Part shown: piece by piece, positions 1 to 48,250 of the stretch
How positions within the stretch are numbered: the stretch's first letter is position 1
How the letters are laid out: each line of letters starts with the position of its first letter
Source of the DNA: Acidobacteriota bacterium
Lineage (GTDB): Bacteria; Acidobacteriota; Thermoanaerobaculia; UBA5066; Gp7-AA6
Length of the DNA: 48,250 nucleotides
Direction of reading: 5' to 3'
Assembly: GCA_046728075.1 (NCBI GenBank)
Contig: JBKPDV010000141.1
Coordinates: 1-48,250, forward strand
The notes under the pieces: model-generated
Databases searched by the model: none
The model's input: only the letters and a program-made list of their open reading frames with translations
What the model was told of the DNA's origin: nothing
Position numbers and translations under genes: made by a program

Positions 1-395
1 TACTCGACCTCCACCGCCTCCACGCCGTCGGCCGCGGCGTAGCGATCCGTCGCGATGACCGCCGCGACCTCCTGGGCCTGGTACATCACCTTCTCGATGG
101 GCAGAACCATCTGGGTGTCCGACATCAGAGTCGGCATCCAGTGCAGGTTGTATTGCTTGAGAGTTTCGCCGGTGATGACGGCGAGCACGCCCGGGACCTG
201 GAGCGCTTTGGACGAGTCGATCTTGACGATCTTCGCGTGAGCGAACGGACTGCGCACGATGTCCATGTGGAGCATGCCGGGCAGCTGGATGTCGTCCACG
301 TAGTTGCCCTTGCCGCGAAGGAAGCGCGGGTCCTCCTTGCGCTTGATCGAGTGGCCCATGCCCCCGACTTCGGGTGAGGTGCGAGGTGTTGCCAT
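1..395 (-). CDS. coxL: Aerobic CO dehydrogenase large subunit, form I (N-terminal part; runs off the window edge)
   Basis: Absent from the ORF track, so translated by hand from ATG 395 (RBS AGGAG): MATPRTSPEVGGMGHSIKRKEDPRFLRGKGNYVDDIQLPGMLH...YNLHWMPTLMSDTQMVLPIEKVMYQAQEVAAVIATDRYAAADG. The NLHxMPTL motif and M-S-L gene order are form I features. The active-site AYXCSFR motif lies outside the window. Confidence 0.9.
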   Translation of the reverse strand, partial: MATPRTSPEVGGMGHSIKRKEDPRFLRGKGNYVDDIQLPGMLHMDIVRSPFAHAKIVKIDSSKALQVPGVLAVITGETLKQYNLHWMPTLMSDTQMVLPIEKVMYQAQEVAAVIATDRYAAADGVEAVEVE

Positions 396-411
396 GGCTC
401 CTGGCTCCTTC

Positions 412-909
412 CTAGCGCGCCCGCGCTTCTTGCTGGCGCGTCCGCGCTGCAGCGGCGGCGTGCTGGACGGCCTTGATGATGTTGTTGTACCCCGTGCAAC
501 GGCAGAGGTTGCCCGAGATGGCCCGGCGGATATCGGCTTCCGTGGGGTCCGCATTCGACTTCAGGAGCGCGCAGCTCGTCATCATCATGCCGGGAGTGCA
601 GTAGCCGCACTGCAGGCCGTGCTCCTGGTAAAAACCTTCCTGGATCGGATCGAGCTTTCCGTCTTTCTCGAGGCCCTCGACGGTCGTGACGTCGCGGCCG
701 TCGGCTTGGACCGCGAGCACCGTGCAGGACTTGACCGGCACTCCGTCGAGCAGCACCGTGCAGGCGCCGCAGTGCGTGGTGTCGCAGCCGATGTGCGTGC
801 CCGTGAGGCGCAGCCGCTCGCGCAGAAAGTGAACGAGCAGGAGGCGCGACTCGACCTCGCCCGACTGGGCTGCCCCGTTGACCGTGAGCTGGATGCTGTG
901 CTTGCCCAT
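412..909 (-). CDS. coxS: CO dehydrogenase small (2Fe-2S) subunit
   Basis: [20 protein letters not shown] and NLCRCTGY motifs; lies between coxM and coxL. Confidence 0.95.
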
Positions 910-911
910 GG

Positions 912-1784
912 TTACGCTCCTTGCGCCCGGGCGACCGCCTTCGTGAGCGCGCGCCCCGTCAGGACCCTGGCCATGTCCTTCTTGTATTCGACCGCGCCGC
1001 GCCGGTCCGCGGAGGGCGACGTCGCCTGCACCGCGAGCCGGGCCGCCTCCGCAATGGTTGCGGCGTCTGCCTTCTTGCCCTTCAGGAATTGCTCCGCGGC
1101 CGTCGCCTGGATCGGAATCGGGCCGGCGTTGGTCAGGCCGATTCCGGCCTTCTCGATCTCTCCCCCCTTGCCGAGCGTGACCTGCGCGGCCGTTGCCGCG
1201 GTCGCGAAATCTCCGACCTTGCGCTCGAGCTTGACGTAGGCGCCTCCGCTCGCGCCTTTCGGGACAGGGATGCGGATTTCCGTCAGGATCTCGTCGGCCG
1301 CGAGCGCTGTCGCGAAGAGGCCGGTGAAGAACTTGTTGATCGGGATCGTGCGCGCTCCCTTGGGCCCGGTGGCCACGACCTCCGCGCCGTAGGCGAGCAT
1401 TGTCGCGGGATGGTCGTTGGCCGGATCGCCGTGGGCGAGGTTGCCGCCGACGGTTGCGAGATTGCGAACGAGCGGGTCGGCAATGACGGCGGCCGTATCG
1501 GCGAGCAGCGGGTATCGCTTCCGGACGAGATCGGAGCGCTCGAGCGCCGATTCGAGCGTCCGCCCCCCGATTTTCAGGAAGCCTCCATCCTCGCGAATGT
1601 ATTCGAGGTCGGGGATTTTCCCGATGTCCACGAGGTGACCGGCGGAGCCCAGGCGCAGCTTCAGGAGCGGCAGCAGGCTCTGCCCCCCCGAGAGCACTTT
1701 GGCTTCCTCGCCGTATCGGCCGAGCAGGGCGATTGCCTCGGCGAGCGTCTTGGGAGCGTGGTAGTCAAAGGATCCGGGAATCAT
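912..1784 (-). CDS. coxM: CO dehydrogenase medium (FAD) subunit
   Basis: [11 protein letters not shown] start; [29 protein letters not shown] and [12 protein letters not shown] motifs. Confidence 0.95.
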
Positions 1785-1811
1785 GTCCTCTCCTTTCGAC
1801 CGGCCGGGAAG

Positions 1812-2438
1812 CTATCGAAACCAGCGCCAGTAAATCGCTAAAACGACGATGGCGGCAACGATCCAGAAGACGGGGCCCTTGACGGCGCGCCCGAGCATGC
1901 GACCGGCGGCGCCTGCGCCGAGCGAGACCGCATCGATCGGCGTCGCGGCTGCGGGAGCCGGTGCCCCGCCCTGTGGCCCGTTCGACGCCGCGAGGTCGGC
2001 CTGCATCGCCTCCGTGAACTTCTGGAGCATTTGATCGGAGACGTCCTGGATCATCCGGGCGCCCATCTGAGCGAGGATGCCGGTGATGTTGAGCTGCGAA
2101 ACGGCTGAAACCTCGGTCTTGCCGGGCGCGATCTCGGTCAGAACGCTCTGCATTTTCAAGTCCGCGCCGCCCTTGCCCTTCACGTCCTGACCCGAGGCTA
2201 CGATGTCGGCCGTGCCCGCCGCCGGATCGAGCGCCTCGAATCGGACTTTGCCCTTGTAGCTCGCCGTCACCGGCCCGACCTTGATCGCGATCGTGCCGGT
2301 GTAGTTCTTGTCATCCACCTTCTCCGTCAGCGCCGCGCCGGGCAGACACCGCGCCACGCGGTACGGATCGGTCAGAAACTCCCAGACCGCGCTCTTCGGA
2401 GCGTCGATCGTGAAGGTCTTCCGGATCTCGAGCGACAT
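1812..2438 (-). CDS. coxG: CoxG (SRPBCC fold) with C-terminal membrane anchor
   Basis: VWEFLTDP..VARCLPGA and IKVGPV..YKG motifs; hydrophobic tail FWIVAAIVVLAIYWRWFR. Confidence 0.88.
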   Translation of the reverse strand: MSLEIRKTFTIDAPKSAVWEFLTDPYRVARCLPGAALTEKVDDKNYTGTIAIKVGPVTASYKGKVRFEALDPAAGTADIVASGQDVKGKGGADLKMQSVLTEIAPGKTEVSAVSQLNITGILAQMGARMIQDVSDQMLQKFTEAMQADLAASNGPQGGAPAPAAATPIDAVSLGAGAAGRMLGRAVKGPVFWIVAAIVVLAIYWRWFR

Positions 2439-2447
2439 CGTTGTGCC

Positions 2448-3695
2448 TCACTCGGCTTGTTCGTTTTCCGATACGCCGCTCAGCAGCACCGGCGGATGCT
2501 TCCACCACCAGTCGGTTCCCTTGCCGGCCATCCGCTCACCCACGGCGAAGAGCTCCTTCATGTATTTCGTGTCGAAGAACTGCGTGTGGGGGTAATCGAA
2601 AGTCGGTGGTATGAAGGCCAGGTTGTACTCGAGGCGGTCTCTCTGGCTGATCGTGTAGATAATATAGAGATCCCCGATCCCCTGGAACTGAACGAGGCAG
2701 GTGATTGCGCGGAACGCGATCGGCAGCGTGCGGCGTTCCACTTGCGCCCATTCCGGGTCGAGCCGCGCGTTGCGGATGATGTATAGCTTGCGTCTTCGCG
2801 GCGCGATCTGGTGAAGTTGCGTGGCAGTGGGATAGATGAAGACCTGCGCCGCGGTCGCACCGTCCACGTGCATCTCCTGGTACGCTTTGCCGCCCGCCAG
2901 GACGTCGATCATCACCGGTGGGAACGTGCCCGGGATTGCCGAAGAGGCGATCAGGATCTTCCGGACGAGCTCCAGCGCGTGGGCGGAACGGGCCGCGGCG
3001 ATCTCGGTGATGTTCCAGATCACCGGACGCCGCGCGTCGAGGTTGGTCGTCGCGACGAGCAGGACCCGTCCTTTGTCCCGTTCATCGGCGATCGCGTCGA
3101 GCACCTTCCGCGTCACATGCTTCTCGACGAGTTTCCGGAGGGGCGCGTTGTCCGACATCGCATCCCCGTACAGCACCCAGAGCGGCGATCGCTTCAGGGC
3201 GATGTCGCGGAAGCTGATCCCGGTATAGATGGACCTGAGCGTGACGTCGTAGGCCGGTCCGAGAAACGCGAAGGGAGCGATGAGAGCCCCCGTACTCACA
3301 CCGGTGACGAGCTTGAATGTCGGTCGATCGCCGGTGGCGGACCAGCCGTTCAGGAGGCCCGCTCCGAAGGCACCGTTGTCGCCGCCGCCGGAGATCGCGA
3401 CAAATGCGGCGGTGGGGAGCGTCTCATTTTTTTCACCGTGGCTGCGGAGGTAAAGCGTCTCCCGCTCAATGGACGCCAGATAATCCTGCTCGAACTCCGC
3501 GACGTGCGTGGCGTCCGTCGGGAAGTACCGGATGTAGTTGGGAAAGCCGGGGACCACGGCCAACGTCTGAAGCTCGCTGGGCACAGCGGACCGTCGTGTG
3601 ATGCCCGACGGACGTAACACAAAAAACAGCCCGACGACCATGGCCACGAAGGCGCCTAAAGCAAACATGATCCAGCGTCCGCACCCGCGGGTCAT
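2448..3695 (-). CDS. Patatin-like phospholipase with N-terminal TM/signal segment
   Basis: SGGGDNG oxyanion loop, GVSTG nucleophile, ASSAIP and HVDGA motifs; RBS GAGGAGG. Confidence 0.88.
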   Translation of the reverse strand: MTRGCGRWIMFALGAFVAMVVGLFFVLRPSGITRRSAVPSELQTLAVVPGFPNYIRYFPTDATHVAEFEQDYLASIERETLYLRSHGEKNETLPTAAFVAISGGGDNGAFGAGLLNGWSATGDRPTFKLVTGVSTGALIAPFAFLGPAYDVTLRSIYTGISFRDIALKRSPLWVLYGDAMSDNAPLRKLVEKHVTRKVLDAIADERDKGRVLLVATTNLDARRPVIWNITEIAAARSAHALELVRKILIASSAIPGTFPPVMIDVLAGGKAYQEMHVDGATAAQVFIYPTATQLHQIAPRRRKLYIIRNARLDPEWAQVERRTLPIAFRAITCLVQFQGIGDLYIIYTISQRDRLEYNLAFIPPTFDYPHTQFFDTKYMKELFAVGERMAGKGTDWWWKHPPVLLSGVSENEQAE

Positions 3696-3723
3696 GGCGC
3701 CTCCTCAGGCACTTCGCTATGCC

Positions 3724-4848
3724 TCACGCCGCCAGCAGCGGCAGCAGGCGCTCGAGGGTCTCGAGGCTGTGCGCCGGCAGGAGGAGATCGATGAACGGCA
3801 GCGCGGCCGCCATGCCGCGTGCCGTCGGTTCGTAGCGGGCATCTGAGAGGAGCGGATTTAACCAGAGGACCTTTCGGGCCTTCGAGCGGATGGCGCGCAT
3901 CGCGCCGACCAGAACCTCCGTGTCGCCCCGGTCCAGGCCGTCGCTCAAGACGAGGACGACGGTCCTGCCATCCACGGTCATGTTCAGGTAAGCGTCCACG
4001 AAGGCCGACAGGCATTCCCCGATGCGTGTGCCGCCCGACCAATCCGGTACGCCGGCGGAGAGGCTCTCGAGCGTGTGTCCGATCCGGTCCGGCGAGAGCC
4101 AGGGCGTCAGGCGCGTCAGCGCCGTGTTGAAGGCGAAGATCTCTGTGCGGCGCGCAACCTTCTTGAGGGCGAGCAGGAAGCTGAGCAGAAACCGGGTGTG
4201 CGGATCCATCGAGCCGCTCGTGTCGCACAGGGCGACCAGACGGGGTTTCTCGACGGCGCGTCGGCGCCTCGCAAGCTTCAAGAACTCGCCGTCGGTCGCG
4301 ACGGCGGCGCGGAAGCTGCGCCGCGGGTCCATGGTTCCCCGCCCGCGCCCCGGCACGAGCCGCCTGCTCGGCCGCGTTGCGAGCCTCTCGGCGAGGCGCG
4401 CGAGGAGCCTTTCCATCGCCGCCAGGTCATCGGGCGCGCAGTCTTCGAAGGACTTGCGCCGCAGCAGCGCCTCGGGGCTCCAGGCCGGTGCGTCTCCCGA
4501 GGCGATTTCGCGCTCGTTCCGGCCCTGTGCTCCGGATCCGCCCAGAGCGCCGGCGCTCTTGCGGGGCGACTCGTGCGGAACCCGGCGGTCTCGAGCAGCC
4601 CGGGAGACTGCCGCTTCCCGCGGCAACGCGGACCAGAACCGCTCGAAGAGGACATCGAAGGCCTCGGTGTCCCGCCGCCGAATCTTGAGAGAAACCCGGA
4701 GCGTGCGCTTGAACTCCGCCCGATCGAAAATGTCGATCAGCGGGAGAGCGGCGAGCGCGTCCGCCTCGTCCGAAAGAACGACCGGCACGCCCCGCTCCCG
4801 GAGCGCGCCGCCGAACGCGGCGAGTTGCACCGGGAGGCTCGCCTGCAT
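3724..4848 (-). CDS. coxE: CoxE-like VWA domain protein
   Basis: CDTSGSM MIDAS motif, WSGGTRIG, LSDGLD and WLNPL. Start re-assigned to ATG 4848 (TGATG overlap with the coxD stop). Confidence 0.88.
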   Translation of the reverse strand: MQASLPVQLAAFGGALRERGVPVVLSDEADALAALPLIDIFDRAEFKRTLRVSLKIRRRDTEAFDVLFERFWSALPREAAVSRAARDRRVPHESPRKSAGALGGSGAQGRNEREIASGDAPAWSPEALLRRKSFEDCAPDDLAAMERLLARLAERLATRPSRRLVPGRGRGTMDPRRSFRAAVATDGEFLKLARRRRAVEKPRLVALCDTSGSMDPHTRFLLSFLLALKKVARRTEIFAFNTALTRLTPWLSPDRIGHTLESLSAGVPDWSGGTRIGECLSAFVDAYLNMTVDGRTVVLVLSDGLDRGDTEVLVGAMRAIRSKARKVLWLNPLLSDARYEPTARGMAAALPFIDLLLPAHSLETLERLLPLLAA

Positions 4849-5726
4849 CAGCCCGCCGCCGCCTCGACGAGCGCGGCGAGCTCGCCGCCCGCAAACTCGC
4901 GCATGTCGTTTTTGTCCTTCAGAACACAGCCCAGGGTCTGGTGCACGATTTCGGGATCGAGCTCGTCCTGGTGGAGAGTGACCAGGGCCTGCGCCCAGTC
5001 GATCGTCTCGGCTACGCCGGGAGACTTCAGCAGGCGCTTGCCGCGCAACGCTTGCACGAAGCGCGCGATCTGCTCGGAGAGGCGGGCCCCGGCGTCGGGC
5101 ACGCGCGAGCGGATGATGCGGACTTCCTTCTCGAAGCTCGGGTGCTCGATGTAGAGGTAGAGGCAGCGGCGGCGCAGGGCGTCTCCGATCTCGCGGCTGC
5201 GGTTGGAGGTCAGAATGACGTAAGGGACGTGCTCGGCCCGGATCGTCCCGAGCTCCGGGATCGTGACCTGGAAGTCCGAGAGGATCTCGAGCAGAAACGC
5301 CTCGAACCCGTCGTCGGCGCGGTCCACTTCGTCCACGAGCAGCACGGGCGGCCCCTGAACTCGCGTGATGGCTTTTAAGAGCGGCCGTTCGAGGAGGTAC
5401 TCCCGCGAGAAGATGACGTGCTGGAGGCCGGACGGCTCCGCGTGCTCCCCGGCCATCCGGACGCGAAGCATCTGACGCGGGTAGTCCCACTCGTAGAGAG
5501 CTGTCGAGACGTCGAGGCCCTCGTAGCACTGCAAGCGGATGAGCTCCGTGCCCAGCACGCGCGCGAGCACCTTGGCAATCTCGGTCTTGCCGACCCCGGC
5601 ATCGCCTTCGACGAGCAGCGGCTTCTTCATTTCCGTCGAGAGGAAGACGGCCGTCGCGATCTCCGGCTCGGCGATATAGCCGTGCCGTTCCATCTCCTCC
5701 TGCATGGCGAGGATCTCGGCCTTCAT
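4848..5726 (-). CDS. coxD: CoxD-like MoxR AAA+ ATPase
   Basis: Walker A EGDAGVGKT, RLQCYEGLD, Walker B LLVDEVD, and DALRRRC. Confidence 0.92.
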   Translation of the reverse strand: MKAEILAMQEEMERHGYIAEPEIATAVFLSTEMKKPLLVEGDAGVGKTEIAKVLARVLGTELIRLQCYEGLDVSTALYEWDYPRQMLRVRMAGEHAEPSGLQHVIFSREYLLERPLLKAITRVQGPPVLLVDEVDRADDGFEAFLLEILSDFQVTIPELGTIRAEHVPYVILTSNRSREIGDALRRRCLYLYIEHPSFEKEVRIIRSRVPDAGARLSEQIARFVQALRGKRLLKSPGVAETIDWAQALVTLHQDELDPEIVHQTLGCVLKDKNDMREFAGGELAALVEAAAG

Positions 5727-6712
5727 GCCCGGCTTCCCGCGCCGGCGGGCGCGCCATACCGCTCGGGCGCGGCGAGGAACTTCTCCCGGCAGCCGCCGCA
5801 GCAGAAGACGTAAGCTCGGCCGCCGACATCCGCGCGGTGCCGCGCGGTCGCGATTTCGACGCTCATCCCGCAGACGGGATCGAGACCTTTCGCGGCGGCC
5901 GCCCCAGGAACCGTGCGCGACGGCAGCATCGCGGCCGAGCGCGCCGCAGCGGAGCGCTTTGCCACGATCCCCGCGAGGATGCTGACGGCGATCTCCTCCG
6001 CCGTCGTCGCGCCGATATCAAGCCCCGCCGGGCACTCCAGCCGCTCCAGCGCGGCGCCCGAGGCGCCGCGCGACAGGAGGATCTCCCGCATCTCCGCAAA
6101 GCGTGTCTTCGAGGAGACAAGACCCACGAACTCGGCCTCGAGCCCGAGCGCGGCCACGATCGCTTCCTCGTCCCCCTCCCCCATCGTCGCGACGACCCCC
6201 GCGCCCCGGGGCGCCGGCTCGAGCTTCGCGAGGTCCGTCGTCAGGGATTCCGCGTCGGGAAACGCGGTCCGATCGGCTTCGGGCCCCGCCGCGTGGACGG
6301 AGAAACCCATCGCTTTGCCGAGCCGCGCGAGAGCGCGCGCGACAGGGGAGTGGCCGAAGACGAGCAGCCGCCGCGCCGGGAGAACCGGCTCCACGTAAAT
6401 GTCCACGCTTCCTCCGCTGTGGCAGGTCATCGGCAACGCCGTGACGCCGGGTCTCTTGTCCGCGCCCGGGTCCGGTGAGAGAGCAACGAGGCGAGGACGG
6501 CCGTCGGCGAGCGCGCGGGCGGCCTCGCGAGCGACCATCGGCTGAGTGCAGCTGCCGCCGAGCCAGCCGTGGAACTCTCCCGAGGCCGTGATGACGGCGG
6601 CGTCCCCGACCTGAGCCGAGCTGGCCGGCTCCCGTCGCACGACCGTGGCAAGGACGAAGGGTTCTTCCCGGCGGGAGAGCTCTGCCGCGAGCGTCAGGAT
6701 GTCGCGACGCAC
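5723..6712 (-). CDS. XdhC/CoxF-family maturation protein fused to a C-terminal YHS (TRASH) domain
   Basis: GWLGGSC, TCHSGG and PAGLDIGA..EEIAVSILA motifs; C-terminal DPVCGM...YVFCCGGCREKF. Confidence 0.88.
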   Translation of the reverse strand: MRRDILTLAAELSRREEPFVLATVVRREPASSAQVGDAAVITASGEFHGWLGGSCTQPMVAREAARALADGRPRLVALSPDPGADKRPGVTALPMTCHSGGSVDIYVEPVLPARRLLVFGHSPVARALARLGKAMGFSVHAAGPEADRTAFPDAESLTTDLAKLEPAPRGAGVVATMGEGDEEAIVAALGLEAEFVGLVSSKTRFAEMREILLSRGASGAALERLECPAGLDIGATTAEEIAVSILAGIVAKRSAAARSAAMLPSRTVPGAAAAKGLDPVCGMSVEIATARHRADVGGRAYVFCCGGCREKFLAAPERYGAPAGAGSRA

Positions 6713-7299
6713 ATTCGCTCCCAGTCTTCCTCTCGGTCCACGTCGGCGAGCCTGGCGGCAGGCCAGGACACCCGCACCGCCTCGTCCGCGTGCCGCTTGA
6801 TCACACGCTTTCCGCAGCCGTCGCCCTCCGACCCGCCGAGCTCCGGAAACAGCGGTCGGGCATAGAGCGTCGGAGGAGCGTGAACGCCCTCGTAGTCGGA
6901 GGCGACGAGCGGCGCGTGCGTCTGGCGGTACGACTGGACGAGGAGCGCGATCATGTCGCCCGTCACGAATGGCATGTCGGCGAGGAGCACGACTACGGCC
7001 GCGACGTCTTTTGGGACGGCCCCGACACCGGCCCGAAGCGACGTGTTCATCCCCCGCGCGTGGTCTGCATTTACGATCGTTCGCACCGGGAGGCCCGAGA
7101 GCTCCTGCCCGATCCGATCGGCATCGTGCCCGAGCACCACGACGACGGGATCGAGGCCTCCCTCCAGGGCGGCTTTCGCCGCGCGACGGGCGAGCGAGTC
7201 TCCGTTGAGATGGAGCAGGAGCTTGTTGCGGCCGAATCGCGTCGAGGCTCCTGCGGCGAGGACGACGCCGCCGACGGACAGCTCTGCGTCAACCGGCAT
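6694..7299 (-). CDS. mocA: Molybdenum cofactor cytidylyltransferase (MocA-like NTP transferase)
   Basis: VLAAGASTRFGRNKLL, GMNTSLRAG, LADMP and DVDREED motifs. Start re-assigned to ATG 7299. CODH uses the MCD cofactor. Confidence 0.82.
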   Translation of the reverse strand: MPVDAELSVGGVVLAAGASTRFGRNKLLLHLNGDSLARRAAKAALEGGLDPVVVVLGHDADRIGQELSGLPVRTIVNADHARGMNTSLRAGVGAVPKDVAAVVVLLADMPFVTGDMIALLVQSYRQTHAPLVASDYEGVHAPPTLYARPLFPELGGSEGDGCGKRVIKRHADEAVRVSWPAARLADVDREEDWERMCVATS

Positions 7300-8296
7300 G
7301 GATCGCCCCTTCCTTTTCGCGTAGAGACCAGGGCTGCCGGGAGGAATGGACCGCCAGCAGCTCGGCCACGATGGAGAGCGCCACCTGCTCCGGCCCCTCA
7401 GCTCCGAGGTCGAGGCCGACCGGCGAGAAGACCCGCCCGCCCGCGGCGGCTCCGATCTCGGAAAGGATTTTCGCGCCGCGCGCCCGCGGGCCCAGCAGGC
7501 CAACGTACGGGACGCCGCCCGAGAGGAGCTGCCGCATCCATTCGCGGTCATGCGCGAAGGAGTGCGTCTTGACGACGGCAAACGCCCGCGGCCCCGCGGG
7601 CAGCCCGGCGAGGGTCTCCTCGGGCCGCCTCGCGGCGAGTCCGAAGGCCGCGGGGAAACGCTCCCGCGAAAGACTCGCCGGCCGGTGATCCACCAGCGTG
7701 ACTCGAAAGCCCGCGTCCGCGGCGTAGGCGCACAGCGGGATCGCGTCGTCTCCCGCTCCGAACACGAGGAGATGCGGCGGCGGCTGGAGGCTCTCGACGA
7801 AGACCTCGGCCTTTTCCCGCCGGTCGGCCTTCCCCTCGCCCCCGGGCTCGAGCACGCTCACGCGCCCCGCCTCGTCGCCTCGTATTGTGGTCGAGATCGA
7901 GAACGGCCGGTCGCCCGAGAGCCGATCGAGGACCTCCCGCGCCGCTTCGAGCGCCTCGCCCGAGGATGCGCTCTGCACGAAGATCTCGACGGACCCGCTG
8001 CATCCCAGGCCTAGGCCGAACACCGAGCTGTCGTCGGCGCTTGTCTCGTAGCGCAAGAGCCGCGACGCGCCGGAGCGCAGGACCTCGAGGGCGACCTCGC
8101 GCACATCCCCTTCGAGACAGCCGCCACTGATGCTGCCGGAGGTGTGGCCGTCCTCTTCTACAAGGAACTTCGCGCCGGGCCGTCGGTAGGCGGACCCCTC
8201 GATTCGAACGACGGTCGCGATGGCGGCTCTCCGGCCCGCGTCGGCCAGGCGGACCACGCGAGAAAGAACGTCCGCGGTCTCTTTCCAGTGCTTCAC
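7289..8296 (-). CDS. XdhC/CoxI-family molybdenum cofactor chaperone
   Basis: GSAYRRPGA, SGGCLE, GLGLGCSG, FGAGDDA and PVGLDLGAEGPEQVALSI motifs. GTG start at 8296 overlaps the upstream stop (GTGA). Confidence 0.88.
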   Translation of the reverse strand: MKHWKETADVLSRVVRLADAGRRAAIATVVRIEGSAYRRPGAKFLVEEDGHTSGSISGGCLEGDVREVALEVLRSGASRLLRYETSADDSSVFGLGLGCSGSVEIFVQSASSGEALEAAREVLDRLSGDRPFSISTTIRGDEAGRVSVLEPGGEGKADRREKAEVFVESLQPPPHLLVFGAGDDAIPLCAYAADAGFRVTLVDHRPASLSRERFPAAFGLAARRPEETLAGLPAGPRAFAVVKTHSFAHDREWMRQLLSGGVPYVGLLGPRARGAKILSEIGAAAGGRVFSPVGLDLGAEGPEQVALSIVAELLAVHSSRQPWSLREKEGAIHAG

Positions 8297-8673
8297 GGGC
8301 AGCTCTCCCGACCGCAGGCCGTCGCGGAACTCAGGATCTTCCGCGCGCGCGTGCGCATCGCCACAGCCGCCATCACGAGGGCCCCCGCCCAGCCGGCAAT
8401 TGGCAAGTCGACCCAGCGGCTCGCAAAAAGCACGAGAGCTCCGCCGAGGCCGGCCGCGAGCGCCCCCGCCGAGGGCCGCGCGCGAACGAGCAAGGTCAGC
8501 CACACGAGCGCGGTCAGACCGACGATCGCGTCCAGAACGGGCGCCGGGGGGAGAAGGGAACCGAACGCGGCAAAAAGCGGCAGGACGCAGAGAGGACATT
8601 TGGGCACGAAGAGCAGGGCGAGCGGAAGGAGCGCGGGGGCCGTCCGAACTGCCGCATGCCTGTTTCTCTTCAT
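8293..8673 (-). CDS. Small membrane protein with PKCPLC (CxxC) motif, first gene of the cox operon
   Basis: 126 aa with about 4 hydrophobic segments, the CxxC motif and a C-terminal CGRESCP; its stop overlaps the xdhC start. Confidence 0.7.
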   Translation of the reverse strand: MKRNRHAAVRTAPALLPLALLFVPKCPLCVLPLFAAFGSLLPPAPVLDAIVGLTALVWLTLLVRARPSAGALAAGLGGALVLFASRWVDLPIAGWAGALVMAAVAMRTRARKILSSATACGRESCP

Positions 8674-8698
8674 CGCCGTTCCGTCATCTCTCGCCTGC

Positions 8699-8728
8699 AG
8701 CATTCTCCCGACGGTCCGGCAGAGTCAA
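8699..8728 (-). promoter_or_regulatory. Possible sigma70 promoter for the cox operon
   Basis: TTGACT-N18-AATGCT on the minus strand, about 25 nt upstream of ATG 8673. Confidence 0.35.
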
Positions 8729-8797
8729 GGGTTTAAGGCGATCTTACGGATCGACGGCCGCCTGGGCGATCCCGGTAGCCACGCTCGGTGCTGTCGG

Positions 8798-9310
8798 TCA
8801 TTGCCCGGGCTTTTCGTCCGCGGACGGTCCGTAGATCGAGGGCACGGCCACATCGTTGAGCCGCAGATAGACCGTCAACTGGCCGCGGTGATGCGCCAGA
8901 TGATGGAAGACGCCGTCCCGAATCGCGATGTGCCGCGGCTGCTCCTGCATGACCCGGCCGCCGGCCAGCAACTTCCATCCCGTCATCAAGTGCGCGTCGG
9001 TTGTCGCGGACAAAGCCGCGCGGGCCTTCTCGACCGCTTCGTCGAACGCCCGCACCAGCTCCCGGCTCGTGCGCAGCTCCGGGGGCTTGTATCCGGAAGG
9101 ACCCTTCGGAGCGACGTCCAGTTGGTCCTGGTTCACCATCATCGCGATCCATCCGGGCATCGTGGCTACGAGAGTGGTCAGATAGCCCATCGCCATGGAT
9201 TTTTCGTGGGGCTTCCATTCGTAGAGTCCGTCAGGGACTCGCTCCAGCGTTCGTCGGGTCGCAGGTGTCTCGCGCTCCAGATCCGCAAGAAACAGATTGG
9301 TCAACTTCAT
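8798..9310 (-). CDS. DinB family protein
   Basis: WKPHEKSM and HHLAHHRGQLTVYLR...VPSIYGPSAD motifs. Confidence 0.9.
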   Translation of the reverse strand: MKLTNLFLADLERETPATRRTLERVPDGLYEWKPHEKSMAMGYLTTLVATMPGWIAMMVNQDQLDVAPKGPSGYKPPELRTSRELVRAFDEAVEKARAALSATTDAHLMTGWKLLAGGRVMQEQPRHIAIRDGVFHHLAHHRGQLTVYLRLNDVAVPSIYGPSADEKPGQ

Positions 9311-9391
9311 CGGTCGCTCCTCGTCCGAGTTTCAATGACCGTATTATTGCGCCGCAGGAATCGTTCGCACCTGCGATCGGATGATCTGAAG

Positions 9392-11965
9392 ATGCCAATC
9401 TCTGTGGGATCTCGACTCGGCCCTTACGAAGTCCTGGCGCCGCTGGGCGCCGGCGGGATGGGCGAGGTCTATCGGGCGAAAGACGCAAGGCTCGGGCGCG
9501 ACGTCGCGCTGAAGGTGCTCCCGACGGAGGTCGCGAAGGACGCCGACAGGAGGTCGCGGTTCGAGCAGGAGGCGCGCGCCGCTTCGGCTCTCGCGCACCC
9601 GAACATCATCGCCGTCTACGACGTCGGCGAATCCGACAGCTCCGTCTGGATCGCGATGGAGCTGGTCGAAGGACGGACGGTGCGAGACCTTTTGGCGTCG
9701 GGGCCGCTGCCGGCGCGGCGCGCGCTCGAGATCGGCACTCAGGTCGCGGAGGGCCTGGCCGCCGCGCACGCGGCCGGAATCGTCCACCGGGACTTGAAGC
9801 CCGAGAACTTGATTCTGTCTAAAGACGGCTACGTGAAGATCCTGGACTTCGGACTCGCGAAGCTTTCCGAGCGAGGGATCGCGGCGGCGGAAGGGCCGAC
9901 GGTCTCAGCCGGTGCGCCGGGCACCGAGCCCGGCACCGTGATGGGCACGGTCGGCTACATGTCGCCCGAGCAGGCGGCGGGACAGCCGGTGGACTTTCGC
10001 TCCGACCAGTTCTCCTTCGGCTCGATACTCTATGAGATGGCCACCGGCCAGCGCGCCTTCCAGCGGACGACGGGAGTCGAGACGCTCGCGGCGATCCTGC
10101 GCGAGGAGCCGAAATCCATCGTCGAGCTGAATCCCGCGGCACCCGCGCCGCTTCGGTGGACGATCGAGCGCTGCCTCGCCAAGGAGGCGGACGAGCGTTA
10201 CGCCTCGACGAAGGATCTGGCGCGCGACTTGAAGAGCGTTCGCGATCATCTCTCCGAGACATCGACCGCGACGCTCGCGGCGGCGCCAGTGCGCTCTCGG
10301 CGAGGCTGGCTCTTGCCGGCGGCGGCGGCGCTGATTCTCGGGGCTCTCCTAAGCGCTGCTGTTCTGCGTACGCTCGGGAGCTCCCCGCCGACGAGCCAGC
10401 CGGTCTTTCGCCAGGTCACGTTTCGCCGCGGGACGATCTACGGTGCGCGTTTCGCCCCGGATGGAAAGACGATCGTCTATGCCGCGGCCTGGGATGGCAA
10501 GCCGGCCGAGCCCTTCGCCACCCAGGCCGACTCGCCAGAATCGAGGCCTCTGGGTCTGTCGGCGGCGACGCTGGTCGGAGTCTCCTCTTCGAGCGATCTG
10601 GCGGTCATCCTTCGGCGCCGGTTTTTGTCGGGCTTCGAGTCGGCGGGAACGCTCGCTCGGGTGGCGCTGAACGGTGGCGCGCCGCGGGAGCTCGCCGATG
10701 ACGTGACCGACGCGGATTGGTCGCCGGACGGGCAGCAACTTGCGGTGACGCGCCCCGAGGCCGGGCAGTGGCGGCTCGAGTATCCGATCGGAAAAGTTCT
10801 CGCGACGTCGCCGGGATGGATGGACCTGCCGCGAATCTCGCCAGACGGCCGCCGTCTCGCGTTTGCCGACCACCCGCAGCGGGGGGACTCGTTCGGCCGG
10901 GTCGTGGTGATCGATACGGCCGGCCGCCGACTCTTTCAGAGCGGGATCACCACGTCGCTCGGCGGCCTGGCCTGGTCGCCCAAAGGCGACGAGGTCTGGT
11001 ACACGGGTGATGGCCTGCAGGCCCTGGCACCGTCCGGCAAGTCCCGAACGGTTCTCAGCCTGCTCGGCTTCGCGACGTTGCGCGACGTCGGGCGCGACGG
11101 CCGCATCCTCATTACGAGTACGGGAAGGCGGCGCGAGATCCTGGGGCTTGGCCCCGGGGAGGCGACCGAGCGTAACCTATCGTGGCACGACTGGTCGTTC
11201 CCGTCGCAACTTTCGGCCGACGGAAGGACGCTGCTCTTCGACGAGCAGGGAGCCGCGACAGGCCGCGGCGATGTCTATCTCGCCTATGTGCGTAAGACGG
11301 ACGGTTCGCCCGCGGTCTTGCTCGGGAAAGCGCGCAGCCTGTCGCTTTCCCCCGACGGGCGCCGCGTGCTCGCGCAAAGCTTGACCGACCCACCCGAGCT
11401 GGTGGTCCTGCCGACGGGAGCGGGCACGCCGCGCTCCGTTCCGATCAAGGGGATCGCTATCCAATGGACCGTTTGGATGCCGGACGGGCGGCGGGCCGTG
11501 ATGCAGGGCATGGAGGCCGGGCATAGGCCTCGTCTCTATGTCGTGGACACGGACACGGGTGAGCGGAGGGGGTTCTCTCCAGAAGGCGTCTCGATCCACG
11601 GCGGCGGGGTGTCGCCCGACGGTAAGTGGATCTCGGCGTTCGCGCCGGACCGGCGCGTCCTGCTCTATCCAACCGACGGTGGCGAGCCGAAGGCGGCCGC
11701 AGGCGTCGAACCGGAGGAAGTCGTCATCCGTTGGACCGCCGACGGGCGAGGCTTGTACGTGGCGCGATTCACGGGCATGCCGGTCACCGTCTATCGTGTG
11801 GATCTGCAGACCGGCCACCGCGAACCGGTGCGCTCTTTCGCTCCGTCCGACGCGGCCGGCGTTCTGAACATCGGACCCGTCCTGCTTTCGGCCGACGGCA
11901 AGTCCTACGTCTACTCGTATCGGCGGATCCTCGACGACCTCTACGTCGTGACCGGCGCGCGATAG
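9392..11965 (+). CDS. Ser/Thr protein kinase with TM segment and TolB/PD40-like beta-propeller
   Basis: LGAGGMGEVY, VALK, HRDLKPEN, DFG and YMSPEQ motifs; repeated W/FSPDG. True start is ATG 9392, not 8144. Confidence 0.93.
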   Translation: MPISVGSRLGPYEVLAPLGAGGMGEVYRAKDARLGRDVALKVLPTEVAKDADRRSRFEQEARAASALAHPNIIAVYDVGESDSSVWIAMELVEGRTVRDLLASGPLPARRALEIGTQVAEGLAAAHAAGIVHRDLKPENLILSKDGYVKILDFGLAKLSERGIAAAEGPTVSAGAPGTEPGTVMGTVGYMSPEQAAGQPVDFRSDQFSFGSILYEMATGQRAFQRTTGVETLAAILREEPKSIVELNPAAPAPLRWTIERCLAKEADERYASTKDLARDLKSVRDHLSETSTATLAAAPVRSRRGWLLPAAAALILGALLSAAVLRTLGSSPPTSQPVFRQVTFRRGTIYGARFAPDGKTIVYAAAWDGKPAEPFATQADSPESRPLGLSAATLVGVSSSSDLAVILRRRFLSGFESAGTLARVALNGGAPRELADDVTDADWSPDGQQLAVTRPEAGQWRLEYPIGKVLATSPGWMDLPRISPDGRRLAFADHPQRGDSFGRVVVIDTAGRRLFQSGITTSLGGLAWSPKGDEVWYTGDGLQALAPSGKSRTVLSLLGFATLRDVGRDGRILITSTGRRREILGLGPGEATERNLSWHDWSFPSQLSADGRTLLFDEQGAATGRGDVYLAYVRKTDGSPAVLLGKARSLSLSPDGRRVLAQSLTDPPELVVLPTGAGTPRSVPIKGIAIQWTVWMPDGRRAVMQGMEAGHRPRLYVVDTDTGERRGFSPEGVSIHGGGVSPDGKWISAFAPDRRVLLYPTDGGEPKAAAGVEPEEVVIRWTADGRGLYVARFTGMPVTVYRVDLQTGHREPVRSFAPSDAAGVLNIGPVLLSADGKSYVYSYRRILDDLYVVTGAR

Positions 11966-12002
11966 CATCCGGCCCGTCCGGCGAACCAAAGACTCAAATT
12001 GT

Positions 12003-13217
12003 TTACCGATCGTCATCGCCCTCGTTGTCGTCGTCAGCTCGCGGAATGAGCTTGACGGCGAACGTCTCGCCGGTACTGCACTGCTGGCAACCCTGTCCCA
12101 CGATCTCTCCGCGATCGTTGATGTCGTTGGCGTAGATGAGAAACGGCGAGCCGGGGGCAACGAGAGTGTTGAGGTCGGTCAGGACGCCGTCCCGATAGAT
12201 GAAGGCGCGGCTCCCGTTCGCGCCGATCGACTGGCCGACGACGTGGCGGCGGTTGTTGATACCGAAGGCCAGACTGATCACGTCTCCGGACAGCACTCCG
12301 AGGTCCCGGATCGGCCCGTTTCCGGTCCAGAGGAAGGCGTGAGCGTTCAATCCGCCACCCTGGTCGCCGGGAAAGTCGGCGAATCCCGCTACGTCGCCCT
12401 GTTGATTGATGGCGGTCGGAGTGTTCCACGCGATGCCACCAAAACTCCCCAGATCTGTCGGGGTTCCGTTCTGCCACAGCAGGGCATGTTTGGCGCTGAA
12501 CCGTCCGCGCGCGCGATCGCACGGACCGGAGATGCCGACGACCTGGCCTCTGTCGTTGATCGCCGTCGCCGCGGAAGTGGAATCGCCGGGAAACGGAGAG
12601 AGCTCCTGGATCTGATTGTCCTTCGGCCCCCAGATGACAGCCCGGAACTGGAGGACTTGAGGCGGCGTGCAAGTGGAATCGTGAGTCGTGTTCTCCGCCC
12701 ACCCGACCGCCTGACCCCGGTTGTTGGCGCCGGTCGCGTAGCTGTTGTTGCCCCCCAGGGTGCCCAGTCCCGTCATCACCCCGTCGCGCCAGAGGAAACC
12801 CCGACACGAATGGCCGGTATGCGGGGTTCCAAAGAAGGCGGCGCAGGAAAAGGTCTCTCCCAGCGGATCGACATCGGCCGTTTCGGAGATGCCTACGATC
12901 TCGCCCCGGTCGTTCTTGACCGGCCAGCTCACCGCGCTGTTGGGTCCTCCCAGCGTCCGGAGGTCGATTGTTCGTCCGCCCAGCCAGAGAGTGGCGTGCG
13001 CCGTCTGATCACCCGTCTGGTTTGCGAGACCCGTCACCCAGCCCCGGTTGTTGATGCTATTGGCTCCTCCCTGCGTTCCGCCGAGCGTATCCAGCTTGAC
13101 AACGGAATACCTGACTCCGATGTCTTGCGGCCGACTCTCCGCAGCGAGTCGAACCGCGACCGTCACGAGCGCAAGCAGAATCACAACAATCATGCACGTC
13201 AGTGCCTTGGGCTTCAT
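12003..13217 (-). CDS. Secreted HAF-repeat protein
   Basis: Signal peptide; repeated LGTLGG..S.A..IN.RG.VVG...HA.LW units; RBS AGAGGAG before ATG 13217. Confidence 0.88.
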   Translation of the reverse strand: MKPKALTCMIVVILLALVTVAVRLAAESRPQDIGVRYSVVKLDTLGGTQGGANSINNRGWVTGLANQTGDQTAHATLWLGGRTIDLRTLGGPNSAVSWPVKNDRGEIVGISETADVDPLGETFSCAAFFGTPHTGHSCRGFLWRDGVMTGLGTLGGNNSYATGANNRGQAVGWAENTTHDSTCTPPQVLQFRAVIWGPKDNQIQELSPFPGDSTSAATAINDRGQVVGISGPCDRARGRFSAKHALLWQNGTPTDLGSFGGIAWNTPTAINQQGDVAGFADFPGDQGGGLNAHAFLWTGNGPIRDLGVLSGDVISLAFGINNRRHVVGQSIGANGSRAFIYRDGVLTDLNTLVAPGSPFLIYANDINDRGEIVGQGCQQCSTGETFAVKLIPRADDDNEGDDDR

Positions 13218-13251
13218 GTTGGCTCCTCTTTCGTTTTCTTCGACGCCGAGC

Positions 13252-13267
13252 GACCGAACGTTCGGTC
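13252..13267. promoter_or_regulatory. Perfect 16-bp palindrome (operator candidate)
   Basis: GACCGAACGTTCGGTC in the leader of the HAF gene. Confidence 0.5.
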
Positions 13268-13352
13268 TGTCCTCATTTCTATTTCCCTGGCTCACGCAAA
13301 GTCTCCGCTCTCGTCAGGTACCTCCTTTGGTTTCTCATCACCGCAGCCCAAG

Positions 13353-13368
13353 AGCAACGCGAGTGCCA
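13353..13368 (-). promoter_or_regulatory. Sigma54-type -24/-12 promoter
   Basis: TGGCAC-TCGCG-TTGCT, a full consensus match oriented toward the HAF gene. Confidence 0.75.
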
Positions 13369-13388
13369 CGGCATTGCCGCGAGACGTT

Positions 13389-13437
13389 GGAACGAATCGA
13401 CCGGAGACGGGAACGAAAATCCTCGACGAGGGAACGA
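13389..13437. repeat. Three GGAACGA direct repeats at 21-bp period (LytTR-type boxes)
   Basis: Copies at 13389, 13410 and 13431, next to the LytTR gene. A 21-bp period is typical of LytTR sites. Confidence 0.75.
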
Positions 13438-13567
13438 GCGGAGATTGCGCACATCAAAGAAACCTGGGCGATTCCAGTTCTTGGATTTGCAGCCAGATTA
13501 TTGGATCGGCGCTGCGGAGCGGAGTCTTACAGATGAGATCGAAATGCCTGCTCGAACCGCGGCGGTC

Positions 13568-14377
13568 TCAGCTGGTCGAAGCGCGTGGCTCGTCCCCGAC
13601 GAGCTCGAAGATGCGAGATTTCTGCGTCCGGCTCATCGGGATGCGCGTGCCGTCTCTGAGGATTGCGCTCGGCGACCGGTCCGAATGGAGAACTCCGACG
13701 ACGTGATCGAGATTGACGATGGCGGATCGGTGAATGCGCGCGAAATGCATCGGATCGAGCCGCGCTTCCAGTCTGCTGATCGACTCACGGAGCCGATGCG
13801 TGGCATCGCGAGTGTGCAGGCGGGAGTACTTCGCGTCGGCCTCCACCCACTCGATCTCCGCGACGTTCAAGATCAAGAGCTGTCCGGGCGAGCGGATCCA
13901 GAGACGCTGCGCATAATTGCGAGCGTCGCGAACTTCCGCGAGAAGCGCCTCCAGCCGCTCGGAAAGCTCGTCGAGATGGCCCCGGCGGAGGTGCCTTCGG
14001 ACGCGATCGAACGTCGTATGGAGGCGCTCTTTGGTGAGGGGCTTGACGATGTAGTCGAACGCGTTTACCTGAAAAGCCTCCGCGGCGAACCTCTCGTGGT
14101 ACGCGAGGAAGATCGTGAGAGGAGAGTCGTCGACACCGTAACGGCGAACGACCTCGATCCCGTTCGTTTTCGGCAGGTCGAGGTCGAGCAGCACCACGTC
14201 GGGCGCAAGACGCCGCACGGAATCGATCGCCTCTCTCGCCGAGCTCGCTTCGCCCACGATCTCCAGGCCGGGCTCGGACTCGATCAGAGAACGGATCGCG
14301 CAGATCGTGGGTTCGTTTTCAACGATCAAAAGGCGGATCGGACTCGACTCGGAGCCGGCGGCGGTTCCTTCCGTCAT
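13568..14377 (-). CDS. LytTR-family response regulator (orphan, atypical receiver)
   Basis: Receiver DVVLLDLDLP and AFDYIVKP; LytTR domain IEWVEA...FARIHRSAIVN. Confidence 0.9.
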   Translation of the reverse strand: MTEGTAAGSESSPIRLLIVENEPTICAIRSLIESEPGLEIVGEASSAREAIDSVRRLAPDVVLLDLDLPKTNGIEVVRRYGVDDSPLTIFLAYHERFAAEAFQVNAFDYIVKPLTKERLHTTFDRVRRHLRRGHLDELSERLEALLAEVRDARNYAQRLWIRSPGQLLILNVAEIEWVEADAKYSRLHTRDATHRLRESISRLEARLDPMHFARIHRSAIVNLDHVVGVLHSDRSPSAILRDGTRIPMSRTQKSRIFELVGDEPRASTS

Positions 14378-14535
14378 GGGCTCCCTCCCTCCCTGACGAA
14401 GCATCCTCGCTCGCTCCCGGACTCCCGGATCGAACGCCGCCACACCGCGAGGCTACCTTCCCTTCTCTTCGCTGAGTCGCCACTTTCGGACGTGAATGTC
14501 TCTCCTTAAAGGCGATCTCTCGATCAGAAGACGCC

Positions 14536-15015
14536 TCAGGACACGTGCATGCGCCTGCTTCGAAGACGGACCCGCACCAGATAGACGACGATGAAGGCAT
14601 TGATCAGCAACACGGCCGCTCTCATCCACGTCACCCGCCTGAAGATCTCGTAGATCTCAACGGGCAAATAGACCGACCCGGCGATGATCGCAAACCATTC
14701 CGCCCACACTTTCATGTGCCATAGCCCGTACGCCTCGACGAGGCGCACGACCGCGTAGAGGAATGCGAGGGCGGCTAGAGCCCGCAGCCGGGAGTCGCCC
14801 ATATGTGACGCCGCCTCGATGAAGACTCGCGGGTAATGCCGGGCCGGGTCCAGATGCGAGTGCCGGACGAGGCGTTCGGCCAAGGCCTGGAGATCGTGGT
14901 GGACGAGAGAAAGAAGGCCGAACCCGGCAACGAGCACGAGAGTCCCTTTCAGGGCCTCGAACACGGCGATGAGGCGCACGCCGCGAGCGATGCCGGCGGC
15001 CTCTGGCTTGCTCAA
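14536..15015 (-). CDS. DUF2127 family membrane protein
   Basis: IAVFEALKG, YAVVRLVEAYGLW..WAEW and YLPVEIYEI motifs; TTG start uncertain. Confidence 0.85.
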   Translation of the reverse strand: MSKPEAAGIARGVRLIAVFEALKGTLVLVAGFGLLSLVHHDLQALAERLVRHSHLDPARHYPRVFIEAASHMGDSRLRALAALAFLYAVVRLVEAYGLWHMKVWAEWFAIIAGSVYLPVEIYEIFRRVTWMRAAVLLINAFIVVYLVRVRLRSRRMHVS

Positions 15016-15177
15016 GACTTTCGGCGCGGGCGGTGGACGCGACCGGCGCAGAGAGGGTTCAACACCGGAGCCGAGCCAACCGCGAGATCGCTCGTAGCGT
15101 TTTTCTAGCGGGAGACGGCCTTCCTCCCCTCTTGCTCATCGCCGCTCCCGAATATCGCGTTGGTGCGCTCGAGCGCT

Positions 15178-15567
15178 TTAGCTCCTGGCCGGCCGATTCT
15201 GCACGGAAAGGATGTTGCCGGCCGGGTCCTTGAACCAGGCGACGCTGAACGGGCCGGAGCGATGGACGTCGCCGTCGAGCTTCAACCCGGGCAGATTGTC
15301 ATAGTGCTCGAACTTGACACCCTTCGCCTTGAGCTGCTTCACCGTGCTATCCACGTCTTTGAGCTCCCACAGAGCGGCTGTCCCCTTGTTCGTTCCCGCG
15401 AACTCCGAGCGATACACGACGAGAGTTGTGTCGCCGGTCTGATATGTCACGGCCATGTCGGGCTCCACGTGAACCCTCTTGAGTCCCAGTGTCTTCTCGT
15501 AAAACTTTTCCGCCGCCTTCAAGTCCTTGACGGGAAGCATCGGCTGCACTTTCGCATCACTCAACAT
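15178..15567 (-). CDS. VOC/glyoxalase family protein
   Basis: LPVKDL..AEKFY..LGL and AWFKDPAGNIL motifs; RBS AAAGGAG. Confidence 0.9.
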   Translation of the reverse strand: MLSDAKVQPMLPVKDLKAAEKFYEKTLGLKRVHVEPDMAVTYQTGDTTLVVYRSEFAGTNKGTAALWELKDVDSTVKQLKAKGVKFEHYDNLPGLKLDGDVHRSGPFSVAWFKDPAGNILSVQNRPARS

Positions 15568-15657
15568 TGCTATCTCCTTTGCGGTATCCGCATGTCAGAC
15601 CTATGAGAAATGTCTCGAGTCTCGGAGTCGGCGCTTCGAGGGATCATGGCAGAGTCC

Positions 15658-15948
15658 TTACTCGACGCGGAAAATCTCACGCCGCCCGCCGTTGACCAGG
15701 TCCATGTAGCCCTTCATGGCCTCTTCGGCCTCGGGGCTGGGCCGGCTTGCGCCCATATCGAAATACGTCTTGAGATCCTCCACTTCGGTCTCGCACACGA
15801 CAGTCCAGTAGCCGGCGACCGTGTCGGTCATCACGCGCGCGTTCTGGACTCCCGCCGGACGCATGAGCGGCAGTGCCTTTTTCATTTTGGCCACCAGGTC
15901 CTTCGCGTGGCCGGGTTTGGTGTTGAAGATGTCGCGGATGACGAACAT
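15658..15948 (-). CDS. Small hypothetical protein, probably a NIPSNAP-like dimeric alpha/beta barrel
   Basis: 96 aa; IRDIFNTKPG...RVMTD..GYWTVV.E.E...GGRREIF pattern. Confidence 0.7.
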   Translation of the reverse strand: MFVIRDIFNTKPGHAKDLVAKMKKALPLMRPAGVQNARVMTDTVAGYWTVVCETEVEDLKTYFDMGASRPSPEAEEAMKGYMDLVNGGRREIFRVE

Positions 15949-16162
15949 GAGACTTCCCTTCTGCGGCCGCCGCGGGCCGCCTTGTGCCCGGATTGGGCGT
16001 TTTACTGACTCGAGGACGGGACACCCGACCTCCTTCGTGTTGACGAGCTCCCATCCTGTCGGCGCCTGCCGTCAGGACAGTCCTTCATTTGTAAATCGCT
16101 GCAGAAATCGCGCCGGATCCAGGAGGATCTCGCGCTGGTTTTGCGCCAGCCGTGCCGCGGCG

Positions 16163-17032
16163 CTAGCAGGCGACCGGGGACACCTTGAAACAGCGCCCGA
16201 GCAACCGAGAGTCTCCCAGACGCTCGACCCACGCCGCGAATGTGTCGGTGGGACCGCGCCATCGGAGCTCGTCCACGTCGCCGAAAAGGGCCGCGTCCGT
16301 CCTCAGTGTTGCCAGATTCTTGAAGAGGAGCGCCAGGTCGCGCCCGTCCCCCAGGACGTCGGGCGGAAAGTTTTCGATCACACCGTGTCGGTTCAGCAGC
16401 CTTGCCGCGCCGATCCGGCCGATCCCCGGGATGCCGGGATATCCGTCCGCGGCGTCGCCGACGAGAGCAAGGAAGTCGGGGATCAAGACCGGCTCCACGC
16501 CGAACTTCTCTCGGACCCCCTCCGCATTGCGGATCTTCTGCGCTTTGCGGTCGACCTGCACGACCCGGTCGCCGCGGACACACTGCGCCAGGTCCTTGTC
16601 GGGTGTCCAGATACAGACTTTTTCAACGGTCTCTTTCTCGGACGCGATCCGCGCCGCGGAGGCAAGCGCGTCGTCGGCCTCGAGCTCGACCATGGGCCAG
16701 ACAGCCACTCCCATCGCAGCGAGCGCTTCTTCGAGCGGGTGGAACTGCGCGAGAAGCGCGCGCTCCATGCCGGCACTCGTCTTGTAGCCGGGCCAGAGAC
16801 CGTTTCGAAAGGATTCGATGACGTGATCGGTCGCCACACCGACGTGCGTCGCTCCCTTCTCGATCATCTCCAGGACCGTATTCAGGACGCCGATGACGGC
16901 GCCGAAGGGCCGATCCTCGCCCTTGTCGACGCGGCGAAGGCCGTAGAAGTGGCGGAACAGCTCGTACGTTCCGTCTACGAGATGGACGACCGTGTTCGCG
17001 TTACGCATGGGCGACCGCGTCGCGGCCGGCAT
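16163..17032 (-). CDS. Stand-alone 5'-3' exonuclease / flap endonuclease (PIN + H3TH)
   Basis: HLVDGTYELFR, EADDALAS, TPDKDLAQ and LVGDAADGYPGIPGIG motifs. Start is ATG 17032 (TGATG coupling) or 17008. Confidence 0.9.
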   Translation of the reverse strand: MPAATRSPMRNANTVVHLVDGTYELFRHFYGLRRVDKGEDRPFGAVIGVLNTVLEMIEKGATHVGVATDHVIESFRNGLWPGYKTSAGMERALLAQFHPLEEALAAMGVAVWPMVELEADDALASAARIASEKETVEKVCIWTPDKDLAQCVRGDRVVQVDRKAQKIRNAEGVREKFGVEPVLIPDFLALVGDAADGYPGIPGIGRIGAARLLNRHGVIENFPPDVLGDGRDLALLFKNLATLRTDAALFGDVDELRWRGPTDTFAAWVERLGDSRLLGRCFKVSPVAC

Positions 17033-17691
17033 CACAGGCTGTTGATGTCGCGGGTCTCGAGGACGGGCTTCGAGTATCCGCGCCGCGCGACGGCGAGCAT
17101 CGCGCGCCCGACTCGCTCCGTCGTCGTGATTCCGTTCGGGAAAAGGGCCTTCAGCGCCGGATAGAAAGGAGTCATCAGCGCGTAAAGCACGCGGTACCAC
17201 CCCGTCTTCGACCGGACTCCGTGCATCGGCACGATCAACGCGGGGCGGAACATGTACGCCGCCTGGAAAGGGAGCCGCAGGAGGGCGTTCTCCGTCCTGC
17301 CTTTCACGCGCGCCCACATGGTTCGGCCACGCTCGCTGCTGTCGGTGCCGGCGCCCGAGACGTAGACAAAAGTCATCCCGGAGTTCAACCGCGCGACCGT
17401 CTGCGCGACGGAGAGCGTGAGGTCGTACGTCAACTGCGTGTAGCGCTCCTCGGACATCCCGACCGAGGAGACGCCGAGGCAGAAGAAGCAGGCGTCGAAG
17501 CCGGCGAGCTCCGCCTCGACTTCCGAAAGTTCCGCGACGTCAGGCAGGACGAGCTCTCGCAACTTCTCGGCCTTCTTGCCGGTCGAGCTGCGGCCCACGG
17601 CGAGGACGCTCCGGACGCGGGGATCCAGGAGGCACTCGCGAAGGGCTCCTTGCCCGACCATGCCGGTCGCGCCGAAGAGCAGGACCCTCAC
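17032..17691 (-). CDS. NAD(P)-binding Rossmann-fold epimerase-like protein
   Basis: GATGMVG, ACFFCLG, YVSGAGTD and WARVKGRTEN motifs; GTG start at 17691 overlaps the kinase stop. Confidence 0.88.
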   Translation of the reverse strand: MRVLLFGATGMVGQGALRECLLDPRVRSVLAVGRSSTGKKAEKLRELVLPDVAELSEVEAELAGFDACFFCLGVSSVGMSEERYTQLTYDLTLSVAQTVARLNSGMTFVYVSGAGTDSSERGRTMWARVKGRTENALLRLPFQAAYMFRPALIVPMHGVRSKTGWYRVLYALMTPFYPALKALFPNGITTTERVGRAMLAVARRGYSKPVLETRDINSL

Positions 17692-18821
17692 GGGGACGTC
17701 TTGGGAGATACGAGCTTCCAGAAGCGCTTCTCGTCGAGCAGCGTGATTCGATGCCCCTTCTCGCGCAGCCGCTTGATCTCCAGAAGCTTCCGGCCCCCTT
17801 CCCGTCCGGCCGCCTGCAACGGATTCGGGCGCCCGCGGACGACGACGGTCGTCTTCGCCGAGGGAGAGCCATGGACCGTCGCTCCCGCCCGGCGCGCCGC
17901 GCGAACGGCTACGTTGCGGCGCTTCGAGAGAATGCCTGTGAAGGCAAGGTGGACGCCTGCAAGCGACCGCAAGGCGCCCATCTTGAGCGCGGCAGGGCGA
18001 TGACGGAGAGCTTCGATCAGCTCGTCGGCATCCTCGTACCGCTTCCGGCGCTCGCCGATGCAGCGATAGACGATCTCCTTCAAGTGGTCGGTGCACGGAA
18101 GCCCCCGGATCTCTTTGGTCCGAATCCGCGACCGCGCGTCCCCTTTCATGAGCATCCCGAGAAGCTGCCCCACCTGATACACGTCGTCGCGCGCCTGCCA
18201 CATGGGAGCCGCTCCGTCCAGAATCTCGAGCGGCGCCGTCAGCCGGTTGAGTGTCCGCGCCCGGATCCCCCGCCGGTCGCTCTGGTGCCGGACGATCCCG
18301 AAGTCGCCCAGCTTGAGAGTCCGGTCGCCGCAGACGAACACGTTCATGGGCGTCAGGTCCCGATGGAGCATCTGTCCGCGATGGAGCTTCCGGAGCACCT
18401 GCAGGATTCCCGCGATCTCGCGCCGCGCGGCCGCCTCGCGCCACTTCTCCTCTCCGCCTTGAAGGAACGCGCGGAGATCTCCGTGAGGCGCGTATTCGAG
18501 CGCGAGGCAGTACAGAATGGGACGGTCCGGGCGCAGGAGGGGAAAGGCGTCGTAGACGCGGATGGCGCGCGGCTCTCCGTCGAGAATCCGACCGAAGTAC
18601 GCCTCGCGCAGCCAGCCGTCGATATCCTCGCTCGCTTTCACGCAGACCTTCGAGGGAACTCCCCGGGCGCGGCCGAGACGAGTGGCCAGATACGCCTGCC
18701 CGTAGCCGCCCTCGCCGAGCAAGCGGTCGACGCGGTACGGGAGCCGGGACTCCGGGCTGACGATGACTTCCGGCGGCACCAGCAGAAATCCCGTTCGCGT
18801 GAGGAGCTTGCGCCGGGACAT
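17688..18821 (-). CDS. Ser/Thr-type protein kinase fused to a C-terminal BRCT domain
   Basis: GEGGYG, VCVK, HRDLTPMN and DFG motifs. C-terminal LAGVHLAFTGIL..RR..A....GA.V..S.S.KTTVVVRG...KL.....G..I.LLDE..F resembles the DNA-ligase BRCT domain. Start uncertain (18821 or 18890). Confidence 0.82.
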   Translation of the reverse strand: MSRRKLLTRTGFLLVPPEVIVSPESRLPYRVDRLLGEGGYGQAYLATRLGRARGVPSKVCVKASEDIDGWLREAYFGRILDGEPRAIRVYDAFPLLRPDRPILYCLALEYAPHGDLRAFLQGGEEKWREAAARREIAGILQVLRKLHRGQMLHRDLTPMNVFVCGDRTLKLGDFGIVRHQSDRRGIRARTLNRLTAPLEILDGAAPMWQARDDVYQVGQLLGMLMKGDARSRIRTKEIRGLPCTDHLKEIVYRCIGERRKRYEDADELIEALRHRPAALKMGALRSLAGVHLAFTGILSKRRNVAVRAARRAGATVHGSPSAKTTVVVRGRPNPLQAAGREGGRKLLEIKRLREKGHRITLLDEKRFWKLVSPKTSP

Positions 18822-18909
18822 CGGCGCCGTCGTCGCCTTCGAGGCGGGTCTCGCCGTACGGGTACCAGCGCGTGATTCCAAAGGACTCATGAGCATAGCT
18901 CCGGCGAGA

Positions 18910-20208
18910 TCACGTGTCCGCCGAGACACGGGGCACCGTTCTCGCTTCGCATTCCGCCGCGCGCTCGAGAAGCAGCGTGCGCTCGCGCTCGTTTCGCGTG
19001 AGTGAGGCCGCGCGCTCGAGCTCTGCCCGGGCCTCCTCGAAGCGGCCGAGCTTCACGAGGAGGTCGCCGCGCACGCTGGGCAACAGATGGTAGCTCTCGA
19101 GCGACGGCTCCGAAATCAGGCGATCCACGAGCGCGAGACCCACGGCGGGACCAAAGGCCATCCCGTGCGCGACCGCGCGATTGAGCTCGACGACGGGAGA
19201 CGGATCGGTTCGTCCAAGTTCGTCGTACAGGGCAGCGATGCGCCGCCAGTCCGTCTCGTCCGGCGTGCGCGCTCTCGCGTGGCAAGCGGCGATCGCGGCC
19301 TGCAAAGCGTAAGGGCCCTGTGCGCCGGCGAGCGCTTCGGCACGCTCGAGAGCAGCGAGGCCGCGGTGGATGAGGAGCTGGTCCCAGCGCGAGCGGTCCT
19401 GATCGAGCAAGAGGACTGGTTCTCCCGACGGGCCGGTTCGGGCGCGCAGACGCGACGCTTGGATCTCCATCAGAGCGACGAGGCCATGAACCTCCGGCTC
19501 CCTGGGCGCGAGCCCGACGAGGATGCGGCCGAGACGCAGCGCGTCCTCGCAGAGGGCCGGCCGTACCCAGTCGTCGCCGGCGGTCGCGGAGTAACCTTCG
19601 TTGAAGATGAGGTAGACGACCTGGAGAACCGGCGCCAGCCGGACGGCGAACTCGGAGCCGCGAGGGACCTCGAAGGGGATGCCGGCGTCGGCCAGCGCGC
19701 GCTTGGCGCGTACGATCCGCTGCGCGACCGTCGCTTCCGGAACGAGGAACGCCCGCGCGATCTCGGATGTCTCGAGGCCGCCGAGGAGCCGTAGTGTCAA
19801 TGCCACACGCGCCTCGGTCGACAGGATCGGATGGCAGGCGATGAACATGAGGCGGAGAAGATCGTCGCCGATGTCGTCGTCGATCGCGTTCTCCAGGTCC
19901 GACACTGCTGTCTCCCGCCGGCTTTCGATCTCGCGGCCGACGTCCGGATTCTTGCGCTCGACGAGCGCCTTCTTGCGCACCAGGTCGATCCCGCGATTCT
20001 TCGCCGTGGCCATCAGCCAGGCGCCCGGGTTGTCCGGGACGCCCGACTGCGGCCATCGCTCGAGCGCGGCGACGAGCGCGTCCTGTGCGAGATCCTCGGC
20101 GAGGCCGACGTCGCGCACGATCCGCGTGAGACCGGCGATCAACCTCGGCGCCTCGATCCTCCAGACCGCGTCGATCGCGCGATGAGTGTCGGTAGCCGCC
20201 ACGGCCAC
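18910..20208 (-). CDS. ECF sigma factor with C-terminal TPR-like extension (ECF42 group)
   Basis: AEDLAQDA, WL...AKNR.ID, DDLLRLMF.ACHP, YLIFNEGY and GPYALQAAIAACH motifs; preceded by DGPF genes. Confidence 0.92.
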   Translation of the reverse strand: MAVAATDTHRAIDAVWRIEAPRLIAGLTRIVRDVGLAEDLAQDALVAALERWPQSGVPDNPGAWLMATAKNRGIDLVRKKALVERKNPDVGREIESRRETAVSDLENAIDDDIGDDLLRLMFIACHPILSTEARVALTLRLLGGLETSEIARAFLVPEATVAQRIVRAKRALADAGIPFEVPRGSEFAVRLAPVLQVVYLIFNEGYSATAGDDWVRPALCEDALRLGRILVGLAPREPEVHGLVALMEIQASRLRARTGPSGEPVLLLDQDRSRWDQLLIHRGLAALERAEALAGAQGPYALQAAIAACHARARTPDETDWRRIAALYDELGRTDPSPVVELNRAVAHGMAFGPAVGLALVDRLISEPSLESYHLLPSVRGDLLVKLGRFEEARAELERAASLTRNERERTLLLERAAECEARTVPRVSADT

Positions 20209-20260
20209 CGATCACACCATCGCCGCTCCGTCAGCGCAAGCCGAGGCCTTCCGCGAAGAC

Positions 20261-20665
20261 CTACTTGCTCGCGCCCGCGCGCGAGTGAATCTCCGCGGCC
20301 TCACCGAGATCCGCGGGCCCGAACATCTGGCGGACTTCCGTCTCCCCCTCCCAGCCCGGCCAATGCTCCCGGTGGAGCTCCATGAAGCGCCGCGACCACT
20401 CGACCGCTTCGTCCTGTGACTTCAACTCGAACACGGCATACCCGCCGACGACTTCTTTGGTCTCGGTGAAGGGTCCGTCGAGCACCTGGAGACGTCCCTG
20501 GCGAAGACGCACAGCCTTGCCCGTCGCGGTTGGGGCGAGGCCCCCTGTGTCCAGCATCGCGCCCGCGGCGACCGCCTCCAGGCGGAGCTTCTCGATGGCA
20601 TCGATGAGCCCTTGCGGCGGAAACCCGTATTTTTCAGCAGACTTGACAATCGTCATGAATCGCAT
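20261..20665 (-). CDS. YciI/DGPF family protein
   Basis: DGPFTETKEVVGGY motif; RBS AAAGGAG before ATG 20665. Confidence 0.92.
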   Translation of the reverse strand: MRFMTIVKSAEKYGFPPQGLIDAIEKLRLEAVAAGAMLDTGGLAPTATGKAVRLRQGRLQVLDGPFTETKEVVGGYAVFELKSQDEAVEWSRRFMELHREHWPGWEGETEVRQMFGPADLGEAAEIHSRAGASK

Positions 20666-20739
20666 TGGAAACACTCCTTTTCATTTTGCGTCGACTTCGG
20701 GACGGGCCACGAGGCTCGCTTGGCGCGGCTCCGCGCCGG

Positions 20740-21159
20740 TTATTTCTTCGTTGCCGCTCGCGCGCGAATGCGCGCTTCCTGCGCCCGGAGCTCGGGAGTG
20801 AACTCGGCGCCGAAGTCCTCCGCCTCGAAGACCTGCCGGATCTCGACCTCCGTCCCGCCACCGAAAGGGGCGCGTTTCAACCACTCGATCGCTTCTTCCT
20901 TCGACTTCACTTGCCAAAGCCAGAAGCCGGCGACCAGCTCCTTTGTCTCGGCAAAGGGCCCGTCGATCACCGTGGGCTTCCCTCCGGAGAACTTGACCCG
21001 CACGCCCTTCGAGCTCGGCTGGAGTCCCTCGGCCGCGAGCATGACGCCGGCTTTCGACAACTCCTCGTTGTATTTGCCCATCTCGGTCAGCATCTTCTTG
21101 TCCGGGAGAACCCCGGCCTCCGAGTCTTTGTTGGCTTTCACAATCACCATGAAACGCAT
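20740..21159 (-). CDS. YciI/DGPF family protein
   Basis: DGPFAETKELVAGFW motif; RBS AAGGAG before ATG 21159. Confidence 0.92.
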   Translation of the reverse strand: MRFMVIVKANKDSEAGVLPDKKMLTEMGKYNEELSKAGVMLAAEGLQPSSKGVRVKFSGGKPTVIDGPFAETKELVAGFWLWQVKSKEEAIEWLKRAPFGGGTEVEIRQVFEAEDFGAEFTPELRAQEARIRARAATKK

Positions 21160-21234
21160 TGCATGTCTCCTTCTGGTTTCTGAACCGGGCCCCGGCCGAC
21201 CTCGGCCGGGTGTCAACCCTGGCTCTACTATCAC

Positions 21235-21261
21235 GACGAACCAGGGTCGGCAGGATCGACA
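21235..21261 (-). promoter_or_regulatory. ECF42-type promoter
   Basis: TGTCGA-N17-CGTC upstream of the DGPF-DGPF-sigma operon, matching the described ECF42 consensus. Confidence 0.75.
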
Positions 21262-21415
21262 CCGCCACCGGTCTCATTTACGGCCCAGGGGTCAGCAAGA
21301 TCTCGGGGCGGGGACCGGCGCCCGACACGCTGTCAGAGCGGGCCGTAACCTCGTCTTGACCGGTAGCGTCCCCTTTTCTTAGAGGGGCCGGAGCCGGCCG
21401 GCAAGAAAGGACTCG

Positions 21416-22324
21416 ATGCATGTCCGCGACTTGCGCAAGTTCATGGGCGCCGCCGCAATCATGTACGGGTTCTTCGGCGGCGGAATTGGATTTGCGCAAA
21501 CCACAGCCGGGCCATCCCATTCCGAGCGTGTGGAGACCTTCGAGCTACAAAGCGAGGTTTTTCACAACCGCAGAACCGTTCGAGTGCTCCTGCCGGCCAG
21601 ATATCGCGAGGCCGCCAACCAGAATCGGCGCTACCCGGTGCTCTATCTCAACGACGGTTTTGCCGTCTTCAAGGCCAGCGCATGGAACGCGCCCGAAGTC
21701 ATCACCCGGCTGGAGTCTGAAGGCAGGATCCGTCCGATCATCCTGGTCGGAATGGACAACGGCGCGAGTCTCGAGAACGGAAGTGCCGAGCAGCGCACGC
21801 GCGAGTACCTTCCCTATCCCGATCCGAAGAACGAGCCGTCGGTCCCCTCGCCGCAGGGGACTTCCTATCCGGAGTTTCTGATCAGGGAGGTCATGCCGGC
21901 GGTGTCAGCCAGATACCGAACCCTGCCGGGAGCCGACAATACCGGTCTCGGCGGCGCTTCCTACGGTGGGTTAGCGGCTCTTTACACCGTCATGCACAAT
22001 CCAAATATTGTGGGCCGGCTTCTGCTGGAGAGCACCCCCCTCTTTCTGGCGAATTTCGCGGCGCTCCGCGACGCGAAAAGCGCGCGGCGTTGGCCGGCTC
22101 GGATCTCGATCGGCATCGGAACGAAGGAGTCCGAGGAGAATGCGCTCGCGAAGGCTGCGGTCCCCACGATGGAAGCGCTCCGGTCGGCCATCCAGAAAGG
22201 CTCTCCAGGCTCGCAAGTCAGGCTCTTCATTGAGCCGGAGGCAACACACAGCTCCGCGGCGTGGCGACGCAGGCTTCCGGCGGCGCTGGAGTTCCTCTGG
22301 CCCCCGGACTCGCCCACCAGGTGA
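21416..22324 (+). CDS. Secreted alpha/beta hydrolase (IroE/Fes-like esterase)
   Basis: YPVLYLNDG, GGASYGG nucleophile elbow and H..AAW.RR motifs; N-terminal signal peptide. Confidence 0.88.
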   Translation: MHVRDLRKFMGAAAIMYGFFGGGIGFAQTTAGPSHSERVETFELQSEVFHNRRTVRVLLPARYREAANQNRRYPVLYLNDGFAVFKASAWNAPEVITRLESEGRIRPIILVGMDNGASLENGSAEQRTREYLPYPDPKNEPSVPSPQGTSYPEFLIREVMPAVSARYRTLPGADNTGLGGASYGGLAALYTVMHNPNIVGRLLLESTPLFLANFAALRDAKSARRWPARISIGIGTKESEENALAKAAVPTMEALRSAIQKGSPGSQVRLFIEPEATHSSAAWRRRLPAALEFLWPPDSPTR

Positions 22325-22341
22325 GCGTGCGCTGGCGCTCG

Positions 22342-23899
22342 TTAGCCGTGGAGATTGACGGTTCGCGGAGGCGGTAGCTCCCTCGGGACCACCGTGGGAT
22401 TCTGCCGGTCGGGCTGCGATGGTGGAGCCGGCGTCGGTTCCGGGGGCGGCGGGGGGTGTGGGAGTCTCGGGCGGCGGCGCGGGCGTCTCGGGGGGTGCCG
22501 CAATCTCGGGCGGCGGCTCGGGAATTTCGGGCGGCGCAGCGACCCAGACCGAGGTGGCGGGCGGCGGCGCGGGGGCGCTCGGCGGCGGGGCCTCGACCGG
22601 CTTCGGTTCCTCGACCCACGGGAAAAGCCTCACAGCGGGCGAAACGGGCTCGGCCGCGCTCGGCTCTTCCACCGGGTAGCGCGGCGGTTGGGCAATGGGC
22701 AGCGGAGAGACGATCCGGTAGAGGACTCCTTTCCCGGTGGCGACATACAGTTCGCCCCTGGAGTCCTCTCCGAACGTCGTCAGATTCGGCGCGACGACGT
22801 TGGTCATCTGACCGTTTCCCCAGATATGGCCCGTGCAATAGTCGCCATAGAAGTAGACGCCGGAGAGGCGCGAATCATCTTTCCCGCGATAGACGTATCC
22901 GCCGGCAACCGCGCAATCGCCCGAATCGTGGCCGTATTCCAGAATCGGCGGGCGAAGGCCTTCGGGCGCCGGCTGCGCCGAGCCGGCGGGGAGCCCGGAC
23001 TTCCCGGCAGCTCGACGGAGCGACCCCTCCATGATCTTCCAACCGTAGTTCTCTCCTCCGCGGCTCGAACCGGGCTGAAAGTCGATCTCCTCGCGAACGC
23101 TCTGTCCGACGTCTCCGATGTAAAGGTCTCCGGTCTGGCGGTCGAAGGAGAACCGCCTCGGGTCGCGCAGGCCCTTGGCCCAGATTTCCCCGCGCGCCGC
23201 CGGGGTTGCCGCGAGCGGATTCGAAGGCGGGATTCCGTAGAACGGCGGACGAGCGGCGTTCGCGTTGACATCCAGGCGAAGGATCTTCCCGAGCAGGACG
23301 TCGTCTCGCTGCGCGCCGCGGTTTGGGCGTTGCGCCGAGCCGCCGTCTCCGATTCCGGCATACAAGTACCCATCGGGTCCGAACTGCAATTGGCCGCCGT
23401 GATGGTCGGCATTGGCCGGATACGGAATCGTCAACAACACAACGCCGCTCGACGCATCGGCCCGGTTCGTCTTCGCGCCCGAGCGCCGGTAACGCGCGAT
23501 CACCAGGTTCCCCGCCCCGTCCGTGTAGGAGACGAAGAACAATCCGTTGGAGGCGTAGTCCGGGTGAAAGGCGACGGAGAGCAGTCCGCGTTCCCCGCAG
23601 CAGGAGACTCGGCTCGAGATGTCGAGAAACGCGGTACGCAGAACGCGCGTTCCCTTCCAGATCACGATCCGTCCATTGGCCAGCGTGAGAAAGAGCCAGG
23701 AATCGCCGGCGGCGGCGATCGACGTGATCGAGCCCAGTCCGGAGGCCAGAGCCTGGAGCCGCACGTCGGAGATGGCCCCCGCGGTCGTGGGATTCGAGAC
23801 TGCCGCCGCGCCGGCTCGGGCCGCGGCGAGAAAGGCGCAGCAGCCGAGCGCCACCAGGACTGCGCGGCAAAAGCGCGGGAGAACCGAGACCGGTTCCAT
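22342..23899 (-). CDS. PQQ-dependent sugar (glucose/sorbosone) dehydrogenase family protein with Pro-rich tail; apparent +1 frameshift near 22451-22456
   Basis: GERGLLSVAFHP, HHGGQLQFGPDGYLY, LGKILRLD, GDVGQ..REEI and NYGW motifs. Removing one G from the G6 run gives a tail that ends at TAA 22342. Confidence 0.82.
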
Positions 23900-24037
23900 C
23901 CTGAATCGTCCAACCCGGCGCGCGCGGAAGTTATGCCCGCGCGAAAGAGAAACCGCGCTCCGCGCCTGAGGACGCGAGACGGATCAGACCCGCACAACGT
24001 TACACATTTCCTGATCTAATACTGCAGGCGGCGGCGA

Positions 24038-25552
24038 ATGCATTCCTCCCGGACAAGCGGCGAGAAGCCAGATCCCAACGGTTTTCTGACCGGGGAGTGG
24101 ACCGTGACTCCATCGCGAAACCTCTTGGTACGCGGCGAGGAGCAGGTTCGGCTGGAACCGCGAGTGATGGACGTGCTCGTCCACCTCGCCGAGCGCGCGG
24201 GGGAAGTGGTTTCGAAGGAAGATCTGGTGGAGCGGGTGTGGGAGGGCCGGTTCGTCACCGATGACGTGCTGACGGTGACGATCTACGCTCTGCGCAAAGC
24301 GCTGGGGGATGACGCGCGCCGCCCGCGGTACCTGGAGACGGTTTCGCGGCGAGGGTACCGCTGGATCGCGCCGGTGAAACCCGAATCGACAGAGGCAGCC
24401 ACTCCCCCGCCGGAAGCCCAACCGTCACGCGCCGTGGCCTGGCGGACGCTGGCCGGGACTGTTGCGCTTGTGTTGTTCGCAGCGGGCGCGTCCTGGATGC
24501 TGATAACTCCACGCCGGGGCCGGCACGTTCCGACCGCCGAGGCGCAGGAAGCGTACGTGAAGGGCCGCTACTTTCTCGATCAGCGCTCGATCAAGGGCTG
24601 GCAGCAGGCGCTCGAACAGTTCGAGCGCGCCGTTGCTCTGGACCCGAAGTCCCCCGCCGCTCATGCCGGGCTGGCAGACGCCTATTCGGCGATGTCGGAC
24701 TTCGGCGTTGCCTCGCCGGCGGAGATGCGGCCGCGGGCGATGAAGGCGGCACAGCGTGCTCTGGACCTGGACCCGCAATCGGCGGAAGGGCACGAGGCGC
24801 TCGGCCGGGCGCAGTTCTTGTTCGACTGGGATTTCGCGAGGGCACAGGGCAGCCTGGCGCGGGCAGTGGCCCTGGACGCGGAATACATGCCCGCGTACCA
24901 GGCGACGGCGTGGCTGAAGTCGGCCCGAGGCCAGCACGCCGAGGCCATAGCGGCGGCACGACGGGCGCTGCAGCTCGACCCGGTGAACACGGCGCGTTAC
25001 ACCGAGCTGGCGTGGGTCCTCGCGCTCGGCGGCCACTACGACGAGGCGCTGCATGAGATCGAGAGGGCGCTCCAATTGAACCCGAGATCCTTCAAGACCT
25101 GGCTGATGAAGGGATGGACCTACGAGCTGACCGGGCAACCGGACGCGGCTTTCACCGCCTACCGGGAAGGCATGCGCATCGGCGGCGTACCGGAAGAGAC
25201 GCTGCGGCGCATTGAAGGCGTGTATCGCGCCGAAGGGCTGGCGGGCTATTACCGCGGATGGCTCGAACAGAAACCCCGCAGCGGCAGCACGCCCATGTCG
25301 GACACGTTCCGCGCCATGGTTTACGTCCGAGCGGGCGAGCTGGATCGCGCCATCGAATCGCTCGAGAAGGCTTACCGGAAGCGAGAGAGCGCGCTGGCGT
25401 GGGTGAACGTCGAGCCCAGCTTTCAGCGGCTGCGGTCCGATGCGCGGTTTCAGCAGATCGCCGCGCGCGTCGGAACGTCACTTCCGCTTGCTCGGGATCT
25501 GGCTGCGCCACCGGCTGGCGGCTCGCCCAAGGGGGCTCGACCGCCAGCCTGA
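24038..25552 (+). CDS. CadC/ToxR-like winged-helix regulator with TM segment and TPR repeats
   Basis: LEPRVMDVLVHL...VW...LRKALGDD..YLETVSRRGYR; hydrophobic segment; multiple A..LDP TPR units. Confidence 0.9.
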   Translation: MHSSRTSGEKPDPNGFLTGEWTVTPSRNLLVRGEEQVRLEPRVMDVLVHLAERAGEVVSKEDLVERVWEGRFVTDDVLTVTIYALRKALGDDARRPRYLETVSRRGYRWIAPVKPESTEAATPPPEAQPSRAVAWRTLAGTVALVLFAAGASWMLITPRRGRHVPTAEAQEAYVKGRYFLDQRSIKGWQQALEQFERAVALDPKSPAAHAGLADAYSAMSDFGVASPAEMRPRAMKAAQRALDLDPQSAEGHEALGRAQFLFDWDFARAQGSLARAVALDAEYMPAYQATAWLKSARGQHAEAIAAARRALQLDPVNTARYTELAWVLALGGHYDEALHEIERALQLNPRSFKTWLMKGWTYELTGQPDAAFTAYREGMRIGGVPEETLRRIEGVYRAEGLAGYYRGWLEQKPRSGSTPMSDTFRAMVYVRAGELDRAIESLEKAYRKRESALAWVNVEPSFQRLRSDARFQQIAARVGTSLPLARDLAAPPAGGSPKGARPPA

Positions 25553-25646
25553 TCCCTCGCGCGCTCGCTCCCAAACTGCTACCGAGTCGACGAAGCAAGG
25601 GACTCTTCGCGCACTTACGCTTCCGTGGAACAGCAAAAGAAGGAAC

Positions 25647-25673
25647 CTTCAGCGGAGCTTCATCTTTTCCTCA
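25647..25673 (+). promoter_or_regulatory. Three CYTCA direct repeats at 11-bp period (candidate wHTH site)
   Basis: CTTCA at 25647, CTTCA at 25658 and CCTCA at 25669, between the wHTH gene and the downstream gene. Confidence 0.5.
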
Positions 25674-25745
25674 GGACCTCCATGGTTGAGGATTCGTAGT
25701 TTCCCGTCAGTGGCGGAGATGTTTCCCCGCCCGGGAGGACGACAA

Positions 25746-27503
25746 ATGTGGAGGAACCCCGTGGGTGTTCTGGTTGGAGCGGTCCTGGTGTTGCTGCTCT
25801 CCCCCTTGGCGTCCGCCCAGCCAGAAGACGTGCAGCGGCGCATGAGCGAGGTCCTGCGGTACACCGGAGTGGAAAATCCCGTCCCTGGCGACGTCGCGCG
25901 GATGTCGGAGCTGTGGACCCGGGCACAACAGCCGGGGCTCGCCCGCGAGGAGCGGCGGTTGGCCTTTCGCGACATGTACGTGCTCTACGCCAGGCTGCAC
26001 GGCCGCGACCTGACCGACCGCCCACAGGCGCTGGACGGTTTCACTCAATTCGTCATGACCACGTTCGAGGGGGGCGGGCGCATGGACCTGACGTTGCCCG
26101 AGCCGCGCGGCAAGCCGGCCGGCAAGTATTTGCACGTCGAGACCCGGGGAATGGGCCGCACGCCCCTTCTGCTGATCTCCGACCTCGGTGTGGACGGGGG
26201 TAAGTTGTACGACTCCTTCGCGCGCCGGCAGGCGAACGCCTACACGATGCACATCGTCACACTGCCGTACGCGGGCGCGGCGCGTCCGCTGCCCTGGCCC
26301 GAGAAGCTCGACTATGCGGGCCGACCGTGGCTCAACCAGATCGAGCGCGAGCTTCTGGCGCTCCTGGATCAGCCGAGGATGAAGGGAATCACTGTCATCG
26401 GCACTTCGGGCGGCGGATACTTCGCCGCGCGTCTCGCGCTGCTGCGGCCGAAACAAGTCCGGCGGGTCGTGTCGGTGCACGCGCTGGTGAATTCTCCGCT
26501 GCGCTCTCTGACCGATCCCGATGCGCCGGCGACGCCCGATCAGCGCCTCGCGCGAGTCAGGTCCGTTTCACCTGCTCCGATGTTGTTTCCCGTGGCCCCC
26601 GTGCCTCCGCCGGAGGAGCTCCGGCGGCTGATCGCCGATCCCAACTCGATGCACCCCACCGCGCGCAACTGGATGGCCTTCGCGGTGAAGGACACGGCCG
26701 TTTCGCGCGCATGGACCCTGGAGGCGCTCTCCGGCGGCTTCTTCGTGCCGAGTCTGGAGTACACCTTCGAGTTCCTCTCCGCTGATCTCACCGAACAGAT
26801 GAAAACACTCTCCGTGCCGATGCTCCAGATGGGCACCTGGCACGATGACGGCTCACCTCGGCAGAGCGCGCCGAGCGTCTCGCAATGGGAAGAGATGAAG
26901 CTCCTGTACCCCGAGATTCCACTCACGGTGGTGACCTTCGACGACACCCGCGCCTACGTCAGCGCCGATGCGCCGGAGGAATTCGACCGCGCGCTCGCCG
27001 ATTTCCTCGCCGGCCGCCCGGTGCGCGGAAAGACCGGGTACAGCCTGCCGCGCGCCAGTCCGCGCGCGTCGGTCATGCAGGCGGTTGCCGGCACCGAAAT
27101 CCAGATCACCTACGGACGGCCGGCAGTCAAGCAGCGCAAGATCTGGGGCGAGCTCGTGCCGAACGGCCGCGTGTGGCGCGCGGGCGCGAACGAGGCAACC
27201 CAGTTCACCTTCAACCGCGGCGTGCAAATCGAAGGTCACGCGCTGCCCGCCGGGACCTACACGTTCTTCGTCGTTCCGGGTGAGGCGGAGTGGACTCTCC
27301 TCTTCAACCGCGTGCCGCGTCAGTGGGGCGCGTTCAACTACAACCCCGCGTTCGACGCGCTGCGCTTGACGGCAAAACCGGCGGAGGCCGCCCACGAAGA
27401 GTATCTGCGCTATGACGTCGAGCCCGAGGGGGTCAACGCGGCGCTCGTGGCGCTCTCCTGGGAAAAGCGACGGATTGCTTTCCGGATCCAGGCCGGACAG
27501 TGA
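25746..27503 (+). CDS. Secreted alpha/beta hydrolase-like protein fused to C-terminal DUF2911
   Basis: Signal peptide; VIGTSGGG elbow; RASP...YGRPAVK.RKIWG.LVP..VWRAGANEAT and QWGAF.Y motifs; RBS GGGAGG before ATG 25746. Confidence 0.82.
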   Translation: MWRNPVGVLVGAVLVLLLSPLASAQPEDVQRRMSEVLRYTGVENPVPGDVARMSELWTRAQQPGLAREERRLAFRDMYVLYARLHGRDLTDRPQALDGFTQFVMTTFEGGGRMDLTLPEPRGKPAGKYLHVETRGMGRTPLLLISDLGVDGGKLYDSFARRQANAYTMHIVTLPYAGAARPLPWPEKLDYAGRPWLNQIERELLALLDQPRMKGITVIGTSGGGYFAARLALLRPKQVRRVVSVHALVNSPLRSLTDPDAPATPDQRLARVRSVSPAPMLFPVAPVPPPEELRRLIADPNSMHPTARNWMAFAVKDTAVSRAWTLEALSGGFFVPSLEYTFEFLSADLTEQMKTLSVPMLQMGTWHDDGSPRQSAPSVSQWEEMKLLYPEIPLTVVTFDDTRAYVSADAPEEFDRALADFLAGRPVRGKTGYSLPRASPRASVMQAVAGTEIQITYGRPAVKQRKIWGELVPNGRVWRAGANEATQFTFNRGVQIEGHALPAGTYTFFVVPGEAEWTLLFNRVPRQWGAFNYNPAFDALRLTAKPAEAAHEEYLRYDVEPEGVNAALVALSWEKRRIAFRIQAGQ

Positions 27504-27528
27504 GACACGGTTCGAAAGCGGAGGACCC

Positions 27529-28083
27529 TTACTGCGCCCCCCGTTTGGTTGGAGGCAGCTTGCGATAGTTGACGAAGAACTCCTGCTGGCCGTTGCCTTC
27601 CGCCTGGGTCACGAGCGCCTCGTAGAGCTTCGAGGCGCCGATCGCCTGCATTCCCTTCCCTTCCTTCGAAGGCACGAAGGCCATGTCGCGCCACACGTGG
27701 ACCTCGCTCGGAACCCCGGCAATCCCGCGCGCCGAGAGCCAGAAGCTGGCGTAGCCGAGACGATTCCATTCGTCGTAGTCGAACAACTTCGCGTCGGTCG
27801 GCTTGAGTGACTGGATCAGTCCCACCAGCCGATCGAGGTCAGGTCCAGGTTCCACCGTCCAGCTCGGATTCGGCCGGCCCGAGTAGACCGAAAGGGTGAC
27901 GCGGATACTCACCGGCGGCTGTTCCTTTCGGGTCGTTGCCGCCACGCCCCGATCTACCGCTCCCGTCTTCTGCTCGGTGCTCTCCTTCGTCTGAGCCCAG
28001 GCACCGGCGGCGGCCCACACGAATATCACCGCCGCCCCCGCTATGGTCATCGAGATCGCGCTCGCGCACCGTGCTGCTCTCAT
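27529..28083 (-). CDS. Secreted hypothetical protein with YSGRPNPSW motif
   Basis: Signal peptide with AWA cleavage site; RBS AGGAAGGAG; motifs SVYSGRPNPSW and RLGY. Confidence 0.78.
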   Translation of the reverse strand: MRAARCASAISMTIAGAAVIFVWAAAGAWAQTKESTEQKTGAVDRGVAATTRKEQPPVSIRVTLSVYSGRPNPSWTVEPGPDLDRLVGLIQSLKPTDAKLFDYDEWNRLGYASFWLSARGIAGVPSEVHVWRDMAFVPSKEGKGMQAIGASKLYEALVTQAEGNGQQEFFVNYRKLPPTKRGAQ

Positions 28084-28138
28084 GCTGCAGCTCCTTCCTT
28101 TCTGAAACGAAACATCCTTTCCGGCAGGCCGCGCCGGT

Positions 28139-29764
28139 TCATTGGATCACCACCACCGACTTGTCGACGCAGTAGTAGGTGCAAAAGATCGAGTAGTCCA
28201 GGCAATAGTCAGGGCCGACGTACTTCCGGTTGGCGGTCTCCGGGCTCGTGATGGCGTTGCCGGAGGCATCCTTGTCCGTCGCAGGGGCCGGCCCGGGCTT
28301 ATTCGACCAGCGGCCATTGTCATCTAGTCGGTACCAGTGGTAGTCCATCTGGCTACAGCCGGGGCTCCCGGGGGCGATCACGAGCGCCACCAGGTGCGAG
28401 CAAGTGGCGCAGCGCTTTTCCTTCGCCTCGACGAGGCCGTCGGCCACGGCACCGCTTCCCGTGCCGGCGCAGGTGGTGGGCGGAAACACGCCATGAGCCT
28501 GGCCGGGTTGAGCGAAGGTGTCGGTCATGATGTCGGTCGAGTAGTTGTAGCAATTGTTGACCGGTTGGTGCGCGGGCGTGTTCCACAGGCCCGGGTTGTA
28601 AGTTGGCGCGCCGCTCGACGCCACGATGACGCTCGTCGAAGGGCTCGTGTTGCCGGCGACCACCTGCACGGCGGTCACCTTCTTTCCAGGCTGTAAGACG
28701 TAAGCATCACCGAGGCCGAGGGTGACGCAGCCGCCGTTGCCCGCACCTTCAGCGATCTTGGTTCCATCCATGGTGACCTGGACCGTGCTCAGGACAGCAG
28801 TGTCACAGACCGTGACGTACTTGCCGCCCTGGCACGTCGGCTTGACGGAAGGTGCCGGCGGATCCTTGAGCGGCGTGACGCTGCCGTCGGGCAGTGACTT
28901 GAGATCGCAGAGCGCCTGCATGGACGAGTACTTCCTGGCCGGGTCGATCGGAGGGCTGATCTTGAAGATGGTTGAGGTGTCGAGGGCCACGCCACCGCCG
29001 ACGGTGACGGGGCCGGTCCCGGGATCGGCAAAGATCCTGACAAGAGTGCCCGTCACCAGGTCCGTGAGGAGCACAGCGTCGCTTCCCCCCACGAGCGGCT
29101 TTCCGATTGTCGGCGTCGCGAGGCTGTTGGGCCGCGCGGCCACGGTCTCCTTGCCCGACCAGTCGCTCTTGAAGACCGGATCCCTGCAAAGCAACATCAT
29201 GGCGTCGTAAGCGTCGCCGGCCTTCAACGTCGGCACGCCGATGCGCGCAATGGTGTAAGGGGTCATCGTGTCCCAGGTGGACGAGGACGACGCGTTCTTG
29301 CGAAGAGTGACCGTGGCGCCCTGGACGACTCCATTCACGCGAACGACTTCCTGGCACTCGTAGAGCGGGGGCATCACGACGGGCATCGGGAGCTTCCCGC
29401 CAGGGGCGACGCTCGCCGTGATCGCGCTCACCGTCACGGGGTCGCGCGTCCTTTCACTGATCCGGTTGCCGACGATCTGGGCCGCCGTCACGACGTCCCC
29501 GGTATGAACAACGGAGGGCAGCTTGATGGTTCCCCACCCCATCCAGATCGGCACCTGGATCACCTGGGTTCCGTTGACGTAAACGGCGATTTTCGAGTCG
29601 CGGTCGGCCCCGGAAAACGCGATCGTCTGCGCGCAGTTGTAGATCGGCTTGTCGATGACCGGCGGCGAGAGGCTCGGGTCCAGCACCGGCCCGCAGCCCA
29701 CCGGAAGAAGAACGACGAGGACGGCAAACGGCGTGAGCACATGCCGCAAGAGTCTCGGGCTCAT
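28139..29764 (-). CDS. Lipoprotein with four tandem ~90-aa beta-rich repeats and a C-terminal Cys/His domain (putative papain-like enzyme)
   Basis: Lipobox-like LPVGC; repeats P.(I/V)..P....V; C-terminal NNCYNY, TFAQPG, DYHWYR and WSNKPG; RBS GGAGGAGGT. Confidence 0.8.
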   Translation of the reverse strand: MSPRLLRHVLTPFAVLVVLLPVGCGPVLDPSLSPPVIDKPIYNCAQTIAFSGADRDSKIAVYVNGTQVIQVPIWMGWGTIKLPSVVHTGDVVTAAQIVGNRISERTRDPVTVSAITASVAPGGKLPMPVVMPPLYECQEVVRVNGVVQGATVTLRKNASSSSTWDTMTPYTIARIGVPTLKAGDAYDAMMLLCRDPVFKSDWSGKETVAARPNSLATPTIGKPLVGGSDAVLLTDLVTGTLVRIFADPGTGPVTVGGGVALDTSTIFKISPPIDPARKYSSMQALCDLKSLPDGSVTPLKDPPAPSVKPTCQGGKYVTVCDTAVLSTVQVTMDGTKIAEGAGNGGCVTLGLGDAYVLQPGKKVTAVQVVAGNTSPSTSVIVASSGAPTYNPGLWNTPAHQPVNNCYNYSTDIMTDTFAQPGQAHGVFPPTTCAGTGSGAVADGLVEAKEKRCATCSHLVALVIAPGSPGCSQMDYHWYRLDDNGRWSNKPGPAPATDKDASGNAITSPETANRKYVGPDYCLDYSIFCTYYCVDKSVVVIQ

Positions 29765-29929
29765 GATCGTGACCTCCTCCGATTTTCGTTGATCTCTCTC
29801 GATCGCTGCGAATGGAGATCCCTCTCACCTAGATCGCAGGAGGCCTCCGAAAGGGCTAATCCGAATCGGAAAAACTCAAAACATTTTGAAACAGCGGCCT
29901 TATTCGGAGACGCCTCTGAGCCTGGCGCC

Positions 29930-32572
29930 TCAACGATCCCGCAGCGCCCGGACCGGATCGATCCTCGACGCGCGCCAGGCCGGCAAAAAGCACGCAGCGA
30001 GCGCGGCGGCCGCCATCACCACGAAGGCACAACCGAACACCATCGGGTCGTGCGGACTCACCTTGTAGAGGAGGTCTCCGAGCAGGCGCGTCGATCCCAG
30101 CGCCGCCGCCGCGCCGAGGAGGACGCCGGCGGCGGTCAGGACGAGGCCGTGTCTCATCACGAGCCGCAGGAGGTCCGAGGCTGCCGCGCCGAGCGCCATG
30201 CGCAGCCCCAGCTCGCGCGCGCTCTGCGACACCGCGTACGACATCACGCCATAGAGGCCGATGGTGGCGAGGACGAGCGCGAGGCCGCAGAAAATGCCGA
30301 CGAGCGTGAGGGCGACCGTCTGGGCACCGGACTTGCGATCGACCTGCTGCCGCATCGTCAGCACCTCCCCCGCCGCGAGGCCGGGATCGAGCGAGTGGAT
30401 CTCGCGCGAGAGCGCAGACGCCATTGCCCCGGGAGCCAGGCTCGTCCGGATGTGCAGGATCACGACGCCCGCGGGATTCTGGCGCAGCGGCACGTAGAAG
30501 AACGGCTTCGACGACTCCAGGAGGGACCCGTACTTGGACATCTTCGAGACGCCGACGACCTGCACGGCCCGACCCTTCAAGTGGAAGATCCGGCCGAGCG
30601 GATTCGAGCGAGGCCAATACTTCGCCGCCATCGCCTCGTTCACGACGGCCACGGGAGGCGCCGATTCGTCGTCCGCCCGAACGAACGGGCGCCCGGAGAC
30701 GAGCGGAATTCCCATCGTGGCGAAGAACTCCGGGCTGACTTCGTCATACTCCGGCGCCGGCTGCTCGGCTGCGCCCGCCACATAGCCCTCGATCACGATC
30801 GGAGCGGAGGAATAGGTCCGATAGCTAAAGGGCGTGATCCGCGCATAGGCCGCGCCCCGGACGCCGCCGATCGCCTGGACGCGGTCGAGGAGCTCGTCCT
30901 GAAAGGCTCTCTTGCGCGGCACGTCGTAGCCGGCGGAGGAGAGATCGATCGCCGAGATCAGAACGTTCTCGGTCGAAAAGCCGGGGCTCGCGGACCGCAT
31001 CCTCTGCAGACTCTTGACGAGCAGGCCGGCCCCCACGAGAAGCAGAAAGGAAAGCGCCACCTGGAGGAGCACCAGAGCCGAGCGGAGACGCGTTCGTCCG
31101 CGTCCCCCGACGACGCCGCCCGATTCCGACTTGATCGAGGACGCGAGGTCGATCTTGCTCGCCGGAATCGCGGGGACCAGGCCGAACAGAAGCGTCGTGG
31201 CCAGGCAGTCGCCCCCACTGATGGCGAGCACGCGCCAGTCGATTGATGCCGGAAGATAGAGCGGAACTCCGCGCGGCGGAAGCACCCGAGCGAGGAGGTT
31301 GCGGCATCCGTACGCCACGGCGAGGCCGCCCGCCGCGGCCATGGCGGAAAGGATGAGACTCTCCGTGACCAGCTGGCTCACGAGGCGGACGCGTCCGGCG
31401 CCCACCGAAAGACGAATTGTCATTTCCTGCCGACGCGCGAACGAACGAACGAGCAGGAGATTGCTGACATTCGCGCAAGCGATCAAGAGCACGAAAAAGG
31501 CCACGACGAGCGCGATCCGGAGCGTCGAGAAGAGCGCTCCCGCGTTGTTGAACGGAGTTTTCCACAGCGGAAACAGCTCCACGCTCTGGCCCTTGTTCGT
31601 CTCGGGATATTGCAGCTCCAACCGTTTCGCGGCGGCCGAGATCTCGGCCTGCGCCTGCGCGCGCGTCACGCCGGGCTTCAACTTCGCATAGCTCTCGATC
31701 CAGCGGGCGCCCCGGTCTTCGAGCTTGTAGCCGCCCAGGTCGAACGTCTCCTGCATCGACGCCGGGACCCAGAACTGCATCGCGTAGCCCACGAACGTGC
31801 CGTTGAAACCCTCTGGAGCCACGCCGATGATCGCGTGCGGCACCCCGTTCATCAGCTGCGTTTTTCCAAGAATTCCGGGGTCGCCGTGGAAGCGTTCCGT
31901 CCACATCTTGTAACTGATCACGACGACGGGGTGGGCGTTGCGGCCCGACTCTTCGGCGGCCTCGAACCCGCGCCCGAGAATGGGGCGCACGCCGATCGCC
32001 TCGAAGTAGTTCGCCGACACGATCTGGCCGCTCACGCGCTCGGCCCGGTCGCCGACGGCCAATGTCGAGCCGGTGATCTTGTCCACCGTGAAAGATTCGA
32101 AGTGGCCCGAGCTCCGGCGCAGATCCAAAAAATCGGGCCACGAGAGAGCTCCGTATTCGCCCCCCGTCTTGCCGGCGAGAGCGACCATCCGGTCCTGGTC
32201 GGCGACGAGAGCGTAGGGGCGCAAAAGAATCCCTTCGATCCAGCTGAAGACCGCCGCGTTGGCGCCGATCCCCAGCGTCAGACAGAAAATCGCCAGGATC
32301 GTGAAACCCGGGCTGCGCCAGAGCATCCGCAGGCCGAACCGGAGATCCTGCGCGACCTGCTCGAGCCAGAGGAGTCCCCACATCTCCCGCGTGATCTGCT
32401 TGATCAGGCCCATATTGCCGAATTCCCGGCGCGCGTTCGCGGCCGCGTCCGCCGGCGACTCGCCGCGCGCGACCCGCTCGGCCTCGGCCATGCGCAGATG
32501 CGCGGCCAGCTCCTCATCCAGCTCCTCCTCGCGGCGTCTGCGGCCCGACGGCAGAAGCGCCGAGAGCTTCAC
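29930..32572 (-). CDS. Duplicated MacB/FtsX-type ABC permease (ADOP-like)
   Basis: EELDEELAAHL, QDLRFGLRML, LLIACANVSNLLL, GLYGVMSY.V.Q..RELGLRMALGA and DPVRALR motifs; GTG start at 32572 overlaps the PadR stop. Confidence 0.93.
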   Translation of the reverse strand: MKLSALLPSGRRRREEELDEELAAHLRMAEAERVARGESPADAAANARREFGNMGLIKQITREMWGLLWLEQVAQDLRFGLRMLWRSPGFTILAIFCLTLGIGANAAVFSWIEGILLRPYALVADQDRMVALAGKTGGEYGALSWPDFLDLRRSSGHFESFTVDKITGSTLAVGDRAERVSGQIVSANYFEAIGVRPILGRGFEAAEESGRNAHPVVVISYKMWTERFHGDPGILGKTQLMNGVPHAIIGVAPEGFNGTFVGYAMQFWVPASMQETFDLGGYKLEDRGARWIESYAKLKPGVTRAQAQAEISAAAKRLELQYPETNKGQSVELFPLWKTPFNNAGALFSTLRIALVVAFFVLLIACANVSNLLLVRSFARRQEMTIRLSVGAGRVRLVSQLVTESLILSAMAAAGGLAVAYGCRNLLARVLPPRGVPLYLPASIDWRVLAISGGDCLATTLLFGLVPAIPASKIDLASSIKSESGGVVGGRGRTRLRSALVLLQVALSFLLLVGAGLLVKSLQRMRSASPGFSTENVLISAIDLSSAGYDVPRKRAFQDELLDRVQAIGGVRGAAYARITPFSYRTYSSAPIVIEGYVAGAAEQPAPEYDEVSPEFFATMGIPLVSGRPFVRADDESAPPVAVVNEAMAAKYWPRSNPLGRIFHLKGRAVQVVGVSKMSKYGSLLESSKPFFYVPLRQNPAGVVILHIRTSLAPGAMASALSREIHSLDPGLAAGEVLTMRQQVDRKSGAQTVALTLVGIFCGLALVLATIGLYGVMSYAVSQSARELGLRMALGAAASDLLRLVMRHGLVLTAAGVLLGAAAALGSTRLLGDLLYKVSPHDPMVFGCAFVVMAAAALAACFLPAWRASRIDPVRALRDR

Positions 32573-32931
32573 GGCTCGCTCTCCGCCGGAGGCACCATGA
32601 GCCCGGCAATCGCGACGGCGAGCTGGTCCCATTTCGAACGCTCTGCGGCCAGCTGCCTGCGGCCGGCGGCCGTCAGCCGATAGACGCGCACGCGCTGGCT
32701 GTTCTCGGAAACCTCCCAGTCCGCGGCGACCGCGCCCTGGCGCTCGAGACGGTGCAGTGCGGGATAGAGCGAGCCCGTGTCGACCTGCAAAACGTCCCGC
32801 GAGCCGGCGCGAATCATCTGCGCGATTCCATACCCGTGGCGCGGCCCCCAGCGCAGGGTCTGCAGGATGATCAGATCGAGCGTGCCCTGCAGGATTTCGA
32901 TTCGCGTGACCGGCAGGTCCTTTTTCGTCAT
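32569..32931 (-). CDS. PadR-family transcriptional regulator (acidobacterial type)
   Basis: LQGTLDLIIL..L..GPRHGYGIA and GSLYPALHRLE motifs. Confidence 0.93.
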   Translation of the reverse strand: MTKKDLPVTRIEILQGTLDLIILQTLRWGPRHGYGIAQMIRAGSRDVLQVDTGSLYPALHRLERQGAVAADWEVSENSQRVRVYRLTAAGRRQLAAERSKWDQLAVAIAGLMVPPAESEP

Positions 32932-32947
32932 CGGACGCTCACATGCA

Positions 32948-32986
32948 TGTAGGCATCCTACAGCCTAAGGAGGTAGGGTGTCTACA
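32948..32986. promoter_or_regulatory. Tandem palindromic operators upstream of padR
   Basis: TGTAGG-CAT-CCTACA (32948-32962) and GGTAGG-GTG-TCTACA (32972-32986). Confidence 0.7.
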
Positions 32987-33049
32987 TGCTTGGCGTGTGG
33001 CCCACTATTTCAGAGCCCGTCGACGCCACGGCTCACTCCCACACGCCCG

Positions 33050-33973
33050 TCACGCCAGCAAGGGACAGTCGGGAGGCAGCTTCATCCGCAGTCTCTGCGG
33101 CAGGAGTTCGAACCGGAACCGCGTGCCCGTGATCGGCTCGCCGTCCAGGTTGATCTGAAGGACTTCGTCGGTCTCGACTTCGAGCTGCGCCACGCGGGCG
33201 CTGACGACAGTGCGGTGGACGGCCGCGCGCCCTTCTCGCAACAGGCCGCGAAGCTCGTGAGCCAACTCGTCGTTCGGCAGCTTCGGCAAAACGCTCACGT
33301 CAAAGAGCCCATCGTTCAACAGCGCCTCCGGGCAAAGCTGGTGGCCTCCGCCGGCCTGCCGGCCGTTCCCGACGGCCAGGACGAGGAAAGGCCCTTCCCA
33401 CGCGAAGCCGGGTCCGGTCAGTCGTCCGTGCTCCGGGCGGATGCTGGTGAAATGGGTCAGTCCGGTCAGCAGATAGGCGGCGCCGCCGAGGAGCTTCTTC
33501 AGCTCGGGGGGCGTAGCGACCGTCACTTGAGAGCCGAACCCTCCAGTGGCCACGTTCAGCAGGCAGTGTCCGTTGACGCTCCCGACATCGACTCTGACTG
33601 AAGGCTCGGACACCGCGAGGCGCAGGGCTTCCGAGGGGTCGAGACTGATGCGGCAGGCACGCGCCAGGTCATTGGCGGTGCCGAGCGGCAGGATGGCCAG
33701 GCTGGGCGAAAGTTTCGTCTCATCCGCACGGTCCACCAGTCCCGCCACGACCTGGTTGATGGTCCCGTCCCCGCCTCCGGCAATCACGACTTCAAATCCT
33801 TCATTCGCCGCTTGGCGGGCGAAGCGTTCCGCGTCGCCGCCTTCCCATGTCACGCGGACGTCGACCTGGATTCCCTCATCGCGAACGGCACGCACCGCCG
33901 CGCGCACGTCTTCGCGCATGGCGGCCTTGCCGTGCAACACCAGACAGGCCGATTGGGCAACCTTCATATTCAT
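33050..33973 (-). CDS. yegS: Lipid kinase YegS
   Basis: VRVTWEGGDA.R, GGGDGTINQV, PLGTANDLA and GNGRQAGGG motifs. Confidence 0.88.
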   Translation of the reverse strand: MNMKVAQSACLVLHGKAAMREDVRAAVRAVRDEGIQVDVRVTWEGGDAERFARQAANEGFEVVIAGGGDGTINQVVAGLVDRADETKLSPSLAILPLGTANDLARACRISLDPSEALRLAVSEPSVRVDVGSVNGHCLLNVATGGFGSQVTVATPPELKKLLGGAAYLLTGLTHFTSIRPEHGRLTGPGFAWEGPFLVLAVGNGRQAGGGHQLCPEALLNDGLFDVSVLPKLPNDELAHELRGLLREGRAAVHRTVVSARVAQLEVETDEVLQINLDGEPITGTRFRFELLPQRLRMKLPPDCPLLA

Positions 33974-33977
33974 CTCA

Positions 33978-34502
33978 CTACCGCGTCGCCGCCAGCGCAG
34001 TTTTTTCTTCGGTCTCCGCCAGCGGCCAGATTCTCGACATGAGAAAGCTGACCAGAAGACCCACGAAGCAGCCGAGGAGGACCTCCGCGACTTTGCGCAG
34101 ACCGTGCTCGACGCCGGTCAGCCGGGAATGCTGCGTCAGGCTTCCTGCAATGACGATGGCCGTGGTGATAGGCGCCTGCCGCCACATCGTTTGAACACGG
34201 ACGACATAGGAGGAGACGAGCACCGCCACCGAGAGCGCCAAGGGGAGCTTCCAGGCGCTCGAGCCTCCCACCAGCAGGAAGGCGAGCCCGATGAGACAGC
34301 CGATCAGCACGTTGATGAGACGGCTCTTGACCATGCGCTCCGCCTCCTTCACCTGCGGATCGCTCGAGGCGATCATCGAGGCGATCGCCCAGATCGGGTT
34401 CGTCTCCCCGATCCGCACCACCAGGATCCAGAGCGCGGTCGTGCCGATGAACACGTTGACGGCGAACCGAACGCCGAGCAGATCGTCTCTTTGGAAGCGC
34501 AC
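33978..34502 (-). CDS. FUSC / aromatic acid exporter-like membrane protein
   Basis: PIWAIAS and SRLINVLIG motifs; multiple TM segments; GTG start overlaps the upstream TAG. Confidence 0.75.
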   Translation of the reverse strand: MRFQRDDLLGVRFAVNVFIGTTALWILVVRIGETNPIWAIASMIASSDPQVKEAERMVKSRLINVLIGCLIGLAFLLVGGSSAWKLPLALSVAVLVSSYVVRVQTMWRQAPITTAIVIAGSLTQHSRLTGVEHGLRKVAEVLLGCFVGLLVSFLMSRIWPLAETEEKTALAATR

Positions 34503-35449
34503 TATTCATGCGCCTTCGGGGGATTCCCCCTCAAGTGATAGACGACTCCGGTCTTCGTGGCGCCCAATGCGATCCAGTCCTTCGCGGCTTGCTGGAGAGA
34601 CAGGAAAAATGCCTCGGCCCGCTTCCGCGTTCTTTCCTTGACGTCCTCGCTCTTCTTGAACTTGATCTGAAACGCGAACTCTCCGATCAGAGGACGGTGG
34701 TCGCCTCGCGCCCGCCACAGCGCCACATTCGCGACGGCCGTAATGCCCTTGCCGAAGTCCAGAATGCCGATGTCCTGCAGGATCTCCTCGACGATCGTCC
34801 CCGCGACGAGCTCGACCCTCTCACCCGGAGATCTCTTGAGCTTGTCGAGCGCGGGAAGCACGGAGACGATGTAGCCCAGGGACGTGCGGTCGTCGCCGAC
34901 CACCTGACTCAGGCCGACCTGAAGGTTGTGGGAGAAGAGAAGCCGAATCCCCCCGAGCGAGTCCTTGAGAGGGAGAGCTTCGGCCTTGAACTTGATCCGA
35001 TAATCTCCGGGGATCCGGGGCCGCACGTCCATCTCGGCGACCTTCTGCAGGTTGGGATGCCGGAATTTGAAGACGATCTCGGGATCGCCCGTCGGGAAAC
35101 CGTCCTCGTATGGGATGCGGCGCCGGAGAATGAAGGCGTTGTTGTAGAGACGGAAGTCGGCGGTATCGAGGAAAATAATCTCGCGAATCTTGAGCGGCTC
35201 ATCGGGGAAACCCTTGTTCAAGAACCCGACGCCGCTTTCCTCGGCCGGACCTTCCAGGACCTTGCCGAAGGCGAAGAGACGCTTCCGTGAGGTGAAGCGG
35301 TTCGGCTTCAGGACGAGCTTGCACTCGAGATACTGGATCTCGTCGAGCGGAAGGCCGTCGGTATATCTGCCCGGCTTTAAGCCGGGAACCTGCCATTCCT
35401 TCGGGTCCGCGTTTCTTGCTCCTGCCTTCCGAGAAGTCTGTTTTGCCAT
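34502..35449 (-). CDS. Hypothetical protein, CYTH/triphosphate-tunnel-like
   Basis: YLECKL, FLDTADFRL....ILRRR and C-terminal TKT motifs; RBS GAGGAGAGG before ATG 35449. Confidence 0.65.
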   Translation of the reverse strand: MAKQTSRKAGARNADPKEWQVPGLKPGRYTDGLPLDEIQYLECKLVLKPNRFTSRKRLFAFGKVLEGPAEESGVGFLNKGFPDEPLKIREIIFLDTADFRLYNNAFILRRRIPYEDGFPTGDPEIVFKFRHPNLQKVAEMDVRPRIPGDYRIKFKAEALPLKDSLGGIRLLFSHNLQVGLSQVVGDDRTSLGYIVSVLPALDKLKRSPGERVELVAGTIVEEILQDIGILDFGKGITAVANVALWRARGDHRPLIGEFAFQIKFKKSEDVKERTRKRAEAFFLSLQQAAKDWIALGATKTGVVYHLRGNPPKAHE

Positions 35450-35529
35450 TCCTCTCCTCAACAGAATCCGATTCGATCGGAAATGACCGCGCCAGCCGGC
35501 GGGGGCCCGATTTCCCTCCCCGGCCCAGC

Positions 35530-35754
35530 TCAGAAGTGCCAGGGCAAGCGCGATGACAACGGGCCACCGGTTCTGTGCGGCGAGGACGCGATGATGCTGG
35601 CGTTCTTGCTCCGCTCGATGACAAAGAGGTGCGCGGGACAAGAGTCCCCGCCCGAACCGGCCGTTTCGGCGAGAGCGGGCAGGGCGATCGCCAAAAGCGC
35701 CGATACCGAGTCGAGGAGAAGACCGCACACGCCGCGCCTACGATCGACGGTCAC
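35530..35754 (-). pseudogene. Truncated DUF4833-like gene remnant
   Basis: RBS GGAGGT, GTG start, signal-like stretch, then HLFVIERSKNASII (resembles the DUF4833 N-terminal motif); stop after 74 aa. Confidence 0.5.
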
Positions 35755-35786
35755 GGCGTGGTCACCTCCGACGTTGCTTCCTGCCT

Positions 35787-36350
35787 CTACGCCAGTCGTG
35801 TCGCGGCCTTCGCCTGCGAGACGTAGCCCTTGATCTTGAACGCGACCGTCAACATCATGATGCCGAAAAGAATCGCGTAGGCGCCGATCAGCCAGATGAT
35901 CGAAAGAGCTCCCGCGTTCGGCATCAGGATCACGAGCACACCGAAGACGACCGACAGAGCGCCGCTCAAGATGAGCACCCACTCGTTGCTCAGTGCCTGG
36001 CGAAGCCTGATCGCAACCACGATCTCGAAGATCCCCGTCAGAACCGCCCAGGCGGCGATGACCGCGAGCAGGGAGATTGCCGTGATGCCAGGATAGAAGA
36101 ATGTCACCAGGCCGGCCGCAACGCCGAGCAGTCCGAGCAGGACGAGCGTCCCGATGCCGGGAGTCCCCTTGGGCGCGCGGATCGCCAGGCCGAGCGTGAA
36201 GATCCCGTTCACCAAAGCGTAGGCGCCGAAGAGAATCACAAGCACCTGAGCCGTCATGCCCGGGTAGACAAACGCCAGTACCCCAAAGAGCACGGCCGCT
36301 ACGCCGCGCAGGACCAGAAGCCACCAGCCACCCTTGAGTGTTTCCAGCAT
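35787..36350 (-). CDS. HdeD/DUF308 family membrane protein
   Basis: WWLLVLRG..AVLFG.LA...PG; about 6 TM segments. Confidence 0.9.
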   Translation of the reverse strand: MLETLKGGWWLLVLRGVAAVLFGVLAFVYPGMTAQVLVILFGAYALVNGIFTLGLAIRAPKGTPGIGTLVLLGLLGVAAGLVTFFYPGITAISLLAVIAAWAVLTGIFEIVVAIRLRQALSNEWVLILSGALSVVFGVLVILMPNAGALSIIWLIGAYAILFGIMMLTVAFKIKGYVSQAKAATRLA

Positions 36351-36435
36351 GCCCTTCTCCTTTCGATACCTCTAAAACTTGCCGGAGAACGTTTCCGGCC
36401 GCCCGCAACGGCGTACCGGTCACGTCTCGTCGTCC

Positions 36436-37260
36436 TCAGCGCAAGAACACTATCGGGGTCTTCTTATCGACGGAAAACGGGGTTGCCGATTCGGGGTTGG
36501 AGTCGAAGCGGCCGAAGACGGAGGGATCGCCGCGGAAGTGCCGCTCGAGCGCGTTGACGCGATTCTGGTCGTTGGGATGATCCGACAAGAGCTGTGGAAT
36601 CTCCTTGGTCCTCGCGTTCTTGAAGTCCTGGAACAGCCACACCAATCCCCAAGGGTTGGACTCGGCGGCGGCACAGATGTCCGAGCCGGTCAAGTCCGCG
36701 CGCGACTCCGCCTCGCGCGAATAACCGAGAGAGTTGAGCTCGCCCAGGAGATAGATCGCCAGCAGATGCGCCCGGGTCGGTCCGAGCAGAATCGCCGCTC
36801 CCACCTCTCTTTCCTCAATCTTCTTCCGCTTCTGGAGAAGCGTCATCGAATCGTGGTGGATCGTGTGGGCCACCTCGTGGCACAGGGTGCCCGCCAGCTG
36901 CTCCTTGTTCTTCACGAAGTAGAGCAGGGAATCCACGACATAGATGTTTCCGCCCGGGGTCGCGAACGCGTTGGGCTGCTTCTCGTGAACGATGTAGACA
37001 TGGAAGGGATGGTCGTACCGTGGCTGCGCGGCCCGCATGATCGGCTCGATAACCGGCATCAGGGCGTCATAGAGGGGCGAAGATTCGATGATCTCGCCCT
37101 TCGCCTTCAGCTCGTTGAAGACCTCCTTGCCGATCGCTAATTCAGGATCCTGAGGCTTCTGTTCGAGATCTGCCGGCGTCGCCGCACGCAATGCCGGCAT
37201 GAGACACGCCAGCGCGACGCCGGCGATAACCAACGCTCGGAGGTATTTGGCTGCGTACAT
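36436..37260 (-). CDS. Secreted M48 family metallopeptidase
   Basis: PNAFATPGG, HEVAH, YSREAESRAD and SDHP...R motifs; ATG 37260 followed by a signal peptide. Confidence 0.9.
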   Translation of the reverse strand: MYAAKYLRALVIAGVALACLMPALRAATPADLEQKPQDPELAIGKEVFNELKAKGEIIESSPLYDALMPVIEPIMRAAQPRYDHPFHVYIVHEKQPNAFATPGGNIYVVDSLLYFVKNKEQLAGTLCHEVAHTIHHDSMTLLQKRKKIEEREVGAAILLGPTRAHLLAIYLLGELNSLGYSREAESRADLTGSDICAAAESNPWGLVWLFQDFKNARTKEIPQLLSDHPNDQNRVNALERHFRGDPSVFGRFDSNPESATPFSVDKKTPIVFLR

Positions 37261-37351
37261 GTCGTTGTCGCCCCCTTTCGAGGTTTTGAAACGTGAGGCT
37301 TCGGCGAGACGTGGCTGTCGAGCCGTCGTCTCGCCGTCGCCCCTTTTCACG

Positions 37352-38053
37352 TCAGGGATTGGCCTGAGCGGCCCTCGCTTTCGACTTGAGAATCTGCGCC
37401 TTCGCCTGCGCCTGCCGCTCCGCGGCCTGGCGCCTGTCCTTCGCTTTGGCCAGGAGGCCCTCAATCTTTGAGTCGAGCCGATTGATCTTCTCCTGGAGCT
37501 TTCGCTTCCGGTCTGCTTGCGCCTGCGCGTACTCGGCCTTCATCTGCGCGAGGTCCGCCTTCATCGCGGCGACCTCTTCGTGATTGACCGTGTCACGCAC
37601 TTCTGACAACGCGCGCCGGAAGACGGTCCCGCCGATCGCCTCCATCCGGGTGTCCACTGGCGTCGTCCAGTCCTCTTCGATTTCGGCCACGACCGCAACC
37701 GTGTTCGGCGAGAGAGCCTTCGTGACGTCGTCGAGGAAGTCGTCGCCGATTCGCGCCCTGTCGAAGTCGACCGTTCCGCCCAGGGTAGCGCCGGCCGAGG
37801 CCCCGACCGCCACACCGATTGGGCCGCCGAGAACCCCGATCAGAGTGCCGAGCGCGGTCCCGACGAGAGTCCTGATCGGCGCGGCGTCATCCCCCTCCTT
37901 GATCGACGCCTTGCCGTCTGCGTGCTTTGCCAGAACGGCGTAGCCGTAGACCCTGACGCTGCCTTCGTCGTCCAATTGCAGAAGGGCCTTCTTACCCTCG
38001 TATGCTTTGCTTTCATTGTCGAACACCACAACGAGCATCCGGTCCATAGTCAT
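37352..38053 (-). CDS. DUF1269-like protein with C-terminal coiled coil (copy 2)
   Basis: MLVVVFDNESKAYEG; glycine zipper G.LIG.LGGP.G; AEIEEDWTTPVDTRM. Start is 38053 or 38047. Confidence 0.82.
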   Translation of the reverse strand: MTMDRMLVVVFDNESKAYEGKKALLQLDDEGSVRVYGYAVLAKHADGKASIKEGDDAAPIRTLVGTALGTLIGVLGGPIGVAVGASAGATLGGTVDFDRARIGDDFLDDVTKALSPNTVAVVAEIEEDWTTPVDTRMEAIGGTVFRRALSEVRDTVNHEEVAAMKADLAQMKAEYAQAQADRKRKLQEKINRLDSKIEGLLAKAKDRRQAAERQAQAKAQILKSKARAAQANP

Positions 38054-38159
38054 CTCCTTTCGAGAGTGCTGATTGCGATCCGAACGTTGCTCTTCCTGTC
38101 TCTGACTCGGTCTCAGTAGACGAACCGCCGAACGAACGCGAGCGCCGTGTCGGCGACCC

Positions 38160-38861
38160 CTAGACCGAAGCTCTGCTCCTTGCCGCTGCCGCCTTGGCGC
38201 TCAAGAACTCCGCCTTGGCCTTGGCCTCGCGGTCAGCAGCGTCGCGCCGTTCCCTGGCCTTCTGCAGCTGGCCCTGAAGCTTGGAATCGAGCAGGCTGAT
38301 CTTTTCCGATAGCTTCGTCTTGCGCTGAGCCACGGCCGTGGCGCGCTCGGCTTTCAGCTGAGCGATGTCGGCCTTGATGGCGGCAACGTCTTCCTGGTGG
38401 ATCTTGTCCTTGACTTCCGCGATGGTCCGGCGAAAGACGACCCCGCCGATGGCTTCGATGCGGGTATCGACCGGGGTGGTCCAGTCCTCCTCGATCTCGG
38501 CGACCACGGCCACCTTGCCGGGGGTCAGCGCTTTGGCGACGTCGTCCAGATAGTCTTCTCCGACTCCGGCGTTGTAGACGTCGGCCGTGAGACCCGCTGA
38601 CATGCCGAGCGTGGCGCCGATCGCCATGCCGGCCGGACCGCCAAGGATGCCGACGAGCGCGCCGAGCGACGTCCCCGCCAGTGTGCCGAGCGGAACGTCT
38701 TCGTCGCTCTGCTTCACCGTGGAGCTCCCGTCGGCATTCTTCTTGACGATGGCATACCCGTAAACGCCGATGCTCCCCTCGCGGTCGAGCTCCAGGAGCG
38801 CTTTTTTCCCCTCATACGCTTTGGTTTCGTTGTCAAACACGGTAACGAGCATTCTGTCCAT
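38160..38861 (-). CDS. DUF1269-like protein with C-terminal coiled coil (copy 1)
   Basis: MDRMLVTVFDNETKAYEG...AEIEEDWTTPVDTRI; paralog of its neighbour. Confidence 0.82.
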   Translation of the reverse strand: MDRMLVTVFDNETKAYEGKKALLELDREGSIGVYGYAIVKKNADGSSTVKQSDEDVPLGTLAGTSLGALVGILGGPAGMAIGATLGMSAGLTADVYNAGVGEDYLDDVAKALTPGKVAVVAEIEEDWTTPVDTRIEAIGGVVFRRTIAEVKDKIHQEDVAAIKADIAQLKAERATAVAQRKTKLSEKISLLDSKLQGQLQKARERRDAADREAKAKAEFLSAKAAAARSRASV

Positions 38862-38957
38862 GACCTATCCTTTCTTTGGCGAAATTGCCTCAATTCCCTA
38901 CCGACAGCTTTGGTCTCTTTGATTCGAGCAAAGGTCCTTCTTTGACTTCCCTTCCGG

Positions 38958-39224
38958 CTATGAACCCGCGTTCTCCGCCGCCATCCAACTGCGGACGTAC
39001 TCCGGGCAGTTCACGAACCGAGCCCCATCGGCTTCGAGGCGCGCGAGGAACGGCACGGCCTCCCGGGCGACCAGGGTGACCTCTTTCAGGTCGAGGAGAA
39101 CGGGACCCTGCGCCTCCGCCGCAAGCAGGGCCTGCAGCTGGGCCGCATGCTCGTCGTCCAGCTCCCCGCTGAGCGCGAAAAGAACCGCGTCGGTGCCGAG
39201 CGACCGGCGAATTCGGTATGTCAC
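38958..39224 (-). CDS. Small STAS-like protein
   Basis: LSGELD, LLDLKEVTLV.REAV.FL and NCPEYVRSW motifs; GTG 39224 with RBS GAGGGGG. Confidence 0.75.
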   Translation of the reverse strand: MTYRIRRSLGTDAVLFALSGELDDEHAAQLQALLAAEAQGPVLLDLKEVTLVAREAVPFLARLEADGARFVNCPEYVRSWMAAENAGS

Positions 39225-39252
39225 TGGTTCCCCCTCGCATGCCTCCTGAGAG

Positions 39253-39268
39253 AGCAACACGAAGGCCA
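39253..39268 (-). promoter_or_regulatory. Sigma54 -24/-12 promoter
   Basis: TGGCCT-TCGTG-TTGCT (GG-N10-GC), directly downstream of the enhancer-binding protein gene. Confidence 0.72.
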
Positions 39269-39308
39269 GCGCTAAATCATTGCGTCTGCGAGGGGAAGAG
39301 TCTTTCGA

Positions 39309-39362
39309 TCGCGAAAATTTCGCGAACGTCCGCAAAAAAGATCGATTCGCGAAAGCTCGCTA
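39309..39362. promoter_or_regulatory. Upstream activator sequences for the sigma54 activator
   Basis: Palindrome TCGCGAAA-A-TTTCGCGA (39309-39325) and a degenerate TCGCGA-AAGC-TCGCTA (39347-39362). Confidence 0.62.
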
Positions 39363-42300
39363 ACCCGGCTGGTCAGGTTGCGGCCTCTTGTAGCGCCGCT
39401 TGTCGATCTTCATGGACCGGATCTTGGATTCCAGGGTCGAAGACGGGACGCCCAGCCGCTCCGCGGCGCCGAACGGTCCGGCCACTCGTCCCTTGGTTTG
39501 CGCCAGCGCCCCTTCGATGGCATCCCTCTCTCGGCTTGCCAGCGTCGGGAAATGCCGGGACGCGGCCTCGCGAGGGGCCGCGGATCTGGCCAAGAGCCAC
39601 CGTTCATCGATCGAGAGAGTCTCCGAATCCGAGACGATCACGGCGCGCTCGACGACGTTCTGCAGCTCGCGAACATTGCCGGGCCAGTCGTAGGACTTCA
39701 GCAAGTCGAGCGACGACTTGCTGATACCGTGGATTCGCTTGCCCGCGCGCCGCGCATACCGGTGGATGAAATACTCGACGAGAACGGGGATGTCCGCTCG
39801 ACGGTCGCGCAGGGCGGGCATCTCCAACGGGAAGACGTTCAGGCGGTAAAAGAGGTCCGCGCGGAACGCGTTTTCGGCGACGGCCGCCTCCAAGTCTCGA
39901 TTCGAGGCGGCGATCACTCTCACGTCCGTTCGGATCGGCCGGCTCCCGCCGACCCGCTCGAACTCGCGCTCTTGCAGGACTCGCAAGAGCGTTATCTGGA
40001 TTTCCGGCGGCAGCTCGCCGACCTCGTCCAGGAAAATCGTTCCGCCGTCCGCCAGCTCGAAGCGGCCCTGCCGGCGCTGCATGGCCCCCGTAAACGCGCC
40101 CTTCTCGTGGCCGAACAGCTCCGAGGCGATGAGCGACGGAGGTATCGCGGCGCAGTTCACGCTCACGAGGGCGCGAGCCGACCGCTTGGAATGCTTGTGA
40201 ATCGCGCGCGCCACGAGCTCCTTGCCGGTGCCGGTCTCGCCGGTGATGAGAACCGTGGAATCGGTCGGGGCCACCTTCTCGACCTGCGCGAGCACCCGCC
40301 GCAGGGCCGGAGAGGACCCCACGATCTCCTCGAACATCGACGTCTTGTCGATCTCTTCGCGCAGAACGATGTTCTCCTTCTGCAGCTGCTCTTTCAACCT
40401 CGTGATCTCGCCGTATGCCTTCTCCAGGGCCTGGCGCGACTCCGTGGCGGCCGTGACGTCCATCACGGCACCGACGTACTCGGTCGGACCACCGGTTTCG
40501 TCGTTGGCCACATGCACGACGATGCTCAGGTGCTTCACGGTTCCGTCGGCCATTAACAGCCGATGCTGGATGTCCCAGTCCCTGGCCTCGCGTGCCGTGT
40601 GTTCGATTAGCTCTCGAACCCGATCGCGGTCCTCCGGATGAGTCACCTTAAGCACGAGCTCCACAGTCGGCTTCGTCGCCCGATCGACGTCGAAGATCCG
40701 GTACATTTCCTCGGACCACAGGATCTCGCCGCTCGAGGGCCGCCACCCGAAGCTGCCGGTCGAGCTCAGCCGCTGCGCCTCCGTCAGATACGCTTCCCGC
40801 CTCCGGAGCTCCTGGGTCAGATGCTCCTGCTCGGTCACATCCATAGCGGTGCCGACGATTCTTTTCAGGACTCCGTTCTCGACGACGGGCACTCCGACGC
40901 AACGAATGTACCGAACCTCGCCGTCGGGCCGCACGATCCGCTTCTTGACGTCACAGCCCGAGGCTTCCGCCAGCATCCTTTCTATGAGTCTCGCCATGAA
41001 CTCGCGATCTTGCGGGTGGACGAGCGCCAGATATTCGTCGAGTGTGGGCGCTGCCCCGGCCGGATCGAGGCCATAGATCTGGAACAGCTCTTCAGACCAA
41101 TGGTCAAAAAATCCCGCCGGGTCGAACGCCCAGCTTCCGAGATGGGCGATTCGCTGCCCTTCTGCAAGATAGAAGTCATTGCGCCGGAGTTCCTTTTCCG
41201 CCCGCTTGCGCTCGATGAACTGGCCAATCTGACTGCCGATGGTCGCCATCATCTCGAGCAGGTCCTGGTCGGGCTGCCTGATCTCCTGGCTGAAAAAGTC
41301 CATGACCCCAATGACTTCACTGCCGAGGAGGATGGGAAAAGCGAATGCCGCGTGCAGCCCTTCGCGCGCGGCGATGGGCGCGCGCACAAAATTAGCATCG
41401 TGAACGACATCAGGAATGTATGCGGGCTCATGGCTGGCCCAGACCCGGCCCGGGAGCCCTATCCCGGGCAGGAAAGTGCTCTCGCGGGTGATGGCTTCAA
41501 AAGCCGAAACTTCTACGGAAGCTTTGCGCCACGACTCGACGCGGCGAAGCACCCCCGCCGCCCGGTCTATGCGCCATAGCTCGCCCAGGTCCCATACCAG
41601 TGACTCGCACACGGCCTGCAGTATTTTTGGCGTGGCTTCTTCGAGAGTAGCCGCTTCCGCGAGTACCTGTGTGACGGTGTGTTGAGCGACGAGGCGTTGC
41701 TCGGCCCGCTTGCGTTCCGTGATGTCGGTGGAAATGCCGCTCACCCGGACTGGCCTTCCCTTCTCGTTGACCGTGAGCACCCCGCGCTCGTGGATCCACC
41801 GGACGGCCCCACTCGGCTGTACGATTCGAAACTCCACATCCTGATAGCTGACATCGGCGCCCTCGATCCATCGGGAGTACGTGTCGGCAACCCGCTGTCG
41901 GTCTTCGGGATGAATGGTCTCCGTCCACAGCCTCGGATTTCGGTAGAGGTCGTCGAGCGAACGACCCCAGACGCGCTCGAAGCTCGGGCTCGTATAGACG
42001 ACGCGTTCCTCCGGCTCGAGTGTGTTGATCCAGATCACCTCCGAAACCTGGTCTGCCATCTGCTTCAGCCGATCCTCGGTCTCCGCGGCCGCGCGTTGAA
42101 GTTGGGAGACGTGACGCGCCTCCTGCAATGCGATCGCCGCCTGGTTCGTGGCGACCTGAAGGACGAGGCGCTCGATGTCATCGGGAAAGTCGGATCGCCG
42201 CGAACAGGCGGCGAATTGGCCGAGCCGTTCCGTGTGCCCGAGCTGGATGACAACGAGCCTGCCTTCCCCCAGGGAGCTGCCGACGTCCAGGCCGACGGTA

Positions 42301-42602
42301 TCCACTCGCTCCTTTAAAAACGGTTGCAGGCCTTCGCCGACCTCGCGAGCAGTAAGGCCGCGATCGGCGCCATCGCCGAAGCGGGCCCACTCATTCGCGG
42401 AATCCTCCGGTAAATCGCTTAGGCGCACGTACGCGAAGTCCAGGCGCAGCATCCGGACCAGGGATTCCAGAAGCGTGGTCAGGACGAGCGAAGCCTCGCC
42501 GCCTGTCCAGATCGCCGGCAGCGACAATACGGAGACAAGATTGTCGATGCCGCGCTGAAGTCGCTGGGTCTCGGTGGCGTCGGTAAAGGTCTCGGCGTTC
42601 AC
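39360..42602 (-). CDS. Sigma54 enhancer-binding protein with GAF and multiple PAS domains (FhlA/NifA-like)
   Basis: GETGTGKE, SELFGHEKGAFTGA, FLDEVGE, WPGNVRELQN and a C-terminal HTH; PAS motifs IHPEDR, VHPQDR and THPEDR. Confidence 0.95.
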   Translation of the reverse strand: MNAETFTDATETQRLQRGIDNLVSVLSLPAIWTGGEASLVLTTLLESLVRMLRLDFAYVRLSDLPEDSANEWARFGDGADRGLTAREVGEGLQPFLKERVDTVGLDVGSSLGEGRLVVIQLGHTERLGQFAACSRRSDFPDDIERLVLQVATNQAAIALQEARHVSQLQRAAAETEDRLKQMADQVSEVIWINTLEPEERVVYTSPSFERVWGRSLDDLYRNPRLWTETIHPEDRQRVADTYSRWIEGADVSYQDVEFRIVQPSGAVRWIHERGVLTVNEKGRPVRVSGISTDITERKRAEQRLVAQHTVTQVLAEAATLEEATPKILQAVCESLVWDLGELWRIDRAAGVLRRVESWRKASVEVSAFEAITRESTFLPGIGLPGRVWASHEPAYIPDVVHDANFVRAPIAAREGLHAAFAFPILLGSEVIGVMDFFSQEIRQPDQDLLEMMATIGSQIGQFIERKRAEKELRRNDFYLAEGQRIAHLGSWAFDPAGFFDHWSEELFQIYGLDPAGAAPTLDEYLALVHPQDREFMARLIERMLAEASGCDVKKRIVRPDGEVRYIRCVGVPVVENGVLKRIVGTAMDVTEQEHLTQELRRREAYLTEAQRLSSTGSFGWRPSSGEILWSEEMYRIFDVDRATKPTVELVLKVTHPEDRDRVRELIEHTAREARDWDIQHRLLMADGTVKHLSIVVHVANDETGGPTEYVGAVMDVTAATESRQALEKAYGEITRLKEQLQKENIVLREEIDKTSMFEEIVGSSPALRRVLAQVEKVAPTDSTVLITGETGTGKELVARAIHKHSKRSARALVSVNCAAIPPSLIASELFGHEKGAFTGAMQRRQGRFELADGGTIFLDEVGELPPEIQITLLRVLQEREFERVGGSRPIRTDVRVIAASNRDLEAAVAENAFRADLFYRLNVFPLEMPALRDRRADIPVLVEYFIHRYARRAGKRIHGISKSSLDLLKSYDWPGNVRELQNVVERAVIVSDSETLSIDERWLLARSAAPREAASRHFPTLASRERDAIEGALAQTKGRVAGPFGAAERLGVPSSTLESKIRSMKIDKRRYKRPQPDQPG

Positions 42603-42712
42603 GTCAACAGCTCGAAGCCGGCCTGAGGACTGAAAACCGCCCCTCCGAGCCGGATCGGCCGGCCGGCAAAACCCGGATCGTGCCCCTCAGGTTGGCGCGG
42701 TGGAGGCTCCAT
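42599..42712 (-). other. 37-aa ORF coupled to the EBP start (possible MEDS-gene remnant or leader peptide)
   Basis: RBS AGGAG, ATG 42712, MEPPPRQPEGHDPGFAGRPIRLGGAVFSPQAGFELLT; GTGA overlap with the EBP start. Confidence 0.42.
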
Positions 42713-42948
42713 ATGCTGCTCCTGCAAAGCGCACCAGCGGAATCTCGTAGCCTAGCGCAGGGTTGACCCGGCGCGCTAGGAGGACCGTCGCGCGCCTACC
42801 GTGGGCCGGCAGAACGCGGCGGCCTTGAGATCCGCCCCGCGTGCGGAAATCGTGACGGCCTCCCCCTCATGCCGCAGTCGGGGCGGCGGCCGGATCGGTT
42901 GACGGAGAACCCTGAATCCAGGGAGGACTCGAGAGCGTAAACAACGCC

Positions 42949-43647
42949 ATGATCGAAATCCGGCGGGCCCAGGAACGGGGACATACCGAGTGGGGCTGGC
43001 TCGACAGCCGGCACACGTTTTCTTTCGGCGACTATCACGACTCCGGTCACATGGGCTTTCGCTCTCTGCGCGTGTTGAACGACGACCGGGTCCTACCCGG
43101 ACAGGGTTTCGGCACGCACGGCCATCGGGACATGGAGATCCTGTCGTACGTTCTCGAGGGCGCGCTCGAGCACAAGGACAGCTCGGGAGGGGGCGGCGTG
43201 ATCCGGCCGGGTGAGATTCAGTTCATGCGGGCGGGAAGCGGCGTCCAGCACAGCGAATACAACCACTCGAAGTCGGAGCCCGTGCATTTTCTGCAAATCT
43301 GGATCGTGCCCGACAAGCAGGGCCTCAAGCCAGCTTACGGCCAGCAGGCCTTCGATGCAGATGCCGCGAAGCGATCCTTCGTCCTCCTCGCTTCCAAAGA
43401 GGGGCGGGATGGAACGATCCAGGTCCAGCAGGACGTTGACGTTTGGGTGACGCGCCTGGGCAAAGGCGAGCGCCGCGACCTCCCGCTCGCTCCGGGCCGC
43501 GGCGCGTGGATCCACGTGGCTCGCGGTTCGGTCGACGTCAACGGCACTCTGCTACGCGAGGGCGATGGCGCCGCCGTCAGCGGGGAGGACCGCCTCCGGT
43601 TCCTGGGCCAGGGACCTGGTGAGGTGCTGGCTTTCGATTTGAAGTGA
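42949..43647 (+). CDS. Pirin family protein (YhhW-like)
   Basis: GWLDSRHTFSF, LRVLNDD, HGHRDMEI, HSEYN and LQIW motifs. Confidence 0.95.
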   Translation: MIEIRRAQERGHTEWGWLDSRHTFSFGDYHDSGHMGFRSLRVLNDDRVLPGQGFGTHGHRDMEILSYVLEGALEHKDSSGGGGVIRPGEIQFMRAGSGVQHSEYNHSKSEPVHFLQIWIVPDKQGLKPAYGQQAFDADAAKRSFVLLASKEGRDGTIQVQQDVDVWVTRLGKGERRDLPLAPGRGAWIHVARGSVDVNGTLLREGDGAAVSGEDRLRFLGQGPGEVLAFDLK

Positions 43648-43717
43648 GAGCGAGAGTGTCGTACACGACTCGATGTTCACGCAGCGAGCTCGACCTCCGA
43701 CACCACGAGGCAATACG

Positions 43718-44437
43718 ATGACTTCGACCTTTTCCGACAGAGTCGCGCTCGTGGCCGGCGGCACGGGCGGATTGGGGCGAGCGGTCAGCCGGGCATTCCT
43801 CGAGGAAGGCGCCCGCGTTGTGGTCACGTATCGCCGGCAGGAAGAGTTCGACCTCCTGAAAGGTGAGGCAGGCGCGGAAGGAACGCGGCTCGACGGGCAA
43901 CGAGCCGACGTCACCGACGAGGCGGCGGCAACCGAGCTCGTGAACGGAATCGTCGCGCGGCATGGGCGGCTCGATTTTCTCGTGAATGCGGTGGGCGGTT
44001 ATGTCGGCGGCATGAAACTGTGGGAGCTCGAGACGAAGGTCTTCGATCAAATGCTCGACCTCAACCTGCGTGCGGGCTATGCGCTGTCGCGCGCGGCCGT
44101 GCCGGTGATGCTCCGGCGGGGACACGGAGCGATCGTGAACGTCGCCTCGAAGGCGGCGCTGGATCATGTCGCCAGCCAGGCCGCTTACGCCGCCTCGAAG
44201 GCCGCGGCGGTCGCCATGATCGACTCTCTCGCCGCCGACTTGAAAGGGACGGGCGTGCGCGTGAACTCGGTCCTCCCGAGCATCATCGACACGGAAGCGA
44301 ATCGTCGAGCGATGCCCAAAGCCGACTTCTCGAAGTGGCCGAATCCTCACGACATCGCGCGGGTGATCCTGTTCTTGTGCAGCGACGACGCCAGGGTAAT
44401 TCACGGTGCGGCGATCCCCGTCTATGGCGATCGCTGA
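43718..44437 (+). CDS. SDR family oxidoreductase
   Basis: GGTGGLG, IVNVAS and YAASK motifs; ATG 43718. Confidence 0.93.
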   Translation: MTSTFSDRVALVAGGTGGLGRAVSRAFLEEGARVVVTYRRQEEFDLLKGEAGAEGTRLDGQRADVTDEAAATELVNGIVARHGRLDFLVNAVGGYVGGMKLWELETKVFDQMLDLNLRAGYALSRAAVPVMLRRGHGAIVNVASKAALDHVASQAAYAASKAAAVAMIDSLAADLKGTGVRVNSVLPSIIDTEANRRAMPKADFSKWPNPHDIARVILFLCSDDARVIHGAAIPVYGDR

Positions 44438-44481
44438 GAGGAACGAGCCCCGATCGTGAGAGCCGACTAAGCTTGGATGCG

Positions 44482-45138
44482 ATGGAGCACGTCACAGGTC
44501 CGGCGAAAGGGGCAGAGGCGAGAGAACGTCTGCCGCCCGGGCAGGTCCGCACGCAAAAGTGGCCCGTCCTCACTTACGGAGAGACACCGCGCGCCGATCT
44601 GCAGACCTGGACTTTTCGGTGCTTCGGCCTCGTCGACAACGAAGTCTCCTGGACGTGGAAGGAATTCCTGGAACTGCCGCGAGTCCAGGTCACGTCCGAC
44701 ATCCACTGCGTCACGCGCTGGAGCCGGTACGACAACCGCTGGGAGGGGGTCGCGGTCTCGGAGATTCTTCGCCGCGCGAGCCCTCTGCCTCGAGCCGTGG
44801 CCGTGATGGCCCACAGCGAAGGAGGTTACACGTCGAACATTGCGCTCGAAGACCTTCGCGGCGACGATGTCCTCCTGGCCTACAAACACGATGGAGGAGA
44901 CCTGCCGGCCGAGCACGGCGGCCCGTGCCGGCTGGTGGTGCCCAAGCTCTATTTCTGGAAGAGCGCGAAGTGGATCCGGGCGTTCGAGCTCTTGGACCTC
45001 AACGCCCCCGGCTTCTGGGAGGAAAACGGTTACCACCTCCACGCCGATCCCTGGAAAGAGGAGCGATACTCCGACGGGGAGACGGACGCGATGCAGCGCA
45101 TGCGCTCGGAGGCCGCACGGCGGCTGCGAGGTCGCTGA
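44482..45138 (+). CDS. Sulfite oxidase-like molybdopterin oxidoreductase
   Basis: RLPPGQ, DIHCVTRWS, EHGGPCRLVVP.LYFWKSAKW and GFWE.NGYH motifs. Confidence 0.92.
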   Translation: MEHVTGPAKGAEARERLPPGQVRTQKWPVLTYGETPRADLQTWTFRCFGLVDNEVSWTWKEFLELPRVQVTSDIHCVTRWSRYDNRWEGVAVSEILRRASPLPRAVAVMAHSEGGYTSNIALEDLRGDDVLLAYKHDGGDLPAEHGGPCRLVVPKLYFWKSAKWIRAFELLDLNAPGFWEENGYHLHADPWKEERYSDGETDAMQRMRSEAARRLRGR

Positions 45139-45140
45139 CG

Positions 45141-46820
45141 ATGAGCTCGCCCAACCCGGATATCCGCGTCCCCCTGACGTCGCCTGTCGAGCAGGTCTTT
45201 CCCAAGCTAACTGCGGAGCAGCTGGCGCGCGTCGCCTCCCACGGCCGGCGCCGTCCGACTTCAAGCGGCGAAGTCCTGGCTTCGGCGGGACATCAGGCCG
45301 AGTCCTTTTTCGTAGTCGCGGCCGGATCTCTCGAGCTCGTCCAGCACTCGAAGGACGGCGAGAGCGTCGTCGTGGTCTTGAGACCGGGACAGTTCACGGG
45401 CGAGATCAATCTTCTGTCGGGGCGCCAGATGCTCGTGGACCACCGGATCGGCGAAGCGGGAGAGGTGATCGACGTCAAGCGTGACGACTTAGTCGCCCTC
45501 GTCCAAACCGACAGCGAGCTCTCCGATATCTTCATGAGGGCCTTCATTCTCCGCAGGGTCGAGCTGATCACCCATGGGTTCGGCGACACCGTGCTCATCG
45601 GGTCGAACTTCTGTCAGGCCACCCTGCGAGTGAAGGAGTTTCTGACCCGCAACGCACACCCCTACACCTTCGTGGACCTCGACAACGACGCGGGCGTGCA
45701 GGACCTGCTCGACCGGTTCGCGGTCGGCGTCGGGGAAGTGCCGGTGCTCATCTGCCGCAGCAAGATCGTCCTCCGCAACCCGAGCAATCTGGAGATCGCG
45801 GACTGTCTGGGTTTCAACGAGTCGATCGACTCGGCGCGTCTGCGCGACATCTTGATCATCGGCGCGGGACCGGCCGGCCTCGCAGCGGCGGTCTACGGGG
45901 CCTCGGAAGGGCTCGACGTCCTGGTCATCGAGTCGGAAGCGCCCGGAGGACAGGCCGGCTCGAGCTCGAAGATCGAGAACTATCTCGGGTTTCCGACGGG
46001 CATCTCGGGCCAGGAGCTGGCGGCTCGGGCACTGACCCAGGCGGAAAAGTTCGGGGCGGAGATGATGATCGCTAAGGGAGCGAGACGGCTCGCCTGCGAA
46101 AAGAGGCCCTACGCGATCGAGATCGATGACGGCCCCCGCGTTCCGGCGCGGACGGTCGTGATCGCGACCGGCGCGCGTTATCGGAAGCTGGGCGTCGAGA
46201 ACCTGGAGCGTTTCGAAGGGGCGGGGGTCTACTACTACGCGACGCCGATCGAGTCGCAACTGTGCGCCGGAGAGGAGGTCGTCATCGTGGGCGGAGGCAA
46301 CTCCGCGGGACAGGCGGCCGTGTTCCTGGCACAGGCCGCCAGGAGGGTGCATGTGCTCGTCCGGGCGGCCGGGCTGGCCGAAAGCATGTCGCGGTATCTG
46401 ATTCGCCGGCTCGAGACGAACCCGGCGATTGCCCTCCACCCGCAAACCGAGATCGTAGCCCTCGAAGGTACGAACCATCTCGAGCGCGTGAGCTGGCGCG
46501 ACAACGCGACCGGGACCATTACGACTCACGACATCCGGCACATTTTTTCGATGACCGGAGCGATTCCGAGTACGGCCTGGCTGGACCACTGCGTCGCGCT
46601 CGACGAGGATGGCTTCATCAAGACGGGGCCGGATCTATCGCAAGAGGACCTCACCGCCGCGCGTTGGCCGCTCGCGCGGCCTCCTCATCTGCTCGAAACG
46701 AGCCTTCCCGGCGTGTTTGCGGTGGGCGACGTGCGGTGCGGCAATGTCAAACGTGTCGCCTCGGCTGTGGGCGAAGGCTCGATCGCCGTGACCTTCGTCC
46801 ACGCTGTTCTTCACGAGTAG
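45141..46820 (+). CDS. cNMP-binding-domain thioredoxin reductase-like flavoprotein
   Basis: N-terminal cNMP domain (GQFTGE); GAGPAG, IENYLGFP, GGGNSAG and GDVR..VKRVASAVGEG motifs; ATG 45141. Confidence 0.9.
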   Translation: MSSPNPDIRVPLTSPVEQVFPKLTAEQLARVASHGRRRPTSSGEVLASAGHQAESFFVVAAGSLELVQHSKDGESVVVVLRPGQFTGEINLLSGRQMLVDHRIGEAGEVIDVKRDDLVALVQTDSELSDIFMRAFILRRVELITHGFGDTVLIGSNFCQATLRVKEFLTRNAHPYTFVDLDNDAGVQDLLDRFAVGVGEVPVLICRSKIVLRNPSNLEIADCLGFNESIDSARLRDILIIGAGPAGLAAAVYGASEGLDVLVIESEAPGGQAGSSSKIENYLGFPTGISGQELAARALTQAEKFGAEMMIAKGARRLACEKRPYAIEIDDGPRVPARTVVIATGARYRKLGVENLERFEGAGVYYYATPIESQLCAGEEVVIVGGGNSAGQAAVFLAQAARRVHVLVRAAGLAESMSRYLIRRLETNPAIALHPQTEIVALEGTNHLERVSWRDNATGTITTHDIRHIFSMTGAIPSTAWLDHCVALDEDGFIKTGPDLSQEDLTAARWPLARPPHLLETSLPGVFAVGDVRCGNVKRVASAVGEGSIAVTFVHAVLHE

Positions 46821-46880
46821 AAAACAGTGGCCGCGGATTCCCTCGTCCGAGAGGGCGTCTCGCCGGCGAGCCTGCGAATC

Positions 46881-47090
46881 TCAGGGAGTCTTGCGCACGG
46901 TGCGGTTCTCCGGCTTGCCGTAGCCGCCGCCGCCCGGCTTCTCACCCCCGCCGTGAATCTTGTTGACCGTCGCCCAAGCGCGCCGTTCCGCTTCCTTGTC
47001 CGGCAGGCCGCGGGACTCGTAACCCTCCTCGATGTGCTCCGCCTGCCGTTTCTCCTTGTCCGTGTATTTGCTCTTGTCCCCTCTGGGCAT
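46881..47090 (-). CDS. Small basic stress-associated protein (MPRGDKSKYTDK family)
   Basis: MPRGDKSKYTDKEKRQAEHIEEGYE...AERRAWATVNK; RBS GGAGGT. Confidence 0.82.
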   Translation of the reverse strand: MPRGDKSKYTDKEKRQAEHIEEGYESRGLPDKEAERRAWATVNKIHGGGEKPGGGGYGKPENRTVRKTP

Positions 47091-47114
47091 CGTCGACCTC
47101 CACGCCGAGAAAGC

Positions 47115-47130
47115 TGCAAAGGTGGTGCCG
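47115..47130 (-). promoter_or_regulatory. Sigma54-type promoter
   Basis: CGGCAC-CACCT-TTGCA, about 25 nt upstream of ATG 47090. Confidence 0.62.
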
Positions 47131-47152
47131 GCTGGTGGGCAGCCGCCGAAAC

Positions 47153-48079
47153 CTATCGAAAGGGGCGAGGAACGCGGAAGATCGGCGGGCGTGGAACCTT
47201 CCACACCCCCGTGATGGGTTCCGCATTCGCGGCTTTGCCGGTCGCCGGAACCCCGTACATGTCCTCCAGCGTTCGGAGGAGGTTGTCGTGATCGATGCGG
47301 TTGGCGTAGTCGGCCGGCTGAACCATCGATCCGACGAAGATGGTCGGGATCTGGTTCGCCGCGGTGCCCGCATCCTCATCGAATGTCAGGATGAAAAGAG
47401 AGTTGTGGCTCCCGGCCCACTGCACATAGCCGTCCAACCTGCTCGCGATCCAGGCATCGCCGGTCGCCACACTGCAGTCGTGCATGTCGTGACAGAGATC
47501 CGGAACGACGTAGGCGACGGTCGGCAGTTCGGCGTAGTCCGCGGGAAACGCGCCGAAGGTGAGATTCACGCTCGCGGGGACATTCGTGTAATTGACCCAC
47601 GGATTGTGCCGCCGGGCGTAATTGCCGCTGTTGCAGCCGGTGTAACCGTTGGATGGCATCGATTCGCTGTAGCCGAGGAAGGTCTGGCCGCTCATCAAGA
47701 GACCACTGGCGATGTTGGCGGCGCTGTAGGTGTGCGGACAGCTGTCGTCGGAGAGATTCTCCGTGTCCCCCTCGAAGAGAGCCAGGTAGTTCGGCTCGCT
47801 CGGGTGACCCACGCCGTGGCTGTCGGTGAAGTTCGCGCCCGCATTCTTCAGGAAGTTGATATAGGGCGCGCTCCCGTTGCCGATCACGTCGGAATAGGAG
47901 TGGTTCTCCATGATCACCACGACGGTGTGGTCGGGCCTCGGGATGGGCGTTGCGGTTTCGAGTTCGGGCTCGGCGCTGGATCGAGTCGCCACTCGATTCG
48001 CCCCCGCAGGCCGGATCGCCAGGATGCCGCCGAGAAGCAGGAACCCTGTCCGGGCCGCCCGGGTGCCGATCGAGCTCAT
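47153..48079 (-). CDS. Secreted acid phosphatase (phosphoesterase family, SapM-like)
   Basis: HTVVVIMENH, HPSEPNYLAL, Y.RRHNPW, DMHD and LTFDE motifs; signal peptide. Confidence 0.9.
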   Translation of the reverse strand: MSSIGTRAARTGFLLLGGILAIRPAGANRVATRSSAEPELETATPIPRPDHTVVVIMENHSYSDVIGNGSAPYINFLKNAGANFTDSHGVGHPSEPNYLALFEGDTENLSDDSCPHTYSAANIASGLLMSGQTFLGYSESMPSNGYTGCNSGNYARRHNPWVNYTNVPASVNLTFGAFPADYAELPTVAYVVPDLCHDMHDCSVATGDAWIASRLDGYVQWAGSHNSLFILTFDEDAGTAANQIPTIFVGSMVQPADYANRIDHDNLLRTLEDMYGVPATGKAANAEPITGVWKVPRPPIFRVPRPFR

Positions 48080-48088
48080 GTTTTCCAG

Positions 48089-48124
48089 ACTTGACCCTAC
48101 GCTTCCACTCCTGCCGGGTCAAGT
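48089..48124 (-). promoter_or_regulatory. Sigma70 promoter embedded in a 9-bp inverted repeat
   Basis: TTGACC-N17-TAGGGT on the minus strand; ACTTGACCC-N18-GGGTCAAGT. Confidence 0.5.
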
Positions 48125-48250
48125 TTTCCTCGCCGAGCCGCGAGCTGATGCCGGCAGGATGAGTCGGCCTCGAACGATAACAATCTATACCTTGTAATCG
48201 TGCAGTCAGCGACGAGCGCGGCCGAAACTCGACCGCGGATGGCTCCGCTC

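Follow-up and report, generated by a model that had tools for sequence, protein, structure and literature searches.

Two adjacent genes on the minus strand of a 48,250-nt stretch of Acidobacteriota DNA (contig JBKPDV010000141.1, hereafter the window) code for a predicted lipoprotein with a papain-like head and for a small, putatively exported partner, which together are an undescribed pair of families obeying a known logic. In cellular genomes, the head and the SGRPNP domain that constitutes the partner form a near-obligate pair. We tentatively read the system, with a confidence somewhat short of even, as a latent cysteine hydrolase whose activity is restrained by a cognate inhibitor resembling a prodomain, in the manner of SpeB-Spi or of the Btp-Bti pairs of Bacteroides.

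Gene 1 (positions 28139-29764, minus strand) codes for a protein of 541 residues comprising a predicted signal peptide and lipobox, four stalk repeats and a papain-like C-terminal head. The predicted signal peptide spans residues 1-24 (29693-29764, minus strand) and ends in the lipobox LPVGC, with an unusual proline at position -3; Cys24 follows a hydrophobic stretch and is kept in all 41 full-length relatives of gene 1, whose consensus at this site is L-x-A-G-C. Signal peptides ending in a lipobox with an invariant cysteine characterize bacterial lipoproteins, and from its sequence the gene 1 product is probably one of them. The stalk (residues 33-384; 28613-29668, minus strand) consists of four tandem repeats of about 87 residues, namely residues 33-124 (29393-29668), 125-213 (29126-29392), 214-300 (28865-29125) and 301-384 (28613-28864), all on the minus strand. 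Self-BLAST of gene 1 detected no repeats; that the four segments are real tandem repeats is established by profile-profile comparison (hhalign), which links all six segment pairs (probability 74-98%, E 3e-5 to 5e-14, 73-84 columns). The sole hint that the stalk is beta-rich comes from weak matches to the Big_6 Ig domain in gene 1 relatives. Both the lipobox and the four repeats, then put at about 90 residues each, had been proposed in the original prediction from the sequence of the window, and they are supported by the conservation of Cys24 and by the comparison of segments, respectively.

The C-terminal head (residues 385-541, 157 residues; 28142-28612, minus strand) was folded confidently by AlphaFold2 (pLDDT 95.4, pTM 0.90); it is one of two proteins that were modeled, the other being a natural fused homologue. 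The proposed nucleophile, Cys405, lies in the motif NNCYNY (codon 28550-28552, minus strand) and is residue 23 of the head, the first of a model helix covering residues 23-27. The proposed general base, His476, lies in DYHWYR (codon 28337-28339, minus strand) within the model strand 92-98, and the candidate third member of the triad, Asn488 of WSNKPG (codon 28301-28303, minus strand), is found twelve residues past His476 on the next strand, 104-106. The model thus predicts a papain-like layout, with a cysteine at the N-terminus of a helix, a histidine on a later strand and a polar residue on the strand that follows. In the head-only alignment of 73 sequences, Cys405, His476, Asp442, Asp474, Arg479, Trp486, Lys489 and Asp499 are invariant, and position 488 is occupied by His in 71 and by Asn in 2; in the full-length gene 1 family the same position is His in 29 and Asn in 12 of 41 sequences. 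The motifs NNCYNY, TFAQPG, DYHWYR and WSNKPG singled out in the original prediction are present and conserved, the Cys/His arrangement that it likened to papain is recovered in the confident model, and WSHKPG, which it gave as the usual form in fused proteins, is indeed the prevailing one.

The solved folds nearest to the head (VIA) are AvrPphB (Z 5.2) and NlpC1 (Z 5.1), and of the 50 solved folds listed as closest, about 20 are NlpC/P60-type hydrolases, including the lipoprotein MepS. These neighbors also include the type VI secretion system (T6SS) amidases Tae3 and Tse1 and a CdiA-CT toxin. Across the fold searches, C39 leader peptidases, transglutaminases and a protein glutaminase are among the neighbors as well. 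For the head within the model of the fused homologue, the best solved match is staphopain C (Z 5.5, rmsd 3.9, 114 residues aligned). The best head matches are mostly papain-like hydrolases aligned over 100-118 residues with Z 5.2-5.5, all of them weak and below Z 8; every structural match has Z <6, which by the tool's own scale possibly reflects only a common arrangement. Foldseek against the PDB returned nothing below E 0.25 for either the head model or the fused-homologue model. On its model and these weak structural matches, the head is probably a Cys-His domain of the papain-like fold class; its family is undescribed.

Gene 2 (27529-28083, minus strand) codes for a 184-residue, putatively exported protein of the SGRPNP family. 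It starts after a 55-nt spacer (28084-28138, minus strand) that carries the ribosome site GGAAGGAG, and the start of each gene is preceded by a GGAGG-like ribosome site. No terminator-like site lies between the two genes, and a scan of positions 27300-30000 for promoters and terminators found none. Three short contigs from one soil metatranscriptome run, 90-99% alike, cover parts of gene 2 and gene 1 (27400-27549, 27628-27878 and 28853-29011); this support is weak, as DNA carry-over is possible and the contigs cannot show one transcript. The predicted signal peptide of gene 2 spans residues 1-30 (27994-28083, minus strand), where a hydrophobic region (hydropathy maximum 2.32) ends in AWA before Q31, as judged by eye and hydropathy. 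Alignment of the family places the motif YSGRPNPSW at residues 67-75 (27859-27885, minus strand) and the motif LGY at residues 109-111 (27751-27759, minus strand). Gly69, Pro73 and Gly110 are found in 33 of 33 family members, Ser68 in 31 and Trp75 in 30, and within LGY the conservation is 30/33 for Leu, 33/33 for Gly and 28/33 for Tyr. The position of gene 2, 55 nt downstream of gene 1, and its two motifs were therefore described correctly at the outset, and its proposed secretion agrees with the predicted signal peptide.

Neither protein has a match in Pfam (E <=0.1), NCBIfam, PADLOC (run on five proteins) or PDB sequences, the last searched with single proteins as well as with profiles, and the profiles for peptidases C10 and C47 and for staphostatins gave no Pfam match at E <=0.1 to either of them. 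Gene 1 has no Pfam trafficking domain (RHS, PAAR, LXG, CDI and the like), and Pfam found no hit on the head of gene 1 or on that of 50 other proteins bearing it, with PF00877 absent from gene 1 and from all 50. Comparison of the head with 16 NlpC/P60 domains of the same phylum (hhalign) gave a probability of 0.2%. The feature search of the ESM Atlas returned unnamed clusters only, with a recognition of 2050, under the level of most known families, and the atlas holds no model of the queried protein. A full-text literature search on the conserved motifs of both proteins yielded no relevant paper among the hits listed. Gene 1 has 82 relatives, all of them free of Pfam hits on the head, and gene 2 has 41 cluster representatives at E <=1e-3 among 1.84 billion. 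The expectation that the system is undescribed is therefore upheld: no curated family, solved structure or searched literature covers either protein.

The relationship between the two families is best appreciated in other genomes. Head relatives were found at 521 places in a pattern-limited scan that used one genome per species, spanning many bacterial phyla, several archaea, and giant-virus and phage contigs. The partner was surveyed in the best 80 of these 521 loci. In 54 of these 80 loci the SGRPNP domain is fused N-terminally to the head, and one protein (P0109) has the reverse order. The gene 2 family and the N-domain of the fused proteins are homologous by profile (hhalign 98.8%, E 7e-17), although a BLASTP alignment of gene 2 with two such proteins extends over only the 19-20 residues around SGRPNP. 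In the same best 80 of 521 loci, a separate SGRPNP gene adjoins the head gene in 74, after it in 72 and before it in 2, with a distance of -67 to 220 nt between the stop of the head gene and the partner domain. Two of the 80 loci are not informative (L004, at a contig end, and L006, with a masked stretch); in all 78 others the SGRPNP domain is present in cis or in trans, and 48 loci keep both copies. The fused proteins mentioned in the original prediction thus exist, in both orders, the equivalent of gene 2 is part of them, and a partner lies beside nearly every head gene surveyed.

Other features of these loci are more variable. Fifty-four of the best 80 of 521 loci encode proteins of about 300 residues that have neither a signal peptide nor a known trafficking domain. 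By a crude hydropathy measure applied to 75 loci, export signals are carried by neither protein in 61, by both in 4, by the partner only in 8 and by the head protein only in 2, so that they mismatch within the pair in 10. No third gene is conserved in the flanks of the best 80 of 521 loci, where the best cluster reaches 5 loci, and Pfam analysis of 76 flanking ORFs from 12 loci revealed heterogeneous contexts; mobile elements, DarT-Macro and a Tle1-like lipase are found near the head gene in some loci. Gene 1 is accessory, being present in 2 of 41 related genomes, the window's own included. A quick tree places gene 2 among the cis N-domains and the partners of other unfused heads (SH-aLRT 84-88). 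The SGRPNP domain was also found in fusions with unrelated modules (for instance ankyrin, SBP_bac_5 and DUF6351) and, in P0121, as two tandem copies with no head. Versions are carried by the cultured species Desulfosarcina variabilis, Siphonobacter aquaeclarae, Fodinibius halophilus and Variovorax ginsengisoli.

As modeled for the natural fused homologue, the N-domain related to gene 2 runs strand-strand-helix and then five strands, and its best solved neighbors are 2mct (Z 5.8) and 4r7r (Z 5.1), two structural-genomics proteins of unknown function. The SGRPNP motif makes up the loop that joins strands one and two, within a hairpin folded with confidence (block pLDDT 89-95). Each of the two domains is itself confident; with a pTM of 0.59 for the whole, the docking of the N-domain onto the cleft is not predicted with confidence.

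Heads without a partner delimit the pairing. None of the 77 viral loci bearing head relatives has an SGRPNP ORF, and the viral heads are distant (22-43% identity). Two RHS proteins also carry the head as C-terminal cargo without an SGRPNP domain: P0126, with SpvB, TcdB_mid and RHS domains and the head at residues 2311-2473, and the RHS protein of L160, 24 nt downstream of which begins a 155-residue ORF with a signal peptide that has no match to the SGRPNP family. More generally, the head terminates proteins with many different, unrelated N-terminal parts (stalk, LamG, trypsin-like, Transglut_core and ricin lectin) and so sits on interchangeable carriers as in polymorphic toxins. Because the viral loci and the two RHS proteins have no partner, the head can exist without it, and because the partner is absent from viral and RHS-borne heads, its presence is a trait of cells that produce the enzyme for their own use.

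According to the reading as a latent hydrolase with a prodomain-like inhibitor, the gene 1 product would be anchored by its lipid and its four Ig-like repeats would hold out the papain-like head, a cysteine hydrolase with the proposed triad Cys405-His476-Asn488. Gene 2 would be co-transcribed with gene 1 and its product exported, where it would act as a trans copy of the prodomain, binding the head and keeping it inactive until needed. Our guess is that contact would be made by the LGY patch and by the SGRPNP hairpin, which is rigid and rich in Gly and Pro; the strong conservation of the motif would suit a site of modification or recognition just as well. For the exported version, the target is most likely a peptide or amide bond in the envelope, for instance in a peptidoglycan stem peptide or in a protein located there. 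This reading draws on a small same-strand gene beside the enzyme gene in the window and in 74 of the best 80 of 521 loci, the SpeB-Spi arrangement, and on the homology of the partner to the pro-region, seen at the level of the family, the window's own enzyme having no N-domain. It is further favored by export signals that mostly agree within the pair, by the lack of a conserved third gene and by the grouping of gene 2 in the tree; the pTM of 0.59 of the fused model, structural matches all below Z 6, the 10 export mismatches among 75 loci and the 48 loci with both copies weigh against it.

The main rival, offered alongside it in the original prediction and rather unlikely in our view, is a toxin-immunity pair, in which the stalked head would attack the envelopes of neighboring cells and gene 2 would provide periplasmic immunity to the producer and its kin. 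The carriage of the head at the C-terminus of unrelated modules, two RHS proteins among them, suits such a pair, as do the signal-peptide ORF that follows the RHS gene of L160 by 24 nt, the partner gene immediately downstream in 72 of the best 80 of 521 loci, the accessory nature of gene 1 (2/41 related genomes), the resemblance of the head to Tae3, Tse1 and a CdiA-CT toxin, and the mobile elements, DarT-Macro and Tle1-like lipase of some loci. However, the ORF that follows the RHS gene of L160 gave no match to the SGRPNP family, gene 1 carries nothing comparable to an RHS, PAAR or LXG domain, and PADLOC gave no hit. In 54 of the best 80 of 521 loci the products are short (about 300 residues), have no signal peptide or trafficking domain and bear the supposed immunity fold fused to the toxin itself, which differs from the usual build of polymorphic toxins. 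Immunity proteins usually diversify, whereas the partner motif is highly conserved across phyla. That conservation (33/33 for Gly69 and Pro73) would fit an enzyme and its substrate, in which case the head would cleave, cross-link or deamidate the SGRPNP protein, its precursor substrate, at the motif, in cis when fused; C39 leader peptidases, transglutaminases and a protein glutaminase among the fold neighbors point the same way, as does the headless protein with two tandem SGRPNP domains. We nevertheless hold this to be improbable, as the motif sits in a folded hairpin (pLDDT 89-95) rather than in a flexible linker, the neighborhood has no conserved gene for a transporter or for maturation, and SGRPNP domains are also fused to ankyrin, SBP_bac_5 and DUF6351.

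Two further explanations have equally poor prospects. Lipase-specific foldases are supplied in trans for their lipases, and the SGRPNP domain could likewise be an intramolecular chaperone for the folding of the head, supplied in trans in the window. Its interchangeability in cis and trans, its strict co-occurrence with the head in cellular genomes and its N-terminal position, like that of classical propeptides, are consistent with this role; yet the heads of 77 viral loci (distant ones, at 22-43% identity) and of two RHS proteins do without an SGRPNP domain, and the head alone folds confidently in silico, which is weak evidence. Finally, gene 1 could be a housekeeping peptidoglycan endopeptidase with gene 2 as its regulator, standing in for NlpC/P60 lipoproteins like MepS, with a stalk that spans from the outer membrane to the wall. 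NlpC/P60 triads have the same 12-residue spacing as that from His476 to position 488, wall hydrolases of this type (MepS included) make up about 20 of the 50 solved folds listed as closest, and PF00877 goes unmatched in the genome that the window comes from (85% complete) and in 11 of 12 genomes of the same family. Against this role, gene 1 is missing from 39 of the 41 related genomes searched and therefore cannot be their core wall enzyme, the NlpC/P60 profile comparison stands at 0.2% probability, and most members of the family have no export signals.

Beyond the window, it is conceivable, albeit doubtful, that the SGRPNP domain represents a new and widespread class of dedicated cysteine-hydrolase inhibitor or immunity domain acting in cis and in trans, that the self-contained two-gene cassette moves between bacteria and archaea, and that viruses and RHS toxins took the unguarded head as a weapon. 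If so, the cytoplasmic fused-plus-free form would be a new type of switch based on a latent protease, akin to toxin-antitoxin or defence modules. Should the partner be an inhibitor, it would join staphostatins and Spi as a third kind of guard for bacterial cysteine proteases, and the compact enzyme/inhibitor pair could be studied in the cultured and harmless hosts named above. The cellular pairing, the cis/trans duplication and the viral and RHS absence turn two families of unknown function into a testable hypothesis.

Among known systems, RHS and other polymorphic toxins resemble the present one in that the head occupies the extreme C-terminus of two RHS proteins and of varied carriers, with a small gene directly downstream. 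They differ in that the carrier in the window is a lipoprotein stalk, most members of the head family are short and have the partner's fold fused to the enzyme, and the SGRPNP partner family is conserved rather than hypervariable. NlpC/P60, CHAP and T6SS amidases (Tae3-Tai3, Tse1) resemble the head model in their overall type of fold and have Cys and His in the same order, and judging by entry titles this group comprises some periplasmic pairs of an enzyme and its cognate binder and some lipoproteins; unlike them, the head has a profile probability of 0.2%, no PF00877 hit and Z of only 4-5. Closer in organization are the Bfp/Btp-Bfi/Bti and staphopain-staphostatin systems. Predicted C10 lipoprotein proteases of Bacteroides are co-transcribed with small exported inhibitors, Bti, encoded up- or downstream, and the staphostatin inhibitors of staphopains are cytoplasmic (PMC3462683). 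The window likewise pairs a predicted lipoprotein cysteine enzyme with a small adjacent partner, but the inhibitors of those systems are not homologous to the propeptides of their own enzymes, and gene 2 matches no Pfam family at E <=0.1. The nearest parallel in logic is SpeB, the C10 cysteine protease of Streptococcus pyogenes, which is described as a papain-fold enzyme with an N-terminal propeptide and a small neighboring inhibitor gene that is co-transcribed (PMC2873492, PMC3462683). The two systems are unrelated in sequence, with no Pfam family, Peptidase_C10 included, matched here; the window's enzyme has a stalk in place of a propeptide, and its partner is predicted to be exported whereas Spi is described as cytoplasmic; inhibition is known for SpeB-Spi and is proposed for the window pair. 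What unites them is that Spi is termed "a propeptide analogue" (PMC2873492), and that here too the fused N-domain and the protein encoded downstream are homologous.

Gene 1 (28139-29764, minus strand, 541 aa) and gene 2 (27529-28083, minus strand, 184 aa) are each preceded by a GGAGG-like ribosome site and are separated by 55 nt, in which a terminator scan found no terminator-like site. Upstream of gene 1, a 165-nt gap leads to a same-strand region (29930-32931, minus strand) that encodes a 900-aa permease of the MacB_PCD/FtsX type and a small candidate PadR-type regulator, recognized by eye as a 120-aa ORF (32569-32931) overlapping the start of the permease gene. Flank clustering suggests that a large ORF similar to the permease is also found upstream in close Acidobacteriota relatives; it matched the 933-aa ORF of one locus carrying a head relative (L002) with a single further locus. 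Downstream of gene 2, a convergent plus-strand ORF (25440-27503), alpha/beta-hydrolase-like with a C-terminal DUF2911 match (E 7e-46), stops 25 nt from the gene 2 stop; given a signal-peptide-like stretch from about residue 103 on, its true start probably lies downstream of the one listed. Neither gene product was matched in Pfam (E <= 0.1), in PADLOC or among PDB chain sequences (single-sequence and family-profile searches), and NCBIfam returned nothing except one chance-level row (E 0.14).

The last 157 residues of gene 1 form the head, in which Asn404, Cys405, Asp442, Asp474, His476, Arg479, Trp486, Lys489, and Asp499 do not vary among 73 heads of very different proteins. Position 488 is His in 71 of these heads and Asn in the other two, including the window's own, and is divided between His (29/41) and Asn (12/41) within the stalked family. 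Since the papain arrangement has Asn, not His, at the third catalytic position, Asn488 need not mean an inactive enzyme. An AlphaFold2 model built from a 50-row alignment (pLDDT 95.4, pTM 0.90) has Cys405 opening a helix and His476 within a strand, with residue 488 following twelve residues later on the next strand. A Foldseek search against the PDB gave no match below E 0.25, and an exhaustive VIA search returned weak matches only (best Z 5.2 for AvrPphB and 5.1 for NlpC1, 108-115 residues aligned). Judged from their titles, these are mostly papain-like hydrolases, with about 20 of 50 rows being NlpC/P60-type wall hydrolases and others CHAP lysins, Tae3, Tse1, Josephins, streptopain, interpain, C39 domains, and transglutaminases. 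The dominance of papain-like hydrolases in this list, along with the modeled position of Cys405 and His476, argues for the papain-like Cys/His layout proposed in the original prediction, which is accepted here as the probable fold. Membership of a named family, NlpC/P60 included, is not accepted: a profile of the 73 heads compared with 16 NlpC/P60 domains from the same phylum reached 0.2% probability. For PF00877 (NlpC/P60) itself, the window's genome (85% complete) gave no match, nor did 11 of 12 genomes from its family, against 24 positive genomes among 61 sampled across the phylum, a sample that contains the window's own.

Cys24 is invariant in 41 full-length gene 1 relatives and ends a hydrophobic leader of consensus LxAGC, and the family is therefore assigned to the lipoproteins; the window's own lipobox, LPVGC, is less canonical than this consensus. 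Residues 33-384 comprise four repeats, undetected by plain BLAST and recovered by profile-profile comparison for all six segment pairs (74-98% probability). In one relative (P0048; 44% identity over 68% of gene 1), a CAP/PR-1 domain (PF00188) replaces the head on the same lipoprotein stalk, so that the stalk appears to be a display platform whose tips can be exchanged. The stalked gene occurs once in the window's genome (a 4.1-Mb bin, 85% complete, in 301 contigs); of 41 related genomes, it was found in 2, this one counted. Its relatives of about 50% identity come from Zixibacteria and Bacteroidales and from a Methanomassiliicoccales archaeon. By this distribution it is an accessory, mobile cassette. 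Metagenome contigs from soil and rhizosphere carry genes 1 and 2 together, and three short contigs of one soil metatranscriptome fall on the pair, a weak hint that it is expressed.

Few proteins belong to the gene 2 family (41 cluster representatives at E <= 1e-3 among 1.84 billion), whose core consists of an opening strand, a near-invariant SGRPNPxW and, further on, LGY. Fusions of the two motif sets, put forward in the original prediction, are real: proteins of about 300 aa that start with '..ITvDiFSGRPNP..LGYRG..' and finish with the head occur in Streptomyces, Longimicrobium, cyanobacteria, Bacteroidota, and numerous other groups, and one protein (P0109) has the reverse order, head first. 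The gene 2 and fused families match over 83 columns in a profile comparison (98.8% probability, E 7e-17), and pairwise BLAST alignments of gene 2 with fused proteins are limited to the motif. The model of a fused homologue from Desulfosarcina variabilis (pLDDT 90.6) comprises two confident domains linked by a long helix, with low confidence in their relative placement (pTM 0.59); the nearest solved folds to its N-domain are two function-unknown structural-genomics proteins (Z 5.8 and 5.1). SGRPNP domains also exist without a head, either as two in tandem (P0121) or fused to ankyrin repeats (P0103), an SBP_bac_5 solute-binding domain (P0101), or a tannase-like DUF6351 (P0106).

Across 185,579 species, each represented by a single genome, a pattern-limited scan located head relatives at 521 sites. 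The 80 best sites come from numerous bacterial phyla and several archaea, and HMMs for the head and the gene 2 family were run against all six-frame ORFs at these loci. A fused protein with N-terminal SGRPNP domain and head is followed directly by a separate SGRPNP ORF at 48 loci, and an unfused head by such an ORF at 24; the partner of a fused protein lies upstream at two (L060, L072), and four fused loci are without a separate partner (L028, L051, L054, and L080, the last stopping at a contig edge). With two loci uninformative (L004, whose contig ends 90 nt past the gene, and L006, with masked bases right after it), the SGRPNP fold is therefore present in cis or in trans at 78 of 78 informative loci. 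The predicted co-location of the two genes is borne out, as a separate partner gene adjoins the head gene at 74 of the 80 loci, with -67 to 220 nt between head stop and partner domain start. No conserved third gene was found in the flanks (top cluster in 5/80), and contexts are heterogeneous, some including IS elements, DarT-Macro, a serpin, or a Tle1-like lipase.

Downstream partners of fused loci mostly belong to a distinct subfamily of about 110 aa keeping FSGRPDPxW and LGYRG. In a quick, weakly resolved tree, they are mostly separate, and the window's gene 2 clusters with cis N-domains and other unfused-head partners (SH-aLRT 84-88), a pattern in line with fission or fusion of the gene. 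By a crude measure of hydropathy, the two proteins of a pair mostly seem to share their cellular location: among 75 loci, the N-terminus is hydrophobic in neither protein at 61, in both at 4, in the partner only at 8, and in the head protein only at 2, one of which, L002, is borderline (1.98). Exceptions include L036 and L037 (cyanobacteria) and L060 and L072 (Bryobacterales, partner upstream), where a fused head protein without signal peptide accompanies a partner with a hydrophobic or lipoprotein-like N-terminus. A further fused protein (L082:3599-4429) is encoded on the 682-kb conjugative plasmid p3 of Rhizobium ruizarguesonis, beside ImuA and an SOS-response-associated peptidase; a search at E <= 1 revealed no partner downstream.

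Outside such cellular loci, IMG/VR contains 82 head relatives (22-43% identity), with giant-virus bins and phages among their sources; an SGRPNP ORF at E <= 1e-3 is absent from all 77 loci involved. Three clear structural relatives in BFVD, F2Y2U4 (E 5e-12, TM 0.83), M1HB16, and a Hokovirus protein, are without functional name. In a phage of Anaeroplasmataceae (PV036447.1; L083:1261-3459), a 732-aa protein with a signal peptide and a trypsin-like domain ends in the head; it is encoded two genes after the holin, and no SGRPNP gene is nearby. The head is also the extreme C-terminal domain of two RHS proteins: P0126 (2473 aa; SpvB, TcdB_mid, and RHS domains, head at 2311-2473) and a 1464-aa RHS-repeat ORF, open at its 5′ end, that closes with a shortened head on an IMG/VR contig (L160:2-4396). 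The latter is followed after 24 nt by a 155-aa ORF with signal peptide (L160:4421-4888), unmatched by the SGRPNP-family profile. Other carriers bear LamG (7/50 proteins), Transglut_core, or ricin lectin domains.

A conserved catalytic set, a small domain present as an N-terminal extension, as a neighboring gene or, often, as both, strict pairing in cellular genomes, mostly matching export signals, and the absence of the partner from viral and RHS carriers are together expected of a self-dangerous enzyme kept with its guard. The gene 2 product would bind the stalk-borne head and silence it, whether in the periplasm or on the cell surface; contact would putatively be made through the LGY patch and the SGRPNP hairpin, which is rigid. 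A toxin-immunity pair would share much of this mechanism and differ in its target, other cells; the RHS carriers speak for it, but the fused majority is short and devoid of signal peptide and the partner motif is conserved, which leaves it rather unlikely, if the least so of the alternatives. That the SGRPNP domain instead helps the head fold is improbable, as viral and RHS heads occur without it. There is similarly little to recommend the SGRPNP protein as the substrate of the head, for the motif sits within a folded hairpin and maturation genes are not conserved at the loci. A housekeeping wall enzyme, finally, is hard to reconcile with a gene missing from nearly all related genomes, and we give it just as little credence.

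No curated family, solved structure, or paper was found for the head or the SGRPNP domain in Pfam, NCBIfam, PADLOC, the PDB, or the full-text literature. New here are both protein families, the duplication of the SGRPNP fold in cis and in trans, and the wide distribution; the logic of a papain-like enzyme with a cognate guard is already known. According to published descriptions, Spi is “a propeptide analogue” encoded beside the protease SpeB, staphopain and staphostatin offer a protease/inhibitor precedent, and Bacteroides lipoprotein C10 proteases are co-transcribed with exported inhibitors (PMC2873492, PMC3462683). Of these, SpeB-Spi is the nearest documented arrangement to genes 1 and 2, followed by the staphopain-staphostatin and Bacteroides C10 pairs.
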